The translations under genes and the position numbers were made by a program. Below are positions 1 to 61,966 of a stretch of DNA of 61,966 nt, piece by piece. The number at the start of each line of letters is the position of its first letter. Positions within the stretch are counted from its first letter, which is position 1. The notes beneath the pieces are model-generated. The model did no database searches, was not told the origin of the DNA, and saw only the letters and a list, made by a program, of their open reading frames with translations. Source of the stretch: Pyrinomonadales bacterium (lineage in GTDB: Bacteria > Acidobacteriota > Blastocatellia > Pyrinomonadales > Pyrinomonadaceae). The stretch spans positions 1-61,966 of the forward strand of contig JBBQUS010000032.1 of NCBI GenBank assembly GCA_038212235.1, in the 5' to 3' direction.

Positions 1-45
1 CCACCGCCGCCGCCGCCGCCGCCGCCCGATCCTGACTTATTATGA
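1..45 (+). CDS. 3' end of an upstream CDS (partial), ending in a poly-Pro tail (PPPPPPPPDPDLL*)
   Basis: In-frame (CCG)n run followed by TGA at 43-45 and a strong hairpin immediately downstream. Alternatively the GCC run is Gly-coding on the minus strand. Confidence 0.25.
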   Translation, partial: PPPPPPPPPDPDLL

Positions 46-57
46 TGGGGCGTTGAA

Positions 58-106
58 TGAAGAAGAGGAGCGAGAGATTTAATCTCTCGCTCCTCTTCTT
101 TTTAAT
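58..106 (+). terminator. Rho-independent terminator-like hairpin (about 20-bp perfect stem, then a T run)
   Basis: aagaagaggagcgagagatt / aatctctcgctcctcttctt inverted repeat followed by ttttt. Confidence 0.6.
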
Positions 107-147
107 CAGTTTGCAGCGACTGCAAATTTGTCTGACTCGTCGGCAGC

Positions 148-190
148 AAAAATCCAGCGGCAAGACTTGCCGCTGGATTTTTTTGCTTTT
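148..190. terminator. Bidirectional rho-independent terminator downstream of the minus-strand 2OG oxygenase gene
   Basis: aaaatccagcggcaag-ac-cttgccgctggatttt, a GC-rich 16-bp stem flanked by A/T runs on both sides. Confidence 0.65.
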
Positions 191-270
191 ATTCGGAATT
201 CTTTAAATGAGCGGAATTTGTCAAGATTCGCTATTAACACTTTTATAGAAAACAGCTTTTCAGAATCTAC

Positions 271-873
271 TTACACCGATACTTTTATCTGATTTCCAAA
301 GCGCTGATCTAAATTATCCTGGTATCTTTCATTGAAGCTAAAAAAAACGGCAATCGTGTAGCGTATTCCTTCCGTAACTTCTTTGACCCCGTGTAAGTAT
401 TCTAAAGTTCCGGGAAAAGTAATCAACGTTCCGGCATCGGCCTTCAACTCAAACTGCTGTTTGGGAAAGTGAATGCTTCCGCCTTGATAATCGTTATTTA
501 GGTAGACAACCGCCGCAAAATCTCGCCACGGATAAGGATGCGGCACATCATCCGGATTTTCCTGGTCGGCATGCGGTTCCAATTGATATGTTTGGAGCCA
601 ACGAACCATTTGAAGGTTTTCAGAATAGATAGGTTTCTCGGTTTGCAGGCTTGCCGCCAGAAGGCTTTTCATTCTTTGGCGGGTGTCGAGTAATATTTGC
701 TCGATCTCCGGATTATGAATGCGTTCGAGATTTATGACGCGTCCTGCCCAGAAATCATCGCTTAACGCGCCAAATGTTTCTTCTGCGTTTTCGCAAAAGT
801 CAGTTAATTGACGGCAATAATCAGAGCTTAAAAAATTGGGTTGAATCAATGGAAAAGCAGAAGTGTTATTCAT
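271..873 (-). CDS. 2-oxoglutarate/Fe(II)-dependent dioxygenase, prolyl 4-hydroxylase-like (P4Hc superfamily)
   Basis: H-A-D facial triad (EPHADQ), distal His (LHGV) and 2OG-binding Arg (GIRYTI) in DSBH spacing. 200 aa. Confidence 0.7.
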   Translation of the reverse strand: MNNTSAFPLIQPNFLSSDYCRQLTDFCENAEETFGALSDDFWAGRVINLERIHNPEIEQILLDTRQRMKSLLAASLQTEKPIYSENLQMVRWLQTYQLEPHADQENPDDVPHPYPWRDFAAVVYLNNDYQGGSIHFPKQQFELKADAGTLITFPGTLEYLHGVKEVTEGIRYTIAVFFSFNERYQDNLDQRFGNQIKVSV

Positions 874-1223
874 GAATCTTTTGGCTCACCTTTCAAAACA
901 GATTTGACGATATTTTAGTCAATTTACTGGCGGATAGTTTTTCGAGCAGTTAAGGTGCTGAAAGAATCTTTAACCGGCAATTCCAAAATCTTATCATAGC
1001 GACAAAAACTTAGAAAGCATCTTATTTGTGAGACAGGGCTGATTACTAAATTATTTCGTTTCAGGACTTGGCATTATAAAATGCCCAAGCTTCACGTTAG
1101 ATTAATTCTGTCTTCTTGCTTTATAATTAACGCGGCGTGTTAATATAACCGGCACTTAACGGCGAATCTTTTCTTTAAAATTTCCGCAAGATAAAAATTC
1201 CACTTCTGCTTTTTCAGGCTGTT

Positions 1224-2078
1224 ATGACTGTTGATAATGATTTTGAATATCCCAACTGCCCTTTATGCCAAAGTGAACAAAGAGAAGATAAATATGTAAA
1301 ATTTGGATTACACAAAATAGTGCGTTGTTGTTTATGCCAGGCGTATTATCTGTATCCGCGCTTGACAGAAGATGCGATGCGCCGCGTTTACCTTCAGGAT
1401 GATTATTTTGAAGGAGGTCAGACCGGTTATTCGGACATCAGTTACGCCTTTCAGGAAAAAGCGCTAAGAGCCACTTTCAGACGTTTGATGCGTAGCTTAG
1501 AGAAACGCGGTCTAACCGGAGGATCTTTATTGGAAATCGGATGTGGTTACGGTTTTCTTCTGGAAGAAGCCAAAGAGTTTTATTCCTTGCGCGTCGGTAC
1601 TGAATTTTCATCAAGGGGAGCGCAAATTGCCTCTACGAAGGCCGATAAAATTTTTGAGGGAGGATTGGAAATGCTTCCTCTCGATTTAAAGTTTGACTGC
1701 GTGATTGCGACGCACGTCATTGAACATGTTTATGACCCGCTGGAATTTATCAAAAGCTTGATCAATCACACTAATCGGCACGGCAAGATAGTCCTGGCGG
1801 CTCCTGACATGAACGGACTGCTCAGAAAGTTTTTGGGACATCGTTGGCCATCTTTTAAAATTCCCGAACACGTCACTTATTTCGATTCAACGACGCTTTC
1901 AGCAGTGATGCGGCAAGCAGGATTAAAAAATTTAAACTTGTTGCCTTATCCTCACGCCTTTCCGCTGGCTTTGATAGCTTCAAAATTACATCTCGCACTG
2001 CCCGCGCTCCTGGGCAATATCAAGGTTTGGGTGCCGGCAACGACGGTTGCAATATCGGGGACGGTTTCTCATGACTGA
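1224..2078 (+). CDS. Class I SAM-dependent methyltransferase with an N-terminal Cys4 zinc ribbon
   Basis: Motif I LLEIGCGYGFLLE. N-terminal CPLCQ...CCLCQ. Translationally coupled to the downstream GT2. Confidence 0.75.
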   Translation: MTVDNDFEYPNCPLCQSEQREDKYVKFGLHKIVRCCLCQAYYLYPRLTEDAMRRVYLQDDYFEGGQTGYSDISYAFQEKALRATFRRLMRSLEKRGLTGGSLLEIGCGYGFLLEEAKEFYSLRVGTEFSSRGAQIASTKADKIFEGGLEMLPLDLKFDCVIATHVIEHVYDPLEFIKSLINHTNRHGKIVLAAPDMNGLLRKFLGHRWPSFKIPEHVTYFDSTTLSAVMRQAGLKNLNLLPYPHAFPLALIASKLHLALPALLGNIKVWVPATTVAISGTVSHD

Positions 2079-3051
2079 TATTGATTGCCATAGAAAACCA
2101 ATGATTTCTGTCGTCATGCCGCTTTACTGCGAAGGCAGTCATCTCCGCGCGGTTCTTGCCGATGTCTGCAGCCAGCTTGCCGCAGCAAACGTATCTTACG
2201 AAATAATTTTAGTGGATGACGGTTCGCCCGATAATACATGGGCGATCCTCGATGAAGAAGCAAAAAAGTCAACTGCGATACGCGCAATCCAGTTGAGCAG
2301 AAATTTCGGAAAAGAATTAGCTCTGTGTGCCGGAATAGAGCTGGCGTGTGGGGACGCAATAATAGTGATGGACGGCGATGGACAGCACCCGCCGTCTTTG
2401 TTGCCAAAGATGATTCAGCTGTGGCAGGAAACCGGCGTTGACATCGTCGAAGCAACAAAAACCACGCGCGGCAAGGAATCGTTTTTGAACAAATTGACTG
2501 CCGGATTGTTTTATATTATCTGGAACAAGCTTTCAGGATTTAAATTAAAGGGTGCTTCTGATTTTAAGTTGTTGAACCGAAGAGCTGTTAACGCGTTGCT
2601 CCAGATGGAAGAGCGGAACGTTTTCTTTCGTGGTATGACCGCTTGGCTGGGTTTTAGACGCATTCAAATTTCATTCACCGTCGCCGGACGTCTCAGCGGA
2701 CGCACGGCTTGGTCTCAAATACGACTGATTAACTTGGCTCTAACCGGAATCACTTCATTCTCAACCCTTCCTCTGCATCTTGTCACATTGATGGGCGTGC
2801 TCTTTCTGCTTTTTTCCGTTGTGCTGGGCTTGCAGACACTTTATATAAAATTTTACGGGAAAGGCGTTAGCGGCTTTACAACCGTGATTTTACTTTTGCT
2901 GATTATTGGGAGTTTATTGATGATCAGTCTCGGCATCATCGGCGAGTATTTATCTCGAATTTATGACGAAGTTAAACGCAGACCACGCTATATCATTTCC
3001 CAAACGATTAGAATAAATGGTGAGAATGAAAACCAGAGCTCACGCAGTTGA
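2071..3051 (+). CDS. GT2 polyprenyl-phosphate sugar transferase (ArnC/GtrB/DPM1-like) with C-terminal TM helices
   Basis: VVMPLYCE...ILVDDGSPD...MDGDGQHPP (DXD region) followed by 2-3 TM helices. ATG at 2071 overlaps the MTase stop; an alternative ATG lies at 2101. Confidence 0.8.
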   Translation: MTDIDCHRKPMISVVMPLYCEGSHLRAVLADVCSQLAAANVSYEIILVDDGSPDNTWAILDEEAKKSTAIRAIQLSRNFGKELALCAGIELACGDAIIVMDGDGQHPPSLLPKMIQLWQETGVDIVEATKTTRGKESFLNKLTAGLFYIIWNKLSGFKLKGASDFKLLNRRAVNALLQMEERNVFFRGMTAWLGFRRIQISFTVAGRLSGRTAWSQIRLINLALTGITSFSTLPLHLVTLMGVLFLLFSVVLGLQTLYIKFYGKGVSGFTTVILLLLIIGSLLMISLGIIGEYLSRIYDEVKRRPRYIISQTIRINGENENQSSRS

Positions 3052-3072
3052 CAAAAAATTATTAGATTCAAC

Positions 3073-4896
3073 TCAGTTAGGAATTTCAATCGCAATTTGT
3101 TTTCTGTCGCCGCTGGTAAAGTATATTGTCGCGTTGGGGTGTTGCCGCAGCACCTTTTCTCTGGAAAGCTCCCATAAATCGCTGGAAAGCAGGAGCACGG
3201 CCGGGGCTCGCAGCAGAATCGGCTCGTTGTCATTAAGCAAATGCTCCGGCAGCAATAATTCTACTGTTTGATCAGGATTGGTAAACATTTTAAGCCAATA
3301 CAACCAAGCATTTTCACCGAACCAGAAGTATGGATGCTGTTTGTCCGAGACATAGTAATAATGAGTGTTTGCGACAAATCTTCGGGAATAGACATACCGC
3401 ATGGTCGCACCGGGGGCATATCTCTCCCTCAATCCTCCGCTAATGAAATTGCCGTAATTACTAATGTTTAATGCGACGATGAGGATGGTCACGGCAGTGA
3501 TTATCCGATATTTATAAGTGAGAACCTGTCTTTGACGAGCGACAAACACGGCTATAAATTTGGCAAACTCTTCTACTCCCTTGTACGCGAAGATGATTGC
3601 GTAAGGAAGTAATATGAGCAAACGAGTATAATTAGGATTTTTTGTTGTCAAAAAACTAATAAACAGCCAGACAACAGCGAATTGAGTAATCACGGGAAGA
3701 TACAAATCACGGTTCTTTTTCCGTCTAATTACGGCAAAAACCCCAACCCACAAAAATATACCCGTCAGGAAATCAACAAATCCATATCCGGGATTCCAAT
3801 ACATTGATCCTTCATCGGGTAAATTATTGTTAAAAATAGTTAAGCCTTTGACTGTGTTGCGCAAGACGGCTGTCGGTAGATCATTAACCTTCTCCCATTC
3901 CTGAACAAATTCCCGTCCTTGAGGATAAATAAGCAATTGCTGTTTCGGATAATTTAGAGAATTGCTCGGAGAGTTGTACGACGCAATTAGGATCGGCGCC
4001 GCCGCCAGGAAAAATCCAATTAACGTTGGCAAACCCAGCCTAAAACATTGCTGCAAGAAAAGTTTGCCAACGCCGAATTTGCTAAAACAGTAAATTGCCA
4101 AAAACACAAACCATGCCAGCGGGAGAATCCGAGCCGGATAATACGTGTATAAACTAAATGCTAAGATAGCGCCTCCCGCAAAAAGTTTTCTTGAATTGAT
4201 TTGTCTTAGGCCAGGTATCAAAATGATTAACGATACTAATTGAATTAAAAGGCAATGATTTTCGCGGGTGCTGAGCCGGCTTAGAGCAATTAATGAATGG
4301 CAGCAGCCGAACATAATGGTGGCAAACATCGCAGGCTTCCGCGGAAGAAAAAGACGAAAGAAAAAATAACTGAAAAAGATTGTGCAGATTCCAAAAAAAC
4401 CGTTTACGCGGCGCAAATTTTCGAAATCAACCGCACCTAAAAGGCTGGCGAGGTAGCCGTTAACAACAAAACTCCCTGACGGCAGGTGATAGTAAGTGTC
4501 AGCCAACCCGAACAAATCCGGAGAGGGGCGACTAAGAAGAATTTTACAGACATTGACAACTTCAAGTTCATCACTGCCAATTTGATAGGGCAGATCAAAC
4601 GACAAATATAAATAGAGGGGGGCGCAGGCAAGCGCTATAACCAAAACGAGCGGTGTTTCATTCCAAACATTTAATGATGAAAAATAGGCTTTCTCTGATT
4701 TCGCGAAAACAAAACTGACGACAATTATTGAAAAGCAGAATGAAATGAACAGAGGTGTTGAAAAACCTATCCTGTAATACAAAACACAAAGCAGAGGGTA
4801 GAGAAGAACAAGAGTTATAATACTCATTGCTCGGATGCGTTTTGCTGAACCAGCTGAGTCTGTCAGCCAGCTCTTAACTTTGTCATATGTCATCAT
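3073..4896 (-). CDS. GT-C fold glycosyltransferase (ArnT/PMT, GT39/GT83-like) polytopic membrane protein
   Basis: More than 10 TM helices. Acidic DE motif (GSDELEVV) in the first extracytoplasmic loop. C-terminal soluble domain of about 170 aa. 607 aa. AT-rich. Confidence 0.65.
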   Translation of the reverse strand: MMTYDKVKSWLTDSAGSAKRIRAMSIITLVLLYPLLCVLYYRIGFSTPLFISFCFSIIVVSFVFAKSEKAYFSSLNVWNETPLVLVIALACAPLYLYLSFDLPYQIGSDELEVVNVCKILLSRPSPDLFGLADTYYHLPSGSFVVNGYLASLLGAVDFENLRRVNGFFGICTIFFSYFFFRLFLPRKPAMFATIMFGCCHSLIALSRLSTRENHCLLIQLVSLIILIPGLRQINSRKLFAGGAILAFSLYTYYPARILPLAWFVFLAIYCFSKFGVGKLFLQQCFRLGLPTLIGFFLAAAPILIASYNSPSNSLNYPKQQLLIYPQGREFVQEWEKVNDLPTAVLRNTVKGLTIFNNNLPDEGSMYWNPGYGFVDFLTGIFLWVGVFAVIRRKKNRDLYLPVITQFAVVWLFISFLTTKNPNYTRLLILLPYAIIFAYKGVEEFAKFIAVFVARQRQVLTYKYRIITAVTILIVALNISNYGNFISGGLRERYAPGATMRYVYSRRFVANTHYYYVSDKQHPYFWFGENAWLYWLKMFTNPDQTVELLLPEHLLNDNEPILLRAPAVLLLSSDLWELSREKVLRQHPNATIYFTSGDRKQIAIEIPN

Positions 4897-5005
4897 TTAT
4901 TTTTTGAAGCGTTGCAGTAAAATTTTGCGGAGGAACAAAATGGAAACACTGATGTGGCGTTAAAATCTAGAATTAAAAAATGAGTTTAACAATGGCTGTT
5001 AAAAT

Positions 5006-6091
5006 TTAATCGGCGTTTACTATTTCCACTACCTCGAGAACCAGTTCTCTGTTCCAGCCCCCTGCGACAAATAAGTCAACAATTGCTTCGCCGCTGTAAC
5101 CCTCTCGCATCCTTTCAAGGATATAAAAGAGCATCGCTTTAAAGCTCTCCGAATCCATAAAAGGAAAGTTTGACTGTCTGAGGGCTTCGACATCCAGCGC
5201 TTTTTCAAGTTTACCTTCGTAGCGTAATTTTAATTTTTTTGAAGGGGTTTTGCTGGGGATGCTTGGCTCATTTTGCGGCTGAGGTGAAGCCGTCACAGGG
5301 AGCGACTTCTGATGCTCCGCAAATTTGTTGCCGTAGATATCAACGCCTTTCATATAAAGCAACCCAGGAGCATCTTGATCGTAGTTTGATCGCGCAGTGG
5401 CAAAATCCTGCGTTGCTTTGCGCTCATTTGCGAAGGCTTCGCCGGGCGGATGAAGAGCGATTTGGTAATTATCAATAAAGTGTCGCGGATATGGTAAGAC
5501 GCAGCCGATTGGCGTTCCTTTGGGGAGATAAAAATCTCGATTTGGTGTTGTTACCTTTAGGTTAAAGGTAAAATCCCGCCGTAGTTGATCAGTTTCGACA
5601 ACCGCTGACATATGCATAATTCCTTCAATCGGAAAGTTCGGCGGCTGCGTTACCATCAGGTTGACACCTTTTGGAGTTCGATAAGTCCAGCGATTTTGTA
5701 TTGTCAAAATTCCTGAACCGAAATGGGAACTAATTATTTGATCCTGATTCTCTGGCATCGCGCCCAGTAAATGTACTTTTAAACTTCCGAGATCCAGTTT
5801 ACCGCTCCACCGAACGACAACATCGTGAAGCAGTCGAACTATAAAACCATGCTGGTTCCCGAATGTAATCGGCAGGCAAAAGTAGAAATGATCAACAAAC
5901 CAATCTCGTCCCTTTTGTCCGGCAAGCGGTTCAATCAGTTCAGACGGCAAATGATTAAATCGGTGGTCTTCGGTTAAAACATAAATGGTCTTGTCAGGAA
6001 CATCAACCAGATCGGGAATATTTTCGGAAGGAATGAACGGTTCGGCTGGGCGCTGACCGTAGATGGGTTTTTTCGTCGGCTCTTTACTCAT
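5006..6091 (-). CDS. Hypothetical protein, 361 aa, no recognisable family. Soluble, with an internal low-complexity linker and a small C-terminal domain.
   Basis: Long ORF. ATGA start/stop overlap with the upstream 145-aa ORF. No TM segments. Confidence 0.55.
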   Translation of the reverse strand: MSKEPTKKPIYGQRPAEPFIPSENIPDLVDVPDKTIYVLTEDHRFNHLPSELIEPLAGQKGRDWFVDHFYFCLPITFGNQHGFIVRLLHDVVVRWSGKLDLGSLKVHLLGAMPENQDQIISSHFGSGILTIQNRWTYRTPKGVNLMVTQPPNFPIEGIMHMSAVVETDQLRRDFTFNLKVTTPNRDFYLPKGTPIGCVLPYPRHFIDNYQIALHPPGEAFANERKATQDFATARSNYDQDAPGLLYMKGVDIYGNKFAEHQKSLPVTASPQPQNEPSIPSKTPSKKLKLRYEGKLEKALDVEALRQSNFPFMDSESFKAMLFYILERMREGYSGEAIVDLFVAGGWNRELVLEVVEIVNAD

Positions 6092-6525
6092 TTCAGCTCG
6101 TTATGTCTGGCGAAAAACTTTGGATAAACTCTTCTTTCAAGTGAACTATCGGCGAAGAAAAAAATGTTTTTGTCGCTATTGTCTTCAGTTGCCTCAAAAT
6201 ACATGTAATTAGATTTTTCTTTTTGGCTGGACTCTTTTTCCGCATTCCAAATACTGAGTTTTAAATAGCACTGTTTGGTCAGAATAAAGTCACGCAGCCA
6301 AAGACTGTTATTTTCGCCGAAAAAGTCCGGAAGGATATTTGATTGTTCTTCTCTCCTTTCGTCAGCCGGACCGATAATAGTTCTGGCGCAAACAAACAGA
6401 GGTTCTTTCGGAGGTTTGTTTTCTACAACGTAGCTGCTCAAAAAGAGGTCGTGAACAAAACGTGGATTCGAGGAAACAATAAAACAATTTTCAGCTTTTA
6501 TGACATCGGGAACATCTTTGCTCAT
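6088..6525 (-). CDS. Hypothetical protein, 145 aa, AT-rich. Translationally coupled to the 361-aa ORF.
   Basis: ORF with 4-nt overlap to the downstream gene. GC is clearly lower than the window average. No known motif. Confidence 0.5.
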   Translation of the reverse strand: MSKDVPDVIKAENCFIVSSNPRFVHDLFLSSYVVENKPPKEPLFVCARTIIGPADERREEQSNILPDFFGENNSLWLRDFILTKQCYLKLSIWNAEKESSQKEKSNYMYFEATEDNSDKNIFFFADSSLERRVYPKFFARHNELK

Positions 6526-6610
6526 TTTGTTTGTTTATTCTTCAAACTAAAATAGTATAAAACACAACAACCCGATAAGGGAACAAGATTATTTCTCCCG
6601 CTTCGGATTT

Positions 6611-7441
6611 TTAGGCAGTCGGGATTTTTACAAATGGCATTCCGCGCAAAATGACTTTTTGGCGACGGGTCACGCGTTTCGGGTTTTTCTGCGGGTTAAA
6701 GATGTTAAGCGGGCTCGGAATCATCGCCGATAGATAGGCGGCTTCCTGCGGAGATAAATCAGCGGCGCTCTTTTTAAAGTAAAAGCGCGACGCTGCTTCC
6801 GCGCCGTACAGCCCATCGCCCCATTCGATGACGTTGAGATAAATCTCCAAAATTCGGCGTTTCGAGAGATTGCTTTCAAGCGAGCGAGTGACAAAATATT
6901 CGCGAATTTTGCGGGTGAACGAGCGTTCTTCGCTCAAGTAAAGATTTTTCGCCAGCTGCTGCGTGATGGTTGACGCACCGCGTTTGAAATTAGAGGTTTT
7001 CGGGTATCCGAGCGAAGTTAAGATAGTGTCAATAATACTGTCTTTATCAAGATTCGGGAGCTGCCAATCGTTCGGGTCATTGTCGCCTTCTTCTTTGGCT
7101 TCTTTTTCGGCCTCTTTCTGCGCATCTTCCCATGATTTTTGGATGGCGTCCCAGTCAAAACCGTGATGTGTCAAAAAGTTAGTGTCTTCTCCGGCCAGCA
7201 CGGCGCGTTGCAAATTAGTGGAGATTTTATCAATCGGAACCCAAATTTGCTGACGTTTGGGTTCTTTGCCGTCTTTTTTAGCTTCTGACGCGCGATATTC
7301 AATCATCGAAGTCGTCGCGGGATTTTCGGTCCTAAGCTTGGCAATATTCGGAAAGGTGAGAAATTCATAGCCCAGCCAGAAGACAAACGCGCCGATAACA
7401 ATCAGAAAAATTACTTTGAACCAGTACCAAATAAATCTCAT
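6611..7441 (-). CDS. mtgA: Monofunctional biosynthetic peptidoglycan transglycosylase (GT51)
   Basis: N-terminal TM anchor. EDTNFLTHHGFDW and ITQQLAKNLYLS transglycosylase motifs. Carries an acidic insert. Confidence 0.8.
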   Translation of the reverse strand: MRFIWYWFKVIFLIVIGAFVFWLGYEFLTFPNIAKLRTENPATTSMIEYRASEAKKDGKEPKRQQIWVPIDKISTNLQRAVLAGEDTNFLTHHGFDWDAIQKSWEDAQKEAEKEAKEEGDNDPNDWQLPNLDKDSIIDTILTSLGYPKTSNFKRGASTITQQLAKNLYLSEERSFTRKIREYFVTRSLESNLSKRRILEIYLNVIEWGDGLYGAEAASRFYFKKSAADLSPQEAAYLSAMIPSPLNIFNPQKNPKRVTRRQKVILRGMPFVKIPTA

Positions 7442-7530
7442 AACAGTTATCAGTTATCAGTTATCAGTTATCAGTTGCCAGGATTGTTCCTCAGACAATT
7501 GATAACTGTTGACTGTTTACTGTTGAGTGA
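7442..7530. repeat. Heptanucleotide tandem array (CAGTTAT)x4-5 followed by inverted copies (ATAACTG, TGACTGT) between the mtgA start codon and the upstream gene stop
   Basis: ataacagttatcagttatcagttatcagttatcagttgcc ... caattgataactgttgactgtttactgttgag. Confidence 0.9.
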
Positions 7531-9016
7531 GCATTTTCGCGACAATTTTGCCTGAACTCATGACGCCCGGAAGTCCTGCGCCCGGATGCGTTCCCGCCCC
7601 GACAAAATAAAGATTCGAAATGTCTTCGGAGACATTATGCGGGCGAAAATAAGCCGATTGCATCAAGGTCGGTTCGACTCCGAAAGCGTTGCCCGCGTAG
7701 CTGTTAAGAGTATCGCGAAAATGGAGCGGATCAATATAAGTTTCCGTGACGATATGTTGTTCCAAATCAGGCATATAGTTGTCTGAGAGGAATTTGATGA
7801 TCGAGTCGCGATACGGTTTTGCCGCTGTCGTCCAGTCAACGTTGCCGCCAAGATTCGGAACGGGCGAGAGGACGTACCAGCTATCACAACCCAGCGGAGC
7901 CAAACTTTCGTCGGTCGCAGTCGGGCGATGCAGATAGAGCGAAAAATCTTCCGCCAGAATTTTCCTGTTAAAAATGTCGTCAAGCAAGCCTTTGTAGCGC
8001 TTCCCCATAATTATTTCGTGATGCGCCATGTTTTCGTAACGGCGATTAGTACCAAAATAAATGACGAACAGCGACATCGAAAAGCGCAGCTTTTTAATCC
8101 GCGCGTCGGTGTTTTTGCGACGATATTTGTGGTCAATCAGGTTTAAATAAGTAAAACCGACATCAGCATTTGAAACGACGGCATCGGCGGGCAAAAAATC
8201 GCCGTTCTTTAGGTAAACGCCGGTTGCTTTTCTGGTTTTATCATCAATGAAAATCCGGTCAACTTCGGCTTCGAGAAAAATTTCGCCGCCGATGTCCAGA
8301 AACAGTTCAGATAAACCTCTGACCAAGGCTCCGGTTCCGCCCATCGCAAACCAGACGCCGAATTCCTGTTCCAGCCGATGAATCATCGAGTAAATCGAGG
8401 TCGCTTCAAAAGGATTGCCGCCGATCAGCAGCGGATGAAAACTAAAAGCCTGCTGCAGACGCTCGTCTTTAAAATATTTGGCGGCAAATTGAACGACCGA
8501 ACGATCCGAGCGCAGTTTAATCATCTGCGGCACAACGCGGAGCATATCGGTCATTTTGGTAAACGGCTGATCAATCAATTCAAATCCGACACGGTAAATC
8601 TCGCCCAAATCGCGGGCAAATTTTTTGTAGCCGGCGACGTCGTCCGGGTTAAATTTCCGAATTTGCGCGAGCAGATTTTCCTTGTCGTCGTTGTAATTAA
8701 AGACAGCGCCATCGGGAAAACGAATGTTATAAAACGGATCAATTTTAACCAGCCGAACGTAATCCGCTGTTTTCCTGCCGGCAACCTCAAACATTTCGTC
8801 AATCAGCCACGGCGCGGTAATAATGGTCGGACCGCCGTCAAAAACAAAACCGTCCTGCTCATAAACGTACGCCCGCCCGCCTGGTTTATCGCGTTTTTCG
8901 ATGATCGTGACTTGATGTCCCTGGGCTTGCAGACGAATCGCCGCTGAAAGCCCGCCAAAACCGCTCCCGATAACAATAATTTTCACTAATTCTCCCCTGC
9001 TTGTTCGATTGTCCAA
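7517..9016 (-). CDS. Phytoene desaturase family FAD-dependent oxidoreductase (CrtI/CrtD-like)
   Basis: KIIVIGSGFGGLSAAIRL dinucleotide-binding motif. About 500 aa. CrtI-family conserved blocks. The annotated start is TTG; an in-frame GTG (V of VKIIVIGSG, about 8985) gives the canonical N-terminus. Confidence 0.8.
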   Translation of the reverse strand: MDNRTSRGELVKIIVIGSGFGGLSAAIRLQAQGHQVTIIEKRDKPGGRAYVYEQDGFVFDGGPTIITAPWLIDEMFEVAGRKTADYVRLVKIDPFYNIRFPDGAVFNYNDDKENLLAQIRKFNPDDVAGYKKFARDLGEIYRVGFELIDQPFTKMTDMLRVVPQMIKLRSDRSVVQFAAKYFKDERLQQAFSFHPLLIGGNPFEATSIYSMIHRLEQEFGVWFAMGGTGALVRGLSELFLDIGGEIFLEAEVDRIFIDDKTRKATGVYLKNGDFLPADAVVSNADVGFTYLNLIDHKYRRKNTDARIKKLRFSMSLFVIYFGTNRRYENMAHHEIIMGKRYKGLLDDIFNRKILAEDFSLYLHRPTATDESLAPLGCDSWYVLSPVPNLGGNVDWTTAAKPYRDSIIKFLSDNYMPDLEQHIVTETYIDPLHFRDTLNSYAGNAFGVEPTLMQSAYFRPHNVSEDISNLYFVGAGTHPGAGLPGVMSSGKIVAKMLTQQ

Positions 9017-9136
9017 TCCTCGACTTTTAGGTTTGGAATGTTTTCAAAATTTCGCAAATTGCGCGACAATAACAGCATATCGTTCGCCAAAACGATAGAA
9101 GCTATTTTTAAGTCCATTGAAGCCACACCGAGGCAT

Positions 9137-9352
9137 CTATTCCTCGTCAAATTCATCTTCAACTTTTGTATTAATTCGGTATTCCCGCCCCAGACGCATC
9201 GCTTTCTCATACACTTCGTCATCGGCAAACGTCCCTTGAATTTGCTTCCACCAAGGTTCTTCGGCTTTCGTGTTTTTCTTGATCTCCGTTTGTAAGTCGG
9301 CGACTATTGCTTCCAAATTTGCAACTCGCGTTTCCAGTTCTTGCGTATTCAT
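9137..9352 (-). CDS. Small acidic coiled-coil protein, 71 aa, hypothetical
   Basis: ORF in the same orientation, sitting between the ACAD and crtI-like genes. Charged, helical composition. Confidence 0.4.
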   Translation of the reverse strand: MNTQELETRVANLEAIVADLQTEIKKNTKAEEPWWKQIQGTFADDEVYEKAMRLGREYRINTKVEDEFDEE

Positions 9353-9427
9353 GAAATTACCTCACAATTATTTTCAGCGACGCAAAGGTTAAAATGCAAA
9401 TTCGCGTGTTGAGAGAAATTATTTGTT

Positions 9428-10639
<1,212 letters not shown>

Positions 10640-10671
10640 TTGGCTTTTTTCCTGAAATCAGTCTGAAATTT

Positions 10672-11742
10672 ATGTCAAATTTTGAAGATACTAGGCCTAT
10701 CAGAGCAGGCGAAGAACTCGATGAGCAAAATTTAGCCGAATTTTTGCGGGCGAATTTGCAGATCGGCAACGACCGGATTGAGATCAAACAATTTCCCGCC
10801 GGAAGCTCGAATTTAACTTATTCGGTCAGATTTGGCGAACAGGAATTTGTTTTGCGCCGCCCGCCGTTTGGCAACACGGTCAAAACCGCGCACGATATGC
10901 GGAGAGAGTTTCGCGTCCTCTCCGCGCTTTCCAAAGTGTACTCGCCAGCTCCGCGCCCCGTCTTGTTTTGCGATGATGAAAAGGTGACGGGCACGGATTT
11001 TTATCTGATGGAGCGAAAGCGCGGAATTATCCTGCGAGGATTGCAAGTGCCGGAGGAACTGGCAAATTCTGCTGAACTCCAGCGCCGCGTTGGCGAAAGT
11101 TTTGTTGATAATTTAGCCGCGCTTCATAATCTCGACTATGAAAAAGCGGGACTTGGCGATTTGGGCAAACCGGAAGGTTATGTGAGACGCCAAACTTTAG
11201 GCTGGACGGAGAGATATTTTAAGGCTAAAACCGACGAACATGCCGAACTGGAAGCGGCAATCGCGTGGCTCAACGCCAACATTCCAGAAGATTTGCAAAA
11301 GCCCGCGCTCGTTCACAACGATTATAAATTCGACAACGTGATGCTTGACGAAAGCGATTTGACTCGCGTTGTCGCGGTGCTCGACTGGGAAATGGCGACA
11401 ATCGGCCAGCCGCTGATGGATTTGGGAACGACGCTCGGTTATTGGATGGATAAAAACTCACCGGAATTTCTCCGAACCATGCCGTTTAATCCGCGCGTCC
11501 TGATGGAAAACTTAACGCGGCTCGAACTGGCGGAACGTTACGCCGAAAAAACCGGCAGCAATCTCGATAATCTGCTTTTCTACTATGTTTTCGGCACTTT
11601 CAAAATCGCCGTCATCGCGCAGCAAATTTACTTTCGCTTTGTTAAAAAATTGACGCAGGACAAACGCTTTGCCAACTTCAACCAATTTGTCGCGGCGCTC
11701 GGGCGCATTGCCGCAAACGCAATCGAAAAAGAGATGGTTTAA
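10672..11742 (+). CDS. Phosphotransferase enzyme family (APH/choline kinase-like) kinase
   Basis: Brenner/APH motifs: LVHNDYKFDNVML (catalytic HxDxxxxN) and VLDWEMAT (DxE). Divergent from the ACAD with only about 30 bp between start codons. Confidence 0.75.
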   Translation: MSNFEDTRPIRAGEELDEQNLAEFLRANLQIGNDRIEIKQFPAGSSNLTYSVRFGEQEFVLRRPPFGNTVKTAHDMRREFRVLSALSKVYSPAPRPVLFCDDEKVTGTDFYLMERKRGIILRGLQVPEELANSAELQRRVGESFVDNLAALHNLDYEKAGLGDLGKPEGYVRRQTLGWTERYFKAKTDEHAELEAAIAWLNANIPEDLQKPALVHNDYKFDNVMLDESDLTRVVAVLDWEMATIGQPLMDLGTTLGYWMDKNSPEFLRTMPFNPRVLMENLTRLELAERYAEKTGSNLDNLLFYYVFGTFKIAVIAQQIYFRFVKKLTQDKRFANFNQFVAALGRIAANAIEKEMV

Positions 11743-11767
11743 AGTAAATCTCGGGTAATTCAAAGGC

Positions 11768-11928
11768 AAATGTAGGGGCGAGCGGCTTGTCCCCACCCAA
11801 TGAGCCGAAGGCGAACAACGCATTATTATCCGCGATGTTTTATAATCGAACATATTAGTCAATCGAAGACAATTATCGCGTTGCCAAAGCTCAACGCTCA
11901 TTGGGTGGGGACAAGCCCACAACCCCTA
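11768..11928. repeat. MITE-like element: about 35-bp imperfect terminal inverted repeats (TGTAGGGG...CTTGTCCCCACCCAATGAGC) flanking an AT-rich core of about 90 bp
   Basis: The left arm at about 11769-11803 is the reverse complement of the right arm at about 11893-11927 with about 5 mismatches. Lies between convergent genes. Confidence 0.7.
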
Positions 11929-11969
11929 CAACTAAAAACATTTATCAGCGTCAATCAGCCTAATCCGCG

Positions 11970-13055
11970 TCATCTGCGGTCTATTTTCTGCAACATTTCC
12001 CGAAGCGGCCAGTCGTCGTCAAAAATTATCTCTATTTCAACCACAAAACACGGCAAACTGAATTTTAAATTCTTTAATTTTACCGCGTCTTTGGCCGTTG
12101 TCAGCAATATTTCCGCGCCGTTTAAGCGCGCTTGATTCTCAATAAAATCAAGGTCAATTTGTTGGTAAACGTGATGATCCGGAAACGCTTTGACGGATGC
12201 GAGGAGAAAATCCGATTGCCGCAGGCTCTCGAAAAATCCGTGCGGATTGCCGAGCGCGCAAAACGCCAGCCCGATTTTGGATTTCGTATTTCGTATTTCG
12301 TATTCCGCGCTCGATAAATCCGGTGATTTGGCGGGAAACCCTCTGATATTTGTCAGCCCGACGATTCGAGTTTTTGACAGCAAAATCTGACAAGTTGCAT
12401 TGAGACTTTGGACTTTGAGCTTTAAACTTTGAACTTTGTCGCTCAAATCGGCGCGGGTTAAAACTACGCAATCGGCGCGGCGCAGACTTGTTAAAGACTC
12501 GCGAAGGATTCCAGCGGGTAATAATTTTTCATTGCCAAAAGGGTTGGTTGAGTCTATGCAGACAATGTCCAAATCGCGTTTAAGCCTCAGATGCTGAAAG
12601 CCATCGTCCAGAACAAAAGCCGTAATTCCCCAAGTCCTGAACGCCCAGATTCCGGCTGCCGCGCGATTTTTGTCCGCAATGACGGCTGCCATCCCGAGTA
12701 ATTTGTTTGAGAGCTCAAACGGTTCGTCACCTGCGCTCTCGGCATCGGCTAAAATTTGCTGTCCATCGGAAACTAAAACTCTTTTTGTCGGGCTAGCGCG
12801 TTTGTAGCCGCGTGTCAGAATACAGACTTTGTGTCCGCGTTCGGCTAAAACTTCAGCCACAAATCGGACGAGCGGCGTTTTGCCCGTCCCGCCAACCGTT
12901 AAATTTCCGACGCTGATAACCAGAGCGCCCAAATCAACCGATTTGAAAAAACCGTGACGGTAGAGTCTGCGTCGCCCTCCGGCGATTCCGCCAAACAGCC
13001 AGCCAAACGGCGCCAGCAATTTTTCAGCTTGTTTGTTCAAATTATTTTTCCGCAA
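11970..13055 (-). CDS. lpxK: Tetraacyldisaccharide 4'-kinase
   Basis: VGNLTVGGTGKTP P-loop, DDGFQH, TAKDAVK motifs. Contains two in-frame heptamer repeat blocks. Confidence 0.85.
   Translation of the reverse strand: MRKNNLNKQAEKLLAPFGWLFGGIAGGRRRLYRHGFFKSVDLGALVISVGNLTVGGTGKTPLVRFVAEVLAERGHKVCILTRGYKRASPTKRVLVSDGQQILADAESAGDEPFELSNKLLGMAAVIADKNRAAAGIWAFRTWGITAFVLDDGFQHLRLKRDLDIVCIDSTNPFGNEKLLPAGILRESLTSLRRADCVVLTRADLSDKVQSLKLKVQSLNATCQILLSKTRIVGLTNIRGFPAKSPDLSSAEYEIRNTKSKIGLAFCALGNPHGFFESLRQSDFLLASVKAFPDHHVYQQIDLDFIENQARLNGAEILLTTAKDAVKLKNLKFSLPCFVVEIEIIFDDDWPLREMLQKIDRR
12278..12308. repeat. (ATTTCGT)x3-4 heptamer tandem repeat inside the lpxK CDS
   Basis: gatttcgtatttcgtatttcgtattccgc. 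On the coding strand it encodes AEYEIRNTKSK. Confidence 0.85.
12404..12437. repeat. (GACTTTG/AACTTTG) heptamer-derived repeat inside the lpxK CDS
   Basis: gactttggactttgagctttaaactttgaactttg. Encodes QSLKLKVQSL on the coding strand. Confidence 0.8.
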
Positions 13056-14688
13056 AACTCGTGGCCAGCGTTCCGATCAATCCGAACGGCGAAAGCGTCC
13101 GTCTTTCCGCCCCGTCGCGAACCAGACCGGTTTCGCTGATTGTCCAGAACCAGTCCGGCGCGGGTTCGCTCGGTTGAACGGCCGTTTCCGCCGCGTTTTT
13201 GTTTTTAGCGAAAAGCCTGACAAATCGAACCGGCGTTTCTTCGTCGCGAGTCAAGGTTCGCACAAAAGTTCCGCTCTGAGTCGGTTTGGTATCGTTAAAT
13301 CTAGTCCAAATCGGTTGAGTCTGAAATGTTTGATTTTGCTCGCGCGCGGCGCGGCAAATTTGCAAACTTTCCTCACTGCCAATCAGCAAAAAGTTATTAA
13401 CCAGGTCGCTTTTCTTGTCACTCTCGGCCCGCAGACTTTTATTGAGCGCGGCGGCATCTTTGACACCCGCAACCGCGATTGTCGCATCTTCGTCGGTTGA
13501 AAGCTGAACCGTCGCCAATGCGCCGCCGGTCTGGCTCAAAAAATCATCGGCGTGTTCAATTCCGTAAGGAGCCAGCAATCCGCCCGCGGCTTGCGAAAAA
13601 GCCGCCGCGCTAAAAGCGTCGAGTTTGGTCGTCATCGCAAAAATAACTCCGCGCCAGGCGAACTGCGGATTTTTTAGATTGTAAATCGTTAAAGAATGTA
13701 GATTTGCCGGAAGTAATTGGGCAATCGTCGAATTATCTCTTTCCTGCTCCGCCAATGGTTCGCGCAGACGGGCGACCAAATCCGGCGGCATTTGGACGAA
13801 ATAACGATCTTCGATGTTGCTGTCCAAACCTCTGCGCGCCGTCCAGCCGATTGCCGTCACTGACTTTTGCACAAACGGCGGCAAAGACTGCGCCAGCAGG
13901 CTCATCGCGCGCGGGTCTTCGGATATTTGGCCGGCTGCCATCACCGCGCCGACATTTGAAAGCTGTTTGATGCCTTCGGGCGTCACAAATCCAAACGCAA
14001 AAGCTGTTTCTCGGTCGGTGTTGACACTCATCCGCGCCAGATTCTGGTCGTCGGCGAGCGATTTACGCTGGCCGTTTTTCACATCGAGACAGGCTTGAAC
14101 CGCCGTTTCATCATTGCCGAGAATCACCGTTGTTCCGATAACAGCAGCAAACAGATTGCGTTCGTCCGCGACGGAGCGGAAAATCGTCCAGGCGGCGTTA
14201 CCTGTTTCTTTCTTCTCAACCCGAACCGCGCCGAATTGACGACGCGCGAAAGCGCCGATTTCATTTTCGACAAAACCACCGGCGCGGCTCGATTTGGTTT
14301 CAATCACGACGGCGAATTGCGGTCGGATTTTTAAACTCTCGCCTGCGTCAGCCGTCCCGATGCCCATCAACGCCACCGCAATTTGCGCTCTGCCAACGAC
14401 GATTGATGCGGTCGAACCCAGATTGGCACTGGCCATCGCTTGACTAAACCAGCTAAATTTCCCGTAATCTTTGTCCAAACCGTACCGCGGGGCAATGTCG
14501 CGCCACGCGCCTGTTTCGGTCAAGGCGGTTAAAATTTGCGGCAAATCGTCGGCTTCCAGATAGAGCAGAGTTTCCGCCGGAACGTCGGCCGCCATATTAA
14601 CCGGCTGCGGGCGCTGCCAGATAATCCACGCTGCCGCCAGCAGCACTGCGAATGCCGCCGCGAAAATTAACCATTTCCAAGATTTCAT
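13042..14688 (-). CDS. Hypothetical signal-anchored/secreted protein, about 548 aa, possibly DUF3352-like
   Basis: N-terminal hydrophobic anchor MKSWKWLIFAAAFAVLLAAAW. 14-nt overlap with the lpxK start suggests an operon. Confidence 0.5.
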   Translation of the reverse strand: MKSWKWLIFAAAFAVLLAAAWIIWQRPQPVNMAADVPAETLLYLEADDLPQILTALTETGAWRDIAPRYGLDKDYGKFSWFSQAMASANLGSTASIVVGRAQIAVALMGIGTADAGESLKIRPQFAVVIETKSSRAGGFVENEIGAFARRQFGAVRVEKKETGNAAWTIFRSVADERNLFAAVIGTTVILGNDETAVQACLDVKNGQRKSLADDQNLARMSVNTDRETAFAFGFVTPEGIKQLSNVGAVMAAGQISEDPRAMSLLAQSLPPFVQKSVTAIGWTARRGLDSNIEDRYFVQMPPDLVARLREPLAEQERDNSTIAQLLPANLHSLTIYNLKNPQFAWRGVIFAMTTKLDAFSAAAFSQAAGGLLAPYGIEHADDFLSQTGGALATVQLSTDEDATIAVAGVKDAAALNKSLRAESDKKSDLVNNFLLIGSEESLQICRAAREQNQTFQTQPIWTRFNDTKPTQSGTFVRTLTRDEETPVRFVRLFAKNKNAAETAVQPSEPAPDWFWTISETGLVRDGAERRTLSPFGLIGTLATSFAEK

Positions 14689-14806
14689 CTTTACTGCCTT
14701 GATTTTAACTCGTGCAATTTTGAACCGAATTTGCGAAACGGGCAACCCGCGCTCGCGGCAGCAAAAGTATTTTTAACTTTGATACTCGCTGCCCTTTGGG
14801 TTTAAG

Positions 14807-16855
14807 ATGATGCAAGTGATCAAATTTCCCCTGAAAAATATTTTTTGGCGTTATTTTGTAATTGTCGCTTTCATCGTTTTATTTACGGTGATCCGTTGGC
14901 TGATGCACCCGCTTTTGGCCGACGACGGACCGTTTTTCCTGTTTATTCTGCCCGTCATTTTAGGAGCGCTGGTCGGTAATTTCTTTACCGGCGTTTTTGC
15001 GACCTTGCTCTGTACTTTGAGCGGCATCGTCTTTTTTATTCAGCCTTATTATTCGCTGAAGATGGAAAAGCAGCGAGACTTTTTCAATGTGACGACCTTT
15101 ATCGTCGTCGGAGTCGTCGTCTCGTGGCTCGTTGAGCAATTACATTACGCTCGCTCTCTGGCTGAGGCTAAAGCTGCCGAAGCGCTCAAAGAAGCCGAAG
15201 AATCACGCGTTGCCGAAGAGTATTACCGGGAGTCGGAAGCGCGTTTTCGCAACGTCGCCGATGCCGCGCCTGTCATGATCTGGGTTGCCGACACAACCAA
15301 AAAATGCGTCTGGTTTAACAGCGCCTGGCTCGAGTTTACCGGGCGAACGATGGAGGAGGAAATTGCCAATACCAGAGAAAACGCCATTCACCCGGATGAT
15401 TTCGAGCATTGTACCAAAGTCTATTTCTCGGCTTTCGATGAGCGAAAACCTTACAACATGGAGTATCGTTTGCAGCACAGCGGAGAATACCGCTGGATTT
15501 TAGATCACGGCGTGCCGCGCTTTGCTCCAAACGGCGAGTTTTTAGGGTTTATCGGCTCCTGTCTCGATATTGATGATCGCCGACAGGTCGAAACGGAAAG
15601 GGAAAAACTGCTCGAACAGGCTCGTCAGGCGCACGCTCAAGCTGAAATTGCCAATCGGCTGAAAGACGAATTTATCGGAACGGTGTCGCATGAACTGCGA
15701 ACGCCTCTCAATGCGATTTTGGGCTGGACGCAAATGCTGCACGGCGGATTGGTAAGCTTTGAACAAACCGGGAAAGCCATCGAAGTGATTGAGCGCAACG
15801 CCCAGTCACAAGCCCAGTTGATCGAGGATTTGCTCGATATTACGCGGATTACCAGCGGTAAATTTCGGCTCAATGTTTTTCCAGTTAACCTGGCAGAAGT
15901 GGTCGAAGCCGCCGTTGATACGATTCGCCCCGCCGCAGAAGCCAAAGACATCGCCATTAATAAAATCCTTGATTCAAAAGCCGGATTGGTTTCGGGAGAT
16001 GTAGATCGTTTGCAGCAAGTAGTCTGGAATCTGCTTTCCAACGCGGTTAAGTTTTCGTCCAAAGGCGGACGCGTTGAAGTGCGTCTGGAAAAAATCGGCT
16101 CTTACATTGAAATTGCCGTGCAGGATTCGGGCAAAGGCATCGAACAGGAATTTCTTCCGTATGTTTTTGACCGGTTTCGGCAGCAGGACGGTGCGACAAC
16201 TCGCAAATACGGCGGACTGGGACTTGGTTTGGCAATCGTTCGCAACATTGTCGAACTGCACGGAGGCACTGTCAGAGCCGATTCCGAAGGCGAAAATAAG
16301 GGAGCCGTTTTTACCGTCCGAATGCCTTTGCGCGCCCTCACTGAAATTAAAAAATCGCCGTCGGGCGACGTTGACGAAAAAATAATTCCGGCGGTTGGTT
16401 TTAACACCGTGCCGGATATGTCAATTGATTTGCACGGCTTGAAAATCGTTGTGGTTGATGACGAACCGGACGCGCGCGAATTGCTCTGTTCGCTCCTCAC
16501 GGTTTACGGCGCAGAAGTTACACCATGCGGTTCGGCCACAGAGGCTTTAGAGGTGATTCCCACTGTGCGGCCGCAAATTTTGGTTTCCGATATTGGAATG
16601 CCGCAAATGGATGGCTACGCTCTGATTAAAAAGCTGCGCGAATTTGACGCGGACGCGGGCGGTCAAGTGCCCGCGATTGCTCTGACCGCCTACACCCGCG
16701 TCGAAGATCGGATTCGCGCTCTTTCACAGGGCTTTCAAATGTTTGTCCCAAAACCGGTTGAACCGAGTGAACTGGTGGCGGCGATAAAAAGTTTGTCCGG
16801 CTTAAACGAAAACATCATCCAGACAAACGGCGACGGTGAAAAGAGCAATGAGTGA
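14807..16855 (+). CDS. Hybrid sensor histidine kinase/response regulator (DUF4118-type TM sensor, PAS, HisKA, HATPase_c, C-terminal REC)
   Basis: Four N-terminal TM helices. H-box SHELRTPLNAILGW. G-boxes. Receiver with DD...D...K signature (VVDDEPD, SDIGMPQMDG). Confidence 0.85.
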   Translation: MMQVIKFPLKNIFWRYFVIVAFIVLFTVIRWLMHPLLADDGPFFLFILPVILGALVGNFFTGVFATLLCTLSGIVFFIQPYYSLKMEKQRDFFNVTTFIVVGVVVSWLVEQLHYARSLAEAKAAEALKEAEESRVAEEYYRESEARFRNVADAAPVMIWVADTTKKCVWFNSAWLEFTGRTMEEEIANTRENAIHPDDFEHCTKVYFSAFDERKPYNMEYRLQHSGEYRWILDHGVPRFAPNGEFLGFIGSCLDIDDRRQVETEREKLLEQARQAHAQAEIANRLKDEFIGTVSHELRTPLNAILGWTQMLHGGLVSFEQTGKAIEVIERNAQSQAQLIEDLLDITRITSGKFRLNVFPVNLAEVVEAAVDTIRPAAEAKDIAINKILDSKAGLVSGDVDRLQQVVWNLLSNAVKFSSKGGRVEVRLEKIGSYIEIAVQDSGKGIEQEFLPYVFDRFRQQDGATTRKYGGLGLGLAIVRNIVELHGGTVRADSEGENKGAVFTVRMPLRALTEIKKSPSGDVDEKIIPAVGFNTVPDMSIDLHGLKIVVVDDEPDARELLCSLLTVYGAEVTPCGSATEALEVIPTVRPQILVSDIGMPQMDGYALIKKLREFDADAGGQVPAIALTAYTRVEDRIRALSQGFQMFVPKPVEPSELVAAIKSLSGLNENIIQTNGDGEKSNE

Positions 16856-17429
16856 AATGGCGGCGCTTGAAATTGCTGAAAATGGAACATTAACCAGAAG
16901 CTTAACGGAACTCGGCGCGCTCATCGAAGCCCTGATTTTTGTTGCCGACGAGCCGCTTTCGACTAAGACGATTGCGGAATTAACGGATGAAGATCGGAAT
17001 TTAATTCAGTCGGTAATTGAAAATTTATCCGCCGAAATCAACGAGCGAAACAGTGGTTTACAACTCAGGGAAGTTGCGGGCGGATGGCAAATTTCGACCC
17101 GTCCGGAATTTCATGAAGAAATTCGCAAGTTTCTAAAAACGCGACCGAACGCGAAACTATCGCTCGCCGCGCTCGAAACGCTAGCCGTGATCGCCTACAA
17201 GCAACCCGTCACCGTCCCGGAAATCATGGAAATTCGCGGTGTGCAATCCGGTTCGGCCATCAAAACTCTGCTTGATAAACGCCTGATTGCCGCCAAAGGG
17301 CGCAAGGAAACGGTGGGCCGCCCGATACTCTATGGCACTTCAAGGGAATTTCTGCTGCAATTCGGTTTAAAAGATTTAGCCGAACTGCCGAGCGTCGAGG
17401 ATTTTGAGGATTTGACGAGCAGCAGTTAA
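16848..17429 (+). CDS. scpB: SMC-Scp complex subunit ScpB
   Basis: ScpB winged-helix pattern (LIEALIFVADEPLS...GLQLREVAGGWQ...). Overlaps the kinase stop by 8 nt. Confidence 0.7.
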   Translation: MSEMAALEIAENGTLTRSLTELGALIEALIFVADEPLSTKTIAELTDEDRNLIQSVIENLSAEINERNSGLQLREVAGGWQISTRPEFHEEIRKFLKTRPNAKLSLAALETLAVIAYKQPVTVPEIMEIRGVQSGSAIKTLLDKRLIAAKGRKETVGRPILYGTSREFLLQFGLKDLAELPSVEDFEDLTSSS

Positions 17430-17596
17430 ATCAAAACGCTTTAAACTTTTGCTGTTCCAAGGACATCTTAAGAAAATACCTCCGGCTGCTAAAAGAGTAA
17501 AATTTTTCAGCAATTTTGTCTGAAAGAGAAAAAGCAATCGGCGAAATTACTTTGCTCTTTAAATTGCAGGTTGTATTTGATGGCGAGGTTAAAAAT

Positions 17597-19510
17597 ATGA
17601 AAAACGGCATTTCTTCGGTTTTTTCGGACGGTAAACTAAATCGGGCTTTCCTAGCTCTCTTTTTAGTTGGATTATTGTTTCTTGAACCGCTCGCGGCGAA
17701 GGCCGACTTTCCGACGAATGTTGACAAAAAAACTGTCAAAATTGCCAGAATGAAACCCGACCAGCGCGTCGAACATGTTCTCTCCAGATTGAGTTTTGGA
17801 GCGCGTCCGGAGGATTTTGAGAAAGTCAAAGAAATCGGCGTTGAGGCTTATATCGAACAGCAGCTTAATCCCGAAAATATTGATGACCGGGCGCTCGACG
17901 CGCGACTCGCAAAACTTTCCACGCTCTCGCTGGCAACTCCGGCTTTGATCAGCAAATACAATCCGCCGAAACCGGCGCCGTCACCGTCTCCTGCCCCATT
18001 ACCGAGTCCGGACGCGGCTAAGCCGACGACGATGCCGAAGCAGAGCGAAATGCCGTCAAACACTATCTCAGCCAAGCCGACGGAAATGAAACCTGATGCC
18101 GCGCCAAAAATTTCAGCGCTCGACGTTCCGCAAAATCCGGTTCAGCCGGTAAAATCTGCGGCAAACACTCAACCGACACCGACGCCCAAACCGACGCCCG
18201 CACCGCCCAATCCGCAGCAAGTCGTGACGGAATTGCAGCGCGCCAAACTTCTCCGCGCGACTTATAGCGAACGGCAGTTAAACGAAGTAATTATTGATTT
18301 TTGGGAAAATCATTTTAGCATCTACGCGCAAAAAGATGCCGACCGCTGGCTGTTGACCGGATTTGACCGCGAAGCGATTCGCCCGTTTGCTCTCGGGCGT
18401 TTTCGCGATTTGCTCGGAGCGACGGCAAAAAGCCCGGCGATGCTGTTTTATTTAGACAACTGGCAGTCAAGCGTGCTCCATAAATATCCGGCGGCGAACG
18501 GCAAACCCGCCCGAGAAACCGGCGGCATCAACGAAAATTACGCCCGCGAGTTGATGGAACTGCACACTTTGGGAGTTGACGGCGGCTACACGCAAAAGGA
18601 CGTTCAGGAAATCGCCCGCTGTTTTACCGGCTGGACAATCTATCGGCCAAACGAAAGCGGGCTTTTTATGTTTAATCCGGGAATGCATGACGGGGGCGAA
18701 AAAGTCGTTTTGGGACAGAAAATTCCGGCTGGCGGCGGCATTTCGGACGGCGAACGAGTGCTCGATATTTTATCCAAGCAACCGGCGACCGCGCGTTTTA
18801 TCGCGACCAAACTGGCGCGGCGCTTTGTCGGTGACAATCCGCCGCTCGCGCTCATCAATCAGGCGGCAAAAGTCTTTCTGCAAACCGACGGCTCGATTCG
18901 TGAAACTCTGCGCTCGATTTTAACCTCACCCGAATTTTTTGCCCCCACTGCATACCGCGCCAAAGTCAGATCGCCTTTTGAATATGCGGCTGCCGCGCTG
19001 CGGCTGCTCCAGGCGGAAACAGACGCCGACCGCCCCGTGCTCGATTGGATTGGCCGGATGGGAGAACCGACGTTTGGCAAAATTACGCCGGACGGCTTTC
19101 CCGAAGTCAGCACCGAATGGCTCTCGACCAATGATTTGCTGGCGCGATTTAATTTCGCCAACGCTCTCGTCACCAACAAAATCAAAGGCACCCGGGTTGA
19201 TATCAACAAAGTTTTAGCCAAAGCTGATTTAAACGATGCGCAGGCGGTAACCAGAGAATTGATTCAACTGGCATTTGTCAACAATATTACTCCGCAAACA
19301 CAGGCGGTGCTTGATAAATCAGTGCAGGCCGCCGCCGGAAAAGCAACGGAAAATAAACAGCCCGTGCCGCCAAAAGACGCAGCAGCCGCGGCCGATTCTT
19401 CCGTCAAACCGAAACCCGAAAATTTGGCGGCAAATATTCAAAAATTTCCCGATTACGTCGGCGAAATAATGACTCTGGTGATTGGTTCGAGAGAATTTCA
19501 AACAAGATAA
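17597..19510 (+). CDS. DUF1800 family secreted protein with a Pro/Ala-rich linker
   Basis: Signal peptide. Conserved DUF1800 blocks (MLFYLDNWQS, ENYARELMELHTLGVDGGYTQKDV). No adjacent DUF1501 partner. Confidence 0.6.
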   Translation: MKNGISSVFSDGKLNRAFLALFLVGLLFLEPLAAKADFPTNVDKKTVKIARMKPDQRVEHVLSRLSFGARPEDFEKVKEIGVEAYIEQQLNPENIDDRALDARLAKLSTLSLATPALISKYNPPKPAPSPSPAPLPSPDAAKPTTMPKQSEMPSNTISAKPTEMKPDAAPKISALDVPQNPVQPVKSAANTQPTPTPKPTPAPPNPQQVVTELQRAKLLRATYSERQLNEVIIDFWENHFSIYAQKDADRWLLTGFDREAIRPFALGRFRDLLGATAKSPAMLFYLDNWQSSVLHKYPAANGKPARETGGINENYARELMELHTLGVDGGYTQKDVQEIARCFTGWTIYRPNESGLFMFNPGMHDGGEKVVLGQKIPAGGGISDGERVLDILSKQPATARFIATKLARRFVGDNPPLALINQAAKVFLQTDGSIRETLRSILTSPEFFAPTAYRAKVRSPFEYAAAALRLLQAETDADRPVLDWIGRMGEPTFGKITPDGFPEVSTEWLSTNDLLARFNFANALVTNKIKGTRVDINKVLAKADLNDAQAVTRELIQLAFVNNITPQTQAVLDKSVQAAAGKATENKQPVPPKDAAAAADSSVKPKPENLAANIQKFPDYVGEIMTLVIGSREFQTR

Positions 19511-19646
19511 ATTGGACAGCTTAGTCAAAAACGACCGATTCGTTTTATCATAGAAATTTAGGACAGAAATTAAAAAGCGCGCTTTGTCATGCGTCCGAAG
19601 AGACGAATGATAAATCCGGGCTTTTAACATCAACTCGAATTTTTTT

Positions 19647-20579
19647 ATGCAGGAACGTTTACAAAAACTTATTTCACAAGCCGGAATCGCTTCGCGGCGG
19701 CACGCCGAGGAAATGATTGCCGCCGGAGAGGTCACGGTTAACGGCGAAGTTGTCGCGCTCGGCGCGAAAGCCGATCCCGCCAAAGATCACATCAAAGTGC
19801 GCGGCAAGCTGATTAATACAAAACTCGAAAATCGCGAAAATGTTTACGTTTTGCTCAACAAACCGAAAGGTTTTTTGTCGAGCGTCTCCGATCCGGAAAA
19901 TCGGCGGCTCGTCACGGATTTAGTGCCGGAATCGCTCGGCAAACTGTATCCGGTCGGGCGGCTCGATTATTCGACCGAAGGCTTGATTATTCTGACCAAC
20001 GACGGCGAGTTTACAAATTTTGTGACTTCCGCCAAAAACAAAATTCCAAAAACCTACGAAGTCCGCGTCAAGGGTTTGCCAAACGATAAACAAATCGAAA
20101 CTCTAAAACGCGGCATCACGCTCGAAGACGGCTTTCGCACCGCGCCGTGCGAAATTCGCTTGATTGATCGAACCGAAAACAATGCCTGGTACGAAGTCAC
20201 TTTGATTCAAGGACACAATCAGCAAATCCGTAAAATGTTCGACGCGATTCATCATTCGGTTTCACGTCTGCGCCGAATCGCCATCGCTCATATCAAAATC
20301 GAGAAAATGCCGCTCGGCGCGTATCGTCTGCTCGCGCCGCACGAAATCAGACAGTTTAAACGTCCCATCCTCAAACCCGCCGTCAAACCGAGGGCCGTTT
20401 TAAAACCGCGCGAAAGAGTCGAACGCGCGCCGGCCAAACCGCCGGAAAGAGCTCAATCAAGAGAGCGAACTCCTTTCAGAGCAAAAGCGCCGCTTGGTGA
20501 AGGGACTCAATCAAGAGTGCGGCCCACAGCTCAAATCAGGCGGCCGCAGCAGCCTGGCGTAAAAAAAACAACTCGCTAA
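19647..20579 (+). CDS. rluB: 23S rRNA pseudouridine synthase (RluB/RsuA family; S4 domain + PseudoU_synth_2) with an Arg/Pro-rich C-terminal tail
   Basis: S4 domain at the N-terminus. Catalytic GRLDYSTEGL motif. Confidence 0.8.
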   Translation: MQERLQKLISQAGIASRRHAEEMIAAGEVTVNGEVVALGAKADPAKDHIKVRGKLINTKLENRENVYVLLNKPKGFLSSVSDPENRRLVTDLVPESLGKLYPVGRLDYSTEGLIILTNDGEFTNFVTSAKNKIPKTYEVRVKGLPNDKQIETLKRGITLEDGFRTAPCEIRLIDRTENNAWYEVTLIQGHNQQIRKMFDAIHHSVSRLRRIAIAHIKIEKMPLGAYRLLAPHEIRQFKRPILKPAVKPRAVLKPRERVERAPAKPPERAQSRERTPFRAKAPLGEGTQSRVRPTAQIRRPQQPGVKKTTR

Positions 20580-20583
20580 ATAA

Positions 20584-20961
20584 TCATCGTTTTAATTGCG
20601 GACGCGTGTACCAGAAAGCCCACGCAATCAGGACAAACTGCACAGGCAGGCGGAGCCAGATGGCCGCCGGGCTAAACTGCGGAAATAATTCTGTGTTCAT
20701 CGCCATATAAATATTGGCGGGAAAAACCGCAACTAAAAGAGCAATCAAACCCCACGCCGCCAGCCGCGAATATTGCGGAATCAAGATCGTTGCGCCCAAC
20801 GCAATCTCGCAAATTCCGCTCAAACAAACCAAAAACAAATGCGCCGGAAGAAGCGGCGGCATGATTGAAAGATAAAACGCCGTGTTGACGAAATGATTTG
20901 CGCCCGCCAAGACGAAGGCCAAAGCCAGCAAATATTTGAGTAATAATTTAACAATTCGCAT
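20584..20961 (-). CDS. DoxX-family small integral membrane protein
   Basis: 125 aa with 4 predicted TM helices and a DoxX-like pattern. Confidence 0.5.
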   Translation of the reverse strand: MRIVKLLLKYLLALAFVLAGANHFVNTAFYLSIMPPLLPAHLFLVCLSGICEIALGATILIPQYSRLAAWGLIALLVAVFPANIYMAMNTELFPQFSPAAIWLRLPVQFVLIAWAFWYTRPQLKR

Positions 20962-21110
20962 TTGCCTTTGATAAAAGCATTTTAATAATGCTCATGTCTA
21001 ACTTGTCATGATTCTCTTAAAACAATTCTAGTCAATCTTGATTCGCGCTTTCGGTTATGACAAACTAAGTTTTAGTTATAAGTCTGAATTTTAAACTCGT
21101 AAAAAACCCA

Positions 21111-22253
21111 ATGAATTTTGAATTATCCGAAGATCAGAATCAAATAAAATACAGCGTTCGTGAATTTGCCGAAAGCGAGATTCGTTCCCATGTGATGGAG
21201 TGGGACGAGGCGCAGCATTTGCCGCTCGAACTATTTCCGAAAATGGCGGAACTCGGATTGCTTGGAATTATTTTCCCCGAGAATTATGGCGGCGCGGGGC
21301 TCGGCTACATTGAATACGCGACGATTATTGAAGAAATCGGACGCATTGACGGCTCGATTGCTTTGAGCGTGGCGGCGCACAATTCGCTTTGCAGCAATCA
21401 TATCTATCAATTTGGCAGCGAAGAGCAAAAGCAAAAGTATCTCGTGCCGCTCGCGACCGGCAAACACTTGGGCGCGTGGGGCTTAACCGAAGCTAATGCC
21501 GGCTCCGACGCTTCCGGAACGCGCACCACGGCGGTTCGCAATAACGGCGGCTGGATTGTCAACGGTTCCAAGAATTTTATTACTCATGCGATTTCCGGCG
21601 ACACCTGCGTGGCCGTTGCTGCAACCGACAAATCAAAGGGAAATAAGGGGATTACCGCATTCGTTTTTGAAAAGGGAATGAAAGGATTTTCCCCGGCTAA
21701 AAAAGAAAACAAACTCGGAATGCGCGCGTCGGAAACCGCTTCGGTCGTTTTCGAAGATTGCTACGTTGCGGATGAACAGCGGCTTGGCAACGAAGGCGAA
21801 GGTTTTTTGCAGGCGATGCAGATTCTGGACGGCGGGCGAATTTCGATTGCCTCAGTCGCGCTCGGCATCGCGCAGGGCGCTTACGAAGCCGCCGTGCGCT
21901 ATGCCAAAGAGCGGCATCAGTTCGGCCAGCCGATTGCCGAATTTCAAGCGATTCAATTCAAGTTGGCAGACATGGCAACGCAAATCGAAGCCGCGCGATT
22001 GTTAACAATGCGTGCCGCCGCGCTCAAAGACGCGGGCAAAAAAGTTACCAAAGAATCCGCGATGGCGAAACTTTACGCTTCGGAAGTTGCGGTTCGGGTT
22101 TCAGAAGAATCAATCCAGATTCACGGCGGTTACGGCTACACCAAAGATTACCCGGCTGAAAAATACTGGCGCGATTCCAAGCTGTGCACTATCGGCGAAG
22201 GTACATCCGAAATTCAACGCATCGTAATCGCTAAACAGCTGCTCAAATCATAG
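21111..22253 (+). CDS. Acyl-CoA dehydrogenase (short/branched-chain type)
   Basis: 380 aa with canonical ACAD blocks ([16 protein letters not shown]; C-terminal catalytic-Glu region [10 protein letters not shown]). Confidence 0.85.
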
Positions 22254-22392
22254 AAAATAAAGAGTGTAGATTAAAACCTGCGTCTTTTTTTAAAATTTTA
22301 TATTGCATCTGTGTTGCGCGGTTGCATCTATGAAACAACTCTGGTAGATTGGTTGCGCCCCAAAAAATCACATCTACAAAGGAGCAAATTTT

Positions 22393-22893
22393 ATGAGTTT
22401 TAGCGCACCCTTTATCGCCGAATTGCAGCAGGAAGCAAAAACCACCAGAAAAGTTTTAGAGCGGATTCCAGAATCAGCTTTCAGTTGGAAACCGCACGAA
22501 AAATCAATGACTATGCTGCGACTGGCCACGCACGTCGCAGAAATGACGGGCTGGATTAAAGACACAGTTGAAAAGCCGGGCATTGATTTTGCCGCAATGG
22601 ATTACAAGCCGTTTGAACCAAAAACTACCGCCGAGCTGGTCGAATTCTTTGATCAAAAAGTTGCCGAATCAACCGAATCGCTCAAAAACACTTCGGATGA
22701 AGCGATGATGCAAAATTGGGTTATGCGAAACGGCGAGACTGTTTACATGGATTTGCCGCGAATCCAGGTGCTGCGCGGAGCGGTTTTCAATCATATCGTT
22801 CATCATCGCGGGCAGCTTGCGGTTTACCTGCGGTTAAATGAAATTCCTGTTCCCGAGCTTTACGGACCTTCGGCGGATGAAGGCCAAATGTAG
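22393..22893 (+). CDS. DinB/YfiT-like four-helix-bundle metal-dependent hydrolase superfamily protein
   Basis: HHRGQLAVYLR motif typical of DinB_2 / DUF664. Confidence 0.6.
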   Translation: MSFSAPFIAELQQEAKTTRKVLERIPESAFSWKPHEKSMTMLRLATHVAEMTGWIKDTVEKPGIDFAAMDYKPFEPKTTAELVEFFDQKVAESTESLKNTSDEAMMQNWVMRNGETVYMDLPRIQVLRGAVFNHIVHHRGQLAVYLRLNEIPVPELYGPSADEGQM

Positions 22894-22917
22894 CATTTTA
22901 AAATTAAATACAGATCA

Positions 22918-22962
22918 AACGAGTGACGCGCCGACAAAAAAACGCGTCACTCGTTGCGTTTA
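22918..22962 (+). terminator. Hairpin terminator after the DinB-like gene
   Basis: acgagtgacgcg-ccgacaaaaaaa-cgcgtcactcgt, a perfect 12-bp stem. Confidence 0.5.
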
Positions 22963-23020
22963 TGGCAAAAAATGAGAAAATCTAGTTTTGCACTTCTGTG
23001 ACGAAAACAAACAAAAGTAA

Positions 23021-23962
23021 ATGATAGATACGAATTTGCTGGAGAAGATTTGGAATGGCGATTTGCGCGCCGTGGCGCGGGCTATTTCAAAGGTCGAAGA
23101 CGGCGCTGCCGATGCCGCCACTTTGATGAAAGAAGTGTTTCCGCGCTCCGGTAATGCTGCGGTTATCGGCATCACCGGCTCGCCCGGAGCCGGCAAATCT
23201 TCGCTCGTTGATAAACTGGCGCTGCTTTATCGCAGCCAAAATCTAAAGGTTGGAATCATTTGCATTGATCCGTCGAGCCCATTTTCCGGCGGCGCGATTT
23301 TGGGCGACCGGATTAGGATGCAGACTTTGGGCTTGGATAAAAACGTTTTTATTCGTTCGATGGCGACGCGCGGCAACCTCGGCGGTCTGGCGCGCGCGAC
23401 GGTTGACGCGGTGGCAATTTTGGATGCGGCCGGATATGACAAAATTATTGTCGAAACGGTCGGCGTCGGACAGGACGAAGTGGAAATCGTTAAAACGGCT
23501 GATGTTTCAGTCGTAGTTTTAGTGCCGGGAATGGGCGACGACATTCAGGCGATCAAAGCGGGAATCATGGAAATCGGCGATGTGTTCGTGATCAACAAAG
23601 CTGACCGCGAAGGCGTCCTGCGCACCGTCAAAGAGCTTGAATCTCTGCTCTCGCTTGCACACCGGCAGGATTTCTGGAATCCCCCGATTGTCAAAACCGT
23701 TGCGACTGAAAACAAAGGTTTAGAGGATTTAGCGACGGCAATCGCATCTTACACCGATTTTCAAAAACAGAGTGAATCCAGTTTGACTCGAAAACGAGAA
23801 ATCGCTCGGTGGCGGCTGCTTGAACTGCTGCGCGAAACTTTACTGGCTCGCGCCCTAAATACGAATGGGACAAGCGAGAAACTGGAAAATTTAGCATTGG
23901 AAATTGCGGAAAAGCGGCGCGATCCTTATTCGGCAGTTGAGGAAATCTTGGGTGCAGGCTAA
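23021..23962 (+). CDS. meaB: Methylmalonyl-CoA mutase-associated GTPase MeaB (ArgK)
   Basis: P-loop GITGSPGAGKSSL, IVETVGVGQ and NKAD motifs. Confidence 0.85.
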   Translation: MIDTNLLEKIWNGDLRAVARAISKVEDGAADAATLMKEVFPRSGNAAVIGITGSPGAGKSSLVDKLALLYRSQNLKVGIICIDPSSPFSGGAILGDRIRMQTLGLDKNVFIRSMATRGNLGGLARATVDAVAILDAAGYDKIIVETVGVGQDEVEIVKTADVSVVVLVPGMGDDIQAIKAGIMEIGDVFVINKADREGVLRTVKELESLLSLAHRQDFWNPPIVKTVATENKGLEDLATAIASYTDFQKQSESSLTRKREIARWRLLELLRETLLARALNTNGTSEKLENLALEIAEKRRDPYSAVEEILGAG

Positions 23963-23978
23963 TTTCGGGAAAAATCCA

Positions 23979-24593
23979 ATGAAACGAAAAATTATTGATG
24001 CGAATCTTTCATATACATTTTCCGATTACTTCAAGCTGAACGCCGATGCGGAAGAAGTTCTGGCGTACTTTGATTTTTTGTTTGAAGTTGAAAAGCTCGA
24101 ACTGCCGCAAACTACAAAAGAAATCGAAAGATTGGGTGATTTAAACTTGCGATTGCAGGAAAATTTGGCGATGGTCAATCTGACCAACGAAATTGCCCGT
24201 CGTGAGTTTTTGATTGCTCCGGTGCTCTCTGAAGTCGCGCATTTTACTAATGGTAAAATCAAAGTTGAATATCCGATTGAAGTCAGCCAGCAGCTGAGAG
24301 GGACGCTCGACTATTTGCTGCGGGCTAACAATAATTTTCTCGTTGTCGAAGCCAAACAAGCTGATTTAACCAGAGGTTTTACGCAACTGGCGGTTGAATT
24401 GATTGCCTTCTCTGAGTGGGAAGAGAAAGATATTCTGTTTGGAGCGGTTTCGATTGGCGAAAGCTGGCGGTTCGGAAGGTTTGAACGGCAGAAAAAAATG
24501 ATCACGCAGGATCTGAATATCTATAACGTCCCTGCCGATTTAGAGACGCTAATGAGAATTTTAATTGGTATTCTTGAGGAAACTCGACTTTAG
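23979..24593 (+). CDS. Hypothetical protein with a PD-(D/E)xK nuclease-fold motif
   Basis: E...TLDYLL...NFLVVEAKQ arrangement (D-x(n)-E-x-K after a hydrophobic strand). Confidence 0.45.
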   Translation: MKRKIIDANLSYTFSDYFKLNADAEEVLAYFDFLFEVEKLELPQTTKEIERLGDLNLRLQENLAMVNLTNEIARREFLIAPVLSEVAHFTNGKIKVEYPIEVSQQLRGTLDYLLRANNNFLVVEAKQADLTRGFTQLAVELIAFSEWEEKDILFGAVSIGESWRFGRFERQKKMITQDLNIYNVPADLETLMRILIGILEETRL

Positions 24594-24596
24594 ATT

Positions 24597-25001
24597 ATGA
24601 AAATCAGTCATCTCGGAATCGCGACAAAGGACATTGATGAAGCGTTAAAATTTTGGCAAAACGCGCTCGGGCTCGAACAAACGCACACCGAGACGGTCGA
24701 AGATCAAAAAGTGCGCGTCGCAATGCTTCCAATCGGCGAAACGCGGATTGAACTGCTTGAGCCGACATCGCCTGATTCGCCGATTTCCAAATTTCTTGAG
24801 AAACGCGGCGGCGGCATTCATCACATCGCCGTCGAAGTCGAAAACATTGAAGAATCTCTCCGGCAATTAAAACTATCGGGAGCCAGATTGATTGATGAAA
24901 CGCCGCGCACGGGAGCAGAAAATTGTCTCGTCGCTTTTGTGCATCCGCAATCTGCGGGCGGCGTTTTGCTCGAATTGATACAGCAAACTGAAAAACACTA
25001 G
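24597..25001 (+). CDS. Methylmalonyl-CoA epimerase (VOC/glyoxalase fold)
   Basis: 134 aa. HLGIATKDIDEA...IHHIAVEV pattern characteristic of MCE. Confidence 0.8.
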   Translation: MKISHLGIATKDIDEALKFWQNALGLEQTHTETVEDQKVRVAMLPIGETRIELLEPTSPDSPISKFLEKRGGGIHHIAVEVENIEESLRQLKLSGARLIDETPRTGAENCLVAFVHPQSAGGVLLELIQQTEKH

Positions 25002-25012
25002 AATTTAACTTA

Positions 25013-26356
25013 ATGAAAAAACACACGATTTTCGCTCTTTTGGCTCTTGTAACATGCGGATGTTTCGCCGCTTCAAGCTGCACTTCGATTCCAAACACGG
25101 TCACATCGCAACAGCCCGCCGCGATTACACAACTTACCGGCGAGCAACTTTCGCTTATTTTACCCAAACTTGCGCCGCCGCAAGCGTTGGCGCAATTGGC
25201 TGGAAATAAAGAGCAAGTCGAAGTTCTGCTAAAACAGGTTAAGCAAGTTTTGGCGCTGGCGGCGGATGCCAGAAAAAGCGGGATCGCGGATGAACCCGGC
25301 GTCAAACAGCAGCTTGATTTTACGGCTGCATCGGTTCTGGCGATTGAGTTTGAGAGAGATCAAAATAAAACCGCTCCTGATTCGCCGGCCGCGCCTTTTG
25401 CCAGCATCAAGCCGGAGGACGTTTCGGTTTTTATGGCCGAAGCGGGGAATGAGGCAAAGTTTAACTCGTTTGTCGAAGTTATCAAAAAGCAAATCGCAGA
25501 CGCGGCTCCGGCCGGCGCGCCGCCGAGAGATATCACCGATGACCAGCTCAAACAGTTTCGCGAACAGTGGGCAAAAACTTTGATTACCGAACGCAAAGCC
25601 AGAGCCGCCGGGTTCGACAAAAAGCCGGAGATCGCTTTGCAAATCGGTTTGCAGCAGGCAAGTTTGCTGGCTCAGGAATACGGCAAACGCAAAGATAAAG
25701 AGTTTGACGTGGAAGATGCGACACTTAACGATTACATCGCGCAGCATCCGGAATTTGACACGAGCAAACAGCGCGAAAAGGCCGAAGGCGTTTTGAAACG
25801 CGCCCAAGCGGGCGAAGATTTTGCCAAACTTGCCAATGAATTTACCGAAGACCCCGGCAATAAAGATCCGAAAACCGGCAAACCAAACGGCGGACTTTAC
25901 ACTGACATCAAAAAAGGACAGTTTACGCCTGACTTTGAAAACGCCGCTCTTGCGCTTGAAAAAGGAAAAATCACTGCGAACTTGGTTGAAACCCCTTTCG
26001 GTTATCACATCATCAAATTAGAAGATAAAAAAACGACCAAGGATAAAGACGGCAAGGACGAAGAAACTTTTTCGGTACGGCATATTTTGATCTCGACCGC
26101 TGGCCCGCCCGATCCGAGCAATCCTTTTAGTCAGCCGAAAAACATGCGGGAAAGCGCCCGGGACAAAATCAAAAAAGAGAAAAGCGACAAATGGATTGAA
26201 GAAGTCGAAGCGCGCAATCCAATCACATTGCCAAAACCCGAAGAAGTTAAAATCGAAGCTCCGACGCTGCCCGTTCCGCCGTCAGGATTGGGAGGCGGGC
26301 AGCCGCAGCCCGGTCCTCCGCCAGCAGCCGCTCCGCCGTCAAACGAGAAAAAATAA
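25013..26356 (+). CDS. Parvulin-type peptidyl-prolyl isomerase lipoprotein (SurA/PrsA-like) with a Pro/Gly-rich tail
   Basis: Lipoprotein signal (LVTCGC). PpiC motifs VRHILIS, FGYHIIKLEDK. Confidence 0.75.
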   Translation: MKKHTIFALLALVTCGCFAASSCTSIPNTVTSQQPAAITQLTGEQLSLILPKLAPPQALAQLAGNKEQVEVLLKQVKQVLALAADARKSGIADEPGVKQQLDFTAASVLAIEFERDQNKTAPDSPAAPFASIKPEDVSVFMAEAGNEAKFNSFVEVIKKQIADAAPAGAPPRDITDDQLKQFREQWAKTLITERKARAAGFDKKPEIALQIGLQQASLLAQEYGKRKDKEFDVEDATLNDYIAQHPEFDTSKQREKAEGVLKRAQAGEDFAKLANEFTEDPGNKDPKTGKPNGGLYTDIKKGQFTPDFENAALALEKGKITANLVETPFGYHIIKLEDKKTTKDKDGKDEETFSVRHILISTAGPPDPSNPFSQPKNMRESARDKIKKEKSDKWIEEVEARNPITLPKPEEVKIEAPTLPVPPSGLGGGQPQPGPPPAAAPPSNEKK

Positions 26357-26401
26357 CGGTATTTAACTTAAAAACAGATTTATTGAGGAGAAATAAAAGT
26401 C

Positions 26402-27820
26402 TTGAAATCATCTACCAGAGCGTTGCTCGCAATCGGCGTTTTCGCCGTTTTAATGATCGGCTTGCTCGTCTGGAGCGTTCAGTATAACCGCGCCAAAGCC
26501 GAAGAGCTGGAAAAACAGATTTTAACGAAATTGGATGGAAAGGACATTAACCTTTTAATCCAAAGTCAGGCCAAAGGCAGCCCGCAGCAACTGGCCGCGC
26601 TCAACGATAATCCAGCCGCGCGCAAAGAGATTTTGGAGCAGCTGCGCGGTTTGCTGGCGGAAGGCGCGGCCGCCCGCCGCGCCGGATTTGCGGATGATCC
26701 GGCGACCAAAGCGCAAATGGATTTGCAGGAAAAAATCCTGGTTGCCAACCTTTACGACACCGAACAAAATCAGGGTAAACCCGCCCCGCCATTCGGCAAC
26801 GTGACGCCTGAGGAAATTGATGCCTTCTGGAAAAATCCGGCGCATGAGGCCGAATTTAACAAAGCGCTTGACGTTCAAACCAACGCCGTCAAAGCTGCCG
26901 GTCAAACCGCGCCGAAACTTGAAGGAAAAAGACTTGATGACACCCGAAAAGCGTTTGCCGGTTTGATGGTCACTTACGAAAAAGCCAAAGATAACGGGAA
27001 GTTTATGAGCGAGCGCGAGTTGCAGCTGCAAATAGCTTTGCAGCAAACGATTTCGCTGGCGCGCGAATACTCAGCCAAAAAACTTGCCAAAGAAGTCGAG
27101 CCGACTAAAGAAGAAATCGCCGCCTATCTTGTTCAGCATCCGGAATACGACGCCAAAAAACAGCGCGAGAAGGCCGAAAGCATTTTGCTTCGAGCCAAGG
27201 CGGGCGAAGATTTTGCCGCGCTGGCCAATGAATTTACCGAAGACCCGGGCAATAAAGACCCGCAAACCGGACAGCTCAAAGGTGGTTTATACGAAGACAT
27301 TCCGCAGGGCTCGTTTGTCCCGGAATTCGAAGCTGCGGCGCTCGCAGTCGAAAAAGGACAGGTCGTGCCGAATATTGTCGAGTCACAATTCGGTTATCAC
27401 ATTATCAAGCTCGAAGACAAAAAAGTCGGCAAAAGCCCTGACGGCAAAGACGGAGTGATTTTCTCGGCGCGTCATATTTTGCTGCAAAGCAAATTTCCCG
27501 CTCCGAACAGCAGTCCGATGGGACGACCGCAAATGTTGAGCGGCGATGAAATTGCCCGCGCCGCCGTGGGTGAAGAAAAACAAAAGAAAGTGATTGAAGA
27601 ACTGGTCGCCCGCAACAAAATCGAATTGCCCGAAGATTTCACGGTTGACGTTCCGGAAGGGGCGGACGGCAGCGCGCCGCTGCCGCCGCAAAATATGCCG
27701 CCCGGAATGATCGCGCCTACCGCGCCAAAAGGCGGCAAGCCGATTGCGGCAGCGCCAAACGGCAAACCCGTAATAGCGGCGCCGACCGTCGCGCCAAAAG
27801 CAACAAGTAAAAAACCGTAG
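26402..27820 (+). CDS. Parvulin-type peptidyl-prolyl isomerase, membrane-anchored, tandem paralog of the upstream gene
   Basis: TTG start with an upstream GGAG. TM anchor. EFTEDPGNKDP...GGLY...FGYHIIKLEDKK block shared with the upstream gene. Confidence 0.75.
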   Translation: MKSSTRALLAIGVFAVLMIGLLVWSVQYNRAKAEELEKQILTKLDGKDINLLIQSQAKGSPQQLAALNDNPAARKEILEQLRGLLAEGAAARRAGFADDPATKAQMDLQEKILVANLYDTEQNQGKPAPPFGNVTPEEIDAFWKNPAHEAEFNKALDVQTNAVKAAGQTAPKLEGKRLDDTRKAFAGLMVTYEKAKDNGKFMSERELQLQIALQQTISLAREYSAKKLAKEVEPTKEEIAAYLVQHPEYDAKKQREKAESILLRAKAGEDFAALANEFTEDPGNKDPQTGQLKGGLYEDIPQGSFVPEFEAAALAVEKGQVVPNIVESQFGYHIIKLEDKKVGKSPDGKDGVIFSARHILLQSKFPAPNSSPMGRPQMLSGDEIARAAVGEEKQKKVIEELVARNKIELPEDFTVDVPEGADGSAPLPPQNMPPGMIAPTAPKGGKPIAAAPNGKPVIAAPTVAPKATSKKP

Positions 27821-27828
27821 AGAAGCCA

Positions 27829-28671
27829 ATGCAGTTAGGCGATTTTAGAATTGAAATTGTGCCGGATACTGAATTTCGGCTGGACGGCGGGGCGATGTTC
27901 GGCATCGTCCCGCGCGTTCTGTGGGAAAGAGTCGCGCCGCCCGACGAACTAAACCGCGTCCGGTTTGGCACTAACTGTTTGTTTGTCGAAACCGCCGGCG
28001 AACGGATTTTGATTGAAACCGGAATGGGCGAGAAATGGACTGAAAAGCAAGCAAAAATATACGCGGTCAATCGCCGGAAACCGTTTGCTGAAACCTTGTT
28101 TGAGCGCACAGGCTGCCAACCCGAAGATATTTCAATCGTCGTCAATACGCATCTGCATTTTGATCATTGCGGCGGCAACACCAAATTGGATCAAGCGGGC
28201 AATCTCATTCCGGCGTTCCCGAACGCCCGCTATTTTGTTTCTCAGTTCGAGTTTATTCACGCCGAAAATCCGACGGAGCGCGACCGCGCCAGCTATTTCC
28301 CCGAAAACTGGCAGCCGTTGATGGAAACGGGTCAGCTTGAATTAAAAGGCGATCTTTATGAGGTTGTGCCGAATTTTCGGATGGAAACGATGCGCGGACA
28401 CAATGAATTTATGCAGTGCGTGCGGATTACGAGCGGCGCAGAGACATTTTACAATTTCGCCGATTTGATTCCGACGCGGGCACATCTTCCACCCGCCTGG
28501 ATTATGGGCTACGATCTTTTTCCGCTCGACACCTTGGCAAACAAAAAATTTCTTTTGCCGCAGGCAGTTAAAGAAAACTGGCTCTGCTATTTTTATCACG
28601 ATCTTGATCATCCGCTTTGCCGTTTGATCGAAGAAAAAGGCAAGATAAAGGCAATAATTTATGAAGGCTAG
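27829..28671 (+). CDS. MBL-fold metallo-hydrolase
   Basis: VVNTHLHFDHCGGN (HxHxDH) motif. Confidence 0.8.
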   Translation: MQLGDFRIEIVPDTEFRLDGGAMFGIVPRVLWERVAPPDELNRVRFGTNCLFVETAGERILIETGMGEKWTEKQAKIYAVNRRKPFAETLFERTGCQPEDISIVVNTHLHFDHCGGNTKLDQAGNLIPAFPNARYFVSQFEFIHAENPTERDRASYFPENWQPLMETGQLELKGDLYEVVPNFRMETMRGHNEFMQCVRITSGAETFYNFADLIPTRAHLPPAWIMGYDLFPLDTLANKKFLLPQAVKENWLCYFYHDLDHPLCRLIEEKGKIKAIIYEG

Positions 28672-28861
28672 AACCATCGAAAAAGTAGTTTCCAAGGTGA
28701 ATTTAAAGGAACAGAACTCTGATTTTTCCTACTGGCAGTCAAAAAGTTACACGGAGAGACTCGCCGCTTTAGAAGAAATTCGTCGGGAATACAACGCTTG
28801 GAAATATGGCGATACTGAACAAAGATTTCAGAGAGTTTATCGAATCGCTCAACTTAAATAA
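28661..28861 (+). CDS. Small hypothetical protein (66 aa) upstream of hicA
   Basis: ORF only. AT-rich. Confidence 0.25.
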   Translation: MKARTIEKVVSKVNLKEQNSDFSYWQSKSYTERLAALEEIRREYNAWKYGDTEQRFQRVYRIAQLK

Positions 28862-28911
28862 AGTTAGCTGTTTGGTAAAAAGTCGGAAGTTGTGCATAAC
28901 TCGACTTAGAA

Positions 28912-29169
28912 ATGTCTAAAATTAGAAAAATTAGAGATAAACTTTTGGCTGGAAATGCTGATGCGAATATTGATTTCGTTGATTTATGCGGACTTTTGCA
29001 GAGTTATGGTTTTGACGAGCGTATCAAGGGCAGCCACCATATTTTTACGAAAAACGGTGTTGACGAAATTCTGAATTTGCAGTCAAAGGGATCGAAAGCA
29101 AAATCGTATCAAGTAAAACAAGCGCGCGAAATGATTTTGAAATACAAATTGGGAGACGATGATGAATAA
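28912..29169 (+). CDS. hicA: Type II toxin-antitoxin system HicA-family mRNA interferase toxin
   Basis: 85 aa with the YcfA/HicA GSHHIF motif. Overlaps hicB by 11 nt. Confidence 0.7.
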   Translation: MSKIRKIRDKLLAGNADANIDFVDLCGLLQSYGFDERIKGSHHIFTKNGVDEILNLQSKGSKAKSYQVKQAREMILKYKLGDDDE

Positions 29170-29371
29170 ATACGAGATTGTTATTTATTGGAGTGAAGGA
29201 GATAAAGCATTTATTGCTGAAGTTCCCGAACTTGCCGGTTGTGCGGCTGACGGCGAAACTTATCAGGAAGCATTAGCAAATGCTGAAATTGTTATCCAAG
29301 AATGGATTGAAACTGCCAGAGACGTTGGCAGAACGATTCCCGAACCAAAAGGCAGATTGGTTTTTGCTTGA
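29159..29371 (+). CDS. hicB: Type II toxin-antitoxin system HicB-family antitoxin (UPF0150)
   Basis: 70 aa. YEIVIYWSEGDKAFIAEVPELAGCAADGETYQEALANAEIVIQEWIE matches the HicB N-terminal domain. Confidence 0.7.
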   Translation: MMNKYEIVIYWSEGDKAFIAEVPELAGCAADGETYQEALANAEIVIQEWIETARDVGRTIPEPKGRLVFA

Positions 29372-29375
29372 TTTT

Positions 29376-29687
29376 ATGGACAGCGAGGGATTTCCAAAGC
29401 TTATATTACTCGATTGGCAAGAAGATGATGAGTGGTTAATCAGGAGCAAGGGCTGGTTTTGTCATAATCAAGTTGAGCTTTCTAACGGCAACCGCTATCA
29501 AATTTGTTTTTACGATAAGGCAAGATTGGGTCAAGAATTGGACGATAATGTAAAAAATGGGAAGCCGTTTTTTATCGAAGATGCGTTAATTATTTTATCT
29601 GAAATAACAGTTGAAAATATGAAGGCAGCAATTACAGAAGCTGAAAAGCAAGGATTTTTTGAAAACATAAAGTCTGTTCAGTTATAA
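29376..29687 (+). CDS. Hypothetical protein (104 aa) immediately downstream of hicB
   Basis: ORF with ATG 5 nt after the hicB stop. AT-rich. No motif recognised. Confidence 0.35.
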   Translation: MDSEGFPKLILLDWQEDDEWLIRSKGWFCHNQVELSNGNRYQICFYDKARLGQELDDNVKNGKPFFIEDALIILSEITVENMKAAITEAEKQGFFENIKSVQL

Positions 29688-29690
29688 ATC

Positions 29691-30578
29691 ATGGAACAAG
29701 TAAAAATCGGAATTATCGGCGGCAGCGGTTTGTACCAGATGCCGGAACTTAGGAATGTCAGAGAACTTGAAGTCGAGACGCCGTTTGGCGCGCCGTCCGA
29801 TGCCTTTATTATTGGCGAACTCGAAAATGTGACGGTCGCTTTTTTGCCGCGCCACGCTCGCGGACATAAACTTCTGCCAACCGAACTGCCGTTTAGAGCC
29901 AACATTTATGCGATGAAGCTGCTCGGAATCGAATATATCCTATCGGTTTCCGCCGTCGGATCGTTGCAGGAGAAATACGCGCCGACCGATATGGTAATTC
30001 CCGACCAGTTTTTTGACCGGACGCGCGCCCGCGCCGCAGAATCAACGTTTTTCGGGCAGGGAATTGTCGCTCACATTACGTTTTCGCATCCGGTTTGCAA
30101 CGAGCTTGGCGATATTTTAGAAGAGGCGTGCAAAACGGTTGATGTCAATGTTCATCGAGGCGGAACTTATCTCTGCATGGAAGGCCCGGCATTTTCGACC
30201 AAGGCGGAATCAAACGTTTACCGGCAGTGGGGCATGGACATTATCGGAATGACCAATTTGCAGGAAGCAAAACTCGCTCGCGAAGCCGAGATTGCTTATG
30301 CGACGCTCGCGCTCGTCACCGATTACGATTGCTGGCACGAAGGACATGATTCGGTTTCGGTTGAAATGGTCGTCGAATATCTGCACAAAAACGTCCGCAA
30401 CGCGCAGCTTATCCTAAAAGATGCGGTAAAACGTGTTGCCGCCAAAGAAACTCCGAACCAATACGCAGGCACAACCAAAAACGCGATCTTCACGCAGCCC
30501 GAATTTTGGAACCAGGCGACGGCGAAAAAACTCGAAGCAATTATTGGTAAATACTCGCCCGGACAGTCAACAGATTAG
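29691..30578 (+). CDS. mtnP: S-methyl-5'-thioadenosine phosphorylase (PNP family II)
   Basis: [11 protein letters not shown]-terminus and MTAP-type conserved blocks throughout. 295 aa. Confidence 0.8.
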
Positions 30579-30628
30579 CAGTCCACAGTCAGCAAAACTA
30601 TCCACAGATTAGCGGCATCATATGGGCT

Positions 30629-31108
30629 ATGAAGAAAACATTTTTAATTTTTACCTTCGCAGTTTTGAGCATTTTGGCTTTTAATTTTTCTGTTTCTGCC
30701 CAAGGGCGAACAGTCGAGCCGAAAATCCAGCGCGATCCGGTTTTAGAACAGGACGCGATGAAGAATCTGGAAGTCGCACGACAGTATTATACGACCAAGA
30801 AAGCGTACAAAGCCGTTGTTTTGCGGCTTGATGAAGTGATTGCCGCGTATCCGGAATTTTCCCGGATGGACGAGGTTTTATATTTATTCGGAACCAGTAA
30901 TCTGTATTTGTCTCAAGGCAAAGGCAAGCAGAAAATTGATTTGACAAAACTTTCTCCCGCCGACAAAGAAAGATTCGCGCCCGAAAGACTTAAAGAAGAT
31001 GCCGTCGCTAACTTGAATTTGCTCGTCGAAAAATTTCCCGACAGCGAATATGCCAAAAGAGCGAAAGAGACATTGAAGGAAATTGATCCTCAGCCGGCTT
31101 CGAAGTAA
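30629..31108 (+). CDS. Secreted TPR-like protein (BamD/YfiO-like fold?), hypothetical
   Basis: Signal peptide followed by a helical repeat composition. Confidence 0.4.
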   Translation: MKKTFLIFTFAVLSILAFNFSVSAQGRTVEPKIQRDPVLEQDAMKNLEVARQYYTTKKAYKAVVLRLDEVIAAYPEFSRMDEVLYLFGTSNLYLSQGKGKQKIDLTKLSPADKERFAPERLKEDAVANLNLLVEKFPDSEYAKRAKETLKEIDPQPASK

Positions 31109-31181
31109 ATCTGATTCAGATTGACGAGAAAAAAACCTTAAAATTATAAAATTTTATTAGAGCAGGAGTTTATTAAAGAAA

Positions 31182-32126
31182 ATGTCTTTAACAGTTGTTG
31201 GTTCAATGGCGTTTGACGCGGTGGAGACGCCGTTTGGAAAACGCGAACGGATGCTCGGCGGAGCCGCCACGCATTTTTCTTTGTCGGCGAGTAATTTCGC
31301 GGACGTGCGAATGGTCGGAGTCGTCGGAGACGATTTCGGCGCGGCAGAATTTGATTTGCTGCATTCAAAAAACATTAACACAGACGATGTTGAGCGAGTG
31401 GCGGGCGGCAAAACGTTTTTTTGGAGCGGGCGTTACGATTTTGATTTAAACACGGCGCACACGCTTGTAACCGAACTCAATGTTTTTGAGACTTTTGAGC
31501 CGAAACTTTCGGCGGAATCGAGAGGGTCAGAATTTGTCTTTTTGGCAAACATCTTTCCGACCACGCAGAAACAAGTCCGTGAACAATGCGAAAACGCCCA
31601 ATTTGTCGCAATGGACACGATGAATTATTGGATTTCTTCGATGAAAGACGCCGTTATTGAAACCGTCAAAGTCGTTGATTGCGTGATTATCAACGATGCC
31701 GAAGCGCGCCAGTTGGCAGACGAGTCAAACATTCACAAAGCGGCGAAAAAGATTATTGAAATCGGCGATCTCAAAGCCTTGGTGATCAAACGCGGCGAAT
31801 ATGGTGCAGCACTTTTCACTAAAGACAGCTATTTTGCGATTCCGGCCTTTCCGCTCGAATCGGTTTTTGATCCGACCGGCGCGGGCGACACTTTCGCCGG
31901 TGGTTTTATGGGTTATCTCGCCAGCCAGAAAACGATTGACGAAGCGACGATGCGCCGCGCGATGATTTTCGGCTCGGTGATGGCTTCATTTAACGTCGAA
32001 GAGTTTGGAACCGAACGCGTCTCGCGATTAACGCACGGCGAAATCAACGAGCGATTCCGCAAATTCAAACAAATTACGCATTTCGAAGAAGTTCTCTTTG
32101 AACGCGCGACGCAAACGGCCGTTTAG
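31182..32126 (+). CDS. PfkB-family carbohydrate/nucleoside kinase
   Basis: DPTGAGDTFAGGFMGYL PfkB signature 2. N-terminal GG (LGGAATHFS). Confidence 0.75.
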   Translation: MSLTVVGSMAFDAVETPFGKRERMLGGAATHFSLSASNFADVRMVGVVGDDFGAAEFDLLHSKNINTDDVERVAGGKTFFWSGRYDFDLNTAHTLVTELNVFETFEPKLSAESRGSEFVFLANIFPTTQKQVREQCENAQFVAMDTMNYWISSMKDAVIETVKVVDCVIINDAEARQLADESNIHKAAKKIIEIGDLKALVIKRGEYGAALFTKDSYFAIPAFPLESVFDPTGAGDTFAGGFMGYLASQKTIDEATMRRAMIFGSVMASFNVEEFGTERVSRLTHGEINERFRKFKQITHFEEVLFERATQTAV

Positions 32127-32168
32127 AAATATGCTTTGAACCGCCCGCTGCCGCAGGCGGTTCAAACT

Positions 32169-33353
32169 TTATTGTAGTTTGATAATTGTTTCCGCAGGTG
32201 ATTTTAGTTGGTACAAAATTCCGCGCCAGAGAATTTGACGGGAAAAAGCAGCGCACAGAGAATTGTAAAAATAAAGCGCGGGCGTAATCGTCCAAAGAGT
32301 TAACTGCCAGAACGCGGAGTGGTTCAATTGGTGACGGTAATTTGGTAGAACCAGTTTGACGGCTTTCAGACGAAGCCAGGCTTTGAGAGCGCCGAGCGCG
32401 AAAATAATCGTTAAAAAGGCGAGCGGCAGCCAAAATGACAAACCCGAAAACGCCCGAAAAATTGTCAGAAAAACGCCCGTCCAGAAAATTGCGGTGAATA
32501 AAAAGCTGCCAATCAGCGAAGCTTTCCATAAACGCCGAGCGTAAACGCGGGTGATTTTCATCTGTCTGGTTGAAAATTCGAGCAATTCTCGCAAGGTGCA
32601 GTCTTCGACCGAAGCGGTCAAGCAGTTCGGGACAAAATAGATTGGAAGTTTGGCGTTTTGCAGAACGTTTGTCAGAGCAAAATCGTCGGAGGCCGTCCCG
32701 TTCCATTTTTCCCTCATGTCGAACTGCTCAAAAGTCTCCCGGCGAATCGCGGTCGCGCCGCCCCAGCAAAAGTTTTTTTCAGTTTTTGCGCCCAGTGCCG
32801 ACGCAATCGAAGCGTTCCAGACGGCACGCAATTCCGAGGCAAAACTGCCGCGCGTGGAAATAAACCAGCGATAACCCGTCGCCGCACCGATTTTTTCATC
32901 CTCGAGCGGCGCGACGAGGAAACGCAGCCAGTTTTCATCTGGTCTGGCGTCAGAATCAACAAACACCAAAACCTCGCTCTGCCGGTCAATTTCCAAAACT
33001 CCTTGCCGCAGGTTGTGAACTTTTTGCCCGCAATTCGCCGCTTTTCCGGCAACGACGAGTTTTGAGTTTGACTGCGCAACCGCTTGAATTACCGAAACCG
33101 CCGCGTCATGTTCGTCGTCAACCACGAAAATAATTTCGTAAGCCGGATAAACCTGCTGAAAGAGCGCGGCGAGATTTTCGCGCAAACCTTCGTCCAATCC
33201 GCGACACGGGGCGATAATCGAAACATAAGGAGCAAAGTTGGACAGAGGTTTGGCAATCTCTTGTTTGAAGTAGGCGAGAAATCGAAAACCACCGCGCAGA
33301 GACAGCGCGCCGAGCCAAACCATCAGCGCGGCACTTAAATAAAAAACGAGCAT
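32169..33353 (-). CDS. GT2-family membrane glycosyltransferase (ceramide glucosyltransferase/HpnI-like)
   Basis: N-terminal TM. IIAPCRG...VVDDEHD...VDSDARP (DxD)...CWGGATAIRRETF. C-terminal TM helices. Confidence 0.7.
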   Translation of the reverse strand: MLVFYLSAALMVWLGALSLRGGFRFLAYFKQEIAKPLSNFAPYVSIIAPCRGLDEGLRENLAALFQQVYPAYEIIFVVDDEHDAAVSVIQAVAQSNSKLVVAGKAANCGQKVHNLRQGVLEIDRQSEVLVFVDSDARPDENWLRFLVAPLEDEKIGAATGYRWFISTRGSFASELRAVWNASIASALGAKTEKNFCWGGATAIRRETFEQFDMREKWNGTASDDFALTNVLQNAKLPIYFVPNCLTASVEDCTLRELLEFSTRQMKITRVYARRLWKASLIGSFLFTAIFWTGVFLTIFRAFSGLSFWLPLAFLTIIFALGALKAWLRLKAVKLVLPNYRHQLNHSAFWQLTLWTITPALYFYNSLCAAFSRQILWRGILYQLKSPAETIIKLQ

Positions 33354-33356
33354 TTT

Positions 33357-34919
33357 TTAGTTCCAGAATTTGAGACTTGGCCAAATCTCGGGCAGAGGCT
33401 TTTTAGCTCCGCGACAAACGAGGATTTTGTATTTCTCATAACTCATCGAATACGGAGAGTTGACTTCGGTTTTTTCTTCAACGCTCTCAAATTGTTTTTC
33501 GGCTTCAGCGCGGTTTGCGCCAAGAATTATCATTGTTTCGCCATTATAATCACGCGGCCCCCAGAGAAAATAACTCTGATGCGGGCTGATTGATTTGGGC
33601 AAACCGTATTTTCCGCCAAAAAAATCTATTGCTCCGGCTTCCCCATAATTACCGGCGAAAATAGCGGTTCGCGCTCGTTCTTCCGGCGGCAGCGTGTTAT
33701 AAACTTCGGCTACTTTCTCGACCATCTCCGGCCATCCGAGCTGGTCGGCGAAAATCTGCGGCAGGATGCTGTCAAACGACACTTCTGATTTAGGCGGTTT
33801 GATTCCGAGCGTTTCCTGGTATTTGATAAATGTTTCAATCGGCAAAATCGGCAGCACGAGCGGCATGGCAATGATGCCCATCGCAATTATTGGAACTGGC
33901 AAAACAAACTTTAAAAATCGCGCAATCCGAATCTTTGCCATCAGATTTTCCCACCAGACGCCGCCGGCAGCAAAAAGCATCGGATAAATCGGCACCAGAT
34001 AATAATCTTTGGCTTTTAAGAAAATCATCAGCGCGAGCGTCACAAGATATGCAATGCCAAGAAAACGGAACTTCCTGCCTGCTTTGTCAGCCAGTAAATA
34101 CCAGAGACCGGCAATCCAGACGTAGGCGGTAAAGGGAAGCAAAGTAAAGATTTGCTGCCAGATGAAAGCGGGCGGCGACATGACCACGTTTTTGCCTGAC
34201 TTCTGCACGTTTTGCAGCAGTTCTAAGGTCGCCCAGTTATTTTGTTGTTCCCAGATAATATTCGGAAGAAAAATCAAAAACGCGATTGCGCCGCCAATCC
34301 AGAGCCATTTATCAAGAAAAACTCGTCGCGCCGAAGTAAGAAGTAAACCCGTGACGAGAGCAAAACCGAAAAAGAGCATGGTGTGTTTGTTCATCAGGCC
34401 CAGACCGGCAAACAACCCGAACCAAAGCCAGTAGCGTGAATCTTCACGTTTAATCGCCAGGATTGCAAAGTACGCGCAGGCCATCCAGAAAACCGGCTCA
34501 AAAGTATTCATGGCGAGTAAATCGTCAATTGCCAGATAAACCGGCGCGAAGATTACGCACAAACATGACAAGACGACCGCGAATCGCCCGCCGCCGAATT
34601 CTTTAACCAGCAGCGTGGTCAGGAAAACCTTAACCGCGCCGGAGAGCGCCGGAAAAAACCTGATTGCGAAAAGTGAATCGCCGAGCAACGCGCGGCTAAA
34701 TTTGGCAACGAACGCAATCAGCGGCGCGTGATCCGGATAGCCCCACGCCAGATGTTCGCCGCACGCGATAAAATATAATTCGTCGCGAAAATAGCCGTAA
34801 TTGCTGTTAAAAGCAAAATGAAGAAATAATTTGAAAAGTGCGAAATACACGCCCAAGGCAATCGGGCTGAGCCAACGATTTTCAAACGGTGCTGGATGGA
34901 AGCCGGAAGTTTCTTTCAT
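33357..34919 (-). CDS. GT-C fold glycosyltransferase (ArnT/PMT_2 family)
   Basis: Polytopic. RDELYF acidic motif in the first loop. 520 aa. 3-nt gap to the downstream GT2. Confidence 0.65.
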   Translation of the reverse strand: MKETSGFHPAPFENRWLSPIALGVYFALFKLFLHFAFNSNYGYFRDELYFIACGEHLAWGYPDHAPLIAFVAKFSRALLGDSLFAIRFFPALSGAVKVFLTTLLVKEFGGGRFAVVLSCLCVIFAPVYLAIDDLLAMNTFEPVFWMACAYFAILAIKREDSRYWLWFGLFAGLGLMNKHTMLFFGFALVTGLLLTSARRVFLDKWLWIGGAIAFLIFLPNIIWEQQNNWATLELLQNVQKSGKNVVMSPPAFIWQQIFTLLPFTAYVWIAGLWYLLADKAGRKFRFLGIAYLVTLALMIFLKAKDYYLVPIYPMLFAAGGVWWENLMAKIRIARFLKFVLPVPIIAMGIIAMPLVLPILPIETFIKYQETLGIKPPKSEVSFDSILPQIFADQLGWPEMVEKVAEVYNTLPPEERARTAIFAGNYGEAGAIDFFGGKYGLPKSISPHQSYFLWGPRDYNGETMIILGANRAEAEKQFESVEEKTEVNSPYSMSYEKYKILVCRGAKKPLPEIWPSLKFWN

Positions 34920-34962
34920 GCTCGGATTGACGTCGCTGGAAAAGCAAAAGTCTGCTTCTTAA

Positions 34963-35763
34963 CTATTTAAGAATATTAACTAACTCGGTCTTTTTATTTT
35001 TCTTTGCCCAGTCGAGCGCTGTGTTGCCTTTAGAATCTTTTAAATCTTTTTTGGCTCCGGCTTTTAAAAGCGCGGCGGCAATCTCCGGATATCCTTCGGA
35101 AGCCGCATAAAGCAGGGCCGTTCCGCCTGTCTTTGATTGCTGGTTGACGTTTGCCCCGCGCTTGATGAGTTCCTGGAGAGTGTTCAAATCGCCATTGACG
35201 GCAGCGGCTATGAGAGGTGATTCGCCGCCTTTCTCAATTTTGTTAACGTCGGCTCCGCGCTCCAGAAATTTTGCCGCGATGTCCGCCCGATTGGCATTAA
35301 CCGCAATGTAGAGCGGCGTTTGATCGTCTTTTCCGGAAATATTGATATCAGCTTTGGCATTGAGCAGCAAATCTACCAGATCTTCTTTAGTGGCGACAGT
35401 CGCCAGTGTGAGAGGCGTGTCACCAATCTTATTTTTGAGATTTGGATCAGCTTTGCCATTCAGCAGCGCTTTTACTATTTTCGCATCGCCCTGTTCAACT
35501 GCGGCAGTGAGAACGCTTTCACCGCCGCCGCTCTTTGTGTCGGGACTCATTCCGGCGGCCACAAAACCGTTGACTGCTCGCAGATCGCTTTGTCTGATGG
35601 CTTCGAAAAACGAGCTTTCATCAAATTTATAACCGCGCAAAGTCAAATCGTTGCGCGCGGCTTCTGGCGTCGGACGGTCGTCCGACGCGCTCTGCTGGCA
35701 GGCGGGGAATAAAATTGCGGTCAAAACAACGAGCAAAAAAAACAGCCTGAATTTGTTGTTCAT
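34963..35763 (-). CDS. Ankyrin-repeat lipoprotein
   Basis: Lipobox LFPAC. At least 5 ANK repeats (TPLxxAxxxxxxxxVxxLLxxGAD). Confidence 0.75.
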   Translation of the reverse strand: MNNKFRLFFLLVVLTAILFPACQQSASDDRPTPEAARNDLTLRGYKFDESSFFEAIRQSDLRAVNGFVAAGMSPDTKSGGGESVLTAAVEQGDAKIVKALLNGKADPNLKNKIGDTPLTLATVATKEDLVDLLLNAKADINISGKDDQTPLYIAVNANRADIAAKFLERGADVNKIEKGGESPLIAAAVNGDLNTLQELIKRGANVNQQSKTGGTALLYAASEGYPEIAAALLKAGAKKDLKDSKGNTALDWAKKNKKTELVNILK

Positions 35764-36008
35764 TCATTTTTTGAAAGACGAAATTTAAATTTATTTGTCT
35801 CCAGCAACGTTAACATAAATCAATGCTTCAAACAGGTCTGGCGGAGAATCAAAATTCTAGCTTAAAAACCGAAATTCGGCTACAATGCGGGCGCGGATTA
35901 CAGACCTCTCAACCTAAGCTTAAAAGTTTGCTGTCAAAGCCCTCATAAAACTGGAAAGACCGGGTTTTATTACAGTTAGAAACAGAATCACAAAGGAGTT
36001 TCCGAGAG

Positions 36009-37952
36009 ATGTTCGCAAAAAAGAAGTTCGTCCTTTTACTTGCCGCCGCAATATTCTGCGGAGTTTGGGAAGCTGCGCCTGATCTGCTTGAGATGAAAAC
36101 GGTCAGCGCCCAAAACGCGAGCGGCGAGTCTGCAAACATCGCCTCAAAAAGCACGACGGAAAAACCGGCAGACGCGAAAAAGGATGATGTTTCGCCCGAG
36201 GTTAAAGAAAAGGCGATTAAATTATTAGTCGCCGTCTCACAGGAAACGCAGCAATTTGCCGCGCCGCGCAACCGCATCAGGGGTCAGATATTCGCCGCCA
36301 ATTTGCTTTGGGAGCACGATGAACCGGCGGCCAGAGTGTTGTTTCAAAACGCTTTGGGCGAGTTGGGAGAACTTTTTAACAATTTAGCTCTCATTAACGA
36401 GGGCGAAAATGAAACCGAAGGCCAGGATTACTCAAAGCGTTATGCGATAGGAGAATTACGCCGCGAATTTTTGCTAACGCTGGCGGCGCACGATCCGAAA
36501 GCCTCGCTCGCCGCCCTGCAAGCTTTGCGGTCGCAAACAATTGCTTCCAAAGAAGAATACGATCCGCTCAAAGACGACGAACTGGAACTGCAAATCGCTT
36601 CGACGGTTTCCAAAAAAGATCCGCAGCAGGCTTATGAACTGGCCGCAAAAAATTTGAAGGAGGGAATAACCTATAATACGACGACAACTCTTTCGGATTT
36701 GTACAAAAACAACCCGGAACTTGGAGCCAAACTCGCCCGCGACATTCTCACCAAAATCAAAGCCAGCCGAATTCGTCCGTCCGCCGTCAACGTCAACAGC
36801 AACACGAGCTTGACCTCTAATATTAACAGCGGATCAGCCGCTGCCGGTGCTTCAACTTTTATTGATTTGAGTCAGGTCGTCCAGTTTATGACAACGGCTG
36901 AACAGCTTAACCGCCGGACGGCGCAGGGAAAAGATAAGAAAATTCCGGCCTTGACGGACGGCGAAATGCGCGAACTCGCCGATTTTATCGGACAAAGTTT
37001 TAACCGCCAGCAAGCGCCCGAACCGTGGGCGATTGCTTCGACCATGCCGCTCATCACCAAATATTCGCCGACCGCTGCACAGCTGATTCGTCGCAAGCTC
37101 AATCCGCAACAGCTTCAAACGCTCGACACCTATAGCGAGGCAGGAGGTTATGACGAAGATCACGACACCAAAACTCCTGACGAAATGGTTGCCGACGCCG
37201 AAAAAATAACGGTTCCGACCGTTCGCGATGCGCGCTTTGCCGAAGCCGCTCATAAAGCTCTCGAGCAGGACGATCTTGAAAAAGCCACCGAAATCTCAGG
37301 CAAAATTAAGGACAAAACTTCTTACGCGTACATTTTCGACGAGCTTAAAACGACCGCGCCGCTGATCAAAGCCCGGCACGGCGATGTTGCCGAGGTGCGC
37401 AAAATGCTGGCAACCATCAAAAGCGACGACGAAAGAGTCGCGACGCTCACTGAATTAGTCGTTGCTTTAGCAAAAAAAGGCGATAAAGAGGTGGCTGAGA
37501 AATTGATGGACGAAGCCAACCAATTTTTGCCTGCGCGTCTAAAGCGCAAACCTAATCTTGAAACGACACTGAAAATCGGCGCCGCTTATGCCCAGGTTCA
37601 ACCGGCCAGAGGATTTAATTTGATTGAAAACAGTATTTTGCAGATGAACGATTTGATTGCGGCAGGTTTGATGATTGATGAGTTTTACGATTACGGAACG
37701 ATGGATTCGGACGAAGTTCTCTTTGACACGATGGAAAGGCAAGGCGTGTTGCACGCGACCAACGCCGTGGCGACTATCAAAACGCTGGCAGCAGTAGATT
37801 TTGATCGCACAGTAGGTCTGGCGGATAAATTTGCGCGTCCGGAAATTCGGACATTTGTGCGTTTAAAAATCGCTGAAGCGCTGCTTGACCCCGAGGCCGT
37901 CGAACATGAAAAAACTTTGCGTGAACAACAAAGCGAACGCGATGTTGATTAA
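36009..37952 (+). CDS. Large secreted hypothetical protein (647 aa), alpha-helical
   Basis: Signal peptide. No recognisable motif. Gln/Ala/Glu-rich helical composition. Confidence 0.5.
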   Translation: MFAKKKFVLLLAAAIFCGVWEAAPDLLEMKTVSAQNASGESANIASKSTTEKPADAKKDDVSPEVKEKAIKLLVAVSQETQQFAAPRNRIRGQIFAANLLWEHDEPAARVLFQNALGELGELFNNLALINEGENETEGQDYSKRYAIGELRREFLLTLAAHDPKASLAALQALRSQTIASKEEYDPLKDDELELQIASTVSKKDPQQAYELAAKNLKEGITYNTTTTLSDLYKNNPELGAKLARDILTKIKASRIRPSAVNVNSNTSLTSNINSGSAAAGASTFIDLSQVVQFMTTAEQLNRRTAQGKDKKIPALTDGEMRELADFIGQSFNRQQAPEPWAIASTMPLITKYSPTAAQLIRRKLNPQQLQTLDTYSEAGGYDEDHDTKTPDEMVADAEKITVPTVRDARFAEAAHKALEQDDLEKATEISGKIKDKTSYAYIFDELKTTAPLIKARHGDVAEVRKMLATIKSDDERVATLTELVVALAKKGDKEVAEKLMDEANQFLPARLKRKPNLETTLKIGAAYAQVQPARGFNLIENSILQMNDLIAAGLMIDEFYDYGTMDSDEVLFDTMERQGVLHATNAVATIKTLAAVDFDRTVGLADKFARPEIRTFVRLKIAEALLDPEAVEHEKTLREQQSERDVD

Positions 37953-38023
37953 CCGACGATAGGATTTATTAAATCGAGGAAAACCTGCTAATCAGCGGAG
38001 GCACAGTGATTTCGGCAGTCAAT

Positions 38024-38557
38024 TTAAAAAATTGAAAAGTGTTTGAGCAGAGAACGCTTTTCAGTGTGCGGAGCAATTTCAAGAAGAGAGGTTTTGTTTC
38101 TCGAAGCAACTTTATCGCCATGCTGTAAAAAGCCGGTATAGCGTTCGACATCGCCTTGATAAATGCTGACGATTTCAGTTTCGATAAGGTAATTTTGCAC
38201 CGAGCTGTGCATTTCAATCATTTGAAATTGTTTGGCCAGCACCGTCATTCGAACTCTGCCGTTTGGCATCTCCAGCACGAGTTTGAGGGTTTTCTGTTCG
38301 CCGCCATGTCCGACCAGATGATAATCGCCAAGCCGAATAAAAGGAACAATAAACGCAACCGCGTTTTTGCTGATGTCCTGCGTTTGGCCTGTTACGGTCA
38401 GAGGTTTGGATGAAGCTTGATGCACATTCTGAGTTTTGTCGCCTGCAAAATCGAGAGAAATATTCACAGGCACATTGATTTGCCGGTGCGGGTCGCTCGA
38501 AAATCTGCCGACGAGTTTTTTTAGAAGCGCCGCTATAGAACGGAATTTCTTGAACAT
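38024..38557 (-). CDS. Hypothetical protein, possibly PilZ-like
   Basis: The N-terminal HRQINVPVNISLDFAGD loosely resembles the RxxxR...(D/N)xSxxG PilZ signature. Weak. Confidence 0.3.
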   Translation of the reverse strand: MFKKFRSIAALLKKLVGRFSSDPHRQINVPVNISLDFAGDKTQNVHQASSKPLTVTGQTQDISKNAVAFIVPFIRLGDYHLVGHGGEQKTLKLVLEMPNGRVRMTVLAKQFQMIEMHSSVQNYLIETEIVSIYQGDVERYTGFLQHGDKVASRNKTSLLEIAPHTEKRSLLKHFSIF

Positions 38558-38699
38558 TTGTTTTGCCTTTTTGCTAAAGAGAATAAAAGGAAACTTCAGG
38601 GGCAAATAAAATCTTACTAAAAAAATCACTAGGAATGCAAGTTAAATATAATCAGCCAAAGGGGTTTGCCTAACAATCGTCTAAAACACTGAATTAATC

Positions 38700-39572
38700 C
38701 TAGTTTTTGGAACCAAGCGGCTGGCCGTTTTTATCGTCTTTTTGAACGCGCGGTCCGGTTTTCACGTCACCGCTTGTCAATAAAAATGAGAGTTTGCCGG
38801 TTTTTCCGTATTGCACCGGTTCCGCATTAACCGTGTATTTTTTCTTGTCCCCGGATATTTGCGAGGTAAACCGATAGCCCATCAAATTAGCATCCAAAAT
38901 TTCAGAGGAAAGTAGCTTTTCTTTAGTTAGAGCTTGCAGATCGGCATACTCGCCTTTGTGCTGAAGATTGTAAACAAGCTCGGCTTTGATGATTTCCCTC
39001 ATCGTATCCTCGATGTCGGCGTGTCGTGTTTCGATTCGAAGTTTAAAAAAATAATTGGCTCCTTCGCATTTGGCCATCTCTTCGGTTTCCTGATCGCCGG
39101 TCAAAATTATCCAGGCGTTGTTTTCGCGGCGCATTTTTACTTCATCAATTTTTAGCTCGCCGGTTAAAGGATCGTTGGCTTTGACAAAAACGCTGGCCAG
39201 ATTGCTGCTGATTTGCTCGCCGTTGATCTCAATTTTCTCGGGTACTCGCGATGCCATCGGCTCGAAATCAGGAGTTAAATCCGCCATCTCCGCCGCCGAG
39301 AGTTTCTCGACCGCCGAACTTAAATTAGTCATCATCAGAGCATCGCGGAACCGACGCTCGCGCATCGCTTTATAAAATTCCTGGACGGTACTCGTCGGCG
39401 AATCACTCTTCGTCGTTGTTGGAGTTACTGCCGGCAATTGAGCGGCCCCGGTGTTGGGCTGAGTTTGCGCAATGGCGGGGGCTGCCGAACAAAAGAGAAA
39501 TATAGTTAGAATCGAGGCTGCAAGCGCACTCCGATACGGAAAAGTGAAACGCAGTAAAAAATTAAACATCAA
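38700..39572 (-). CDS. Secreted hypothetical protein (290 aa)
   Basis: Signal peptide ...AAPAIAQ. No motif recognised. Confidence 0.5.
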   Translation of the reverse strand: MMFNFLLRFTFPYRSALAASILTIFLFCSAAPAIAQTQPNTGAAQLPAVTPTTTKSDSPTSTVQEFYKAMRERRFRDALMMTNLSSAVEKLSAAEMADLTPDFEPMASRVPEKIEINGEQISSNLASVFVKANDPLTGELKIDEVKMRRENNAWIILTGDQETEEMAKCEGANYFFKLRIETRHADIEDTMREIIKAELVYNLQHKGEYADLQALTKEKLLSSEILDANLMGYRFTSQISGDKKKYTVNAEPVQYGKTGKLSFLLTSGDVKTGPRVQKDDKNGQPLGSKN

Positions 39573-39789
39573 TCATTACTCCAAACTTTAAACGGAATTT
39601 TAAAGACGTGTGTGAGCGCAAATTAAAAGCGCGGCGTGCTTCGTCTGAGTATAACGCACCGCGCTCTTTGATGTACAACAAAAAATTTCAAGTTGCTTTA
39701 GTTTGATAACGTTGCGGCGCAGTTAAATCCGCCTGGATCTTTTCGTTCAGCTTTAATCCAATGTTTTCAGGCGTTTTTCTGTTTTATGA

Positions 39790-39835
39790 AAAAATTAAAG
39801 CCGTTTGCGAGCCGCAGCCCAAAACGGCTTTTAAA
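39790..39835 (-). terminator. Rho-independent terminator downstream of the OPT transporter gene
   Basis: aaagccgttt-gcgagccgcagccc-aaacggcttt followed by a T run on the minus strand. Confidence 0.6.
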
Positions 39836-39860
39836 TTCATCGTTTTTTTAACGAATTTAG

Positions 39861-42248
39861 TTAGCTTGCCTTCTTGCCAGTCAGCAGCAACTCGCGTCCG
39901 ACGTAGTATAAAATCAGCGCCAGCACCCAGAAGGGAATCATCCCGAGCCAATCTGCGTTGGGGCCGTCAAAAAACGGGTTGCCGGTTTCCGCCCATTTTT
40001 TAAAACTCTCTTGAACGGCTGCCAAAGCGGGAATGACTGCAAAAAATGCCACTAAGATTCCGGCGATAGCACCGCCCGCGATGTAACCCGAAGCGAGCAA
40101 TACGCCGTTGGATTTGTCGGTTTCGGCGACAATTTGTTCTTCGGTTAGACTTTGCCCCGCCAGTTTACGTTTGAGATAAAGATCAACCGCCCAGCGCACC
40201 ACGCCGCCGACAAAAATCGGCGCGCTGGTTGAAATCGGCAGATAAAGCCCAACCGCAAAAGCCAACGCCGGAACGCTCGCCAGTTCAAGCGCGACGGCAA
40301 TCAACGCACCGATCAACACTAAACCCCAAGGCAATTGCTGGCTCAAAATTCCTTTGATGATGTATGACATCAAAGTCGCTTTCGGCGCGTCGTAGCGTTC
40401 GAGAGCATTGCCTTCTTCGTCTTTTTTGAGCGCTCCGTTGATGGTCGGATCAACCAGATAAACAGGTTTGCCCTGATTATTAATGAGATATTTGCCGACT
40501 GCGCCAATGTTTGGATCGGTGTTGTGCCAAACCCGGTAAGCGCTGGTATCGGTGGCAGCGTATTTACCGACTTTGACGTGTTCCGAACGCAGTTCGCCGC
40601 CGTCTCTGGCCAGTTGGTCTTCGCGAACGGTAAAATCCGCCGATTTAAACGACGCCACCGGATCAACTTTTTGATAATAAGTTTTGGCGTCGTTCAAAAA
40701 TAACAGCAAGGGGCCGAGCACCAGTGCCGACGCCAGCGCGCCGACGAGAATGGCGATTTGCTGCTTGCTCGGAGTCGAACCGACTAGGAAACCGGTTTTT
40801 AAATCCTGTGAAGTTGTCCCGCCGTTTGAAGCAGCGATGCAAACGATGCCGCCGACCGACAGAGCCGTGACAAAATACGGATCGGGAGCCGTCCAGCCGA
40901 TTAACAGAAAAATCAAACAGGTAAAGAGCAAGGTCGCGACCGTCATGCCCGAAATCGGGTTGGAGGACGAGCCGACTTCGCCGGTCAGCCGCGAAGAAAC
41001 CGTGACGAATAAAAATCCGAAGACGACAATAAAAAGCGCTCCGATAAAACCGACTTTGAGCGTCGGGATAAATGAAATCACCGCCACCAGAGCCAAAATC
41101 CCGATGATGACATATTTCATCGAAATGTCCCGGTCGGTGCGGGGAAGCGCCGCGCCTGTCTCGGTTGTCCCGCCGCCGCGCAAATCCGCTAAACCGGATT
41201 GCAAACCGTGCCAGATGGTCGGCATTGAACGCGCCAGACTGATGATTCCGCCCGCCGCCACCGCGCCCGCGCCGATGTATAAAATATATGCGCTGCGGAT
41301 TTGTCCGGGACTCATCGAAGCGATGGTGTTGGTCAGTTCCGGCGCAAGCGGCGTGGTCAATCCGGCTCCGAAATATTTGATCATCGGAATTAAAACCATA
41401 TACGACAAAACGCCGCCCGCCATCATGATTCCGGCGATGTAAGGCCCGATGATATAGCCGACGCCGAGCAGTGCCGGGTTGTTTTCAAGCGAAATCGAAC
41501 CGCCCTTGAGCGTCGTGTCGCTAAACTGTTTTTCAGGCGTATCTTTCCAAAAGCTAAAAACCTGCATCAGGGCGTTGTAAGCAAAACCCACTGCGAAACC
41601 GATGGAGATGATCTTGCCACCCTGCAATGCCGAATCGTCGGTGGCAATCGCGACTTCCGAATATTGGCGAGCGACGGCGCGCGATTCGGCGGATGCTCCG
41701 GCTTTTAAGACTTCGGCGCAGGCCGTTCCCTCCGGATATTTTAAAAATCCGTGCTGGTCTTTGATAAGCGCGCGGCGCAGCGGAATCATCATAAAAATCC
41801 CCAAAAGTCCGCCCAAAACCGCGACCATCATGACCCGCCAAAAATCGAGATCAAAACCTAAAATCAAAATCGCGGGCATCGTCACGCCAACCCCGAACGC
41901 AATTGATTCGCCCGCGCTCCCCGCCGTTTGCACGACGTTATTTTCGAGAATCGTCGCGTCTCGCATCCCGAATTTTGAAAGCAGACGAAAGAGCGTGATC
42001 GAAATTACGGCGACGGGAATTGAGGCGCTGACCGTCAGTCCGGTTTTGAGCACGAGATAGAGCGACGACGCGCCGAAAACAATGCCGAGCAAAGTGCCGA
42101 CGAGTAGGGGAATCGGCGTCAGTTCACGCATCGCGACACCCGCCGGAATGTATGGGCGAAACACGGAAAGATATGGATTTGCGGATTTTTCGGCTTCTAC
42201 GCGTTCGCCCGCCGCAAACGGCGTGTCAACCTCGATTTGGCTTGCCAT
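39861..42248 (-). CDS. OPT-family oligopeptide transporter with a soluble insert of about 100 aa
   Basis: About 16 TM helices. FLKYPEGTACAEVLKAG OPT signature. 795 aa. Confidence 0.75.
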   Translation of the reverse strand: MASQIEVDTPFAAGERVEAEKSANPYLSVFRPYIPAGVAMRELTPIPLLVGTLLGIVFGASSLYLVLKTGLTVSASIPVAVISITLFRLLSKFGMRDATILENNVVQTAGSAGESIAFGVGVTMPAILILGFDLDFWRVMMVAVLGGLLGIFMMIPLRRALIKDQHGFLKYPEGTACAEVLKAGASAESRAVARQYSEVAIATDDSALQGGKIISIGFAVGFAYNALMQVFSFWKDTPEKQFSDTTLKGGSISLENNPALLGVGYIIGPYIAGIMMAGGVLSYMVLIPMIKYFGAGLTTPLAPELTNTIASMSPGQIRSAYILYIGAGAVAAGGIISLARSMPTIWHGLQSGLADLRGGGTTETGAALPRTDRDISMKYVIIGILALVAVISFIPTLKVGFIGALFIVVFGFLFVTVSSRLTGEVGSSSNPISGMTVATLLFTCLIFLLIGWTAPDPYFVTALSVGGIVCIAASNGGTTSQDLKTGFLVGSTPSKQQIAILVGALASALVLGPLLLFLNDAKTYYQKVDPVASFKSADFTVREDQLARDGGELRSEHVKVGKYAATDTSAYRVWHNTDPNIGAVGKYLINNQGKPVYLVDPTINGALKKDEEGNALERYDAPKATLMSYIIKGILSQQLPWGLVLIGALIAVALELASVPALAFAVGLYLPISTSAPIFVGGVVRWAVDLYLKRKLAGQSLTEEQIVAETDKSNGVLLASGYIAGGAIAGILVAFFAVIPALAAVQESFKKWAETGNPFFDGPNADWLGMIPFWVLALILYYVGRELLLTGKKAS

Positions 42249-42444
42249 TGGCTTTTAAACCCTCCAAAGTTCTTTGAATTAAAAGGGAGAATGACGGTTT
42301 GTGACACTCGCGTTAATTTAACTTTTCAAGTGGAAAATAAGCAAGTTGAACCCGTTATTCGCCGGGAAAAGTCATCGTTAAGGATTATTCTCGCAAAACT
42401 TAAACTTTCGTCCGGATTCAGCACCTAACAATTAAAATTAATAA

Positions 42445-44274
42445 TTATGGAATATCTTCCGAAGCCAGCAAACCCGCCGGAACCAGCAGCTCGCCGCTCG
42501 CCGGGTCAATAATTCCGTTGGTTTCCTCTTCGATGCTGGTCGCCTGCGTGTAAACATCGCCGGCAATCGGACGACGCCGTAATTCGCGTTTAAAGGCTCT
42601 GATTCGGACAGCCTTTTCGCTTTCCTCACCGGGGCCGCCGTAATTTGAAAACCCGAAGCCGCCCCATTCGCTAATCACAAGCGGATTTTGTCCGCTGTAA
42701 AAATACGGATCGCCGACAATCAGCGGCTGCGCCGTCACGCCTTCGGTTTCTCCGGCGACCAAACGGTCGAGCGACGATTCCCACGTTTCCAAATCAGGCG
42801 TGTAAACGTGCGCGGTCAAGAGATTTGATTTCAGGCGTCCGCCCTGCGAAACGTGATTCCAGCCGTCGTTATCAACAATCAAGCACTGCGGCATATTGAG
42901 CCGCATATAATCGTACGTCGCAGCGATGTAGCGGCGCGTTTCGGCATTGGTGCGAATGTCTTCCGCGCCCCAATCTTCGTTATACAAACTCCAAATGACG
43001 ATTGACGGGTGCGAGGCGATAAAGACCAGCATTCGCTGCAGCTCAGCCCAGTGATTATCGCGGCTGACCGGCGTCGAACTGTGCGGCGAAGGAATCTCCA
43101 CCCACAACAGCATTCCCATTTGGTCGGCCAAATCATAGAGTCGCGGATCAATTCCGGCAATATGGACGCGGACGAGATTGCACCCCAATCGTTTCATCGC
43201 AAAGAAATGCCGTTTAATTTCCTCAAAAGTTGAAACGCCCGGTTGATATAAAATTCCGTCCAGATAAATTGGCTCGTGATTAAGATAGATGCGACGCCCG
43301 CGAGCCGAAATTTTACGCATCCCAAACTGCGTCTCAATTCCGGTGACGTTGCCGTTTGGGGCAATTAACTCGGCATGAAGATGATAAAGATTGGGTGATT
43401 CGGGCGACCACAGTTTGGCATCAGGAATTTGCAGCGGAACGCGCTGAACCTGTTCACCCGCTGTCAGTTTTAAATCAAACTCGGCGTGGACAGGCGGCGC
43501 GTTATGATCAGGGTTGTTTTCATGCGGGGTGACGGCCAAACTCAATTTGTACAAGCCCGGTTCGTGGATGCGCGGCGTCAAGTCAAATTCGACCAGCCGG
43601 TCACGAATGCTCGACAAAACCGCGACTCGTGACCGCAGACGATTGCGCCCCACCGGTTCAATCCACAGACTGCGAACCGCGCCGGAAATTGTTTGATACC
43701 AGATTCCGCCTTGTTTATAAACGCGCGAAGCCTGTTTGCCGCGTGGAATCTGCTCATCGAGTGGGTCTGCGACGCGGATCGTCAAACGGTTAACGGGCTG
43801 CAAATATTCGGGCGGCAGTTCGTAGGAAAACGAATTGTATTCGCCCAAATGAACTTCTTCGCCTTCGATTGTTTTGAGCAGAAATCCGTTGAGCCAAACA
43901 CGCGTTTCATAACCGCACGCGCCAAAAGTGAGCTGCGTCAGACAATCGGGCAAAGAACACCAGGCGTCGGAAACGCTAAATTCGCGTTCGTACCACGCGA
44001 CCGCATCGCTGAGAGATAAATTCGCAGCTTCTTTTTTGGCGGCAATCAAATAAGATTCGATTGAGCCGGGAAAACGCGCCATCTCTTTGTAATCATGGTG
44101 AACATTCCAGTGTTCTGCCAGCCCGCGATTTTCCGTGTCAAGCTCAAAATGCCACTCGCCGTCAAGCAATTGAAACGGCGTCCGGCGCAAAACAGAACGC
44201 GGCAGCGGATTGAATTCATCAAAAACAACATTCGAATCGGGGCGGTCAACTGGTAAATCTGAATTGTTTGTCAT
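42445..44274 (-). CDS. Glycoside hydrolase family 2 (beta-galactosidase/beta-mannosidase-like)
   Basis: GH2 TIM-barrel blocks NLVRVHIAG...WSLYNEDWG. Immunoglobulin-like/sugar-binding N-terminal domains. Confidence 0.7.
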   Translation of the reverse strand: MTNNSDLPVDRPDSNVVFDEFNPLPRSVLRRTPFQLLDGEWHFELDTENRGLAEHWNVHHDYKEMARFPGSIESYLIAAKKEAANLSLSDAVAWYEREFSVSDAWCSLPDCLTQLTFGACGYETRVWLNGFLLKTIEGEEVHLGEYNSFSYELPPEYLQPVNRLTIRVADPLDEQIPRGKQASRVYKQGGIWYQTISGAVRSLWIEPVGRNRLRSRVAVLSSIRDRLVEFDLTPRIHEPGLYKLSLAVTPHENNPDHNAPPVHAEFDLKLTAGEQVQRVPLQIPDAKLWSPESPNLYHLHAELIAPNGNVTGIETQFGMRKISARGRRIYLNHEPIYLDGILYQPGVSTFEEIKRHFFAMKRLGCNLVRVHIAGIDPRLYDLADQMGMLLWVEIPSPHSSTPVSRDNHWAELQRMLVFIASHPSIVIWSLYNEDWGAEDIRTNAETRRYIAATYDYMRLNMPQCLIVDNDGWNHVSQGGRLKSNLLTAHVYTPDLETWESSLDRLVAGETEGVTAQPLIVGDPYFYSGQNPLVISEWGGFGFSNYGGPGEESEKAVRIRAFKRELRRRPIAGDVYTQATSIEEETNGIIDPASGELLVPAGLLASEDIP

Positions 44275-44518
44275 ATTTCTGAATTTTCGTAACCTTACTT
44301 GATTTAATAAAAAAAACGCAATCTCAAAAATCAATTTTCTCGGTTAAAAATAGGATGAATGGAATCGTCATTTTCTCGGCAAACAAAATATTTTGAAAAA
44401 CGCTGCGAAATGTTTGCGATTGGTTGAAAATAATTTGCCTCCCGCCAGCTTATTTGGATGGAGCATTTTCCTCGGTTCTAAGTTAAAATCAGCAGCAATT
44501 TCGAGGAGCTTAAATTAA

Positions 44519-46795
44519 ATGCCAATTTCGTCGCGGTTGTTATCTGTAATCTGGCTTTTGGCTCTGACTTTTTCCGTTGCCGCTCAAAATAAGATTCCCG
44601 CGCCCGCCGATGTTTTGGGTTTTGCGCCCGGTGACGACCGAAAATTGGCGAGCTGGAATCAGGTCGTGAGCTATTTTCAAAAACTCGATGCAGCGAGCAA
44701 TCGGGTAAAATTTGAGGAAATCGGCAAATCAACGGGCGGCAACCCGTTTGTCGTCGCTTACATTTCCGCCACGGAAAATTTGGCGCAGCTGGAAAAGTAC
44801 CGGCAAATCAACGCCAAACTCGCCGATCCGCGCACTTTTAAGAGCAGCGACGCGGCTGCCAAACAATTAATCCAAACGGGCAAAACCATTGTTTTGATAA
44901 CCTGCGGAATTCATTCGGACGAAGTCGGCTCGTATCTCTCGTCAATGCTGATCGCTCACAAATTGGCGTCGTCAAACGAGGCGGAAATTCAAAAAATCCT
45001 GCGCGAAACGATTGTGATTCTGGTTCCGTCGCTTAATCCGGACGGCGTGGACATCATCAAAAACTGGTACGACAAAACACTCGGGACGCCGTTTGAAGGC
45101 ACAGACCCGCCAGAGCTTTACAACAAATATACCGGGCACGACGACAACCGGGATTGGTACGCTTTTACGCAAACGGAAACGCAGCTCACGGTTGATAAAA
45201 TTCACAACGTCTGGCATCCGCAAATTGTCAACGACATCCACCAGCGCGGCCCGTTCGGTTCGCGCCTGTTTCTGCCGCCGTACATGCAGCCCGTCGAGCC
45301 GAATGTGCCGAAAGAAATTATCGAAGGCTACACCGAGCTTGGCAGTTACATCGCGACGGAAATGCGCGGGCGCGGGTTTCAGGGAATCACGACCGATTCG
45401 ACTTACGACGCCTGGACGCCCGCCAGAGCGTATTCGCATTATCACGGCGGCGTCCGAATTTTGTCTGAGACTGCTTCGTGCAGACTGGCGACTCCGATCA
45501 ACGTTAATTTTAATCAGCTAAGCGGGAATGACAACGGCATCGGTTACGACGCCAAAGTCGAATCAAAAAACTTTTCACCCGTTTGGAAAGGCGGCGAATG
45601 GCATCTGCGCGACATTACCAATTACATGACAACCGCCGCGTTTCTGCTGATGAAACACGCCGCCGACAACCGCGAAAAATGGCTGACCAGATTTTATGCG
45701 ATTGGCAAAGAAGCAATTAGACCGAGAAGAAACGGAGAACTATCTGGATTTTTATTACCACCTTTTGAAGGTAATTTAGAAGAAATTTTAGAGCGCGGCG
45801 GTTTGAAATTAATTGATACCGATAGCGGTATTTTGGTTAAAATGCAACAGCCTTACGGTGGGTTTGCCAAAGCTTTGCTTGAAAAACAAATTTATCCAAA
45901 TTTAAAAGATCAAAAGGGAAATCCAACTCCGCCTTACGATACCACGGCACATACATTACCACTTCTTCTTGGCGTTGAAGTAGAAAAGGTTTTTGTACCT
46001 TACAGATATGGAGGAAACAGTGGTGGTCGTAGTAATGATAATCTGCCTTGCAAAAAACATAATGAGGGAAATGCAATTTACAAATCACATATTCCTTCGA
46101 TAGATGAGGGTTGGACTCGTTGGGCTTTAGAAGACAAAGAACTGCCGCCCCATTGTTTCAGTATTGCTTCCACCAATAATTCAGAAATTTTCAAAGGAAA
46201 CCTCTTTCTCAAACTTAAAACAATCATCTTTCCCGATCAATCACCGAACCAAATCCTAAATGGTTTTCCAAAAGGCTCAATGCCCGACGAATACACGGGC
46301 GGTGTTGGCAGAGACGGCGTGGAAAATTTACGGAAATTTGTCGAAGCGGGCGGCACGCTTGTTTTCCTCAATCGCGCTTCGGATTTCGCCATCGAACAAT
46401 TCAATCTGCCCGTTCGCGATGTGACAAAAGGCTTGGCGCGCAAAGATTTTTATATTCCCGGCTCGATTTTGCGCACCCGACTCGACACAAATAATCCGCT
46501 TGCAAAAGGAATGGCGAAAGAATCAATCGCGTGGTTTGAAAACTCGCCCGCGTTTGAGATTTCAATGAGCCGCGACACAAACGTCGAAATTATTGCTTCG
46601 TACCCGACCAATCCGAAAGACATTCTGCTGTCGGGCTGGGCTTTAGGCGCTGAGAAAATTGCGGGCAAAGCGGCGCTGATCTCAATCAGCATCGGCCAAG
46701 GTAAAATAGTTTTGTTCGGGTTTAGACCGCAGTATCGGGGTCAATCTCTGGCAACATTCCCGCTTTTGTTTAATGCGATTACGGATAATAAATAA
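44519..46795 (+). CDS. Secreted M14-family zinc carboxypeptidase with a large C-terminal extension
   Basis: Signal peptide. HSDE zinc motif (GIHSDEVGS). 758 aa. Contains an AT-rich in-frame patch at about 45.72-46.26 kb. Confidence 0.65.
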   Translation: MPISSRLLSVIWLLALTFSVAAQNKIPAPADVLGFAPGDDRKLASWNQVVSYFQKLDAASNRVKFEEIGKSTGGNPFVVAYISATENLAQLEKYRQINAKLADPRTFKSSDAAAKQLIQTGKTIVLITCGIHSDEVGSYLSSMLIAHKLASSNEAEIQKILRETIVILVPSLNPDGVDIIKNWYDKTLGTPFEGTDPPELYNKYTGHDDNRDWYAFTQTETQLTVDKIHNVWHPQIVNDIHQRGPFGSRLFLPPYMQPVEPNVPKEIIEGYTELGSYIATEMRGRGFQGITTDSTYDAWTPARAYSHYHGGVRILSETASCRLATPINVNFNQLSGNDNGIGYDAKVESKNFSPVWKGGEWHLRDITNYMTTAAFLLMKHAADNREKWLTRFYAIGKEAIRPRRNGELSGFLLPPFEGNLEEILERGGLKLIDTDSGILVKMQQPYGGFAKALLEKQIYPNLKDQKGNPTPPYDTTAHTLPLLLGVEVEKVFVPYRYGGNSGGRSNDNLPCKKHNEGNAIYKSHIPSIDEGWTRWALEDKELPPHCFSIASTNNSEIFKGNLFLKLKTIIFPDQSPNQILNGFPKGSMPDEYTGGVGRDGVENLRKFVEAGGTLVFLNRASDFAIEQFNLPVRDVTKGLARKDFYIPGSILRTRLDTNNPLAKGMAKESIAWFENSPAFEISMSRDTNVEIIASYPTNPKDILLSGWALGAEKIAGKAALISISIGQGKIVLFGFRPQYRGQSLATFPLLFNAITDNK

Positions 46796-46890
46796 ATGTA
46801 GAACTTTCCGTTTTGTTTTTCGTAATTTAATTTAACGAGGCTTGAAAATTTAATTTTGAGAAATTCTTTTTTCAAGCCGCTGGTGCCAAA

Positions 46891-47547
46891 ATGGTTGCCG
46901 TCCTTTCGATTTCCTTCATTGCAATCGCCGTCCTGATCGTTTACACGATTGGGCGGCGACTTTTCTATGACGAGCCGGAAAGCCAAACTCGCTTGCAGCC
47001 GCTTAAACCCGTCACACTCTTTGCCCCCGACGCAAAATTGCTGGCGGAAATCGAACAAGCGGAGCATTACCGGAAAGCTGCGGAAGAAAGCGAAAGAGTA
47101 ATGGCTTGGGCAAGTCTGGTCAAGTTTTCGGAATTGAAGGAAATACCTCTTACTGAAAATAAAGAAATAGCAAATGATTCGCTCGAAATCTTGACCGACC
47201 GCGCCGAATTGAGCGAAGATGTGCTCGCGCTCAGTTCGTTTGTCGTCAACCATAAAACGTTAAATGTAAACCAAAAACTCATCAACAAGTTTCAAATCTG
47301 TTGGGAAAACGCGCCCGATCTGCAAAAGACAACCGAATTTTTCGAACTGGCTCTGCGCGCCGACGACGCCGATTTATTTCAAAGCGTTTTTAACGAATCC
47401 GAGCGATTGATCACAAACGGTAAATTGTCTGATTTGGATTTGAACGAACTTCGCGAATTGGCAGCCAGTCATTTTTGGCTGCTTTCATCAAGCGCCAGAA
47501 TGTCCGGCGCTGGCTTTTGGCTCAAACAAAAGCTTAATTACAGTTAA
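46891..47547 (+). CDS. Hypothetical membrane-anchored protein (218 aa)
   Basis: N-terminal TM helix. No motif recognised. Confidence 0.45.
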   Translation: MVAVLSISFIAIAVLIVYTIGRRLFYDEPESQTRLQPLKPVTLFAPDAKLLAEIEQAEHYRKAAEESERVMAWASLVKFSELKEIPLTENKEIANDSLEILTDRAELSEDVLALSSFVVNHKTLNVNQKLINKFQICWENAPDLQKTTEFFELALRADDADLFQSVFNESERLITNGKLSDLDLNELRELAASHFWLLSSSARMSGAGFWLKQKLNYS

Positions 47548-47575
47548 CAGTCAGCAGTTAGCAGTCAACAGATTT
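47538..47575. repeat. CAGTTAACAG-family heptamer repeats abutting a stop codon
   Basis: ttacagttaacagtcagcagttagcagtcaacag. The TAA stop of the upstream gene lies within the first unit. Confidence 0.85.
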
Positions 47576-47624
47576 AAGTGAAACTTTTGGCTGAAAATGT
47601 TGGCGAAATCAAAGGAAATCATCA

Positions 47625-49835
47625 ATGCAACCTGTCCCGCTTATAATTTTGGGCGTCGTCGCGCTCATCGTTCTGGCAGTCGTCTGGTATATTATCACGC
47701 GCTTTCTCGTTAATGTCGGAGCGCAGGAAGTAGCCATCAAGGAGCGCCGTTACTTTGGTAAAAGAATGCCGCAGGGCCGCGTCGTCGCCACCGAAGGCGA
47801 AGTCGGAATTCAGGCTGATGTGCTCAAACCGGGACTGCATTTTGTCTGGTATCCGGTCGAACAGGTCGTCCGGAAAGTGCCGCTTGTCGAAATCGGCGCG
47901 GACGAGCTCGGCATCATCGAAGCGATTGACGGTGAACCGATGCAGACCGGTTCAATCTTTGCGCCGGACAGAGCGCAAAACGCGCACAATAATTTCCAAG
48001 ACCCGATTGCGTTTATCAAGCAGGGCGGCGTCAAAGGCATTCAACTGCGCACCCTGCCGCCCGGAAAATGGGCGATTCACCCGTATTTGTTTAATGTTTC
48101 GATTGCCAAAGCCACCGTTATTCCGCCCGGAAAAATCGGCGTGGTAACGAGCGCGGACGGCGCGCAGCTCGAACCCGGACGGCTGCACGCGAGCGCCATC
48201 AAAGGTCACAAAAATTTTCAGGACGCCGAAAGTTTTGTTTACAACGGCGGACAGAAAGGGCCGCAGGTCGAAACTCTGACGCCCGGAACATACCGCATTC
48301 ACACGCAGTCAGTCGCGCTTAACGGCGGACAGGAAGCAAAACCCGGTCTTTTTTATGTTCGTCTCTATGACGCCACCGTGATTTCGGAAAATCAAATCGG
48401 GCTGGTCGAAGCTCTCGACGGAGCGCAGCTTGACCCGCGCGATTACGTCGCGCAAGCCGCCACCGGGCACGATAATTTTCAGGACAGCAATACCTTTATC
48501 ACCGGCGGCGGACAGCGCGGCCCGCAAAAAGACATTTTGCTGCCCGGAACTTATTACATCAATCCGCTGATGTTCAAAGTCATTCTCGAGCAGGCAAAAG
48601 AGATCAAACCCGGCGAAGTCGCGGTCATCGTTTCAAACGTCGGTAAAGATCCTTCGGAAGAAATTCGGCGAGAAATGGCCCGAAAAATCCGCGAACGTCT
48701 GGAGCGCGAAGAAGCCGAACAAATGCAAATCGCGGCGGAAAAACTCGACAAGATCGAAGGGGAAAATAATTCGCTCGATGAAATCAAAGCCGAACTGGCG
48801 AGCGGTGATCCGGCTGATAAACGGCTTGACAGCGGGGCACACGAAGCCTACGTCGTACCGGAAGGTTTTCGCGGAATTCAGGAAATGGTGGTCGGGCCCG
48901 GACGCTATTACGTCAACACTTTAGCGGTTTCGCCGATTATTATTCCGACAACCAATCAGACGGTAGAATGGACGGCGGGCGAAGTCGCCAACACCTTTGA
49001 TCCTTTTGAAGTCATTTCAAAAGACGGTTTTACGATGCAATTGGAAGTGCGCGTTGTCTTTCGCGTCAAACCCGAAGACGCGCCGTTTATGGTCGCAAAA
49101 ATCGGCGATGTTTCGCGCCTCATTCAAAACGTCATGCACCCGCTGATTGATTCGATTTTCCGCAACCAGGCGTCTGAATCTTCGGCGATGGCTTACCTGC
49201 AAAACCGTCATGAAGAACAGGAGCGCGCCGAAGCCCGCGTCCGAATGCACCTGTTGAAATATCATGTTGATGTGGTCAACGTTTTGATTTGTCACATTCA
49301 TCTGCCGGAAGAGTTGATGAAAACGCAAACCGAGAAGATTCTCGCTGAACAGCGGCAGGGAATGTACGACGCGCAGCGCGAAGCCGAAATCAAGCGCATC
49401 GAATTAGCCAAGACCAGTTCGCAGGCTGACAATCAGCGCAGTTTAATGGAAGCGACAGTTGGCGTGGAAATCTCCGCTAAACGTTCGGAACAGCGCAAGC
49501 GCGAAGCCGAAGGCGAAGCTTACTACATCAGCGAAACCGGCAAAGCCGAAGCCCAAAAAATGCAGCTCATCGGCGAAGCGCAGGGCGTCGCGTATCGCGA
49601 ACAAGTTAACGCCCTGGGCGCAAACGGTGTTGCCCTCGTTGAAACGCTCAAAGTAATCGGCGAAAAAGGCGTTCGCATCACGCCCGACATTATGGCTTCG
49701 GGCGGCAACGGAGATGGTGGCGGCGGAATCGGAAGTTTGCTGCTTCTCAATTTATTTCGTGACCAAATGAACAAAAACGGCAATGGCAACGGCAACGCCC
49801 AGCCAAACACTGCACCCGTTAACGGCAAAAGCTAG
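47625..49835 (+). CDS. SPFH/band-7 (flotillin-like) membrane protein whose SPFH domain is interrupted by 3-4 tandem repeats of about 90 aa, with a C-terminal Gly/Asn-rich tail
   Basis: N-terminal TM plus SPFH start (EVAIKERRYFGK...PGLHF). Repeats each carry H-x-N-F-Q-D...GG-x-x-G-x-Q...L-x-P-G-x-Y. Coiled coil. SPFH C-terminal half (VVFRVKPEDAPFMVAKIGD...VDVVNVLICHIHLPEEL). Confidence 0.6.
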   Translation: MQPVPLIILGVVALIVLAVVWYIITRFLVNVGAQEVAIKERRYFGKRMPQGRVVATEGEVGIQADVLKPGLHFVWYPVEQVVRKVPLVEIGADELGIIEAIDGEPMQTGSIFAPDRAQNAHNNFQDPIAFIKQGGVKGIQLRTLPPGKWAIHPYLFNVSIAKATVIPPGKIGVVTSADGAQLEPGRLHASAIKGHKNFQDAESFVYNGGQKGPQVETLTPGTYRIHTQSVALNGGQEAKPGLFYVRLYDATVISENQIGLVEALDGAQLDPRDYVAQAATGHDNFQDSNTFITGGGQRGPQKDILLPGTYYINPLMFKVILEQAKEIKPGEVAVIVSNVGKDPSEEIRREMARKIRERLEREEAEQMQIAAEKLDKIEGENNSLDEIKAELASGDPADKRLDSGAHEAYVVPEGFRGIQEMVVGPGRYYVNTLAVSPIIIPTTNQTVEWTAGEVANTFDPFEVISKDGFTMQLEVRVVFRVKPEDAPFMVAKIGDVSRLIQNVMHPLIDSIFRNQASESSAMAYLQNRHEEQERAEARVRMHLLKYHVDVVNVLICHIHLPEELMKTQTEKILAEQRQGMYDAQREAEIKRIELAKTSSQADNQRSLMEATVGVEISAKRSEQRKREAEGEAYYISETGKAEAQKMQLIGEAQGVAYREQVNALGANGVALVETLKVIGEKGVRITPDIMASGGNGDGGGGIGSLLLLNLFRDQMNKNGNGNGNAQPNTAPVNGKS

Positions 49836-49962
49836 GTTTAACTGATAACAGAAAACGGAAAACGGATAATTTTAGGTTCCTGCGCCTTTCATTATTCGTT
49901 TTCCGTTTTTCATTTTTAGTTTGGTTTTTGAGCATGTTACGATTAGATTTTCAGCATTATTA

Positions 49963-51240
49963 ATGAACGAAAATATTCAAGTCACGCGCCTCGCCAACGG
50001 GCTCACAATTCTAACCGAAAAAATGCCTGATTTGCGTTCGGCGACAATCGGCATCTGGCTTAAAAAAGGTTCTCGACACGAACCGGCAGAACTAAACGGA
50101 ATTTATCATTTTATCGAACATGCGGTTTTTAAAGGCACACAAAGGCGTTCTGCGTTTGACATCGCGACGGAATCAGACCGCCTCGGCGGCAACCTCGACG
50201 CCTTCACTTCGCATGAATCAACCGGATTTGTCATGAAGGTCGTGGACAAAAGTGTTCCGCAAGCCTTTGATTTACTGGCGGATATGGTAATCAATCCGCT
50301 CTTTGACAAAACCGAATTGCGGCGCGAGCAAAAAGTTATTATCGAAGAAATGAAAATGGTTGAAGATTCGCCCGAAGAATTTTTGGGGGAACTTTTTAAC
50401 CACGCTTTTTTTCCCGATCATCCTTTAGGTTTGCCGATTGAAGGCACGCGCCAAACTGTCAAAACTTTTGATCAGGAAACGACCGCCGCCTTTCACCGCG
50501 AAACATTCACGCCCGGTAATTTAATCGTCGCCGCCGCCGGAAATGTTGAACACGCTCAAATTGTCGAACTGGCAAGTAATTTTTTCGTCGCTCAAGAAAC
50601 GGAAATCCAAAATCCAAAATCCAAAATCCAAAATCCAAAGATGGCTGCTCCGATTTTGCTTAAGAAAAAGCCCGATCTGGAGCAGGCGCATCTGGTCATC
50701 GCCACGCCGTTTGTGACGGCAAAAAGCGAACAACGTTACGCCGCGCATCTTTTGACCAATATTATCGGCGGCGGAACTTCGTCGCGGTTGTGGCAATCGG
50801 TGCGGGAAAAACGCGGGCTGGCGTATTCGGTCGGGGCAAGCGCGATTTCATTTCAGGATTGCGGAGTGTTCTCGATTTATGCCGGAACTTCGCCCGTGCA
50901 GCTTGAAAAAGTCGTAGCTTTGTCAATTAGCGCAATGCGAAAAATGGTCAGGCGAGGTGTTTCGGCGGCGGAACTTGAACTGGTTAAAGAACAGGCCGCT
51001 GCTTCGATTTTGTTTGGTCTCGAAGATTCGAGCGTCCGCGCCGCGTCACTGGCCGAAAACGAGATGATTCACGGGCGGCAAATCTCGCCCGACGAAACCT
51101 TAGCCAACTTTCAAAAAGTTTCGACCGCCGACGTCCAAAATGTGGCGGCGGAGTTTTTTCAAACTGATAAAATCGCGCTCGCCGCGCTTGGCAATCTCAA
51201 CGGTTTCAAAGTCAAACGCTCGCGTTTTGAAACGGCGTAA
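49963..51240 (+). CDS. M16-family (pitrilysin/insulinase-like) zinc peptidase
   Basis: Inverted zinc motif HFIEHAVFKGT (HxxEH). Contains an in-frame (AAATCCA)x5 repeat encoding EIQNPKSKIQNPK. Confidence 0.75.
   Translation: MNENIQVTRLANGLTILTEKMPDLRSATIGIWLKKGSRHEPAELNGIYHFIEHAVFKGTQRRSAFDIATESDRLGGNLDAFTSHESTGFVMKVVDKSVPQAFDLLADMVINPLFDKTELRREQKVIIEEMKMVEDSPEEFLGELFNHAFFPDHPLGLPIEGTRQTVKTFDQETTAAFHRETFTPGNLIVAAAGNVEHAQIVELASNFFVAQETEIQNPKSKIQNPKMAAPILLKKKPDLEQAHLVIATPFVTAKSEQRYAAHLLTNIIGGGTSSRLWQSVREKRGLAYSVGASAISFQDCGVFSIYAGTSPVQLEKVVALSISAMRKMVRRGVSAAELELVKEQAAASILFGLEDSSVRAASLAENEMIHGRQISPDETLANFQKVSTADVQNVAAEFFQTDKIALAALGNLNGFKVKRSRFETA
50603..50639. repeat. (AAATCCA)x5 heptamer tandem repeat inside the M16 peptidase CDS
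   Basis: aaatccaaaatccaaaatccaaaatccaaaatccaaag. Confidence 0.9.
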
Positions 51241-51250
51241 AATCATTTTT

Positions 51251-51493
51251 ATGAAAGCGAAAATTTGCGTAATAATTGGACTGCTAACAGTCATCGCCGG
51301 TTTCATCACCGCCGTTTATTATGCCGACCAAATTATGACTGAAGTCTTGAGAGCGCAGGCGGCGGGAGTTGCCGAACCGAATCTGGACGTCAATGCCGCC
51401 GTTGCGGGCGGTTTGTTTGTCAGCATCGGTTTTGTTTTGGTCATCATCGGGTTAATCAAACTTAAAAGCGAAAAGAAAACGATTCAGCAATGA
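51251..51493 (+). CDS. Small two-TM membrane protein (80 aa)
   Basis: Two hydrophobic helices. 4-nt overlap with the downstream MBL gene. Confidence 0.45.
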   Translation: MKAKICVIIGLLTVIAGFITAVYYADQIMTEVLRAQAAGVAEPNLDVNAAVAGGLFVSIGFVLVIIGLIKLKSEKKTIQQ

Positions 51494-52314
51494 AATTTAC
51501 GGTTTTGGGCAGCGGTTCAACCGGAAACGCCGTTTTGATAACTGCGGGAAAAACAAAGGTGTTAGTTGATGCCGGTTTGAGCGCCAAGGAAATTGTGCGC
51601 CGCATTGCCGAAGTCGGCGAAGACATCGCGGCGCTGGACGCAATTCTGATTACCCATGAACACTCCGATCACGTCGGCGGTTTGCGGGTTCTCTTAAAAA
51701 GCGTCGGCTGTCCGATTTTTCTTTCGGGAGCGACGCTCGAAGCCTATCTTTTTGAAAAACGCCAGGTTAAGCCCGACGAAGGCGTCAAGCGCACCGATGC
51801 CATCAAAGGCCGTGTGGTTGAAATCGAATCGAGCAAAGATTTTTGTATCGGCGAAATTGATTTTGAACCGTTTTCAATTCCGCACGACGCAGCGGATAAT
51901 TTTGGTTTTGTCGCAAAACAAGCGGGCGTCAGAATTGCCGCGCTCACCGATTTCGGCCACATTACGACGCTCATTTCGCAAAAAATGCGCGGCTGCGAAG
52001 CAATTATTGTCGAATCAAATCACAATCTGGCAATGCTCAAAACCTGTCCGGTTTATTCGTGGGATTTGAAACAGCGGATTTCCTCGCGCACCGGACATCT
52101 CTCAAATGAAGATTTGGCGGTTTGGCTGACTAACGAGTTTGACGGCGCGGCGCGGCGAATTGTTTTAACGCATCTCTCGCAGCGCGCCAACGAACCGCAT
52201 TTAGCTAAATTAACCGCCGAAGCCGCTTTGCGCGAGCGCTCGCCGCTTTTCAAAACGGAAACCAAGGTAACTATTTCGCATCACAAAAATCCGACCGAGT
52301 GGATAGAATTTTAA
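51490..52314 (+). CDS. MBL-fold metallo-hydrolase (YycJ-like)
   Basis: LITHEHSDHVGG motif. 274 aa. Confidence 0.75.
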   Translation: MKFTVLGSGSTGNAVLITAGKTKVLVDAGLSAKEIVRRIAEVGEDIAALDAILITHEHSDHVGGLRVLLKSVGCPIFLSGATLEAYLFEKRQVKPDEGVKRTDAIKGRVVEIESSKDFCIGEIDFEPFSIPHDAADNFGFVAKQAGVRIAALTDFGHITTLISQKMRGCEAIIVESNHNLAMLKTCPVYSWDLKQRISSRTGHLSNEDLAVWLTNEFDGAARRIVLTHLSQRANEPHLAKLTAEAALRERSPLFKTETKVTISHHKNPTEWIEF

Positions 52315-52334
52315 TTCTTAGGCGCTCATCACTG

Positions 52335-53075
52335 CTACCGCCGCGTCATTATATTTCCAGCCTGCGGGGAAGTTCCGATGGCAAAAACTTTAACCAGCGC
52401 GAGACCGGCGACAAATCCTCCGATGTGCGCCATGTAAGCGACGCCGCCCGTGCCGGTTGGCGTCATGTAACCTTGGATGGCTTGATAGACAATCCACAGC
52501 CCAAGCGCGACAAACGCCGGAACCTGCACAATGCTGTAAAAAATAATCGCGTGGACGCTGCGGCGCGGGAAAAGCAGCAAATAACCACCGAGAACTCCGG
52601 AAATCGCGCCCGATGCTCCCAGCGTCGGAATTACCGAATTGTGGTCAGAGAGGATTTGCGCTAACGCCGCAATCACACCGCATAAAAGATAAAAAACCAG
52701 ATAACGAAAATGCCCGAGCCGATCTTCGAGATTGTCCCCGAAAATCCAGAGATACAACATGTTGCCGGCAATGTGCGAAAAACCGGCGTGCATAAACATT
52801 GCAGTCAAAATCGTGCTGTAAACCGGAATCGGCGTTGGTTGGAGCGGAATTCTGGCGATGACATGTCCGGCCAAATCTGTCACCGGAACCATTCCCTGTA
52901 AATCCAAACCTGTCCAAATTTCTTTGGGCACGGCGGCAAACGCGTAAGTAAAAGCGTCGTTTGCGCCGAATCCCTGAAACAAAACGAAAACAATTATGTT
53001 GAGCGCGATAATCGCGTAATTAACATAGGGAAAATTGATGCGATCCGTATTATCGTCGCCAATCGGAAAAAGCAT
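52335..53075 (-). CDS. Rhomboid-family intramembrane serine protease
   Basis: GASGAISGVLG (GxSG) and catalytic His in AGFSHIAGNM. Six TM helices. Confidence 0.8.
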   Translation of the reverse strand: MLFPIGDDNTDRINFPYVNYAIIALNIIVFVLFQGFGANDAFTYAFAAVPKEIWTGLDLQGMVPVTDLAGHVIARIPLQPTPIPVYSTILTAMFMHAGFSHIAGNMLYLWIFGDNLEDRLGHFRYLVFYLLCGVIAALAQILSDHNSVIPTLGASGAISGVLGGYLLLFPRRSVHAIIFYSIVQVPAFVALGLWIVYQAIQGYMTPTGTGGVAYMAHIGGFVAGLALVKVFAIGTSPQAGNIMTRR

Positions 53076-53449
53076 TTTCTTTGAGCCTCGCTTTTATTTC
53101 AGATATTTCCTGCCGATAATGTTACTATGTTCTTATATTCGGTACTGAGTGTTTTTGCACCAAAAATCCCTGAAATATTCGGGGACAACCGAAAATGGTG
53201 ATAAAGGCATCTTATCGTTGATATTAGTCCTTCTCTCTTTTATTTAACAACGGGCGCGTCTCCATTTGATTTGTTTCTCCGGTGGCGTTTGGGATAGTTC
53301 GAGAGTTAGGTTGGCTTTTCACCCTGGAAGTAGCTCTCTAAGCTGAGCTTTCAAACTCAAAGTCTTCTCGCTGCAACCGTTTTGCCGAAGCACACTTTCC
53401 GTTTGCGAACTTCTTTTGACGCTCCTGAAATACGGAGAGGAGAATTTTT
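53076..53449 (+). promoter_or_regulatory. Long (about 350 nt) 5' leader/promoter region of the RRM RNA-binding protein gene
   Basis: Non-coding stretch upstream of rbp. GGAGAG RBS 8 nt before the ATG. Confidence 0.35.
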
Positions 53450-53785
53450 ATGTCCACAAAACTTTACGTCGGTAATCTTTCATTTAAAACAACCGACCAA
53501 GATCTACAAGACCTTTTCGCACAAGCCGGAACGGTTCAATCAATTAACATTATCACTGACCGCGACACCGGTTTTTCGCGCGGCTTCGGCTTTGTCGAAA
53601 TGTCCTCGCCTGAAGAAGGTGCAGCTGCTATTCAGCAATTAAACGGCAAGGAAATTGACGGTCGTGGTTTGACCGTTAACGAAGCTAAACCCCGCGAAGA
53701 ACGCAGCGGCGGTGGTGGCGGCGGCAGAAACGGCGGCGGCGGTGGCCGCGGCGGTTTTGGCGGCGGCAATCGCGGCGGCTACTAG
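53450..53785 (+). CDS. RRM-domain RNA-binding protein with a glycine-rich C-terminus
   Basis: RNP1 (RGFGFVEM) and RNP2 (LYVGNL) motifs. [23 protein letters not shown] tail. Confidence 0.85.
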
Positions 53786-53846
53786 AAAAAAAGCAGACGC
53801 GGCGATTCCTGGCTATAAACGGTCGAGAAATGCCGGTCACTTTCAA

Positions 53847-53890
53847 GAAATGTCCCAAGCTGAGTATTCAGCTTGGGACATTTTTACGTC
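53847..53890 (+). terminator. Rho-independent terminator after rbp
   Basis: aaatgtcccaagctga-gtat-tcagcttgggacattt + ttt, a perfect 16-bp stem. Confidence 0.7.
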
Positions 53891-53941
53891 TTTGGCGCAG
53901 CTGCCGATTTGCCTTTATAACCAAAAGATTGAGGAAAATTA

Positions 53942-54160
53942 ATGAAAGAAGATTTAATTGAAGCGGAGGGTTTAATTGTTGACAAACAGCCGAACGCCTT
54001 TTTCAAAGTTCAGGTTAACGGTACAGAGCATTTAGTTCTTGCTCAAATTTCAGGGAAAATGCGTAAATTTCGAATTCGGATTCTGGTCGGTGATCGGGTT
54101 AATATCGAAATGTCCCCGTATGATTTATCACGAGGGCGAATAACTTATCGCCACAAATAA
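53942..54160 (+). CDS. infA: Translation initiation factor IF-1
   Basis: 72 aa with S1-like IF-1 consensus ([18 protein letters not shown]...[13 protein letters not shown]). Confidence 0.9.
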
Positions 54161-54223
54161 CGAGCACGGAGAAGGTTTTTTAGTGTTAATTATCAGAAAA
54201 TAAATTTTAAAGGAGATTATCCA

Positions 54224-54574
54224 ATGGAAAAACAATTAGCTACAGTTGGGGAACGCGTCGAAAAATTTTGTGTGACCTGCGATGAGGAACTTGGACACGT
54301 CGTCGAATCAATTACCAAGGCCGGTAAAATCTCGCGCGTCAGCTGTTCGCAATGCGGCATTCGCGGAACTTTCAAAGCCGGCACTCGAACAAACGGCCAA
54401 CCGGAATCGCTCGGCACGGATGATGCCTATGATCGCTTTAGAACGTATCGAACCGGACAAAAAATGATGCACCCAACGTTTGGAGCCGGCAAAGTCACAA
54501 AATTAATTGACTCACAAATGATAGATGTGTTGTTTGCCGACCGGTTGCGCCGCCTGATTCACTCGCGTGTCTAA
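54224..54574 (+). CDS. Hypothetical zinc-ribbon protein (CxxC...CxxC)
   Basis: CVTCDE...CSQCG cysteine pairs. 116 aa. Confidence 0.45.
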   Translation: MEKQLATVGERVEKFCVTCDEELGHVVESITKAGKISRVSCSQCGIRGTFKAGTRTNGQPESLGTDDAYDRFRTYRTGQKMMHPTFGAGKVTKLIDSQMIDVLFADRLRRLIHSRV

Positions 54575-54608
54575 CCGCCTTTAAAAAGTGCCCTAGAATC
54601 CTCAGACG

Positions 54609-54666
54609 TTTTGACTCAAACATTATTAAGAGACCTCTCAAGCCAGTAATGTTTGAGTCAAATTTG
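54609..54666. terminator. Bidirectional hairpin between convergent genes
   Basis: tttgactcaaacatta...taatgtttgagtcaaa, a 16-bp perfect stem with a loop of about 22 nt. Confidence 0.5.
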
Positions 54667-54690
54667 TCCTGCCATAACTCAAACTCAGAT

Positions 54691-56196
54691 TTAGATTGCG
54701 GCAATCGGCGGTTGTCCGGTAACTTGTTCGAGTTCGGCTTCTTCGCGTTCCCATTCCTCGTTGCGAAACGCACCTTCCCATTTGGCGATAACCACAGTCG
54801 CGAGGCAGTTGCCAATTACATTAACGGCGGTGCGCGCCATATCCATTAATTCATCAACTCCCAAAATCAAAATCACGCCTTCGACCGGCAGATTAAACGA
54901 AGCCAGTGTGCCAAGCAAAATCACGAGCGAAGCGCGCGGTACGCCCGCCACGCCTTTTGACGTTAGCATCAATGTCAGCAGCATCACAATTTGCTGCGTC
55001 CATGTCAGCGAAACGCCGGCCGCCTGCGCCACGAAAATTGAGGCGAGAGCGAGATAAAGTGTCGTTCCGTCAAGATTAAAACTATAACCGGTTGGCAAAA
55101 CAAACCCGACGATGCGCTGCGGAACGCCCAGTCGCACCATATTTTCCATCGCTCTGGGCAAAGCGGATTCGCTCGATGTAGTCGCAAATGCGATTGTCGC
55201 CGGAGTTTTGACCGCGTTGATAAAATCTCGCAGCGGAACTTTGAAAATGAGCGCAATCGGCAGCAGGACGAGCAAGAGAAAGGCGACGAGGGCGCCGTAA
55301 AGCGTTCCGACGAGCATTCCAAGATTTAATAAAACCTTGAGGCCGCTATGACCGATTGTATAAGCCATTGCCGCGCCGACTCCGACGGGCGCAAATTTCA
55401 TAATAAATTCGGTAAAGCGAAACATGATATCAGCGAGCGATTCGCACCAACTAATCATTGCGCCCGCCTTTTCGCCGCCGATACTGGTCACGGCGAGAGC
55501 GAAAATCACCGAAAAAACAACAATCTGCAAAACGTCGCCTTCGGCCATCGCCTGAATAATCGAAGTCGGCGAAAGATGCGCGATAATTTCGCCAAATGTT
55601 TTTGGTTTCGCGGGTGGCTCCGGCGCGGTTAAACCGCGCGCTGCGGCGTCAGCGGCTGCGGCGGCTTTTTGAGACGCTATTGCCGATTGCTGTTCGGCTT
55701 CGACGCCAGCATTTGGATTCGTTGCCGTTTGCGCTCTTAATTCGTCTGCGCGTTTTGAGGCATCGGTAGCTTCAGCAGCCAGTGATTTGGCGCGCTCTGC
55801 CAGAAGCGCTTTGTCCTCGGTCTTGGCAATACCCGATAATGAGACCCCCTTCCCGGGTTGGACGATATTAACCGCCGCTAAACCGATAAAGAGCGCGAGC
55901 GTCGTGACGATTTCAAAATAAATCAATGATTTTGCGCCGATTCGACCAACTTGTTTGATGTCTCCCGTTCCGGCGATTCCGATGACCAGAGTGGCAAAAA
56001 TCAACGGCGCGATGATTGATTTGATTAAATTTAGAAAAAGCGTCGAAAGAGACCTGATCATCGTCAGATAAGCGTCGGCATCAAACTGCTCTTTCGGAAC
56101 ATTAGCTTTAACCTCCTGAATCAGCGCGCCGAGCAAAATGCCCAGCACCAGCCCAATCATGATTTTCCAAGTCAGAGAAATTTTCGGCAGTTTCAT
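54691..56196 (-). CDS. Dicarboxylate/amino acid:cation symporter (GltP/GltT family) with an Ala-rich insert of about 75 aa
   Basis: DAACS conserved blocks (…GVPQRIVGFVLPTGYSFNLDGT…; …VDELMDMARTAVNVIGNCLAT…). Confidence 0.8.
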   Translation of the reverse strand: MKLPKISLTWKIMIGLVLGILLGALIQEVKANVPKEQFDADAYLTMIRSLSTLFLNLIKSIIAPLIFATLVIGIAGTGDIKQVGRIGAKSLIYFEIVTTLALFIGLAAVNIVQPGKGVSLSGIAKTEDKALLAERAKSLAAEATDASKRADELRAQTATNPNAGVEAEQQSAIASQKAAAAADAAARGLTAPEPPAKPKTFGEIIAHLSPTSIIQAMAEGDVLQIVVFSVIFALAVTSIGGEKAGAMISWCESLADIMFRFTEFIMKFAPVGVGAAMAYTIGHSGLKVLLNLGMLVGTLYGALVAFLLLVLLPIALIFKVPLRDFINAVKTPATIAFATTSSESALPRAMENMVRLGVPQRIVGFVLPTGYSFNLDGTTLYLALASIFVAQAAGVSLTWTQQIVMLLTLMLTSKGVAGVPRASLVILLGTLASFNLPVEGVILILGVDELMDMARTAVNVIGNCLATVVIAKWEGAFRNEEWEREEAELEQVTGQPPIAAI

Positions 56197-56204
56197 TTTT
56201 TATT

Positions 56205-56248
56205 GGTGAATAGTAAATAGTGAATAGTAAATAGTGAATAGTGAATAT
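56205..56248. repeat. (GTGAATA/GTAAATA)x6 heptamer tandem array immediately upstream of the gltP-like start
   Basis: ggtgaatagtaaatagtgaatagtaaatagtgaatagtgaatat. Confidence 0.9.
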
Positions 56249-56311
56249 AAAAGTAATTGTGAAGTTTACTCGTCCGCATATTCTTATATTTTCCTTTATT
56301 TTCCTTGAATG

Positions 56312-56339
56312 CACCATTTACCATTCATCATTCACCATT
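56312..56339. repeat. Inverted copy of the GTGAAT-family heptamer array
   Basis: caccatttaccattcatcattcaccatt is the reverse complement of aatggtgaatgatgaatggtaaatggtg. Confidence 0.8.
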
Positions 56340-56346
56340 AAATTTC

Positions 56347-57255
56347 CTATCTTCCCCAACGCAGTTTGTCGCGCAAAACATCGAAATAATTGCGGTTGTG
56401 CGGTTGAACGAGGTTAAAAGTAGTTTTGCTTTTGCGAATTCGTACAATATCGTTTGTTTGCAGTTCGTATCCGACCTGTCCGTCCAGAGTTAGTATTACT
56501 TCTTCGCCCATCGTATTTAATTGCAATTCGATAATGGCATCGTCCGGCATGACAATTGGGCGATTTGAGAGCGTAAAAGGACAAATCGGAGTGATCACCA
56601 GCGCATTCATTGTCGGAAATACGATTGGCCCGCCAGCCGATAAATTGTAAGCGGTCGAACCGGTCGGAGTCGAGACAATCAAACCATCGGCGCGGAAGGC
56701 ATTGACAAACATTTGATTAAATCTTGTCTCGATTTCAATAATTCGGGCGAGAGCGGCTTTGTTGATGACGACATCGTTCAGGACGCGATTGCTCGACAAA
56801 ACTCCGTCGCCGCGCAAATGCTCGACGCGGAGAGTGACGCGGCGGTCGAGCTCATAATTTCCCGCTAAAATTTCCTCAAGCGCGGCAAACATCTCCTCAA
56901 TTCGGAATTCGGTCAGATATCCGAGACTGCCGTAATTAATTCCCAAAACCGGAATCTCGCGGTCGCCGACGATTCGCACCGTCGCAATCATTGTCCCGTC
57001 GCCGCCGAGCACAACGAGTAAATCAACGTCTTCGCCGATTCTTCCGTTCTCAACTGCCGAAATATCGCAAAAATTGATGTCTCCCGCAAATTTTTCCGAC
57101 TGCGAAAGCGGTTCACCGAAGGTTTTAATGCCGCGTTCAGCAAACCACCCGGCCAGCTCGCAAGCCGTCCGCCATGCTTCCGCATGGCGGGGTTTAACTA
57201 CTACTCGGACAGATTTTACGACCGGTTTGGGGGCCGGTTCAAGTTGCGAATTCAA
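56347..57255 (-). CDS. nadK: NAD(+) kinase
   Basis: GGDGTMI motif (VLGGDGTMIATVR) and NAD kinase blocks. Confidence 0.8.
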   Translation of the reverse strand: MNSQLEPAPKPVVKSVRVVVKPRHAEAWRTACELAGWFAERGIKTFGEPLSQSEKFAGDINFCDISAVENGRIGEDVDLLVVLGGDGTMIATVRIVGDREIPVLGINYGSLGYLTEFRIEEMFAALEEILAGNYELDRRVTLRVEHLRGDGVLSSNRVLNDVVINKAALARIIEIETRFNQMFVNAFRADGLIVSTPTGSTAYNLSAGGPIVFPTMNALVITPICPFTLSNRPIVMPDDAIIELQLNTMGEEVILTLDGQVGYELQTNDIVRIRKSKTTFNLVQPHNRNYFDVLRDKLRWGR

Positions 57256-57407
57256 TTAATAAAGCCTCGAGAATGCAGATTTAATAAAACGCTTCGTAGT
57301 TTAGTCAAAGCGGCGGCAAAAAGAAAATGCAAATCGGAAATCCTTGTAAAAGATAAACGAAAGTTTGACAAATTCACACTAAATAAGTTAAAACATAAGT
57401 AAGTACT

Positions 57408-57421
57408 TACTAACTTAGCTA
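57408..57421. promoter_or_regulatory. Perfect 14-bp palindrome AGTAAGTACTTACT about 15 bp upstream of the emrA-like start. Candidate operator.
   Basis: Self-complementary sequence read directly. Confidence 0.3.
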
Positions 57422-57434
57422 GGGTTAAACTCAA

Positions 57435-58961
57435 ATGAGCGAGAGAGTCGAAGAGAAGAGTCCCGTTGCTGCTCCGAGCACCAACGGCAAACCGCAAACA
57501 ATTCATCAGACTAACGGAACCAACGGAAATAATGGAGCCAACGGAGGAGCGCCGAAAAATCAGGATGGCGCATCTGCCCCGGAAGAAACCCAATCAAAGG
57601 AAAATCAGGAAACCGCTCCGAATCAGACAGACGCAAACGAAACCGAAATCAAAAGCGAGGAAACAAAACCGTCGCGGCGTCGTTTGCCGATTTTTATTGT
57701 CGCCGGAGTGCTGCTGATAGGCGTAATAGCCGGAACAATTTACTGGCTGTATGCGAGACAGTATGAGACTACCGATGATGCTTTTATTGACGGCGATATC
57801 GTGCAGGTCAGTCCAAAATTATCAGCTTACGTTTCAAAAGTTTATGTTCATGATAATCAGCAAGTCAAAAAAGGCGATTTGCTGGTTGAGCTTGACCCGA
57901 GAGATTATCAGGCTCGTCTGGAAGCCGCGAACGCTCAATTGACAGCAGCCAAAGCGCAGCGCGGGCAGGCCCAAGCCGGGGTCGAATTAACGCGCAAAAC
58001 AACAACCGCCGGACGTTCTGAGGCTTCGTCAAACGTCGAAACCGCTCGCAGCAATGTTGAACAGACGCGCCTCGCCGCCGAGTCAAAACAGAGCGTGATC
58101 AGACAAGCCCAGAGCGCTGTTAAAACCGCGCAGGCCAATCTAGCGCAAACGCGAGCGCAGGTTCCGCAAGCGCAGGCAAATCTGCGTTTGGCACAGCTCG
58201 AATTTAATCGCCAGCAAAATCTTTATAATCGCGGCGATGTTTCCAAACAATCACTTGACCAAGCCACGACAGCTTTACAAACCACTCAGGCGCAGCTTGA
58301 GGCCGCTAACAAACTGGTTGACGCCGCCGCCGCGCGGGTTTCCGAAGCCAACGCCAACGTTGCCGTCGCGCAAGACAATTATCGCCAATCTCTGGCTCAG
58401 GTTAATCTGACGCAGTCGCAAGTTAATGAATCGCAAGGACGGCTCGAAGACGCTGCTGCCGCGCCTGAACGGATTGCGGTTAATCAATCGCAGGTGGGAA
58501 CGGCCGAAGCGCAAATGGCGCAGGCCGAAACCGCCGTGCGTCAAGCCGAACTTGAACTTTCATACACCAAAATCTACGCTCCAGAGGATGGATTTGTCAC
58601 TCGTAAGTCGGTTCAGGAAGGTCAGTTAGTCCAACCCGGTACGGCTCTAATGGCGCTCTCGCAGTCGGATGTCTGGGTAGTCGCGAACTTCAAAGAAACT
58701 CAGCTCGGATTGATGCGTCCCGGTCAGGCGGTTGACGTTTATGTTGATGCGTATCCGAATAAAACTTTTCGCGGCAAAATTGATAGTTTTCAGCTCGGAA
58801 CAGGGTCACGCTTTTCGGTTTTGCCGGCCGAAAATGCGACGGGTAACTATGTCAAAGTCGTTCAGCGCGTTCCGGTCAAAATAATTTTTGACGAAACTCC
58901 TGATGATGTCCGTTTGCTCGCGCCCGGCATGAGCGTTCAACCGAAAGTAAAGGTTAGATAA
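57435..58961 (+). CDS. HlyD/EmrA-family membrane fusion protein with an N-terminal Asn/Gly/Thr-rich low-complexity extension
   Basis: TM anchor. HlyD N-terminal block DGDIVQVSPKLSAYVSKVYV. Long Q/A-rich coiled coil. C-terminal beta-barrel motif. Confidence 0.8.
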   Translation: MSERVEEKSPVAAPSTNGKPQTIHQTNGTNGNNGANGGAPKNQDGASAPEETQSKENQETAPNQTDANETEIKSEETKPSRRRLPIFIVAGVLLIGVIAGTIYWLYARQYETTDDAFIDGDIVQVSPKLSAYVSKVYVHDNQQVKKGDLLVELDPRDYQARLEAANAQLTAAKAQRGQAQAGVELTRKTTTAGRSEASSNVETARSNVEQTRLAAESKQSVIRQAQSAVKTAQANLAQTRAQVPQAQANLRLAQLEFNRQQNLYNRGDVSKQSLDQATTALQTTQAQLEAANKLVDAAAARVSEANANVAVAQDNYRQSLAQVNLTQSQVNESQGRLEDAAAAPERIAVNQSQVGTAEAQMAQAETAVRQAELELSYTKIYAPEDGFVTRKSVQEGQLVQPGTALMALSQSDVWVVANFKETQLGLMRPGQAVDVYVDAYPNKTFRGKIDSFQLGTGSRFSVLPAENATGNYVKVVQRVPVKIIFDETPDDVRLLAPGMSVQPKVKVR

Positions 58962-59048
58962 GGGATGAAGGATGAGGGCGGAGAGATGAAAGCCAATGAA
59001 TCTAATCAAATTAGATTATCTATTTAATTTCATCCCTCATCCTTCATC
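58962..59048. repeat. Compound hairpin between emrA-like and emrB-like genes: 15-bp outer stem built from GATGAAG/GATGAGG heptamers, with a nested AATCTAAT-CAA-ATTAGATT palindrome
   Basis: gggatgaaggatgaggg...ccctcatccttcatc. Inner aatctaatcaaattagatt. Confidence 0.7.
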
Positions 59049-59065
59049 ACTCATCTTTCTTCTTT

Positions 59066-60679
59066 ATGGCTACCAGCACTGCCGCGCTTGACGCAAAATA
59101 TAGTTCTGCCGAAAAGTCGCGCCCCGATATCAATCCGATTCTGGTCGTGATGATTTTAACAATTGCGACGTTTATGGAAGTGCTTGACACTGCCATTGCA
59201 AATGTTTCTCTGCGGCAAATAGCGGGCAGTTTTTCCGCCGGTCAGGACGAATCAACTTGGGTTTTAACTTCGTATCTCGTTGCCAACGCGATTGTTTTGC
59301 CGATCAGCGGCTGGCTTGCCACATATTTTGGGCGCAAACGATTTTATATGTTTTGCGTCGGATTATTCGTCGTCAGCTCCTTTATGTGCGGAGCTTCGAC
59401 GAGTCTCGGAATGCTGATTTTCTTTCGCATTCTGCAAGGTTTGGGCGGCGGCGGTTTGGCTCCGTCCGAGCAATCTATTATTGCCGATACGGTTCCGCCG
59501 CAAAAACGCGGCATCGCCTTTGCAATTTACGGGATGGGCGTAGTTTTTGCCCCGGCCATCGGCCCGACCCTCGGCGGCTGGATTACTGATAATTACAGCT
59601 GGCACTGGATTTTCTTTATCAACGTCCCGGTCGGAGTTTTATCGCTTGCGCTCACCTGGTATTTTGTCAGAGAGCCAAAAGGAACAGCAATCGAGCGCGA
59701 AAGACTAAAAAAAGAGGGCTCCAAAATTGATTGGGTAGGTATTTTGCTGTTTGCAGTTGGCATCGGCGCGCTTGAGATTGTTTTGGATGAAGGTAATCGC
59801 GAGGATTGGTTTGAATCAAGTTTTATCATCGCTTTCGCGATTGTCGCAGTTATCTCTCTCGTTATTGGGATTACCTACGAGTTTTACCAAAAACACCCGG
59901 CAGTTGATGTGCGGCTCTTGTTAAATCGTAACTTCGCTAGTTCTTTTATACTGCTTTTTGTTCTAGGTTTCATTCTTTTCGGCTCGACTTTTTTATTGCC
60001 GTTAATGGCGCAATCTCTGCTCGGATACTCGGCGATTGACGCCGGAATGGTTATTTCGCCGGGCGGCCTGGTTGTGATGGCAATGATGCCCGCCGTCGGT
60101 TTTATGCTGCAGAAAGTTCAGGCGCGCTGGCTAATTCTGGCCGGATTAACCATTTCCGCTCTCTCTCTCTGGCATTTGACAACGCTTAGTTTGGACGCGG
60201 ATTATTATTCACTAATGTGGGCGCGAATATATCAGGCTTCCGGTCTGGCGCTGCTGTTCGTGCCGATTAACACGGCTTCCTACACGGGCGTTCCGGCCAA
60301 CAAAAGCAATAGTGTCTCGGCTCTGATGAATCTCTCACGAAATCTTGGCGGCAGTTTCGGCATTGCAATTTTGTCCACGCTTTTAGCCAGACAGACGCAG
60401 CATCACATTAACACCCTTGGCTATTACACAACCGATTACAGCCCAAACTTTGTCGCGGCTCTTAACAAACTCACGCAAATTTTGCAGGAGCAGGGTTTAA
60501 GCGCGATGGACGCCGCTACTCAGGCTCGCGGCAGAATCTGGTCTAATGTTATTAGACAAGCTACGATGCTCGCTTTTATTGATGATTTTTATATTTTAAT
60601 GCTTTTGATTGCCGGTGCGATTCCGCTCGTCTTTTTGCTCAAAGCAAACAAACCGGGAGCAGGCGGCGGGGGACATTAA
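59066..60679 (+). CDS. MFS transporter, DHA2/EmrB-QacA family (14 TM)
   Basis: 537 aa. MFS motif A region. EmrB-like conserved N-terminus (MEVLDTAIANVSL). Confidence 0.85.
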   Translation: MATSTAALDAKYSSAEKSRPDINPILVVMILTIATFMEVLDTAIANVSLRQIAGSFSAGQDESTWVLTSYLVANAIVLPISGWLATYFGRKRFYMFCVGLFVVSSFMCGASTSLGMLIFFRILQGLGGGGLAPSEQSIIADTVPPQKRGIAFAIYGMGVVFAPAIGPTLGGWITDNYSWHWIFFINVPVGVLSLALTWYFVREPKGTAIERERLKKEGSKIDWVGILLFAVGIGALEIVLDEGNREDWFESSFIIAFAIVAVISLVIGITYEFYQKHPAVDVRLLLNRNFASSFILLFVLGFILFGSTFLLPLMAQSLLGYSAIDAGMVISPGGLVVMAMMPAVGFMLQKVQARWLILAGLTISALSLWHLTTLSLDADYYSLMWARIYQASGLALLFVPINTASYTGVPANKSNSVSALMNLSRNLGGSFGIAILSTLLARQTQHHINTLGYYTTDYSPNFVAALNKLTQILQEQGLSAMDAATQARGRIWSNVIRQATMLAFIDDFYILMLLIAGAIPLVFLLKANKPGAGGGGH

Positions 60680-60797
60680 TCAGTTAACAATTAATCAGTC
60701 AACAGTTAACAGTCAACAATACAAAAGCTTTACACAAAGTCAGCGTCTGTTGATCTATGATAACTGTTGACTGTTAACTGTTAACTGTTAACTGATT
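60679..60797. repeat. Inverted pair of CAGTTAACAG / CAGTCAACAG heptamer arrays (arms of about 40 bp) spanning the space between convergent gene ends
   Basis: taatcagttaacaattaatcagtcaacagttaacagtcaacaat ... atgataactgttgactgttaactgttaactgttaactgatta. Confidence 0.9.
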
Positions 60798-61301
60798 AGG
60801 TATTGGCAGCCAACGCCAATCTTCACCGTACAATTCTTGATTTAACCGCTCAATCTTTCTCTCGGCGTTATCTTGCAGGCATTGCGGCGGCAAATCCTCC
60901 TGCCGTTCGTAACAAGCGTGTTGAATGCACGGAGCGGGTTTGGCTTCGTCGTGAACCAGGCAACCGATTTTCGGCTCAAAAAGAGGGCACGCGTAAGTTT
61001 GCTTAAAAGTGTCTCCAGTTTTATCTAACGCATATTTTTTAATTGTCTCTGCAAGACGCTCGTCAATTTTTTTCAGTTCTTCGGCGTTTAATTTACGCTG
61101 CAAAGTTTCGCGGATTGCGACGGCTTCGAGCGGCGTGATGTGAACGTTAACAAAATGAGCGTCGGTGCAGCACGCACCAAAAGTCGGACAGGCGGCGCAA
61201 TCTTGGGCTGCGGTTTCAAAATTCTCACTGATAAATTTACGGTAAGAATCTTTGACGCGGCGTAATTCCGTCAAAGATTCTTGTTCAAGAATGGTCGGCA
61301 T
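60774..61301 (-). CDS. YkgJ-family (UPF0153) zinc/iron-chelating Cys-cluster protein
   Basis: CAACPTFGACC (CxxCxxxGxCC) motif and further conserved Cys. The C-terminal codons run into the heptamer repeats. Confidence 0.6.
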   Translation of the reverse strand: MPTILEQESLTELRRVKDSYRKFISENFETAAQDCAACPTFGACCTDAHFVNVHITPLEAVAIRETLQRKLNAEELKKIDERLAETIKKYALDKTGDTFKQTYACPLFEPKIGCLVHDEAKPAPCIQHACYERQEDLPPQCLQDNAERKIERLNQELYGEDWRWLPIPNQLTVNS

Positions 61302-61312
61302 TTTTATAATTT

Positions 61313-61774
61313 TTATCTTCCTAAAAACGATAATCGTTCCAAAATTTCGTTTAACTCCTGCCGGCTTTTGCTTCCAGTTTCCGGGTTATATTCATCAAGC
61401 GCTGAATTTTCCAAAAAGTTAGATAATCTTTTGAGATGATTTATTAAAGCCGGTTTTACGTTTTCAGGCGCGGTTTGCAGAAGCAATTGCAACAGTTGCA
61501 ATTGCTTCTGCTTGGTTTCTTGGTCATGAATGCCTGTCTCGGCTTTTGACAAAAAACTTCCAACTGAAAATAACCACGATTCTTTGGGATTGCCACTTAA
61601 TTTGCCATCAATAGAGGCATGAACAGAAGCAAAAATTGAGCTTTTGTTTTCCCAATTTTCAACTGTCATTTGCAGCATTTGTTCTTCGAAATCAAAACCG
61701 GATGGCAACAGCGTAATTAAATTTTTCAAACTATATTTGTCGCGATCTATTGAAATGCTACCTTCACTTTGCAA
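61313..61774 (-). CDS. Hypothetical protein (153 aa)
   Basis: ORF only. Confidence 0.35.
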   Translation of the reverse strand: MQSEGSISIDRDKYSLKNLITLLPSGFDFEEQMLQMTVENWENKSSIFASVHASIDGKLSGNPKESWLFSVGSFLSKAETGIHDQETKQKQLQLLQLLLQTAPENVKPALINHLKRLSNFLENSALDEYNPETGSKSRQELNEILERLSFLGR

Positions 61775-61966
61775 TGCGTAACCTATTTCCAGCCAGCTAA
61801 ATGAAGATGGAACAAAGTTATAGATAATAAGTAGTCGTTCACAATTAAACTGAACTATGTTTGAAGCCTGAAAATCTTATTCTCAGACTTTTTCCAAACG
61901 CCGCGAGTGCTTGCCTAACCGCATATTGTAAGTGCCCTCTCGACTCGTAATCCTCTGCAGACAGCC

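Follow-up and report, generated by a model that had tools for sequence, protein, structure and literature searches.

A low-GC locus of a Pyrinomonadales bacterium that may combine a conserved DUF6065–oxygenase module with a variable glycosylation cassette

Do six AT-rich genes at the left end of a Pyrinomonadales contig encode a single pathway, or do they combine parts with separate histories? Within a single genus of diderm bacteria, the locus borders two core genes, crtI and mtgA. An earlier note on the window (i.e. the whole 61,966-nucleotide stretch of DNA that was analysed) had read these genes as one polyprenyl-phosphate glycosylation block. An ORF check of the window found all six, and the features of the locus are as follows:

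148-182, hairpin: perfect 17-bp stem with an A-run and a T-run on its flanks
271-873, minus strand, oxygenase: P4H/P3H-type Fe(II)/2-oxoglutarate oxygenase with a PF13640 match
874-1223, divergent intergenic region between the oxygenase gene and MTase-GT2
1224-2078, plus strand, MTase: zinc-ribbon and class I SAM methyltransferase with a Methyltransf_23 match
2071-3051, plus strand, GT2: GtrB/ArnC-type polyprenyl-phosphate glycosyltransferase with a PF00535 match
3073-4896, minus strand, GT-C: putative PMT_2/ArnT-like membrane glycosyltransferase of GT-C fold (607 aa)
5006-6091, minus strand, DUF6065 gene: 361 aa with a PF19541 match
6088-6525, minus strand, hyp145: small protein of 145 aa, predicted to be all-beta

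The six genes had GC contents of 0.39–0.46 and GC3 values of 0.39–0.50, with a mean GC3 of 0.44 as compared to 0.53 (SD 0.046) for the other 40 ORFs of the window (P = 2e-4 for lower GC3, one-sided Mann-Whitney test). The AT-richness noticed earlier was thus borne out as a modest but consistent shift, and the 145-aa gene, singled out as especially AT-rich, had the lowest GC of the six (0.386). Both of the short overlaps described earlier were also present: hyp145 and the DUF6065 gene share 4 nt (ATGA), and the MTase and GT2 genes share 8 nt when ATG 2071, preceded by a Shine-Dalgarno-like GGGGA, is taken as the GT2 start (TTG 2047 and ATG 2101 are other candidates). The MTase is translationally coupled to GT2. 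Promoter-like matches in the divergent intergenic region were no more frequent than expected by chance; this region is bracketed by a 21-nt inverted repeat (850-870 and 1196-1216; 86% complementary). The hairpin at 148-182 is probably a bidirectional terminator closing both the oxygenase gene and a convergent contig-end gene. This neighbour ends at window position 45 with a Pro-rich C-terminus (...PPPPPPPPPDPDLL), and 14 of its codons are visible. Another perfect hairpin lies at 60-100.

Inheritance of the six genes was assessed by comparison with three close relatives (i.e. L001, L004 and L005). All three carry hyp145, the DUF6065 gene and the GT-C gene in that order beside mtgA, with the oxygenase gene next (the L004 contig holds only its first 48 residues), such that the GT-C gene lies between the DUF6065 and oxygenase genes in 4/4 genomes of the genus. 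No MTase homologue was detected by tblastn in any of the three. The GT2 of L001, at 34% identity, is not an orthologue; that of L004 is 65% identical, and L005 lacks the gene. Identities between the window and L001 were 94% for crtI, 95% for mtgA, 78% for hyp145, 87% for DUF6065 and 85% for the oxygenase, as compared to 50% for GT-C and 34% for GT2. The GT-C was 47–50% identical to the copies of relatives whose mtgA and crtI are 88–95% identical, and no DNA homology was found across positions 883-3063. Outside the genus, GT-C homologues at 31–34% identity pair with a GT2 in loci that lack DUF6065 and the oxygenase, and most DUF6065 loci, with their partners, lack a GT-C. Co-inheritance of the six genes as one block, as formerly assumed, is therefore not supported by synteny. 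Instead, the GT2, GT-C and MTase genes (module 2) are hypervariable: the GT-C is the hypervariable member, MTase-GT2 is a replaceable cassette and, of the genomes compared, only this one carries the MTase. Replacement and diversification in module 2 account for much of the low GC.

The probable activities of module 2 belong to a known kind. GT2 matched Glycos_transf_2 (PF00535; E 1.2e-29), and its best solved relative was the GtrB protein sll0501 (5ekp; E 3.5e-68, residues 12-311), with ArnC also matching (E 1.7e-41, residues 6-318); both alignments extend over the full length, juxtamembrane region included. The DxD-type motif of a GT-A catalytic domain was present (DD at position 49, DGD at position 101), as were two C-terminal TM helices (235-253 and 269-287). 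These features support its assignment as a polyprenyl-phosphate glycosyltransferase of the GtrB/ArnC type. Full-length NCBIfam matches fell below the equivalog cut-offs (159.9 bits vs 529 for ArnC; 252.1 vs 500 for PgfS), so that sugar specificity cannot be inferred from them. The 607-aa protein scored 22.5 bits against PMT_2 in Pfam, below the cut-off of 26.1 bits, and matched no PDB sequence, even with a profile; 10 of 21 homologues have precomputed PF13231 and/or PF02366 matches. It contains 10 hydrophobic TM segments and a DE motif (D109-E110) after TM3, which is retained without exception in 15 homologues, the most distant at 28% identity, supporting its prediction as a GT-C of the PMT/ArnT type. 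Recurrent pairing with a GtrB-type GT2 makes a polyprenyl-phosphate sugar a reasonable candidate for its donor. The MTase was as described earlier, with a Methyltransf_23 match (E 1e-21) and an N-terminal zinc ribbon (CPLC...CCLC, i.e. CxxC...CxC) that can be read directly from the sequence.

The systems GtrB/GtrC (with GtrA; O-antigen glucosylation) and ArnC/ArnT (lipid A modification), and the related CsbB/YfhO and PgfS/PgfM, likewise combine a GT2 with two C-terminal TM helices and a multi-TM GT-C. In those systems, the GT2 makes a polyprenyl-phosphate sugar that the GT-C uses outside the cytoplasmic membrane. The gtr clusters resemble the window cassette in being variable between close relatives. 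Unlike the systems with GtrA or ArnEF, no flippase gene was seen in the window locus, and unlike the Gtr and Arn systems, GT2 is coupled to a zinc-ribbon MTase; the window proteins also differ from GtrB/ArnC systems in that the GT-C lacks a solved relative detectable by sequence and GT2 falls short of the equivalog level. The ArnC/ArnT-like part of the earlier scheme hence stays reasonable as regards the enzyme types and transfer from an undecaprenyl-phosphate sugar to a periplasmic acceptor, though not as a single six-gene block.

The remaining three genes (hyp145, DUF6065 and oxygenase; module 1) had been judged to lack an obvious place in known pathways, and two of them to be hypotheticals. 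An HMM search placed the 361-aa protein in a family, DUF6065 (PF19541; 112.8 bits vs a Pfam cut-off of 26.6), and all 47 aligned homologues matched the same model. The protein consists of a dUTPase-like beta core (about 35-213), a long helix, a conserved Y-G-D...H-Q tail and a lineage-specific C-terminal four-helix domain (301-360). It is alike in fold to the dUTPase/dCTP deaminase superfamily (beta-clip), although identity is 7–14% and its motifs (SHFGxGxxTxQ, PPN, ETDxLRRDFTFN, PYPR and HQ) are its own and not those of dUTPases. DUF6065 is highly conserved, with about 30 invariant residues, many of them Arg, Asp and His, and the family comprises hundreds of sequence clusters. Relatives occur in uncultured Caudovirales and Synechococcus phage S-CAM3. 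No literature on DUF6065 was found. Structure prediction and HMM searches were less informative for the 145-aa protein, which matched nothing in Pfam, NCBIfam or PDB and whose AF2 model (pLDDT 45) is too poor for assigning a role.

The P4H-like nature of the oxygenase was upheld by a PF13640 (2OG-FeII_Oxy_3) match (E 4.6e-10; 40.8 bits vs a cut-off of 27) and by an HxD...H facial triad and 2OG-binding Arg (H101-A-D103, H161 and R171) that are invariant across 25 family members. A PF13640 match does not in itself single out prolyl hydroxylases. The best PDB match was the catalytic domain of prolyl 3-hydroxylase 1 (P3H1; E 2.3e-9), over residues 111-187 only, followed by PiuC-type hydroxylases (E about 0.05).

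Neighbourhoods of DUF6065 genes were examined using stop-to-stop ORFs rather than curated annotations. By iterated HMM, a hyp145 homologue was located directly upstream of DUF6065 and on the same strand in 22/65 non-redundant loci, from cyanobacteria, Obscuribacterales, Planctomycetota, Bdellovibrionales and an actinobacterium; hyp145 thereby founds a previously unannotated family encoded immediately 5' of DUF6065 genes. Members of the oxygenase family, the customary operon partner of DUF6065, were directly upstream in about 28/65 loci, with spacers of 8–18 nt, and are fused to DUF6065 in one genome (L014). In a reciprocal scan from the oxygenase, DUF6065 was within 4 kb in 67/76 evaluable loci, in either gene order. 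Nearly every DUF6065 gene has one or the other of these two partners upstream, and the genus of the window carries both. Because of these associations, hyp145, DUF6065 and the oxygenase belong together as a conserved module, which supersedes the earlier view of them. No signal peptide or TM segment was found in any of the three proteins, and module 1 is predicted to be cytoplasmic.

The best explanation overall, to which we assign a probability of about 0.5, is that the region is a two-module mosaic whose parts have had separate evolutionary histories. In the preferred mechanism, the oxygenase would hydroxylate a protein or peptide, most likely at proline, with DUF6065 as its obligate partner (i.e. 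a second enzyme or a substrate-presenting subunit) and hyp145 as a stoichiometric accessory subunit. Module 2 would form a GtrB/GtrC-like or ArnC/ArnT-like two-component system. On the cytoplasmic side of the membrane, GT2 would attach a sugar to undecaprenyl phosphate; in this genome the coupled MTase may methylate that sugar, and the GT-C would pass it to a periplasmic acceptor. That both modules act on the same substrate is a tentative proposal with somewhat less than an even chance, a figure that reflects the wedged position of the GT-C gene throughout the genus and the presence of membrane glycan transferases beside DUF6065 in two other lineages. The adjacency of the GT-C gene to module 1 could also be a tolerated insertion.

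Protein chemistry at Pro or Hyp is suggested by the P3H1 relationship and by the fusions and neighbours of DUF6065. The fused domains are HPAT-like (weak matches of 24–29 bits), P4H-like, cyclophilin and TPR repeats; nearby genes encode PhyH, a PhyH-Methyltransf_28 fusion, Cupin_8/JmjC, HTTM and TPR proteins. Operons of clade B contain an SSF transporter, PhyH or a fatty-acid hydroxylase, which hints at a small-molecule or lipid substrate. The dUTPase-like fold, phage homologues and helicase- and RuvB-like neighbours (L124/L127, where a RuvB-like ATPase, a Hel308-like helicase and a kinase-like gene adjoin the DUF6065-oxygenase pair) are as compatible with a nucleotide or nucleic acid as with a protein substrate. 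Module 1 might then, unrelated to the glycosylation cassette, hydroxylate for example a pyrimidine base recognised by DUF6065, and the presence of the pair in many unrelated neighbourhoods is as expected of a self-contained housekeeping function. This alternative is quite unlikely: no dUTPase or dCTP deaminase was matched by any of the 47 DUF6065 members in Pfam (E up to 5) or by the DUF6065 profile among PDB sequences (E up to 10), hhalign with a single dUTPase sequence gave a probability of 0.7%, tblastn found no phage genome match, and the TPR, cyclophilin and HPAT-like fusions, together with the JmjC and HTTM neighbours, point to proteins.

If the six genes formed one integrated pathway, as the earlier note proposed, the cytoplasmic trio would tailor a sugar donor in the manner of ArnA/B/C/T: DUF6065 would bind an NDP-sugar nucleotide via its dUTPase-like fold, the oxygenase would hydroxylate the sugar, the MTase would methylate it, GT2 would load it onto undecaprenyl phosphate and the GT-C would deliver it to lipid A, a glycan or a protein. 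The fold, the invariant Arg, Asp and His residues and the position of the GT-C gene in all four genomes are consistent with such a pathway, as are the HPAT-like glycosyltransferase fusions and several glycan loci. In Planktothrix (L027), a small gene and a DUF6065x2-cyclophilin gene are followed 24 nt downstream by a different PMT_2 GT-C, with a GT2 nearby; in another lineage of cyanobacteria (L021/L023), the pair is immediately preceded by a Wzy_C gene; GT4 genes and an MTase adjoin DUF6065 in L008; and capsule/EPS genes (Glycos_transf_4 and Poly_export) adjoin the pair in L057/L059. However, such genes are near only a minority of DUF6065 loci (roughly 10–15%), and most DUF6065-oxygenase pairs lack a nearby glycosyltransferase. 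The GT2 cassette, which in this scheme must accept the tailored sugar, is exchanged or absent in relatives that retain the trio; a nucleotide-sugar enzyme would not readily explain the TPR and cyclophilin fusions; and dUTPase sequence motifs were not detectable in DUF6065. One integrated pathway is judged unlikely. A bacterial hydroxyproline O-glycosylation, in which the trio would hydroxylate, inside the cytoplasm, proline residues of a Pro-rich protein destined for secretion and the GT-C would, after export, glycosylate Hyp (or nearby Ser/Thr) with the undecaprenyl-phosphate sugar of GT2, is more doubtful than either of these alternatives. It would mirror plant P4H followed by HPAT, or PhyA followed by Gnt1 on Skp1, and would draw on the P4H/P3H type of the oxygenase, the HPAT-family, cyclophilin and TPR domains fused to DUF6065, the membership of the GT-C in the PMT_2 type (a family of protein O-mannosyltransferases) and the Pro-rich C-terminus of the convergent gene. 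Yet the visible part of that gene is just 14 codons long, the corresponding neighbour in L005 lacks a poly-Pro end, most DUF6065-oxygenase loci are without any GT-C, and enzymes of the oxygenase family could act on other residues or on substrates other than proteins.

The two-module mosaic nevertheless shares features with eukaryotic pathways (i.e. plant P4H and HPAT; PhyA and Gnt1 of Skp1; the collagen complex P3H1-CRTAP-cyclophilin B). A P4H/P3H-type oxygenase is likewise linked genetically to glycosyltransferases here, and the DUF6065 family is linked to HPAT-like, cyclophilin and TPR domains. In P3H1, TPR repeats and a 2OG domain occur in one protein, which also binds cyclophilin B. DUF6065 and hyp145, however, are without a counterpart in these pathways, and the GT-C would act in the periplasm, apart from the compartment of the oxygenase. 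The furthest-reaching possibility, to which we give little credence, is that the DUF6065-oxygenase pair, with hyp145 as alternative or additional partner, is a widespread unrecognised modification system of bacteria and probably some archaea, with relatives in phages, and that in this genus it feeds the periplasmic GT-C. This would be the first bacterial proline-hydroxylation and hydroxyproline O-glycosylation pathway, with a Pro-rich exported protein as acceptor, such as the poly-Pro protein at the contig end.

The GtrB/GT-C half of the locus is of note mainly as a hot spot of surface-glycan diversification. Of more value is the finding that DUF6065 genes pair with one particular P4H-type oxygenase or with a small protein that had not been annotated before. 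The fusion partners of DUF6065 suggest concrete, testable biochemistry, and a defined three-protein set is now open to expression and assay. If the link to the GT-C is functional, the locus would represent a hydroxylation-dependent glycosylation route in bacteria.

The positions of six ORFs described in an earlier note, which had read the left end of the window (200-6550) as a low-GC island for polyprenyl-phosphate glycosylation, were all borne out.

Genes of the window locus, with Pfam/NCBIfam matches
271-873, minus strand: P4H-type Fe(II)/2OG oxygenase; 2OG-FeII_Oxy_3
1224-2078, plus strand: methyltransferase (MTase); Methyltransf_23, with an N-terminal CPLC...CCLC zinc ribbon visible in the sequence
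2071-3051, plus strand: glycosyltransferase GT2; Glycos_transf_2
3073-4896, minus strand: 607-aa glycosyltransferase GT-C; sub-threshold match to PMT_2
5006-6091, minus strand: 361-aa protein; DUF6065 (PF19541, 112.8 bits)
6088-6525, minus strand: 145-aa protein (hyp145); no match

The proposed overlaps were also found: the hyp145 and DUF6065 genes share an ATGA, and the MTase and GT2 genes overlap by 8 nt provided that GT2 starts at the ATG at 2071, which is preceded by a GGGGA motif. A composition check confirmed the low GC of the six genes, with a mean GC3 of 0.44 as compared to 0.53 (SD 0.046) in the other 40 ORFs (p = 2e-4, one-sided Mann-Whitney), and the hyp145 gene, singled out as AT-rich, had the lowest GC of the six (0.386). 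The window, apparently a complete contig of 61,966 bp, also encodes lpxK and mtgA, indicating that its source is a diderm bacterium.

Conservation of the locus was examined in three close relatives (L001, L004 and L005), picked via DUF6065 at 81-87% identity. Along the direction of the hyp145-DUF6065 operon (i.e. the window minus strand), the window order is crtI, mtgA, hyp145, DUF6065, GT-C, GT2 and MTase (opposite strand), oxygenase. L001 has the same order as far as GT-C, followed by a different GT2 (same strand), a 390-aa protein with nine TM segments and the oxygenase; L004 likewise matches as far as GT-C, followed by a 245-aa weakly MTase-like protein, a GT2 and the start of the oxygenase. 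L005 reads mtgA, hyp145, DUF6065, GT-C, oxygenase, without GT2 or MTase.

Protein identity to the window in L001, L004 and L005, respectively
crtI: 94%, 87%, 94%
mtgA: 95%, 88%, 96%
hyp145: 78%, 66%, 76%
DUF6065: 87%, 82%, 81%
GT-C: 50%, 47%, 49%
GT2: 34%, 65%, no match
Oxygenase: 85%, 56% (first 48 residues only), 70%

No DNA similarity was observed anywhere across window positions 883-3063. These gene orders and identities indicate that the genus stably retains hyp145, DUF6065, GT-C and the oxygenase together, that GT-C evolves or is exchanged far faster than the adjoining genes, and that the GT2 (+MTase) cassette occupies a position open to replacement. A single co-inherited six-gene pathway, as proposed in the earlier note, does not survive this comparison, as relatives swap or drop GT2 and MTase. 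Recent horizontal acquisition of the whole locus as an island bounded by repeats or a tRNA was rejected because the insertion point by mtgA and the gene order are common to the three relatives, and no repeats flanking the window locus were found; the exchanged part looks to be the GT-C/GT2/MTase segment only. A carotenoid-glycoside pathway involving crtI was also discarded, as mtgA lies in between, GT2 is of the membrane-anchored GtrB type and adjacency to crtI is not general. The 390-aa protein of L001 (14492-15664), which sits where the window has the MTase and has no Pfam match, is a possible flippase or polymerase-like protein.

The margins of the locus presented further features. The contig starts inside a gene (1-45, plus strand) whose last codons, encoded by a (CCG)n run, read PPPPPPPPPDPDLL followed by a stop; this gene is convergent with the oxygenase gene and is followed by perfect terminator hairpins at 60-100 and 148-182. 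The assembly probably broke because of the (CCG)n repeat; in L001, too, the contig (4.79 Mb) stops 24 nt beyond the oxygenase gene. The poly-Pro neighbour was rejected as a conserved substrate gene, since L005 has a different gene at the equivalent position, without a poly-Pro end. A 21-nt inverted repeat (850-870 and 1196-1216, 86% complementary) surrounds the divergent intergenic region, with one arm overlapping the initial codons of the oxygenase gene and the other just upstream of the MTase start. The repeat may act as an operator for both sides or may have arisen by chance.

The distribution of DUF6065 was assessed by a protein search, which yielded 312 homologue clusters with ~30 invariant residues, and by scanning one genome per GTDB species, from which 65 non-redundant loci were analysed. 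Of the 65 loci, 22 had a hyp145 homologue directly upstream of DUF6065 and in the same orientation, in hosts comprising cyanobacteria, Obscuribacterales, Planctomycetota, Bdellovibrionales and an actinobacterium, and every hyp145 HMM match among 11,705 ORFs fell at this slot. In ~28 other loci, mainly from Steroidobacteraceae and other Pseudomonadota plus Pirellulaceae, the upstream slot was occupied by a 200-aa oxygenase 42-48% identical to that of the window, with spacers of 8-18 nt between the two genes; a Hyphomicrobiaceae locus encoded a fusion protein, DUF6065 then oxygenase. In a reciprocal test, metagenome contigs were searched with an oxygenase alignment, and DUF6065 was present within 4 kb of the oxygenase in 67 of 76 evaluable loci, usually abutting and in either order; one such contig also encodes a homologue of volactin, an archaeal-type actin. 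Both partners occurred together only in the genus of the window. The oxygenase and the two unknown proteins, described previously as having no obvious place, thus belong to a widespread, unstudied module. No mention of DUF6065, PF19541 or IPR045709 was found in the literature, and general literature searches on bacterial Hyp glycosylation returned nothing relevant.

The oxygenase has invariant H101-x-D103, H161 and R171 residues, and among solved structures its best match was to the prolyl 3-hydroxylase 1 catalytic domain (E 2.3e-9). The hyp145 family is detectable only via gene context: no match was obtained among Pfam families or PDB sequences, a word-index search returned seven close matches, and a seven-sequence profile run against 1.84 billion representatives recovered its own cluster only. 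That hyp145 is a degenerate copy of the oxygenase or of DUF6065 was rejected (hhalign probability of 0.2% for each). A weak, non-significant match of hyp145 (6109-6516, minus strand) to Herpes_U55 (E 0.026), which we take to be a dUTPase-related herpesvirus protein family, is probably noise and is curious only since the partner DUF6065 has a dUTPase-like fold.

Full-length alignments of GT2 were obtained with GtrB, a polyisoprenyl-phosphate glycosyltransferase of solved structure (5ekp, E 3.5e-68), and with ArnC (E 1.7e-41); the protein carries a DGD motif, and its C-terminus has two TM helices. Scores well under the ArnC and PgfS equivalog cut-offs do not point to a particular sugar. GT-C has 10 hydrophobic segments and, following TM3, a D109-E110 pair shared without exception by 15 homologues with identities as low as 28%; PMT and/or PMT_2 matches were present in 10 of 21 homologues, and no match was found among PDB sequences, even with a profile. 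Homologues of GT-C at 31-34% identity lie 1.5-2 kb from a GT2 of 317-332 aa, within suf neighbourhoods that are otherwise unrelated and lack both DUF6065 and the oxygenase. These findings indicate that GT-C and GT2 constitute an autonomous two-component module, of the same type as GtrB/GtrC or ArnC/ArnT. The glycosylation reading of the earlier note is accordingly sound for two of the six genes, and plausibly for the MTase, and fails as a single six-gene pathway.

A true functional coupling between the trio (oxygenase, hyp145 and DUF6065) and the glycosyltransferases has somewhat less than an even chance. In each of the four genomes from the genus, the GT-C gene is placed between those for DUF6065 and the oxygenase; in the window, 109 nt separate it from the DUF6065 gene upstream, and this gap holds no terminator-like site. 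In Planktothrix, the pair of a hyp145 homologue and a DUF6065x2-cyclophilin gene is joined, 24 nt downstream, by a different PMT_2 GT-C, with a GT2 1.5 kb beyond; elsewhere a Wzy_C (O-antigen ligase/O-OTase family) gene is directly upstream of the pair (L021/L023), or the pair adjoins Glycos_transf_4 and Poly_export genes, or GT4 genes. However, most DUF6065 loci have no glycan genes nearby, and the GT2 that makes the donor is replaced or missing in genomes that retain the trio. In addition, the trio lacks signal peptides and TM segments and is thus cytoplasmic, on the opposite side of the membrane from the site of GT-C action.

Several DUF6065 loci exhibited distinctive arrangements. Two cyanobacterial/melainabacterial genomes (JAFEAT010000013.1, L025/L033; DATNPZ010000004.1, L028/L068) carry two hyp145-DUF6065 modules ~10 kb apart, with TPR-fused DUF6065 paralogues and PhyH-Methyltransf_28 fusion genes between them. 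Tandem DUF6065 paralogues in L008 (7001-8453) adjoin two GT4 genes, a double methyltransferase and a protein of >2,300 aa, on a 294-kb contig from an assembly of very many contigs that may represent a bacterium, a eukaryote or a giant virus. L124 (47-8241) is a tightly overlapping operon of a RuvB-like ATPase, DUF6065, three unknown or kinase-like genes, the oxygenase and another unknown gene, with volactin and subtilase genes after it, and suggests that the DUF6065-oxygenase pair, here with three genes between its members, also occurs in archaea. In Aerosakkonema (L006/L007, 7803-10011), hyp145-DUF6065 is followed by overlapping genes, one for a radical SAM protein and one for a 438-aa protein without a Pfam match, possibly another partner set.

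Fusions and neighbours of DUF6065 bear on the substrate of the trio. DUF6065 is fused to a domain of the HPAT (hydroxyproline O-arabinosyltransferase) family in four Planctomycetota loci (24-29 bits, barely over the cut-off), to a cyclophilin prolyl isomerase in Planktothrix and to TPR arrays in three loci. Neighbours include PhyH dioxygenases, PhyH-Methyltransf_28 fusions and Cupin_8/JmjC, HTTM, TPR and methyltransferase genes; one subgroup of operons (clade B) has an SSF transporter, a PhyH or fatty-acid hydroxylase and a convergent FGGY kinase, and two further contigs have a RuvB-like ATPase or Hel308-like helicase nearby. A protein substrate is the first choice (roughly 45%) because of these proline/hydroxyproline and protein-binding themes. 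A nucleotide substrate, for which the dUTPase-like fold, phage relatives of DUF6065 and neighbouring genes for DNA enzymes argue, is a less likely but serious alternative. A tblastn search of 50,697 phage records gave no match to DUF6065, and the idea that DUF6065 is a genuine dUTPase or dCTP deaminase was rejected, as the fold agrees but the sequence signal is absent. Another substrate, such as a small molecule or lipid, is slightly less likely than a nucleotide. The domain fusions of the module suggest a chemistry that can be assayed.

Follow-up and report, generated by a model that had tools for sequence, protein, structure and literature searches.

Hydroxylases that work with an obligatory non-oxygenase partner are represented by the P3H1-CRTAP-cyclophilin B complex and by collagen P4H, an α2β2 enzyme with PDI. 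Small P4Hs of the monomer type, such as Cr-P4H-1 and the vP4H of PBCV-1, act on poly-Pro or Pro-rich repeats; the algal, plant and chlorovirus P4H systems are not known to have a DUF6065-like partner. Nucleotides or DNA bases are modified by the hypermodification systems of phages.

The locus described here lies in a 61,966-nucleotide stretch of DNA from a Pyrinomonadales bacterium (referred to as the window) and consists of two overlapping genes, orfA and orfB, the latter encoding a DUF6065 protein with a predicted dUTPase-like fold. The DUF6065 system resembles the P3H1-CRTAP-cyclophilin B complex in that its oxygenases match P3H1 best and in that TPR and cyclophilin modules occur in it; as in the collagen P3H and P4H complexes, its hydroxylase is paired with a putative partner that is not an oxygenase. 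It differs from the collagen P3H and P4H complexes in having a partner of putative dUTPase fold instead of the TPR/CRTAP or thioredoxin/PDI fold, a minimal oxygenase (170-200 aa) and likely substrates consisting of poly-proline runs instead of Gly-X-Y repeats. With the algal, plant and chlorovirus P4H and HPAT/GT95 systems it shares a small P4H of the monomer type, a match to the PBCV-1 P4H and HPAT-family domains, which are here fused to DUF6065, and the nucleotide-sugar and glycosyltransferase genes of DUF6065 viral loci recall systems for hydroxyproline O-glycosylation. In contrast to the algal, plant and chlorovirus systems, the DUF6065 systems are prokaryotic or phage-encoded and cytoplasmic, and their HPAT matches are marginal.

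With respect to proteins of similar fold, the core of orfB has 6-14% identity to homotrimeric dUTPases and dCTP deaminases (PF00692, PF22769) with no significant sequence match, catalytic motifs I-V are not conserved, the DUF6065 domain is roughly double their size and its genes lie in another context. The herpesvirus DURPs (HCMV pp71/UL82, MHV-68 ORF10) come from viruses of eukaryotes, are unrelated to DUF6065 in sequence and have no connection with a hydroxylase. Compared to Pfam DUF6065 proteins generally, orfB carries an additional linker and helical domain and is preceded by orfA, not by an oxygenase gene. In the literature searched, no paper mentioning DUF6065 was found and none on phage P4H with poly-proline.

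The gene pair and its surroundings

The features of the pair (from the ORF list) and of the genes on either side of it are as follows.

6088-6525, minus strand: orfA, 145 aa, upstream member of the pair
5006-6091, minus strand: orfB, 361 aa, downstream member, a DUF6065 protein with a C-terminal extension
6088-6091, minus strand: ATGA overlap of 4 nt between the orfA stop (TGA) and the orfB start (ATG)
6611-7441, minus strand: mtgA (TIGR02070)
3073-4896, minus strand: GT-C-like membrane protein, 607 aa (PMT_2, 22.5 bits, below the cutoff of 26.1)

Both ORFs were found at exactly 5006-6525, where the first-pass annotation had placed them, together with the ATGA overlap and, on the same strand, the flanking mtgA and weakly matching PMT_2/GT-C genes that it had named. 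The overlap indicates translational coupling, and an identical ATGA junction is present in loci from different phyla (L061, L005, L012, L017, L019 and L020). Comparison with an orthologue of 87% identity gave dN/dS values of 0.13 for orfA and 0.04 for orfB, consistent with purifying selection, and the start codons and N-termini of both are kept in the orthologues. orfA and orfB are real genes. That neither contains a TM segment was also borne out, with a maximum 19-residue Kyte-Doolittle mean of 0.72 for orfA and 1.12 for orfB. Signal peptides and TM segments were detected in none of orfA, orfB and an oxygenase encoded at 271-873 (see below), and the three proteins are thus expected to be cytoplasmic.

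The pair had also been described as strongly AT-rich relative to its neighbours. Its GC content (38.6% for orfA and 45.5% for orfB, against a mean of 48.2% for the window) does place it in the 9th percentile among stretches of equal size, but its neighbours are similar in GC (GT-C gene, 42.4%; 2OG oxygenase gene, 43.1%; mtgA, 47.1%), with the entire 1-6.5 kb block lying below the remainder of the window. An Rfam scan of the window returned no match, and promoter and terminator scans gave no signal above shuffle expectation.

The DUF6065 protein

Three parts are distinguished in orfB.

5282-6034, minus strand: DUF6065 core, residues about 20-270, mostly β, predicted dUTPase-like fold
5222-5281, minus strand: Pro/Ser/Gln-rich flexible linker, residues about 271-290, pLDDT below 50
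5009-5221, minus strand: C-terminal five-helix domain, residues 291-361, pLDDT 82-94 (AF2)

The description of the pair as family-less and without assignable motif holds for orfA, which has no catalogued family and no library match, but not for orfB, which belongs to Pfam family DUF6065 (PF19541) and has a recognisable dUTPase-like fold. Residues 57-239 match the Pfam profile with 112.8 bits (cutoff 26.6, E = 2.4e-32), and 312 homologues were found. Across 43 DUF6065 sequences 31 columns are invariant, all of which are present in orfB; the invariant motifs of the core are SHFGxGxxTIQ, RTPxGxN, PPN, ETDxLRRDFTFN and PYPR, with HQ also being invariant in the family.

The AF2 model of orfB (pLDDT 83) shows a dUTPase-like β-fold in the core, and on this model the core has the dUTPase fold in a strongly diverged form that has lost the canonical dUTPase motifs. 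At the sequence level, Pfam gave no match to PF00692 in orfB, a PDB profile search with orfB returned no dUTPases at E <= 10 and hhalign against three dUTPases, for which approximate query sequences were used, gave E = 0.09. A sub-threshold Pfam dUTPase match, in the motif-III region, was seen in a divergent viral DUF6065 paralogue. Sequence-level relatives in the PDB were found for neither orfA nor orfB.

The Pro/Ser/Gln-rich linker and small helical C-terminus reported for the 361-aa protein appear in the AF2 model as a low-confidence stretch followed by a five-helix domain. The linker sequence is not conserved in the alignment of orthologues, and a linker of about 25 residues combined with a helical domain of 70 residues occurs only in about ten close relatives of orfB. 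The C-terminal domain is probably homologous to F24, a stand-alone protein of 70-90 aa that in proteobacteria is encoded ahead of the oxygenase-DUF6065 cassette.

DUF6065 is spread over more than 300 viral contigs and many bacterial phyla. Relatives were detected on 327 IMG/VR contigs, with phrog_7084 as the corresponding PHROG; a tblastn search of the INPHARED phage collection with orfB gave no match.

A prolyl-hydroxylase-type oxygenase as genomic partner

One further gene of the window is of importance.

271-873, minus strand: 200-aa P3H/P4H-type 2OG-Fe(II) oxygenase (PF13640, 40.8 bits, cutoff 27)

Within a census of 142 related loci, analyzed with a simple custom ORF caller and in which L061 and the window were counted beside the 60 genome loci, members of this oxygenase subfamily were found by tblastn near DUF6065 in 31 of the 60 genome loci and in 68 of the 80 viral loci, mostly abutting it. 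Two independent fusions join the two proteins in opposite orders (DUF6065-2OG in L004, 2OG-DUF6065 in L134). In its genomic setting, DUF6065 is the conserved companion of a small 2OG-Fe(II) oxygenase of the prolyl-3/4-hydroxylase type. The gene pair itself is conserved, but mtgA and the GT-C gene, between which it had been noted to sit, are not its meaningful partners; that position is held by the P3H/P4H-type oxygenase.

The oxygenase of the window shares 41-48% identity with the cassette oxygenases, and its HxD...H...R set is intact. H101, D103, H161 and R171, which make up the Fe(II) triad and the 2OG-binding Arg, are invariant in 11 cassette oxygenases. Its PDB matches were to prolyl hydroxylases only, with P3H1 first (2.3e-9 with the single sequence, 1.2e-12 with the profile); the profile also matched the P4H of B. 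anthracis (1.6e-5) and that of PBCV-1 (1.3e-3), followed by PiuC. Judged by these sequence matches, the oxygenase clade linked to DUF6065 appears to be of the peptidyl-prolyl hydroxylase type.

In the window the oxygenase gene lies on the same strand as orfB, 4.1 kb downstream, with GT-C, GT2 and methyltransferase genes between them, and in L061 it is syntenic with the same spacing. We infer that it is the functional partner of orfB. It should be noted that no P4H-type oxygenase was detected within 8 kb in the other loci of the clade to which orfA belongs, except for a weak match in L023, so that the function of this clade may have changed.

The orfA family

Seven close homologues of orfA were found (66-80% identity); 63 positions are invariant among 7 orthologues and the frame is intact in all. 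An exhaustive profile search recovered only its own cluster, a single 50%-identity representative among 1.84 billion, and a word-index search with a combined alignment of orfA and F2, a family of proteins encoded upstream of DUF6065 in cyanobacteria, recovered 12 proteins only. Searches of Pfam, NCBIfam, PHROGs, PADLOC and the PDB returned no match for orfA, which is thus without a family only as far as catalogued families go. Comparison with F2 by hhalign gave a probability of 95.6% and E = 1.2e-8, against E values of 0.2-0.9 for the controls. The orfA/F2 family as defined in this analysis comprises proteins of 125-145 aa encoded directly upstream of DUF6065 and overlapping its start, traits that orfA shares; R48, E60, N63, D79 and F110 are conserved in the alignment. 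The AF2 model of orfA is poor (pLDDT 45), and orfA is predicted to be a small all-β cytoplasmic protein belonging to this rare, uncatalogued family.

The orfA/F2 genes always lie directly upstream of one DUF6065 clade, and all DUF6065 proteins linked to them fall into a single clade of an NJ tree built without support values. orfA is a fast-evolving protein translationally coupled to orfB, and it marks a DUF6065 clade in which it has replaced the adjacent oxygenase gene. Other origins considered for orfA, namely a degenerate 2OG oxygenase, a dUTPase-like domain, a DUF6065 fragment or an F24-like domain, were rejected (hhalign E 0.42-0.88), as was a relationship of orfA, F24 or the C-terminal domain of orfB to the small ORFs flanking the viral pairs (E 0.01-0.9), comparisons that doubled as negative controls.

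Fusions and poly-proline proteins

DUF6065 is fused to an HPAT-family glycosyltransferase in four Planctomycetota loci, with HPAT matches of 24.2 and 29.5 bits that barely exceed the Pfam cutoff of 23.9. A Planktothrix fusion combines two DUF6065 domains with a cyclophilin PPIase, and DUF6065 is also found fused to TPR arrays. ORFs with 7-32 consecutive prolines were detected in 24 of the 80 viral loci, and 20 of 25 such ORFs directly adjoin the oxygenase-DUF6065 pair, against an expected 33% (permutation p < 1e-4). These ORFs fall into 13 unrelated families. The same arrangement occurs in two bacterial loci, L004 (with an SdrD/Cna adhesin) and L021; in the window, no poly-proline ORF was found near orfA/orfB. 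The viral loci include a tail fibre, the poly-Pro protein, the oxygenase, DUF6065, a methyltransferase, a nucleotide-sugar epimerase and a GT7 glycosyltransferase, and several putative viral glycosyltransferases have no family match. The placement of DUF6065 beside a prolyl-hydroxylase-type enzyme, and often beside poly-proline proteins, suggests an undescribed module for the modification of proline in proteins.

Discussion

The earlier suggestion that the pair has an undescribed accessory function stands, since the pair is real, translationally coupled and conserved and has no experimentally known function; orfB belongs to a catalogued family, though, and the partner had been misread. On balance, we favour a role in the hydroxylation of proline, perhaps combined with glycosylation, as a hitherto uncharacterised partner. 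That DUF6065 acts in the same pathway as the hydroxylase is highly likely, and a proline of a protein is a fairly probable substrate. A catalytic DUF6065 is given a slight preference over a purely scaffolding one.

Translational coupling alone suggests that orfA and orfB are produced in a constant ratio and assemble into a complex in the cytoplasm. This complex would act in the hydroxylase pathway on proline-rich or poly-proline protein substrates, with the C-terminal helical domain of orfB doing the job of the separate F24 protein of the proteobacterial cassettes. DUF6065 would work jointly with the hydroxylase or immediately after it. The old nucleotide pocket, formed by the ETDxLRRDFTFN hairpin and six invariant arginines, may bind an anionic or nucleotide-linked ligand, and DUF6065 could then either modify the new hydroxyproline, e.g., by transferring to it the glycosyl group of a UDP- or dTDP-sugar, or be a subunit that is indispensable for presenting the substrate. 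A more far-reaching version, which we regard as unlikely, makes DUF6065 a new class of dUTPase-fold enzyme that takes a nucleotide-linked donor (e.g., a UDP- or dTDP-sugar occupying the former uracil-nucleotide pocket) and with it modifies the hydroxyproline that the partner hydroxylase generates on poly-proline tracts, with phage tail-fibre-associated proteins and bacterial adhesins among its targets and orfA as a clade-specific specificity or regulatory subunit. In that case prokaryotes and phages would have a pathway, not known before, for the glycosylation of hydroxyproline or a similar modification.

The main rival to the proline-hydroxylation reading is a nucleotide-directed role, for which we see a small but appreciable chance. 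Here DUF6065 would have kept (deoxy)nucleotide binding or hydrolysis and would act, with the oxygenase and glycosyltransferases, in the modification of nucleotides or DNA bases or in the sanitation of nucleotide pools, orfA being a regulator or inhibitor. The dUTPase fold and the abundance of DUF6065 on viral contigs would fit such a role, and the six invariant arginines would suit phosphate binding, but orfB retains neither the canonical dUTPase motifs nor a match to PF00692, and its hhalign score is poor. Tandem DUF6065 genes in L065-L069 follow IMPDH/GMP-reductase-like, Metallophos and short adenylosuccinate-synthetase genes (PurA/PurZ-like, PurZ-sized), and one of these paralogues has a weak Pfam dUTPase match; this adjacency to purine genes is seen in one subgroup and may be incidental, since phage auxiliary genes cluster in islands. 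The Tet_JBP matches found on oxygenases (15.3 and 22 bits) are far under the cutoff of 34.9, and the oxygenase profile matched protein prolyl hydroxylases and no TET/JBP or AlkB. The cyclophilin, TPR and HPAT-type fusions and the adjacent poly-proline ORFs point to protein substrates instead.

A cell-envelope role, with the pair serving mtgA in the synthesis of peptidoglycan glycan chains or the GT-C and GT2 genes in polyprenyl-sugar glycosylation, is considered improbable. The order amine oxidase, mtgA, orfA, orfB and PMT_2-like gene is kept in three close orthologues, and these genes share a strand and short gaps, with no promoter or terminator signal between them; the 1-6.5 kb block is also lower in GC than the remaining window. 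However, this synteny is confined to relatives of at least 82% identity, the GT-C protein being syntenic in L061, L145 and L146 only. In a Bdellovibrionales-like relative (L062, 52% identity) the orfA-DUF6065 pair adjoins a peroxiredoxin gene without mtgA, GT-C or GT2, neither mtgA nor GT-C is a recurrent neighbour in any of the 60 genome or 80 viral loci, and orfA, orfB and the oxygenase are predicted to be cytoplasmic. A toxin-antitoxin or anti-phage defence pair, or a spurious orfA, is very improbable: such readings could draw on the small overlapping cassette in varied genomic contexts, the very few orfA homologues and a weak HicB match on orfB (E = 0.04), but the toxin-antitoxin and defence readings were rejected as this match, with 14.3 bits, stays below the cutoff of 21 and falls within the disordered linker, and PADLOC gave no match for orfA or orfB, most DUF6065 proteins lack orfA and have the oxygenase instead, and the dN/dS, invariant positions and intact frame of orfA speak against a spurious ORF.

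For the window, the proline-hydroxylation reading ties orfA and orfB to the oxygenase at 271-873 and not to peptidoglycan synthesis. It might also explain some of the unexplained '2OG-Fe(II) oxygenase' auxiliary genes of aquatic phages, and would mean that the dUTPase fold has been re-used once more. Should this reading be correct, DUF6065, widespread but without an assigned function, would acquire a role next to prolyl hydroxylases. Poly-proline segments of adhesins and of proteins associated with tail fibres would then be hydroxylated, and perhaps also glycosylated, by bacteria and phages, a chemistry linked until now to eukaryotes and giant viruses.

Gene organization of the orfA–orfB locus

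The two genes of the pair lie on the reverse strand:

6088–6525, minus strand, orfA, ORF of 145 aa
5006–6091, minus strand, orfB, ORF of 361 aa

They are coupled by an ATGA in which the stop of orfA overlaps the start of orfB, and neither product has a transmembrane segment (maximum 19-residue Kyte–Doolittle means of 0.72 for orfA and 1.12 for orfB). The pair is flanked by mtgA (TIGR02070, 229.8 bits) and the gene for a 607-aa GT-C protein with a weak PMT_2 match, and a scan of the window found no promoter or terminator signals between the genes. Comparison with an 87%-identical orthologue gave dN/dS values of 0.13 (orfA) and 0.04 (orfB); both genes are under purifying selection. The first-pass annotation, which had described this arrangement, largely holds, but its label of ‘family-less’ is wrong for orfB, which matches Pfam DUF6065 (PF19541, E = 2.4e-32). 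The AT-richness it had reported relative to the neighbours stands only against the window mean (GC of 38.6% in orfA and 45.5% in orfB versus 48.2%), as values similar to those of the pair occur in the genes for the GT-C protein (42.4%) and the 2OG oxygenase (43.1%).

From the 2OG oxygenase gene through orfA (1–6500), GC is 0.35–0.46 throughout, compared with a mean of 0.48 elsewhere in the window, and this block could be horizontally acquired or an envelope-glycosylation island. It should also be noted that the mtgA homologue (6611–7441, minus strand) is matched by the Transgly/TIGR02070 models in two stretches, its transglycosylase domain being split by a Lys/Glu/Asp-rich insertion of ~50 residues (around residues 95–145), which is unusual for a monofunctional transglycosylase. 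Two small overlapping ORFs of 71 and 80 aa between amine-oxidase-like and acyl-CoA dehydrogenase genes (8986–9352, minus strand) may form a small cassette of two genes or be what is left of one.

orfB and the DUF6065 family

Homologues of orfB numbered 312, mostly of 243–270 aa. A 43-member DUF6065 alignment contained 31 invariant residues, clustered in SHFGxGxxTIQ, RTPxGxN, PPN, ETDxLRRDFTFN and PYPR. No mention of DUF6065 was found in a literature search. PF00692 (dUTPase) did not match orfB in a Pfam scan, no dUTPase was among the PDB matches of the orfB profile search, and hhalign of DUF6065 against three dUTPases gave E = 0.09; kinship with dUTPases is not demonstrable at the sequence level. 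A divergent viral paralogue did give a sub-threshold Pfam dUTPase match (E = 1.2e-3) in the motif-III region. Because sequence searches returned no dUTPase match and the viral paralogue gave a sub-threshold one, DUF6065 is read as a very diverged dUTPase-fold derivative without canonical catalytic motifs. It is not itself a dUTPase.

The C-terminal helical domain of orfB aligned by hhalign with F24, a stand-alone helical protein of 70–90 aa, at E = 1.2e-4 (controls no better than 0.01). A search with F24 as query matched the same domain in the orthologue of a close relative (L061) at 3e-4. This domain is probably a fused-on F24 domain. Another homologue, P0084 (455 aa), has an N-terminal VIT1 domain (PF01988, vacuolar iron transporter family) among its precomputed Pfam domains, which may reflect either a fusion related to iron or an artefact of gene calling.

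A prolyl-hydroxylase-type oxygenase as partner of DUF6065

A tblastn census detected a ~200-aa 2OG-Fe(II) oxygenase in 33 of 62 DUF6065 loci (31 of the 60 genome loci, L061 and the window), with 41–48% identity to the window protein encoded at 271–873 (minus strand). In most of the 33 the oxygenase directly precedes DUF6065, and in 22 it is itself preceded by F24. DUF6065 relatives were also found on 327 IMG/VR viral contigs; 68 of the 80 fetched carry the same oxygenase subfamily adjacent or within a few kb. Two independent fusions occur in opposite orders (DUF6065-2OG in L004, 2OG-DUF6065 in L134). H101, D103, H161 and R171 are invariant in the oxygenases, and the profile matched human P3H1 (1.2e-12), Bacillus anthracis P4H (1.6e-5) and PBCV-1 P4H (1.3e-3), then PiuC; by profile similarity, peptidyl-prolyl hydroxylases are the only class matched among solved structures ahead of PiuC. 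DUF6065 has an oxygenase of the prolyl-hydroxylase type as its conserved genomic partner. In four viral loci (L076, L078, L095 and L132) a single array combines three P4H-type 2OG oxygenase paralogues with two DUF6065 paralogues in tandem, suggesting that the module diversified within phages.

The window oxygenase lies 4.1 kb downstream of the pair on the same strand, past the GT-C, GT2 and methyltransferase genes. This distal layout is kept in L061 (a 4.79-Mb relative), with GT2 on the same strand and another gene in place of the methyltransferase. The stretch between the GT-C and oxygenase genes varies among close relatives, with GT2 and a methyltransferase on the opposite strand in the window (1224–3051, plus strand), a same-strand GT2 followed by an unrelated 390-aa gene in L061 (13148–15664), and a 245-aa gene and reversed GT2 in L145 (5432–7193). 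Synteny of the pair with mtgA and GT-C was seen only in relatives of 82% identity or more. In a relative of 52% identity the pair neighbours a peroxiredoxin, and the 10 kb downstream contain no mtgA, GT-C or oxygenase (upstream coverage was ~5 kb). Since the pair recurs at 52% identity without mtgA and GT-C, the conserved unit is the orfA-DUF6065 pair and not its neighbours.

orfA and the F2 proteins

No match to orfA was found in Pfam, NCBIfam, PHROGs, PADLOC or PDB. Close homologues of orfA number only seven, and searching 1.84 billion representatives exhaustively with its profile recovered nothing beyond its own cluster; structure prediction gave no usable model (pLDDT 45). Neighbourhood analysis of the 60 genome loci placed a distant homologue upstream of a 52%-identical DUF6065 in a Bdellovibrionales MAG. 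It also showed that DUF6065 is directly preceded by a family of 125–145 aa proteins (F2) in Cyanobacteria, Obscuribacterales and one Actinobacteria bin. Profile–profile comparison joined orfA to F2 over 90 columns (probability 95.6%, E = 1.2e-8; control comparisons E 0.2–0.9), and the ATGA junction is kept in the window, L061, L005, L012, L017, L019 and L020. The family conserves R48, R58, E60, N63, D79 and F110, with no conserved His or Cys in its alignment. Relationship to 2OG oxygenases, dUTPases, the DUF6065 core or F24 was ruled out, as profile comparisons gave no kinship.

All orfA/F2-linked DUF6065 proteins, including that of the window, group together as a single clade in a neighbour-joining tree drawn without support values. 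The oxygenase is usually not adjacent in this clade, so the function of the clade may have diverged. In five loci (L015, L018, L020, L023 and L058; Drouetiella and ‘Cyanobacteria bacterium SZAS-4’), an 845-aa protein combining a PhyH-type dioxygenase with Methyltransf_28 recurs near the F2-DUF6065 pair, along with an HTTM-domain membrane protein, a weakly DUF5819-like protein, a HAD-like 570-aa protein and a small Gly/Tyr-rich secreted protein. These surroundings may represent a larger clade-specific gene cluster.

Proline-directed links and proposed function

The main rival explanation is a nucleotide- or DNA-directed function for DUF6065. The dUTPase-like fold favors it, as do the large numbers of DUF6065 genes in phages and a viral subgroup with tandem DUF6065 genes after IMPDH-like, Metallophos and PurA/PurZ-like genes. 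In this subgroup (L065–L069; e.g., L066, 705–7358) the order is GT1, IMPDH/GMP-reductase-like, Metallophos, a short adenylosuccinate-synthetase homologue (330 aa, PurZ-like in size) and two tandem DUF6065, one with a weak Pfam dUTPase match. Some members, such as these, may act in nucleotide metabolism. Against this explanation stand the affinity of the oxygenases to prolyl hydroxylases, the fusions of DUF6065 to cyclophilin, TPR and HPAT domains, and the poly-proline ORFs adjoining the oxygenase/DUF6065 block.

Four Planctomycetota loci combine DUF6065 with a domain of the HPAT (hydroxyproline O-arabinosyltransferase) family, with scores of 24.2 and 29.5 bits in the two scanned, just above the cutoff of 23.9. 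Two DUF6065 repeats are joined to a cyclophilin PPIase in Planktothrix, and DUF6065 with TPR arrays also occurs. ORFs with 7–32 consecutive prolines were present in 24 of the 80 viral loci; 20 of these 25 ORFs, which form 13 unrelated families, adjoin the block versus 33% expected (permutation p < 1e-4). One gene order that recurs in viruses runs from tail fibre through poly-Pro protein, oxygenase, DUF6065, methyltransferase and nucleotide-sugar epimerase/dehydratase to GT7 glycosyltransferase. Among bacteria, L004 encodes near its fusion gene an SdrD/Cna-type adhesin of 2264 aa that contains a poly-Pro run, and a poly-Pro ORF abuts the oxygenase in L021. One phage poly-Pro family without annotation, V9 (L097–L104, L143 and others; 160–370 aa), has up to three runs of 13–32 prolines separated by conserved Gly/Tyr/Asn-rich modules, its genes being flanked by a tail-fibre gene (Peptidase_S74 C-terminus) on one side and the oxygenase on the other.

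Beyond the family, fold, coupling, conservation and genomic linkage to the oxygenase, which are established, it is inferred that orfA and orfB work as a cytoplasmic complex that shares a pathway with the oxygenase and has proline-rich proteins as its substrates. The favored role is that DUF6065 would bind an anionic or nucleotide-linked ligand in a remodelled nucleotide pocket. It could be catalytic, for instance modifying newly made hydroxyproline, or by analogy could be an obligatory substrate-presenting subunit, as with PDI or CRTAP, the non-oxygenase partners of the collagen hydroxylases.

A literature search on the oxygenase-DUF6065 module found nothing. This parent module is widespread and uncharacterised, and the orfA–orfB pair is a peripheral member of it; architecturally, the locus is a new variant in which orfA accompanies a DUF6065 fused to an F24-like domain and the oxygenase is distal. 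Following the pair reveals an association, testable and apparently undescribed, that links a dUTPase-fold family with prolyl hydroxylases and poly-proline proteins in both phages and bacteria.

Follow-up and report, generated by a model that had tools for sequence, protein, structure and literature searches.

Heptanucleotide tandem arrays in an acidobacterial contig: a known, unexplained repeat class in a new phylum

Heptamer arrays between and within genes

The DNA analysed here is a contiguous stretch of 62 kb, hereafter called the window, whose genes include two acyl-CoA dehydrogenases, DUF1800, OPT, MeaB and SurA-like PPIases, a content that fits an acidobacterial placement. Pfam identifies ORF 11970..13055(-) as a full-length LpxK and ORF 49921..51240(+) as a complete M16 peptidase. 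Using TRF, we identified 14 arrays of 7-bp tandem repeats at nine loci of the window (Table 1). Six of these loci are intergenic, five of them being inverted pairs. The LpxK and M16 ORFs being complete, the arrays at 12281-12304, 12400-12438 and 50603-50639 lie in frame within genes, two in LpxK and one in the M16 peptidase.

The repeats have a marked preference for this one period. A strict scan of the window found five arrays of period 7 and none of period 6 or of any period from 8 to 15, and the number of period-7 arrays expected from Markov shuffles of the window (n=20) is 0.0. The units belong to at least seven unrelated families, including CAGTTAT, AAATCCA, ACGAAAT, GTGAATA and AACGGAA; G-tracts are absent, the GGATGAA-type unit being the nearest to G-rich. 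An earlier inspection of the letters alone (the sequence-only reading) had listed most of these arrays, and its list is sound as far as it goes, since each of its coordinates has a TRF array of period 7 no more than 3 nt away; however, it missed the inverted pair 49847-49866 / 49887-49917, which adds a locus, and did not see that three arrays are intragenic.

Table 1. Heptamer arrays and inverted pairs of the window
Feature	Coordinates	Strand	Basis and remarks
(TAACTGA)x4.7 (CAGTTAT x4.7 on plus)	7444..7476	-	TRF, 100% match; 3' hairpin arm
(CAACAGT/AAACAGT)x3.1	7505..7526	-	TRF; 5' arm of the hairpin with 7444-7476
(ACGAAAT)x3.4 (ATTTCGT x3.4)	12281..12304	-	TRF, 100% match; in frame, LpxK site B, ~aa 251-258
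(AAAGTTC-like)x5.4	12400..12438	-	TRF; in frame, LpxK site A, ~aa 206-219, 'DKVQSLKLKVQSLN'
Single array CAGTTAA/CAGTCAG/CAGTCAA x4.6	47540..47571	+	TRF
Inverted pair AACGGAA / TTCCGTT-like, loop 49871-49890	49847..49917	+	TRF; fold -33.0 kcal/mol, z -7.3
(AAATCCA)x5.3, perfect	50603..50639	+	TRF, 100% match; in frame, M16 peptidase aa 214-226, 'EIQNPKSKIQNPK'
Inverted pair GTGAATA/GTAAATA x7 + CACCATT x4	56206..56339 (arrays 56206-56256, 56312-56339)	-	TRF
Inverted pair GGATGAA-like / TCATCC-like	58962..59059 (arrays 58962-~58995, 59029-59059)	+	fold -41.1 kcal/mol, z -5.4
Inverted pair CAGTTAA/CAGTCAA + TAACTGT	60675..60794 (arrays 60675-60720, 60761-60794)	.	TRF

Concerning the intergenic loci, these lie close to gene ends. 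A distance of 2 nt separates the array at 7444-7476 from the ATG (7439-7441) of a transglycosylase gene (6611..7441(-), Pfam Transgly), and the partner array at 7505-7526 includes the TAA stop (7517-7519) of an amine-oxidase/CrtI-like gene (7517..9016(-)). The single array at 47540-47571 begins in the TAA stop (47545-47547) of ORF 46891..47547, with the start of a Band-7 gene 50 nt downstream, and the pair at 49847-49917 follows the stop of this Band-7 gene (49835) and precedes the M16 gene. On the minus strand, the pair at 56206-56339 sits between the stop of NAD kinase (56347) and the start of an SDF symporter (56196), while the pair at 58962-59059 exactly occupies the gap from the stop of an MFP (HlyD-type) gene (58961) to the ATG of an MFS transporter (59066). 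Finally, the pair at 60675-60794 fills the space between two convergent genes (59066..60679(+) and 60774..61301(-)), both of whose stops lie within the arrays, the former being the TAA at 60677-60679. The three TAA stops and the ATG named here confirm the proposal of the sequence-only reading that arrays sit at stop or start codons, and at three loci, 7444-7526(-), 56206-56339(-) and 58962-59059(+), the hairpin spans the stop-to-start gap.

The same reading held that the inverted pairs could form long hairpins, and this is borne out by folding: the five pairs reach energies of -31 to -53 kcal/mol, with z-scores of -4.8 to -8.8 relative to dinucleotide shuffles. For region 7436-7535 the minus strand gives -31.4 kcal/mol (z -4.8) and the plus strand -37.6 (z -6.2); for 56206-56339 the values are -35.2 (z -6.0) on the minus strand vs -26.8 on the plus strand; for 60675-60794 they are -45.9 and -53.2 (z -6.4 and -8.8). 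The transcribed strand folds more strongly at 49847-49917 and 56206-56339 and less strongly at 7436-7535, and a test of G-U pairs and strands showed no strand asymmetry of RNA folding energy that is consistent across the hairpins.

The hairpins resemble neither canonical terminators nor phase-variation switches. A terminator and promoter scan of the window gave background levels and called none of them an intrinsic terminator; the short GC-rich stem plus U-tract by which intrinsic (Rho-independent) terminators are defined is not seen in the window hairpins, among which only 49847-49917 has a U-rich 3' side, consisting of its 3' arm and tail. We found no match to Rfam at gathering scores and no tRNA or tmRNA in the window.

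Host lineage and distribution of the arrays

The relatives of the window LpxK among GTDB species genomes are MAGs of Pyrinomonadaceae/Pyrinomonadales, with a best identity of 71%, and the M16 homologues that carry NCBI names are Pyrinomonadaceae; the best relatives of both proteins are thus Pyrinomonadaceae/Blastocatellia MAGs. This agrees with the earlier impression of a genome that is not cyanobacterial, and judging from these sequence affinities the contig is acidobacterial.

We compared the window with 109 related loci, the whole set amounting to 1.16 Mb (TRF score >=40). It holds 164 arrays of period 7, 82 of period 14, 28 of period 21, and no more than 42 of any other period, and the longest perfect period-7 runs reach 39 nt. 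The repeats are therefore not confined to the window, the outcome that would have undone the idea of a dispersed, genome-style heptanucleotide family: relatives carry arrays too, with differing copy numbers. Among the 28 LpxK loci examined, period-7 arrays are present at 11 of the 13 from Pyrinomonadales and at several from Nitrospirota/Thermodesulfovibrionia. Their distribution is strongly over-dispersed, with 19 array-free loci of at least 9 kb observed vs 6.9 expected (chi-square p = 5e-13), and sister contigs L010 and L012 have none, the L085 clade being array-free as well. The arrays are a lineage trait, missing from some sister lineages.

Array length shows a sharp peak at 31-34 nt, which accounts for 80 of the 164 arrays, and variant units are central in 34 of 39 cases. 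The 34 strict inverted pairs of the relatives have arms of ~31-34 nt and loops of 7-143 nt (mostly <90). Variant units are mirrored between both arms in only ~10 of 39 pairs, so that mirroring is not a general property of inverted pairs. Array-bearing contigs span 42-71% GC and unit families recur across this range (GC 0.42-0.71), AT-rich arrays being found even in contigs of 66-71% GC. An identical 31-nt arm occurs in L006, L045 (twice) and L051. In L101, arrays occupy the spacers of a tRNA gene cluster, bracketing the tRNA genes. Viral contigs of IMG/VR contain (TAACTGA)4 and (AAAATCC)4 as well as a unit permuted as a control; this control is as frequent there as TAACTGA, which is therefore not special in this respect.

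Change at orthologous sites

The closest view of how the intergenic arrays change is given by L110, the 4.79-Mb ENA contig ena:ERZ26165376:ctg355680_43x_l, which is syntenic with window positions 39.8-61.9 kb, and by two further relatives, L111 and L112. Most window loci keep their unit family in L110, with copy numbers ~1-3 units apart. The array at 47540, with 4.6 units in the window, has one more in L110 and is absent from L112. At the 56206 hairpin, L110 has (GTGAATC)4 with a perfect partner, vs GTGAATA/GTAAATA x7 in the window; at 58962 the same site bears the same GGATGAA family; and at 60675 the arms of L110 are only ~2 units long, whereas those of the window are long. The 49847 hairpin is retained in L111 and L112, and in L111 its loop is reverse-complemented (18/20 identity, with collinear flanks and no alignment in the same orientation), which indicates a flip at the DNA level between the inverted arms. 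In the comparison of hairpins D, E and F with L110, the loops are palindromic or replaced, and loop orientation is therefore uninformative there. Copy number at 7444-7476 is not readable from the independent Logan contig L029, the sole match in an exact-protein look-up with the transglycosylase, since this contig terminates inside the array.

A different kind of turnover is seen between L051 and L077, which are syntenic and share 82% nucleotide identity. All their orthologous hairpin sites are filled, by different families, and near-identical arms, variant unit included, stand at non-orthologous sites. This pattern of sequences suggests exchange or mobility.

The junction upstream of purB offers a natural contrast between filled and empty sites, as it consists in many genomes of an ATGA stop/start overlap and in others of a hairpin region of ~50-150 nt made of heptamer repeats. 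Six filled sites, from six genomes, align to one 25-bp helix in which 91.3% of cells are paired. Ten of the 25 pairs are changed on both sides, vs 5.0±1.3 in shuffles (0/500), and pairing is almost purely Watson-Crick, with ~4 G-U cells. We could not find a consistent target-site duplication between filled and empty purB sites. In the clearest co-directional pairs, the gap from stop to arm is ~-3 to +8 nt and that from arm to start 0-9 nt, figures that are based on crude, ORF-based gene boundaries and outside which several pairs fall. A core SD motif precedes none of the 19 hairpin-adjacent starts and only 2 of 72 M16 starts, and the lineage thus appears to be SD-poor.

As for the arrays inside genes, site B of LpxK sits in an insertion of ~16 aa relative to outgroup proteins, site A has the same length as in outgroups, and the region containing both (aa 204-257) does not align to the solved Aquifex LpxK (PDB 4EHW). 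Both sites are filled in most Pyrinomonadales with differing units, L001 having a related array at site A, and Nitrospirota LpxK carries (AATTTCA)x4.7 at another site. Between L002 and L006, whose flanks are ~90% identical, most units of site B differ by the same C<->A change. In the M16 peptidase, the array corresponds to the sole low-confidence coil of the AF2 model (mean pLDDT 90.3, residues 214-219 <50). Sixty homologues (65-87% identity) retain nearly the same loop length with peptides derived from different 7-nt units (KIQNPKS, KIKNQKS, KVQSPKS, TTNNEQR and others). At metagenomic loci, the loop DNA has 7-nt periodicity in the close clade and is non-periodic, at equal length, in distant relatives. 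The unit is (AAAATCC)5 in the window, (GAAATCC)5 in L111 and (TCATCCT)4 in L110 and L112, again at equal length. An exact-protein look-up with the M16 protein, using either start codon, returned no contig. The intragenic arrays thus lie in variable or disordered loops whose length is kept while the unit changes in all copies together.

Origin and possible roles

An excess of heptameric SSRs is on record for many bacteria (Mrazek 2007, cited in both PMC4679880 and PMC4692102), and the suggestion of the sequence-only reading that such repeats are a cyanobacterial hallmark, and hence anomalous here, finds no support. Heptameric SSRs of Xanthomonas (GGGAATC) and Nostoc (GGGGAYT) show a preference for four units and form 70-75 convergent inverted pairs; ~90% are intergenic, near ORF ends, and the same gene pairs, with housekeeping genes among them, are occupied in related species by repeats of varying length and sequence, for which no function was found (Rehm et al., 2015; PMC4692102). 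The acidobacterial arrays resemble them in the excess of period 7, the mode of ~4 units, the convergent inverted pairs and the mainly intergenic location near ORF ends, and likewise in recurring between the same genes of related species with changed length and sequence and in being associated with housekeeping genes. However, their units are mostly AT-rich, lack G-tracts and are many per genome, and the arrays occur in Acidobacteriota (and Nitrospirota) and include length-conserved in-frame copies in LpxK and M16. Having no G-tracts, the window units cannot owe the four-unit preference to G-quadruplexes, a function that we reject on these grounds; a ~4-unit preference that persists without this potential removes the published explanation for it.

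The closest single parallel concerns TAACTGA direct repeats, which are found in Beggiatoaceae, Cyanobacteria and Bacteroidetes in 2-6 copies, in forward orientation and a few nucleotides from the start codon (MacGregor, 2015; PMC4679880). The array at 7444-7476 has the same unit in 4.7 copies, in forward orientation, just upstream of a start without SD; stops of upstream genes are likewise overlapped, and further arrays of the window differ from this unit by one base (TTAACTG, TTGACTG). In contrast to 'Maribeggiatoa', where related heptamers are rarely repeated, TAACTGA is in the window one of many units, and usually one arm of an inverted pair, only one indirect repeat having been described by MacGregor (2015). 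As the architecture of ~4 units, inverted pairs and start adjacency is already published, what we describe is a known repeat class in a new phylum; in the literature searched, we found no paper tying heptamer repeats to Acidobacteriota or Nitrospirota.

We consider it probable, although far from settled, that these are arrays of the STRR / long-SSR class constituting a lineage-wide genome style of a Pyrinomonadaceae-type acidobacterium, shaped by self-homogenisation at the DNA level and by selection. By what is established for repeats in general, slippage with mispairing of strands in a register of 7 nt would create the arrays and keep homogenising them, and out-of-register pairing followed by repair could convert neighbouring units at constant length. 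Where arrays form inverted pairs, their arms would stay complementary through template switching or recombination with each other, which could also flip the loop. Selection would spare arrays only in unconstrained sequence, such as stop-start gaps, spaces between convergent genes, tRNA spacers and disordered protein loops, the survivors within genes being presumably those with stop-free units and frame-preserving lengths. What we observed directly is the enrichment in period 7, the spread across the lineage, the conservation of position, the concerted change of units at fixed length, the covariation of arms, the inversion of a loop and the location in a disordered loop; the copy changes, arm covariation and inverted loop in particular point to slippage, conversion and template switching at the DNA level, filtered by selection. 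Interrupted microsatellites and template switching at quasipalindromes are known to display concerted units, central interruptions, arm complementarity and loop inversion, but these general models leave the 7-nt step and the narrow 31-34-nt mode unexplained, and we know of no demonstration of them in array-bearing organisms of this lineage. In transcripts, paired arrays would give stems of ~25-35 bp, which in the co-directional cases would put the upstream stop and the downstream start at the base of one helix. In an SD-poor lineage this most likely would preserve or enforce translational coupling, or else provide processing or 3'-end structure; any such RNA consequence would be putative and secondary.

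Several observations do not sit easily with slippage. It predicts broad or geometric length distributions, yet nearly half of the arrays (80/164) fall in the sharp 31-34-nt peak, and the variant units are mostly central (34/39). Local slippage does not predict that unit families are common to genomes with a GC of 0.42-0.71, nor that contigs with 66-71% GC hold AT-rich arrays, and the site swapping between L051 and L077 suggests exchange or mobility. The narrow length mode, central interruptions, GC-spanning families and site swapping together strain a purely passive model. Moreover, positional conservation across family-level divergence, along with arm covariation, could equally reflect selection for function. 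The hairpins may then be primarily selected RNA elements, serving in coupling or shunt-like re-initiation, as RNase III processing sites or in protection of mRNA 3' ends, with heptamer periodicity being only the path by which mutation most easily arrives at a long stem. This reading, which we regard as possible though rather unlikely, is consistent with the position of the clearest hairpins in stop-to-start gaps, with the purB hairpin, which occupies an orthologous site in many genomes and shows significant compensatory covariation, with the arrays flanking tRNA genes in L101, with the better folding of 49847-49917 and 56206-56339 on the transcribed strand and with an arm-to-start interval free of SD motifs. 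However, partnerless single arrays, three of them intragenic, cannot be hairpins; folding energy has no overall strand bias, G-U pairs are very few, and hairpin 7436-7535 folds better on the strand that is not transcribed; no hairpin is called an intrinsic terminator; and sister lineages manage with an ATGA overlap. A bolder reading, which we hold to be unlikely, would make the heptamer hairpins not passive products of slippage but cross-phylum, self-renewing intercistronic cassettes, made and kept up by a DNA transaction peculiar to the lineage, with a step of 7 nt, and used by SD-poor bacteria to hold a stop and the next start at one helix base. By analogy, this would be a bacterial counterpart of ribosome shunting or obligatory coupling, and if true it would account for presence and absence among sisters, for a ~4.5-unit mode independent of sequence, for GC-spanning families, arrays on viral contigs, non-orthologous exchange and loop flip-flop.

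Exchange between sites also raises the question of whether the hairpins are small non-autonomous mobile elements of the MITE or REPIN kind that insert at gene junctions. Near-identical arms with the same variant unit at non-orthologous sites of L051 and L077, an entire element that is homologous, loop included, in inverted orientation, one 31-nt arm shared by L006, L045 (twice) and L051, purB sites that are either filled or empty, and arrays on viral contigs all argue for it, and REP/REPIN elements are similar in being inverted doublets of ~70-130 nt that lie outside genes, at their ends, form hairpins and show hints of exchange between sites. The arrays described here differ from them in having no conserved family sequence, in the 7-nt periodicity within their arms, in that no RAYT was found in the window and in the additional occurrence of single and intragenic arrays. 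Mobility is distinctly unlikely in our view, as 62 kb contain at least seven unrelated unit families and not one or a few, a single MITE family being rejected; filled and empty purB sites show no consistent target-site duplication, the ~47 window ORFs scanned yielded no transposase, RAYT, integrase or reverse transcriptase, intragenic arrays evolve in situ at fixed length, and most window loci retain their family in L110. Still less probable is that the arrays are binding sites for a protein specific to sequence or periodicity (S1, Csp or CsrA-type translational regulators, or else a factor that binds DNA), an idea put forward earlier for TAACTGA repeats. The forward (TAACTGA)x4.7 at 2 nt from an ATG reproduces the published arrangement exactly (PMC4679880), a 2022 preprint reports heptamers of Nostoc that abut or overlap start codons, and those near starts influence the expression of a reporter (bioRxiv 10.1101/2022.06.06.494920), and the preferred length of ~4.5 units could correspond to the footprint of a multimer; against this, one genome has many unrelated units, units change freely at a fixed site, viral contigs carry the permuted control as often as TAACTGA, and no candidate binding protein was identified. 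Least credible of all, and highly improbable, are contingency loci and assembly artefacts. Heptamer SSRs are described as driving phase variation in Haemophilus, but the LpxK and M16 arrays preserve frame and length across dozens of species in housekeeping genes, and we reject phase variation for this reason. The break of contig L029 within an array could hint at an artefact, which we also reject since the same arrays recur at orthologous positions in independent NCBI, ENA, Logan and JGI assemblies.

The features most worth retaining are the fixed-length concerted arrays of LpxK and M16, the hairpins bridging stop and start, the loop inversion and the ~4.5-unit mode, which holds without any potential for G-quadruplexes. 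That heptamers make up the most frequent class of long SSRs in bacteria has been known since 2007, and this lineage provides unusually clean material on the question "why seven?" and on function. The in-frame arrays of LpxK and M16 are natural experiments in concerted evolution, in which the unit changes and the length stays; the mechanism becomes testable if its determinant is found by comparing array-rich with array-free sisters. On a practical level, short-read assemblies come apart at the arrays, which can also lead gene callers astray over stop and start codons.

With regard to the repeats whose name we borrow, the heptamer arrays are STRR-like without being an anomaly. Cyanobacterial STRR elements are reportedly dispersed tandem heptanucleotides, mostly intergenic, as Mazel and colleagues are said to have described in 1990. 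Heptanucleotide tandem units dispersed at many loci are common to both, but the host is here not a cyanobacterium, the unit repertoire differs, and the long STRR tracts on which fingerprinting relies far exceed the window arrays in length. A CAACAGT-type unit, which we take to match an STRR unit, is present in the window at 7505-7526 (minus strand) and at 60696-60718.

Heptamer arrays in viral and GC-rich contigs

The unit ATCAGTA, which served as the permuted control for TAACTGA among the IMG/VR viral contigs (L145-L173), was itself found as (ATCAGTA)x4 in many copies per viral contig, in both orientations, with at least 11 occurrences in one contig. Since this array recurs within single viral contigs, some viruses bear dispersed heptamer arrays of their own. 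Strongly AT-rich arrays (AATTAAG, AAAAGGC) are present in comparison contigs of 66-71% GC, and an identical arm of 31 nt, CTTTTGCCTTTTGCCTTTTTACTTTTGCCTT, one half of a hairpin-forming pair, is shared by L006 (44% GC) and L045 (66% GC), which has two copies of it. Among arrays of 29-36 nt from all loci, 39 have a single deviating unit; in 34 of these it occupies either of the two middle positions, a bias for which end-trimming by the tandem-repeat finder (TRF) accounts in part only.

In a further comparison contig (L101), eight tRNA genes are clustered at positions 1-1310, all on one strand. Their spacers carry (TCCTTCA)/(AAGGATG) arrays that are able to pair across or between individual tRNAs.

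Intergenic junctions and gene starts

At ~9745-9830 of L110, a 4.79-Mb contig syntenic with part of the window, there is a long, non-heptameric, perfect inverted repeat of 24 bp (GGAGCGCGGACATCCTTGTCCGCC...) where the window has a heptamer hairpin. Similarly, L006 has a long, perfect, non-heptameric inverted repeat of ~30 bp upstream of 8887, where its ~90% identical relative L002 has a heptamer hairpin. Intergenic hairpins in general appear to turn over at such junctions.

The core Shine-Dalgarno (SD) motif is present upstream of the M16 peptidase gene in only 2 of the 72 gene starts from L030-L109, which suggests that the lineage is SD-poor. The same holds for the other groups in which heptamer repeats are known, the Cyanobacteria and the Bacteroidetes.

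Features of the window and of comparison contigs
Feature	Contig	Position	Description
(ATCAGTA)x4 arrays	IMGVR_UViG_3300044824_000335		example viral contig
AT-rich arrays	L050	661-768; 20435-20461	
AT-rich array	L045	4382-4506	
Gene starts	window	7441; 56196; 59066	grouped with the SD-poor observation
GCAGAAGCAATTGCAACAGTTGCAATTGCTTCTGC	window	61477-61511	palindrome; perfect 16-bp stem, centre CAACAGT
TTTGTTTTGGTCAGCATCGGT x2	window	51412-51450	tandem duplication of 21 nt (3x7) (TRF)
CGCGGCGGCGGTGGC x3.5	window	53702-53754	GC-rich triplet/15-mer repeat inside ORF 53450..53785 (TRF)
(CCG)x7.7	window	4-26	very start of contig (TRF)

Other repeats and genes of the window

The palindrome, which lies within or adjoining an unannotated ORF (61313..61774(-)), was positive in the terminator scan of the window. 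The 21-nt duplication falls inside a small ORF that separates the M16 gene from the MBL-fold gene; orthologues of this ORF are annotated as a protein of 80 aa. A pair of neighbouring SurA-like PPIase paralogues is encoded at 25013-27820, and a 266-aa protein (34963-35763(-)) consists of ankyrin repeats over almost its whole length; ankyrin-repeat proteins of this kind are uncommon in free-living bacteria.

Follow-up and report, generated by a model that had tools for sequence, protein, structure and literature searches.

REP and REPIN repeats, together with domesticated RAYT transposases, are known mainly from Proteobacteria and more sporadically from Cyanobacteria, Planctomycetes and Verrucomicrobia, and the classical families comprise tens to hundreds of copies. 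HUH/Y1 single-strand transposition, established for the IS200/IS605 elements, needs no terminal duplication. GTAG-tagged REPs are short units of 20-40 bp with a GTAG-type tag at one end and, directly beside it, a stem-loop whose stem has 5-13 bp; a genome carries many dispersed copies. Their HH dimers have GTAG on the outside, contain a spacer of 20-100 bp with a tendency to conservation, and include heterodimers with different stems; these REPs lie near the 3' end of convergent or unidirectional ORFs, often overlapping the ORF ends, and a separate group of RAYT-like (TIRYT) transposases is described for Acidobacteria (Di Nocera et al. 2013, PMC3733652). Examples of RAYT-flanking REPs in Table 1 of Nunvar et al. 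(2010, PMC2817692) are TGTAGGAGCGGCCTTGCGTCGCGAA, GTAGGGTGGGCTTCAGCCCACC and GTGGGAGGGGGCTTGCCCCCGAT. REPINs are described by Bertels & Rainey (2011, PMC3116915) as inverted pairs of REPs with spacings of 71-110 bp, which form single-stranded DNA hairpins and constitute the replicating unit.

We analysed a window of 61,966 nt (the whole stretch of DNA presented above, 62 kb) from a Pyrinomonadales bacterium. Homologues of its LpxK protein assign it to the Pyrinomonadaceae (Acidobacteriota, Blastocatellia). An inverted-repeat search of the whole window revealed that positions 11771-11930 form a 160-bp imperfect palindrome, organised as a head-to-head pair of REP-like units with a spacer, which is the longest inverted repeat of the window. 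The left arm (11771-11805, + strand, TGTAGGGGCGAGCGGCTTGTCCCCACCCAATGAGC) and the right arm (11896-11930, - strand, GCTCATTGGGTGGGGACAAGCCCACAACCCCTACA) are each 35 nt long, are complementary at 30 of 35 positions (86%) and have 90 nt between them. Read as a REP-like unit with its GTAG head pointing outward, the left arm is TGTAGGGG-CGAGCGG-CTTGTCCCCACCC-AATGAGC; the right arm is the inverted unit, with the minus-strand reading TGTAGGGG-TTGTGGG-CTTGTCCCCACCC-AATGAGC. Pairing between the arms is perfect over the outer 8 nt (TGTAGGGG with CCCCTACA) and over the inner 20 nt (CTTGTCCCCACCCAATGAGC with its complement), and the 7 nt separating these two blocks are unpaired. The inner 20-mer occurs exactly twice in the window, once per strand, with 0 occurrences expected from 100 shuffles, and by analytic calculation chance alone would give about 9e-7 inverted repeats of this quality (30/35, arms within 200 nt) in 62 kb. 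The half of the inner stem at 11796-11805 (+ strand, CCCAATGAGC) pairs with GCTCATTGGG at 11896-11905; this stem of 10-11 bp is invariant in all four copies described below, where every GC/AU pair is kept (alignment columns 27-37 and 128-138). The spacer, or core (11806-11895), is 90 nt long and partly palindromic itself, and its ends, CGA-AGGCGAACAACG and CAATTATCGCGTTGCCAAAGCTCAAC, are kept in other copies. An earlier note, made from the letters of this DNA, had announced 35-bp terminal inverted repeats around an AT-rich 90-bp core. The repeats are real and of that length, and only their coordinates (~11769 and ~11893) were off by 2-3 nt; the core does measure 90 nt, but its GC content of 40%, compared with 48% in the window and 60-66% in the arms, makes it only mildly AT-rich.

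The element sits inside the 227-nt gap between two genes that are convergent, as had been proposed, and that both belong to Pfam families. An APH-family phosphotransferase gene (PF01636; 10672-11742, + strand) ends with a stop codon at 11740-11742, 28 nt before the element, and lpxK, encoding tetraacyldisaccharide 4'-kinase (PF02606; 11970-13040, - strand; P0001, 356 aa, 100% identity), ends with a stop codon at 11970-11972, 39 nt from it. The element has no coding capacity. Both ORFs that had been called spurious are present and run through it: ORF 11512-11922 (- strand) is antisense to the APH gene, ORF 11800-12135 (+ strand) starts at the ATG of AATGAGC and is antisense to lpxK, and neither has a Pfam match. 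The peptide of ORF 11800-12135 was found neither among 5.8 billion nor among 1.84 billion predicted proteins.

Repeats of other kinds are also present in the window. Tandem repeats of 7-nt units (among them CAGTTAT, AAATCCA, ATTTCGT and TTGAACT) are spread over the intergenic DNA, with arrays at 7444-7476, 7505-7526, 12281-12304, 12400-12438, 47540-47571, 49847-49917, 50603-50639, 56209-56339, 59029-59059 and 60675-60794, and they are often inverted across a gap (60685-60718 versus 60765-60798; 49840-49870 versus 49891-49921). Two of these arrays lie in frame within lpxK and encode KVQSLKLKVQSLN and EIRNTKSKIG; SKIQNPKSKIG is found at the same place in the LpxK of relatives, and KIQNPKSKIQN in the unrelated protein P0121, corresponding to (AAAATCC)n in frame. 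Near the contig start, positions 60-100 hold a perfect palindrome of 20+20 nt (AAGAAGAGGAGCGAGAGATT/AATCTCTCGCTCCTCTTCTT) around a 1-nt centre, preceded by (CCG)7 at 4-26. Finally, a 291-nt direct repeat with 73% identity (25742-26032 and 27134-27424) lies inside the adjacent ORFs 25013-26356 and 26402-27820, which look like tandem paralogous genes.

Three further Pyrinomonadaceae contigs, L006, L033 and L035, carry the same element at the stop of an unrelated gene, in copies of 133-150 nt that have the same arms and a partly conserved core. The first of these, L006 (QQTW01023867.1), was the sole match when the metagenome collection was scanned with the inner 20-mer. It belongs likewise to the Pyrinomonadaceae, and its flanks are unrelated to those of the window copy. 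The L006 copy is 133 nt long; one of its arms equals the left arm of the window at 34 of 35 bases, the first 15-16 nt of its core (CGA[T]AG[A/G]CGAACAACG) are shared with the window copy, and its second arm is the variant TGTAGGGGTGCGGACAAGTCCGCACCCCAATGAGC. The host site is the very end of the gene for a conserved hypothetical protein of 392-400 aa, upstream of a DUF354 gene on the same strand, and in L006, L033 and L035 alike the element lies across the upstream gene's stop codon and precedes the same-strand DUF354 gene. The last 19 codons and the stop of the L006 protein come from the element (VGASGLSPPNEPIDEQRFQ, then the stop). Homologues of this protein end 0-4 residues past a conserved ARLLE, and the L033 protein has 9 element-encoded residues. 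The element accounts in this way for the two spurious ORFs of the window and for a false C-terminal tail of 19 residues in a homologue, which is of value for annotation. L033 and L035 carry the element at the orthologous site, next to flanking proteins 82% and 78% identical, respectively, to that of L006; L035 holds a full copy of 150 nt, and the L033 contig stops inside the second arm. All four copies, that of the window included, can be aligned over their full length, through the arms, the conserved left end of the core and a GTT(A/T)TCGCG block near its right end, with spacers of 63-90 nt. The near-identity of one arm between L006 and the window, set against the larger divergence among the orthologous copies, suggests that the two are closely related or that the copying was recent.

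When these four copies were made into a profile HMM, it recovered no others in 324 kb of DNA, with no second copy in the 62-kb window and none either in about 80 kb of related loci chosen on other grounds. The earlier note had proposed a search for additional copies: the window holds one only, and the three others are in related contigs, at an unrelated locus. A single copy with no flanking direct repeats would, according to that note, have pointed to a large terminator; a copy without relatives is not what was found, since the element recurs at this second locus in three contigs. The core of L035 is perhaps inverted relative to those of L006 and L033 when compared by way of the window copy (W-B1, same orientation, 91 versus 43; W-B3, flipped, 96 versus 52), and the direct comparison of the L006 and L035 cores is ambiguous (57 versus 52). 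Three of the four Logan contigs reaching an element end inside it or just beyond an arm (L001, L002 and L033). These contig breaks hint at repeats or at a hairpin-related loss of coverage, and the element may account for short-read contig breaks at this place.

We compared the arms of the four copies with one another. All eight start with (T/A/G)GTAGGG, end with CC(C)AATGAGC and measure 34-35 nt. Between these ends the sequence is rich in G/C and either forms a hairpin, frequently with a CTTG/CAAG loop, or keeps only the remnant of one that has decayed. One L006 arm has a perfect 10-bp stem, GGGGTGCGGA-CAAG-TCCGCACCCC (z -5.8), and one L035 arm has a 6-bp stem (z -2.0), whereas both window arms and three others fold no better as single arms than shuffled sequences (window left arm, z 0.4). 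The GGGG...CCCC mini-palindrome that had been described is literally present in each window arm, but it does not fold better than shuffled sequence (z about 0); it is a decayed form of the hairpin that is intact in other copies. The TIR motif of the TIRYT group, GGGGWSAS, is not present in the arms: on inspection of GGGGCGAG, GGGGACAA and GGGGTGCG the closest match covers 7 of 8 positions, and there is no adjacent transposase.

We then considered the same sites in relatives. At the LpxK/APH site, the element is absent from L003 (LpxK 83% identical), where the gap is 102 nt, from L037 (72%), where it is 80 nt, and from L005 (71%), where the two genes overlap. At the second locus, L036 (74% identical protein) has a gene end without the element and L034 (69%, a 4.79-Mb contig) has a different intergenic sequence without it; the proteins of both finish with tails of the ...ECKIKNAKF type. 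Since the element is missing in more distant relatives at both loci, it was acquired at least twice. It is a discrete unit that occupies two unrelated loci, at or just after gene 3' ends, and it was gained at each of them relative to distant relatives. After its acquisition, the copy at the second locus was passed down through considerable divergence. The junctions read ...GGCAAA|TGTAG...CTACA|ACTAAA in the window and ...TTAGA|AGTAG...CTACA|AATGTT in L006. The target-site duplications that the earlier note had proposed looking for are visible neither at the window locus nor at the second locus: no direct repeat flanks the element at either, the alignments with empty sites being too diverged to give base-exact junctions. 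Both loci display other inverted repeats as well. The L034 gap, occupied by the element in L006, L033 and L035, contains a different imperfect palindrome of about 85 nt (11215-11300, ACAGGGATAAACAAGATAA ... TTATCCTGTTCATCATGTTTGTCCCTGT). The LpxK/APH gap of relatives is bracketed by an inverted repeat, AGACCGCAGAT(G/A)ACGCGGATT, lying over both stop codons (L003, 6490-6605; L037, 2135-2230). The window keeps only the lpxK-side half of this repeat, at 11962-11982; this half forms a small hairpin with a T-run on the + strand and has a terminator-like score.

Folding predictions gave one long hairpin for each full copy, as single-stranded DNA or as RNA. As single-stranded DNA, the window element alone reaches -43.2 kcal/mol (z -9.4), and the L006 and L035 copies have z values of -3.6 and -4.4. 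The intergenic region as RNA, an assay suggested by the earlier note, folds on either strand into a single long hairpin (-81.8 and -93.8 kcal/mol, z -8.0 and -7.6). A consensus scan for intrinsic terminators made no call on the element, and no U-run follows the hairpin on either strand, the tails being AACTAAAAAC on the + strand and TTTGCCTTTG on the - strand. The best local matches to Rfam have E values of 0.3-4, far under the gathering scores, and no gathering-level match occurs anywhere in the window. Covariation across the four aligned copies is negligible, and the element is no better conserved than adjacent non-coding DNA.

Wider searches indicate that the element family is rare in public data. 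None of 185,579 representative genomes matches the pattern GTAGGGG-N7-CTTGTCCCCACCC. A looser version, GTAGGGG-N17-CCCAATGAGC, has 26 matches in the genome collection, close to chance expectation, and none of the 26 has a partner arm. Only one of these 26 matches is meaningful: in L029, a Planctomycetales MAG, a lone unit between hsp20 and clpB (408-442, TGTAGGGGCGGACCTTGTGTCCGCCCCCAATGAGC) starts with GTAGGG, has no partner arm, and forms a perfect 9-bp stem that the search pattern did not demand (z -5.9). This unit may be distantly related to the element or may have arisen by convergence. The pattern matches in L012 and L030, which have no relationship to the element, come from a single MAG and lie in a paralogous region of 1.6 kb. 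Three scans of viral contigs and a plasmid BLAST yielded no copies, and no candidate for the spurious ORFs as encoded by other copies was found in 5.8 billion proteins; in a profile search of 1.84 billion protein representatives the sole matches were two eukaryote-like proteins with tandem repeats, which count as noise.

A transposase that could move the element was sought in the same material. The gene tables of the window and the related loci list no RAYT/Y1 transposase, phmmer searches with approximate RayT and IS200 TnpA queries against all ORFs of the window and related loci returned nothing, and neither the genome, the metagenome nor the viral pattern scans revealed a longer element or a full-length IS with the same ends. 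In L005 (Pyrinomonadaceae MAG GCA_040005335.1), the APH orthologue is directly preceded by a TnpB (OrfB_IS605 / Cas12f-like) gene (12176-12734); elements of the IS200/IS605 type do occur in the Pyrinomonadaceae, and the sequence of this one is unrelated to the element. We also set aside three further readings. An integron attC site would not explain the ends, which do not match RYYYAAC/GTTRRRY, and neither an integrase nor a cassette context is present. Against Tn3-type ends stand the non-terminal position of GGGG and the lack of a 5-bp duplication, and against a retron or ωRNA the fact that no RT or TnpB gene adjoins the element.

We conclude that the 160-bp unit is a copy of a small, non-coding, hairpin-forming repeat family of the Pyrinomonadaceae, probably a REPIN-like HH dimer mobilised in trans by a putative enzyme of the RAYT type. 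The proposal that this is a non-autonomous miniature element or a REP/BIME-like repeat is supported by the copies at an unrelated locus in three contigs and by the relatives that lack the element. That the palindrome arose by chance, or is peculiar to this locus and without relatives, would agree with the single copy in the 62-kb window; with about 1e-6 such repeats expected and homologous copies at another locus in three contigs, this is exceedingly improbable. A classical MITE, that is, a derivative of an internally deleted IS of the DDE-transposase type moved by cut-and-paste through its 35-bp terminal inverted repeats, would share the size (133-160 bp), the lack of an ORF, the two unrelated loci and the presence or absence among relatives, but we consider it unlikely. 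Target-site duplications are visible at neither locus, the scans gave no longer element sharing the ends, and a GTAG head with an internal hairpin, whose stems differ within one element, is the format of REPs and not that of IS ends. The REP/BIME-like alternative fits better than the MITE because the arms have this head and, in some copies, the hairpin, and no target-site duplication is seen, and the lack of flanking direct repeats is in keeping with HUH/Y1 single-strand transposition.

The position, always at gene 3' ends, and the great stability of the RNA hairpin (-82 to -94 kcal/mol) recall instead a selected structural signal in RNA or DNA, such as a bidirectional terminator or a hairpin stabilising 3' UTRs, which would not be a mobile repeat at all. 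The retention of the second-locus copy where the flanking protein is only 78-82% identical, and the other inverted repeat that relatives have over both stops of the LpxK/APH gap, one half of which is lost in the window, go in the same direction. However, there is neither a U-run, a terminator call nor an Rfam match, the close relatives manage without the element at both loci, its conservation does not exceed that of nearby non-coding DNA and covariation is negligible. Moreover, the presence of the same sequence at unrelated genes implies copying and not independent origin, and we regard such a signal as quite improbable. Any terminator-like role would follow from the presence of the element and is compatible with the REPIN-like explanation.

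Under the REPIN-like explanation, a HUH tyrosine transposase of the RAYT/TIRYT type, encoded elsewhere in the genome, would move, or would have moved, the element in trans as a single-stranded hairpin. Because neither the window nor the related loci contain a RAYT/Y1 gene, this cognate enzyme is purely one that we infer. After insertion, the element would be transcribed within the 3' UTRs of the convergent genes, where its long hairpin might shield transcripts or end them, incidentally and not by design; a transcribed hairpin that ends or stabilises the convergent mRNAs is a plausible, secondary role. A bolder and rather doubtful extension would take these copies for the first sign of a system of the REPIN-RAYT type in Acidobacteriota: a low-copy, vertically inherited population of REP doublets with GTAGGGG heads, maintained at orthologous 3'-UTR sites through divergence at the genus level, able to rewrite the C-termini of proteins and sharing its REP unit with a Planctomycetales genome, which might amount to an ancient cross-phylum REP type served by an acidobacterial clade of RAYT-like (TIRYT) enzymes. 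If the REPIN-like architecture is true in these uncultured soil Pyrinomonadaceae, the known host range would be extended, with no new mechanism.

How closely does the element correspond to the systems described? Bacterial MITEs such as Correia/NEMIS and RPE are likewise small, non-coding and intergenic, have terminal inverted repeats and sometimes extend ORFs; unlike them, the element has no target-site duplication or parent IS, and its ends are REP-like hairpins. With the HH dimers of GTAG-tagged REPs it shares units of ~35 nt that start with (T)GTAG(G) and, in some of the arms, contain a G/C-rich stem-loop with CTTG-type loops, the inversion of two such units with GTAG outside, and a partly conserved spacer within the range of 20-100 bp. 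As in the heterodimers, the two arms of one element can have different stems, and the location agrees as well, 28-39 nt from the stop codons here and over an ORF end at the second locus. It differs in its acidobacterial host, for which Di Nocera et al. (PMC3733652) give only TIR-flanked RAYT-like genes and no GTAG REP family, in an extra conserved AATGAGC tail that extends the pairing from arm to arm, in the decay of many arm hairpins, and in an apparent copy number that is very low (one in 62 kb, two loci in the clade), with no RAYT found. The REPINs of P. fluorescens SBW25 and Enterobacteria (PMC3116915) have in common with the element an inverted REP doublet with a spacer that folds into one long single-stranded DNA hairpin, a spacer less conserved than the ends, and the behaviour of a unit, which turns up at intergenic positions that are new and persists at orthologous ones. 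They number tens to hundreds in each genome, accompanied by a single-copy RAYT, whereas the element is known here from 62 kb and related loci, and their arm starts are spaced by 71-110 nt, against 98-125 nt in the element. The element closely resembles REPINs and is a fairly ordinary addition to the known repeats.
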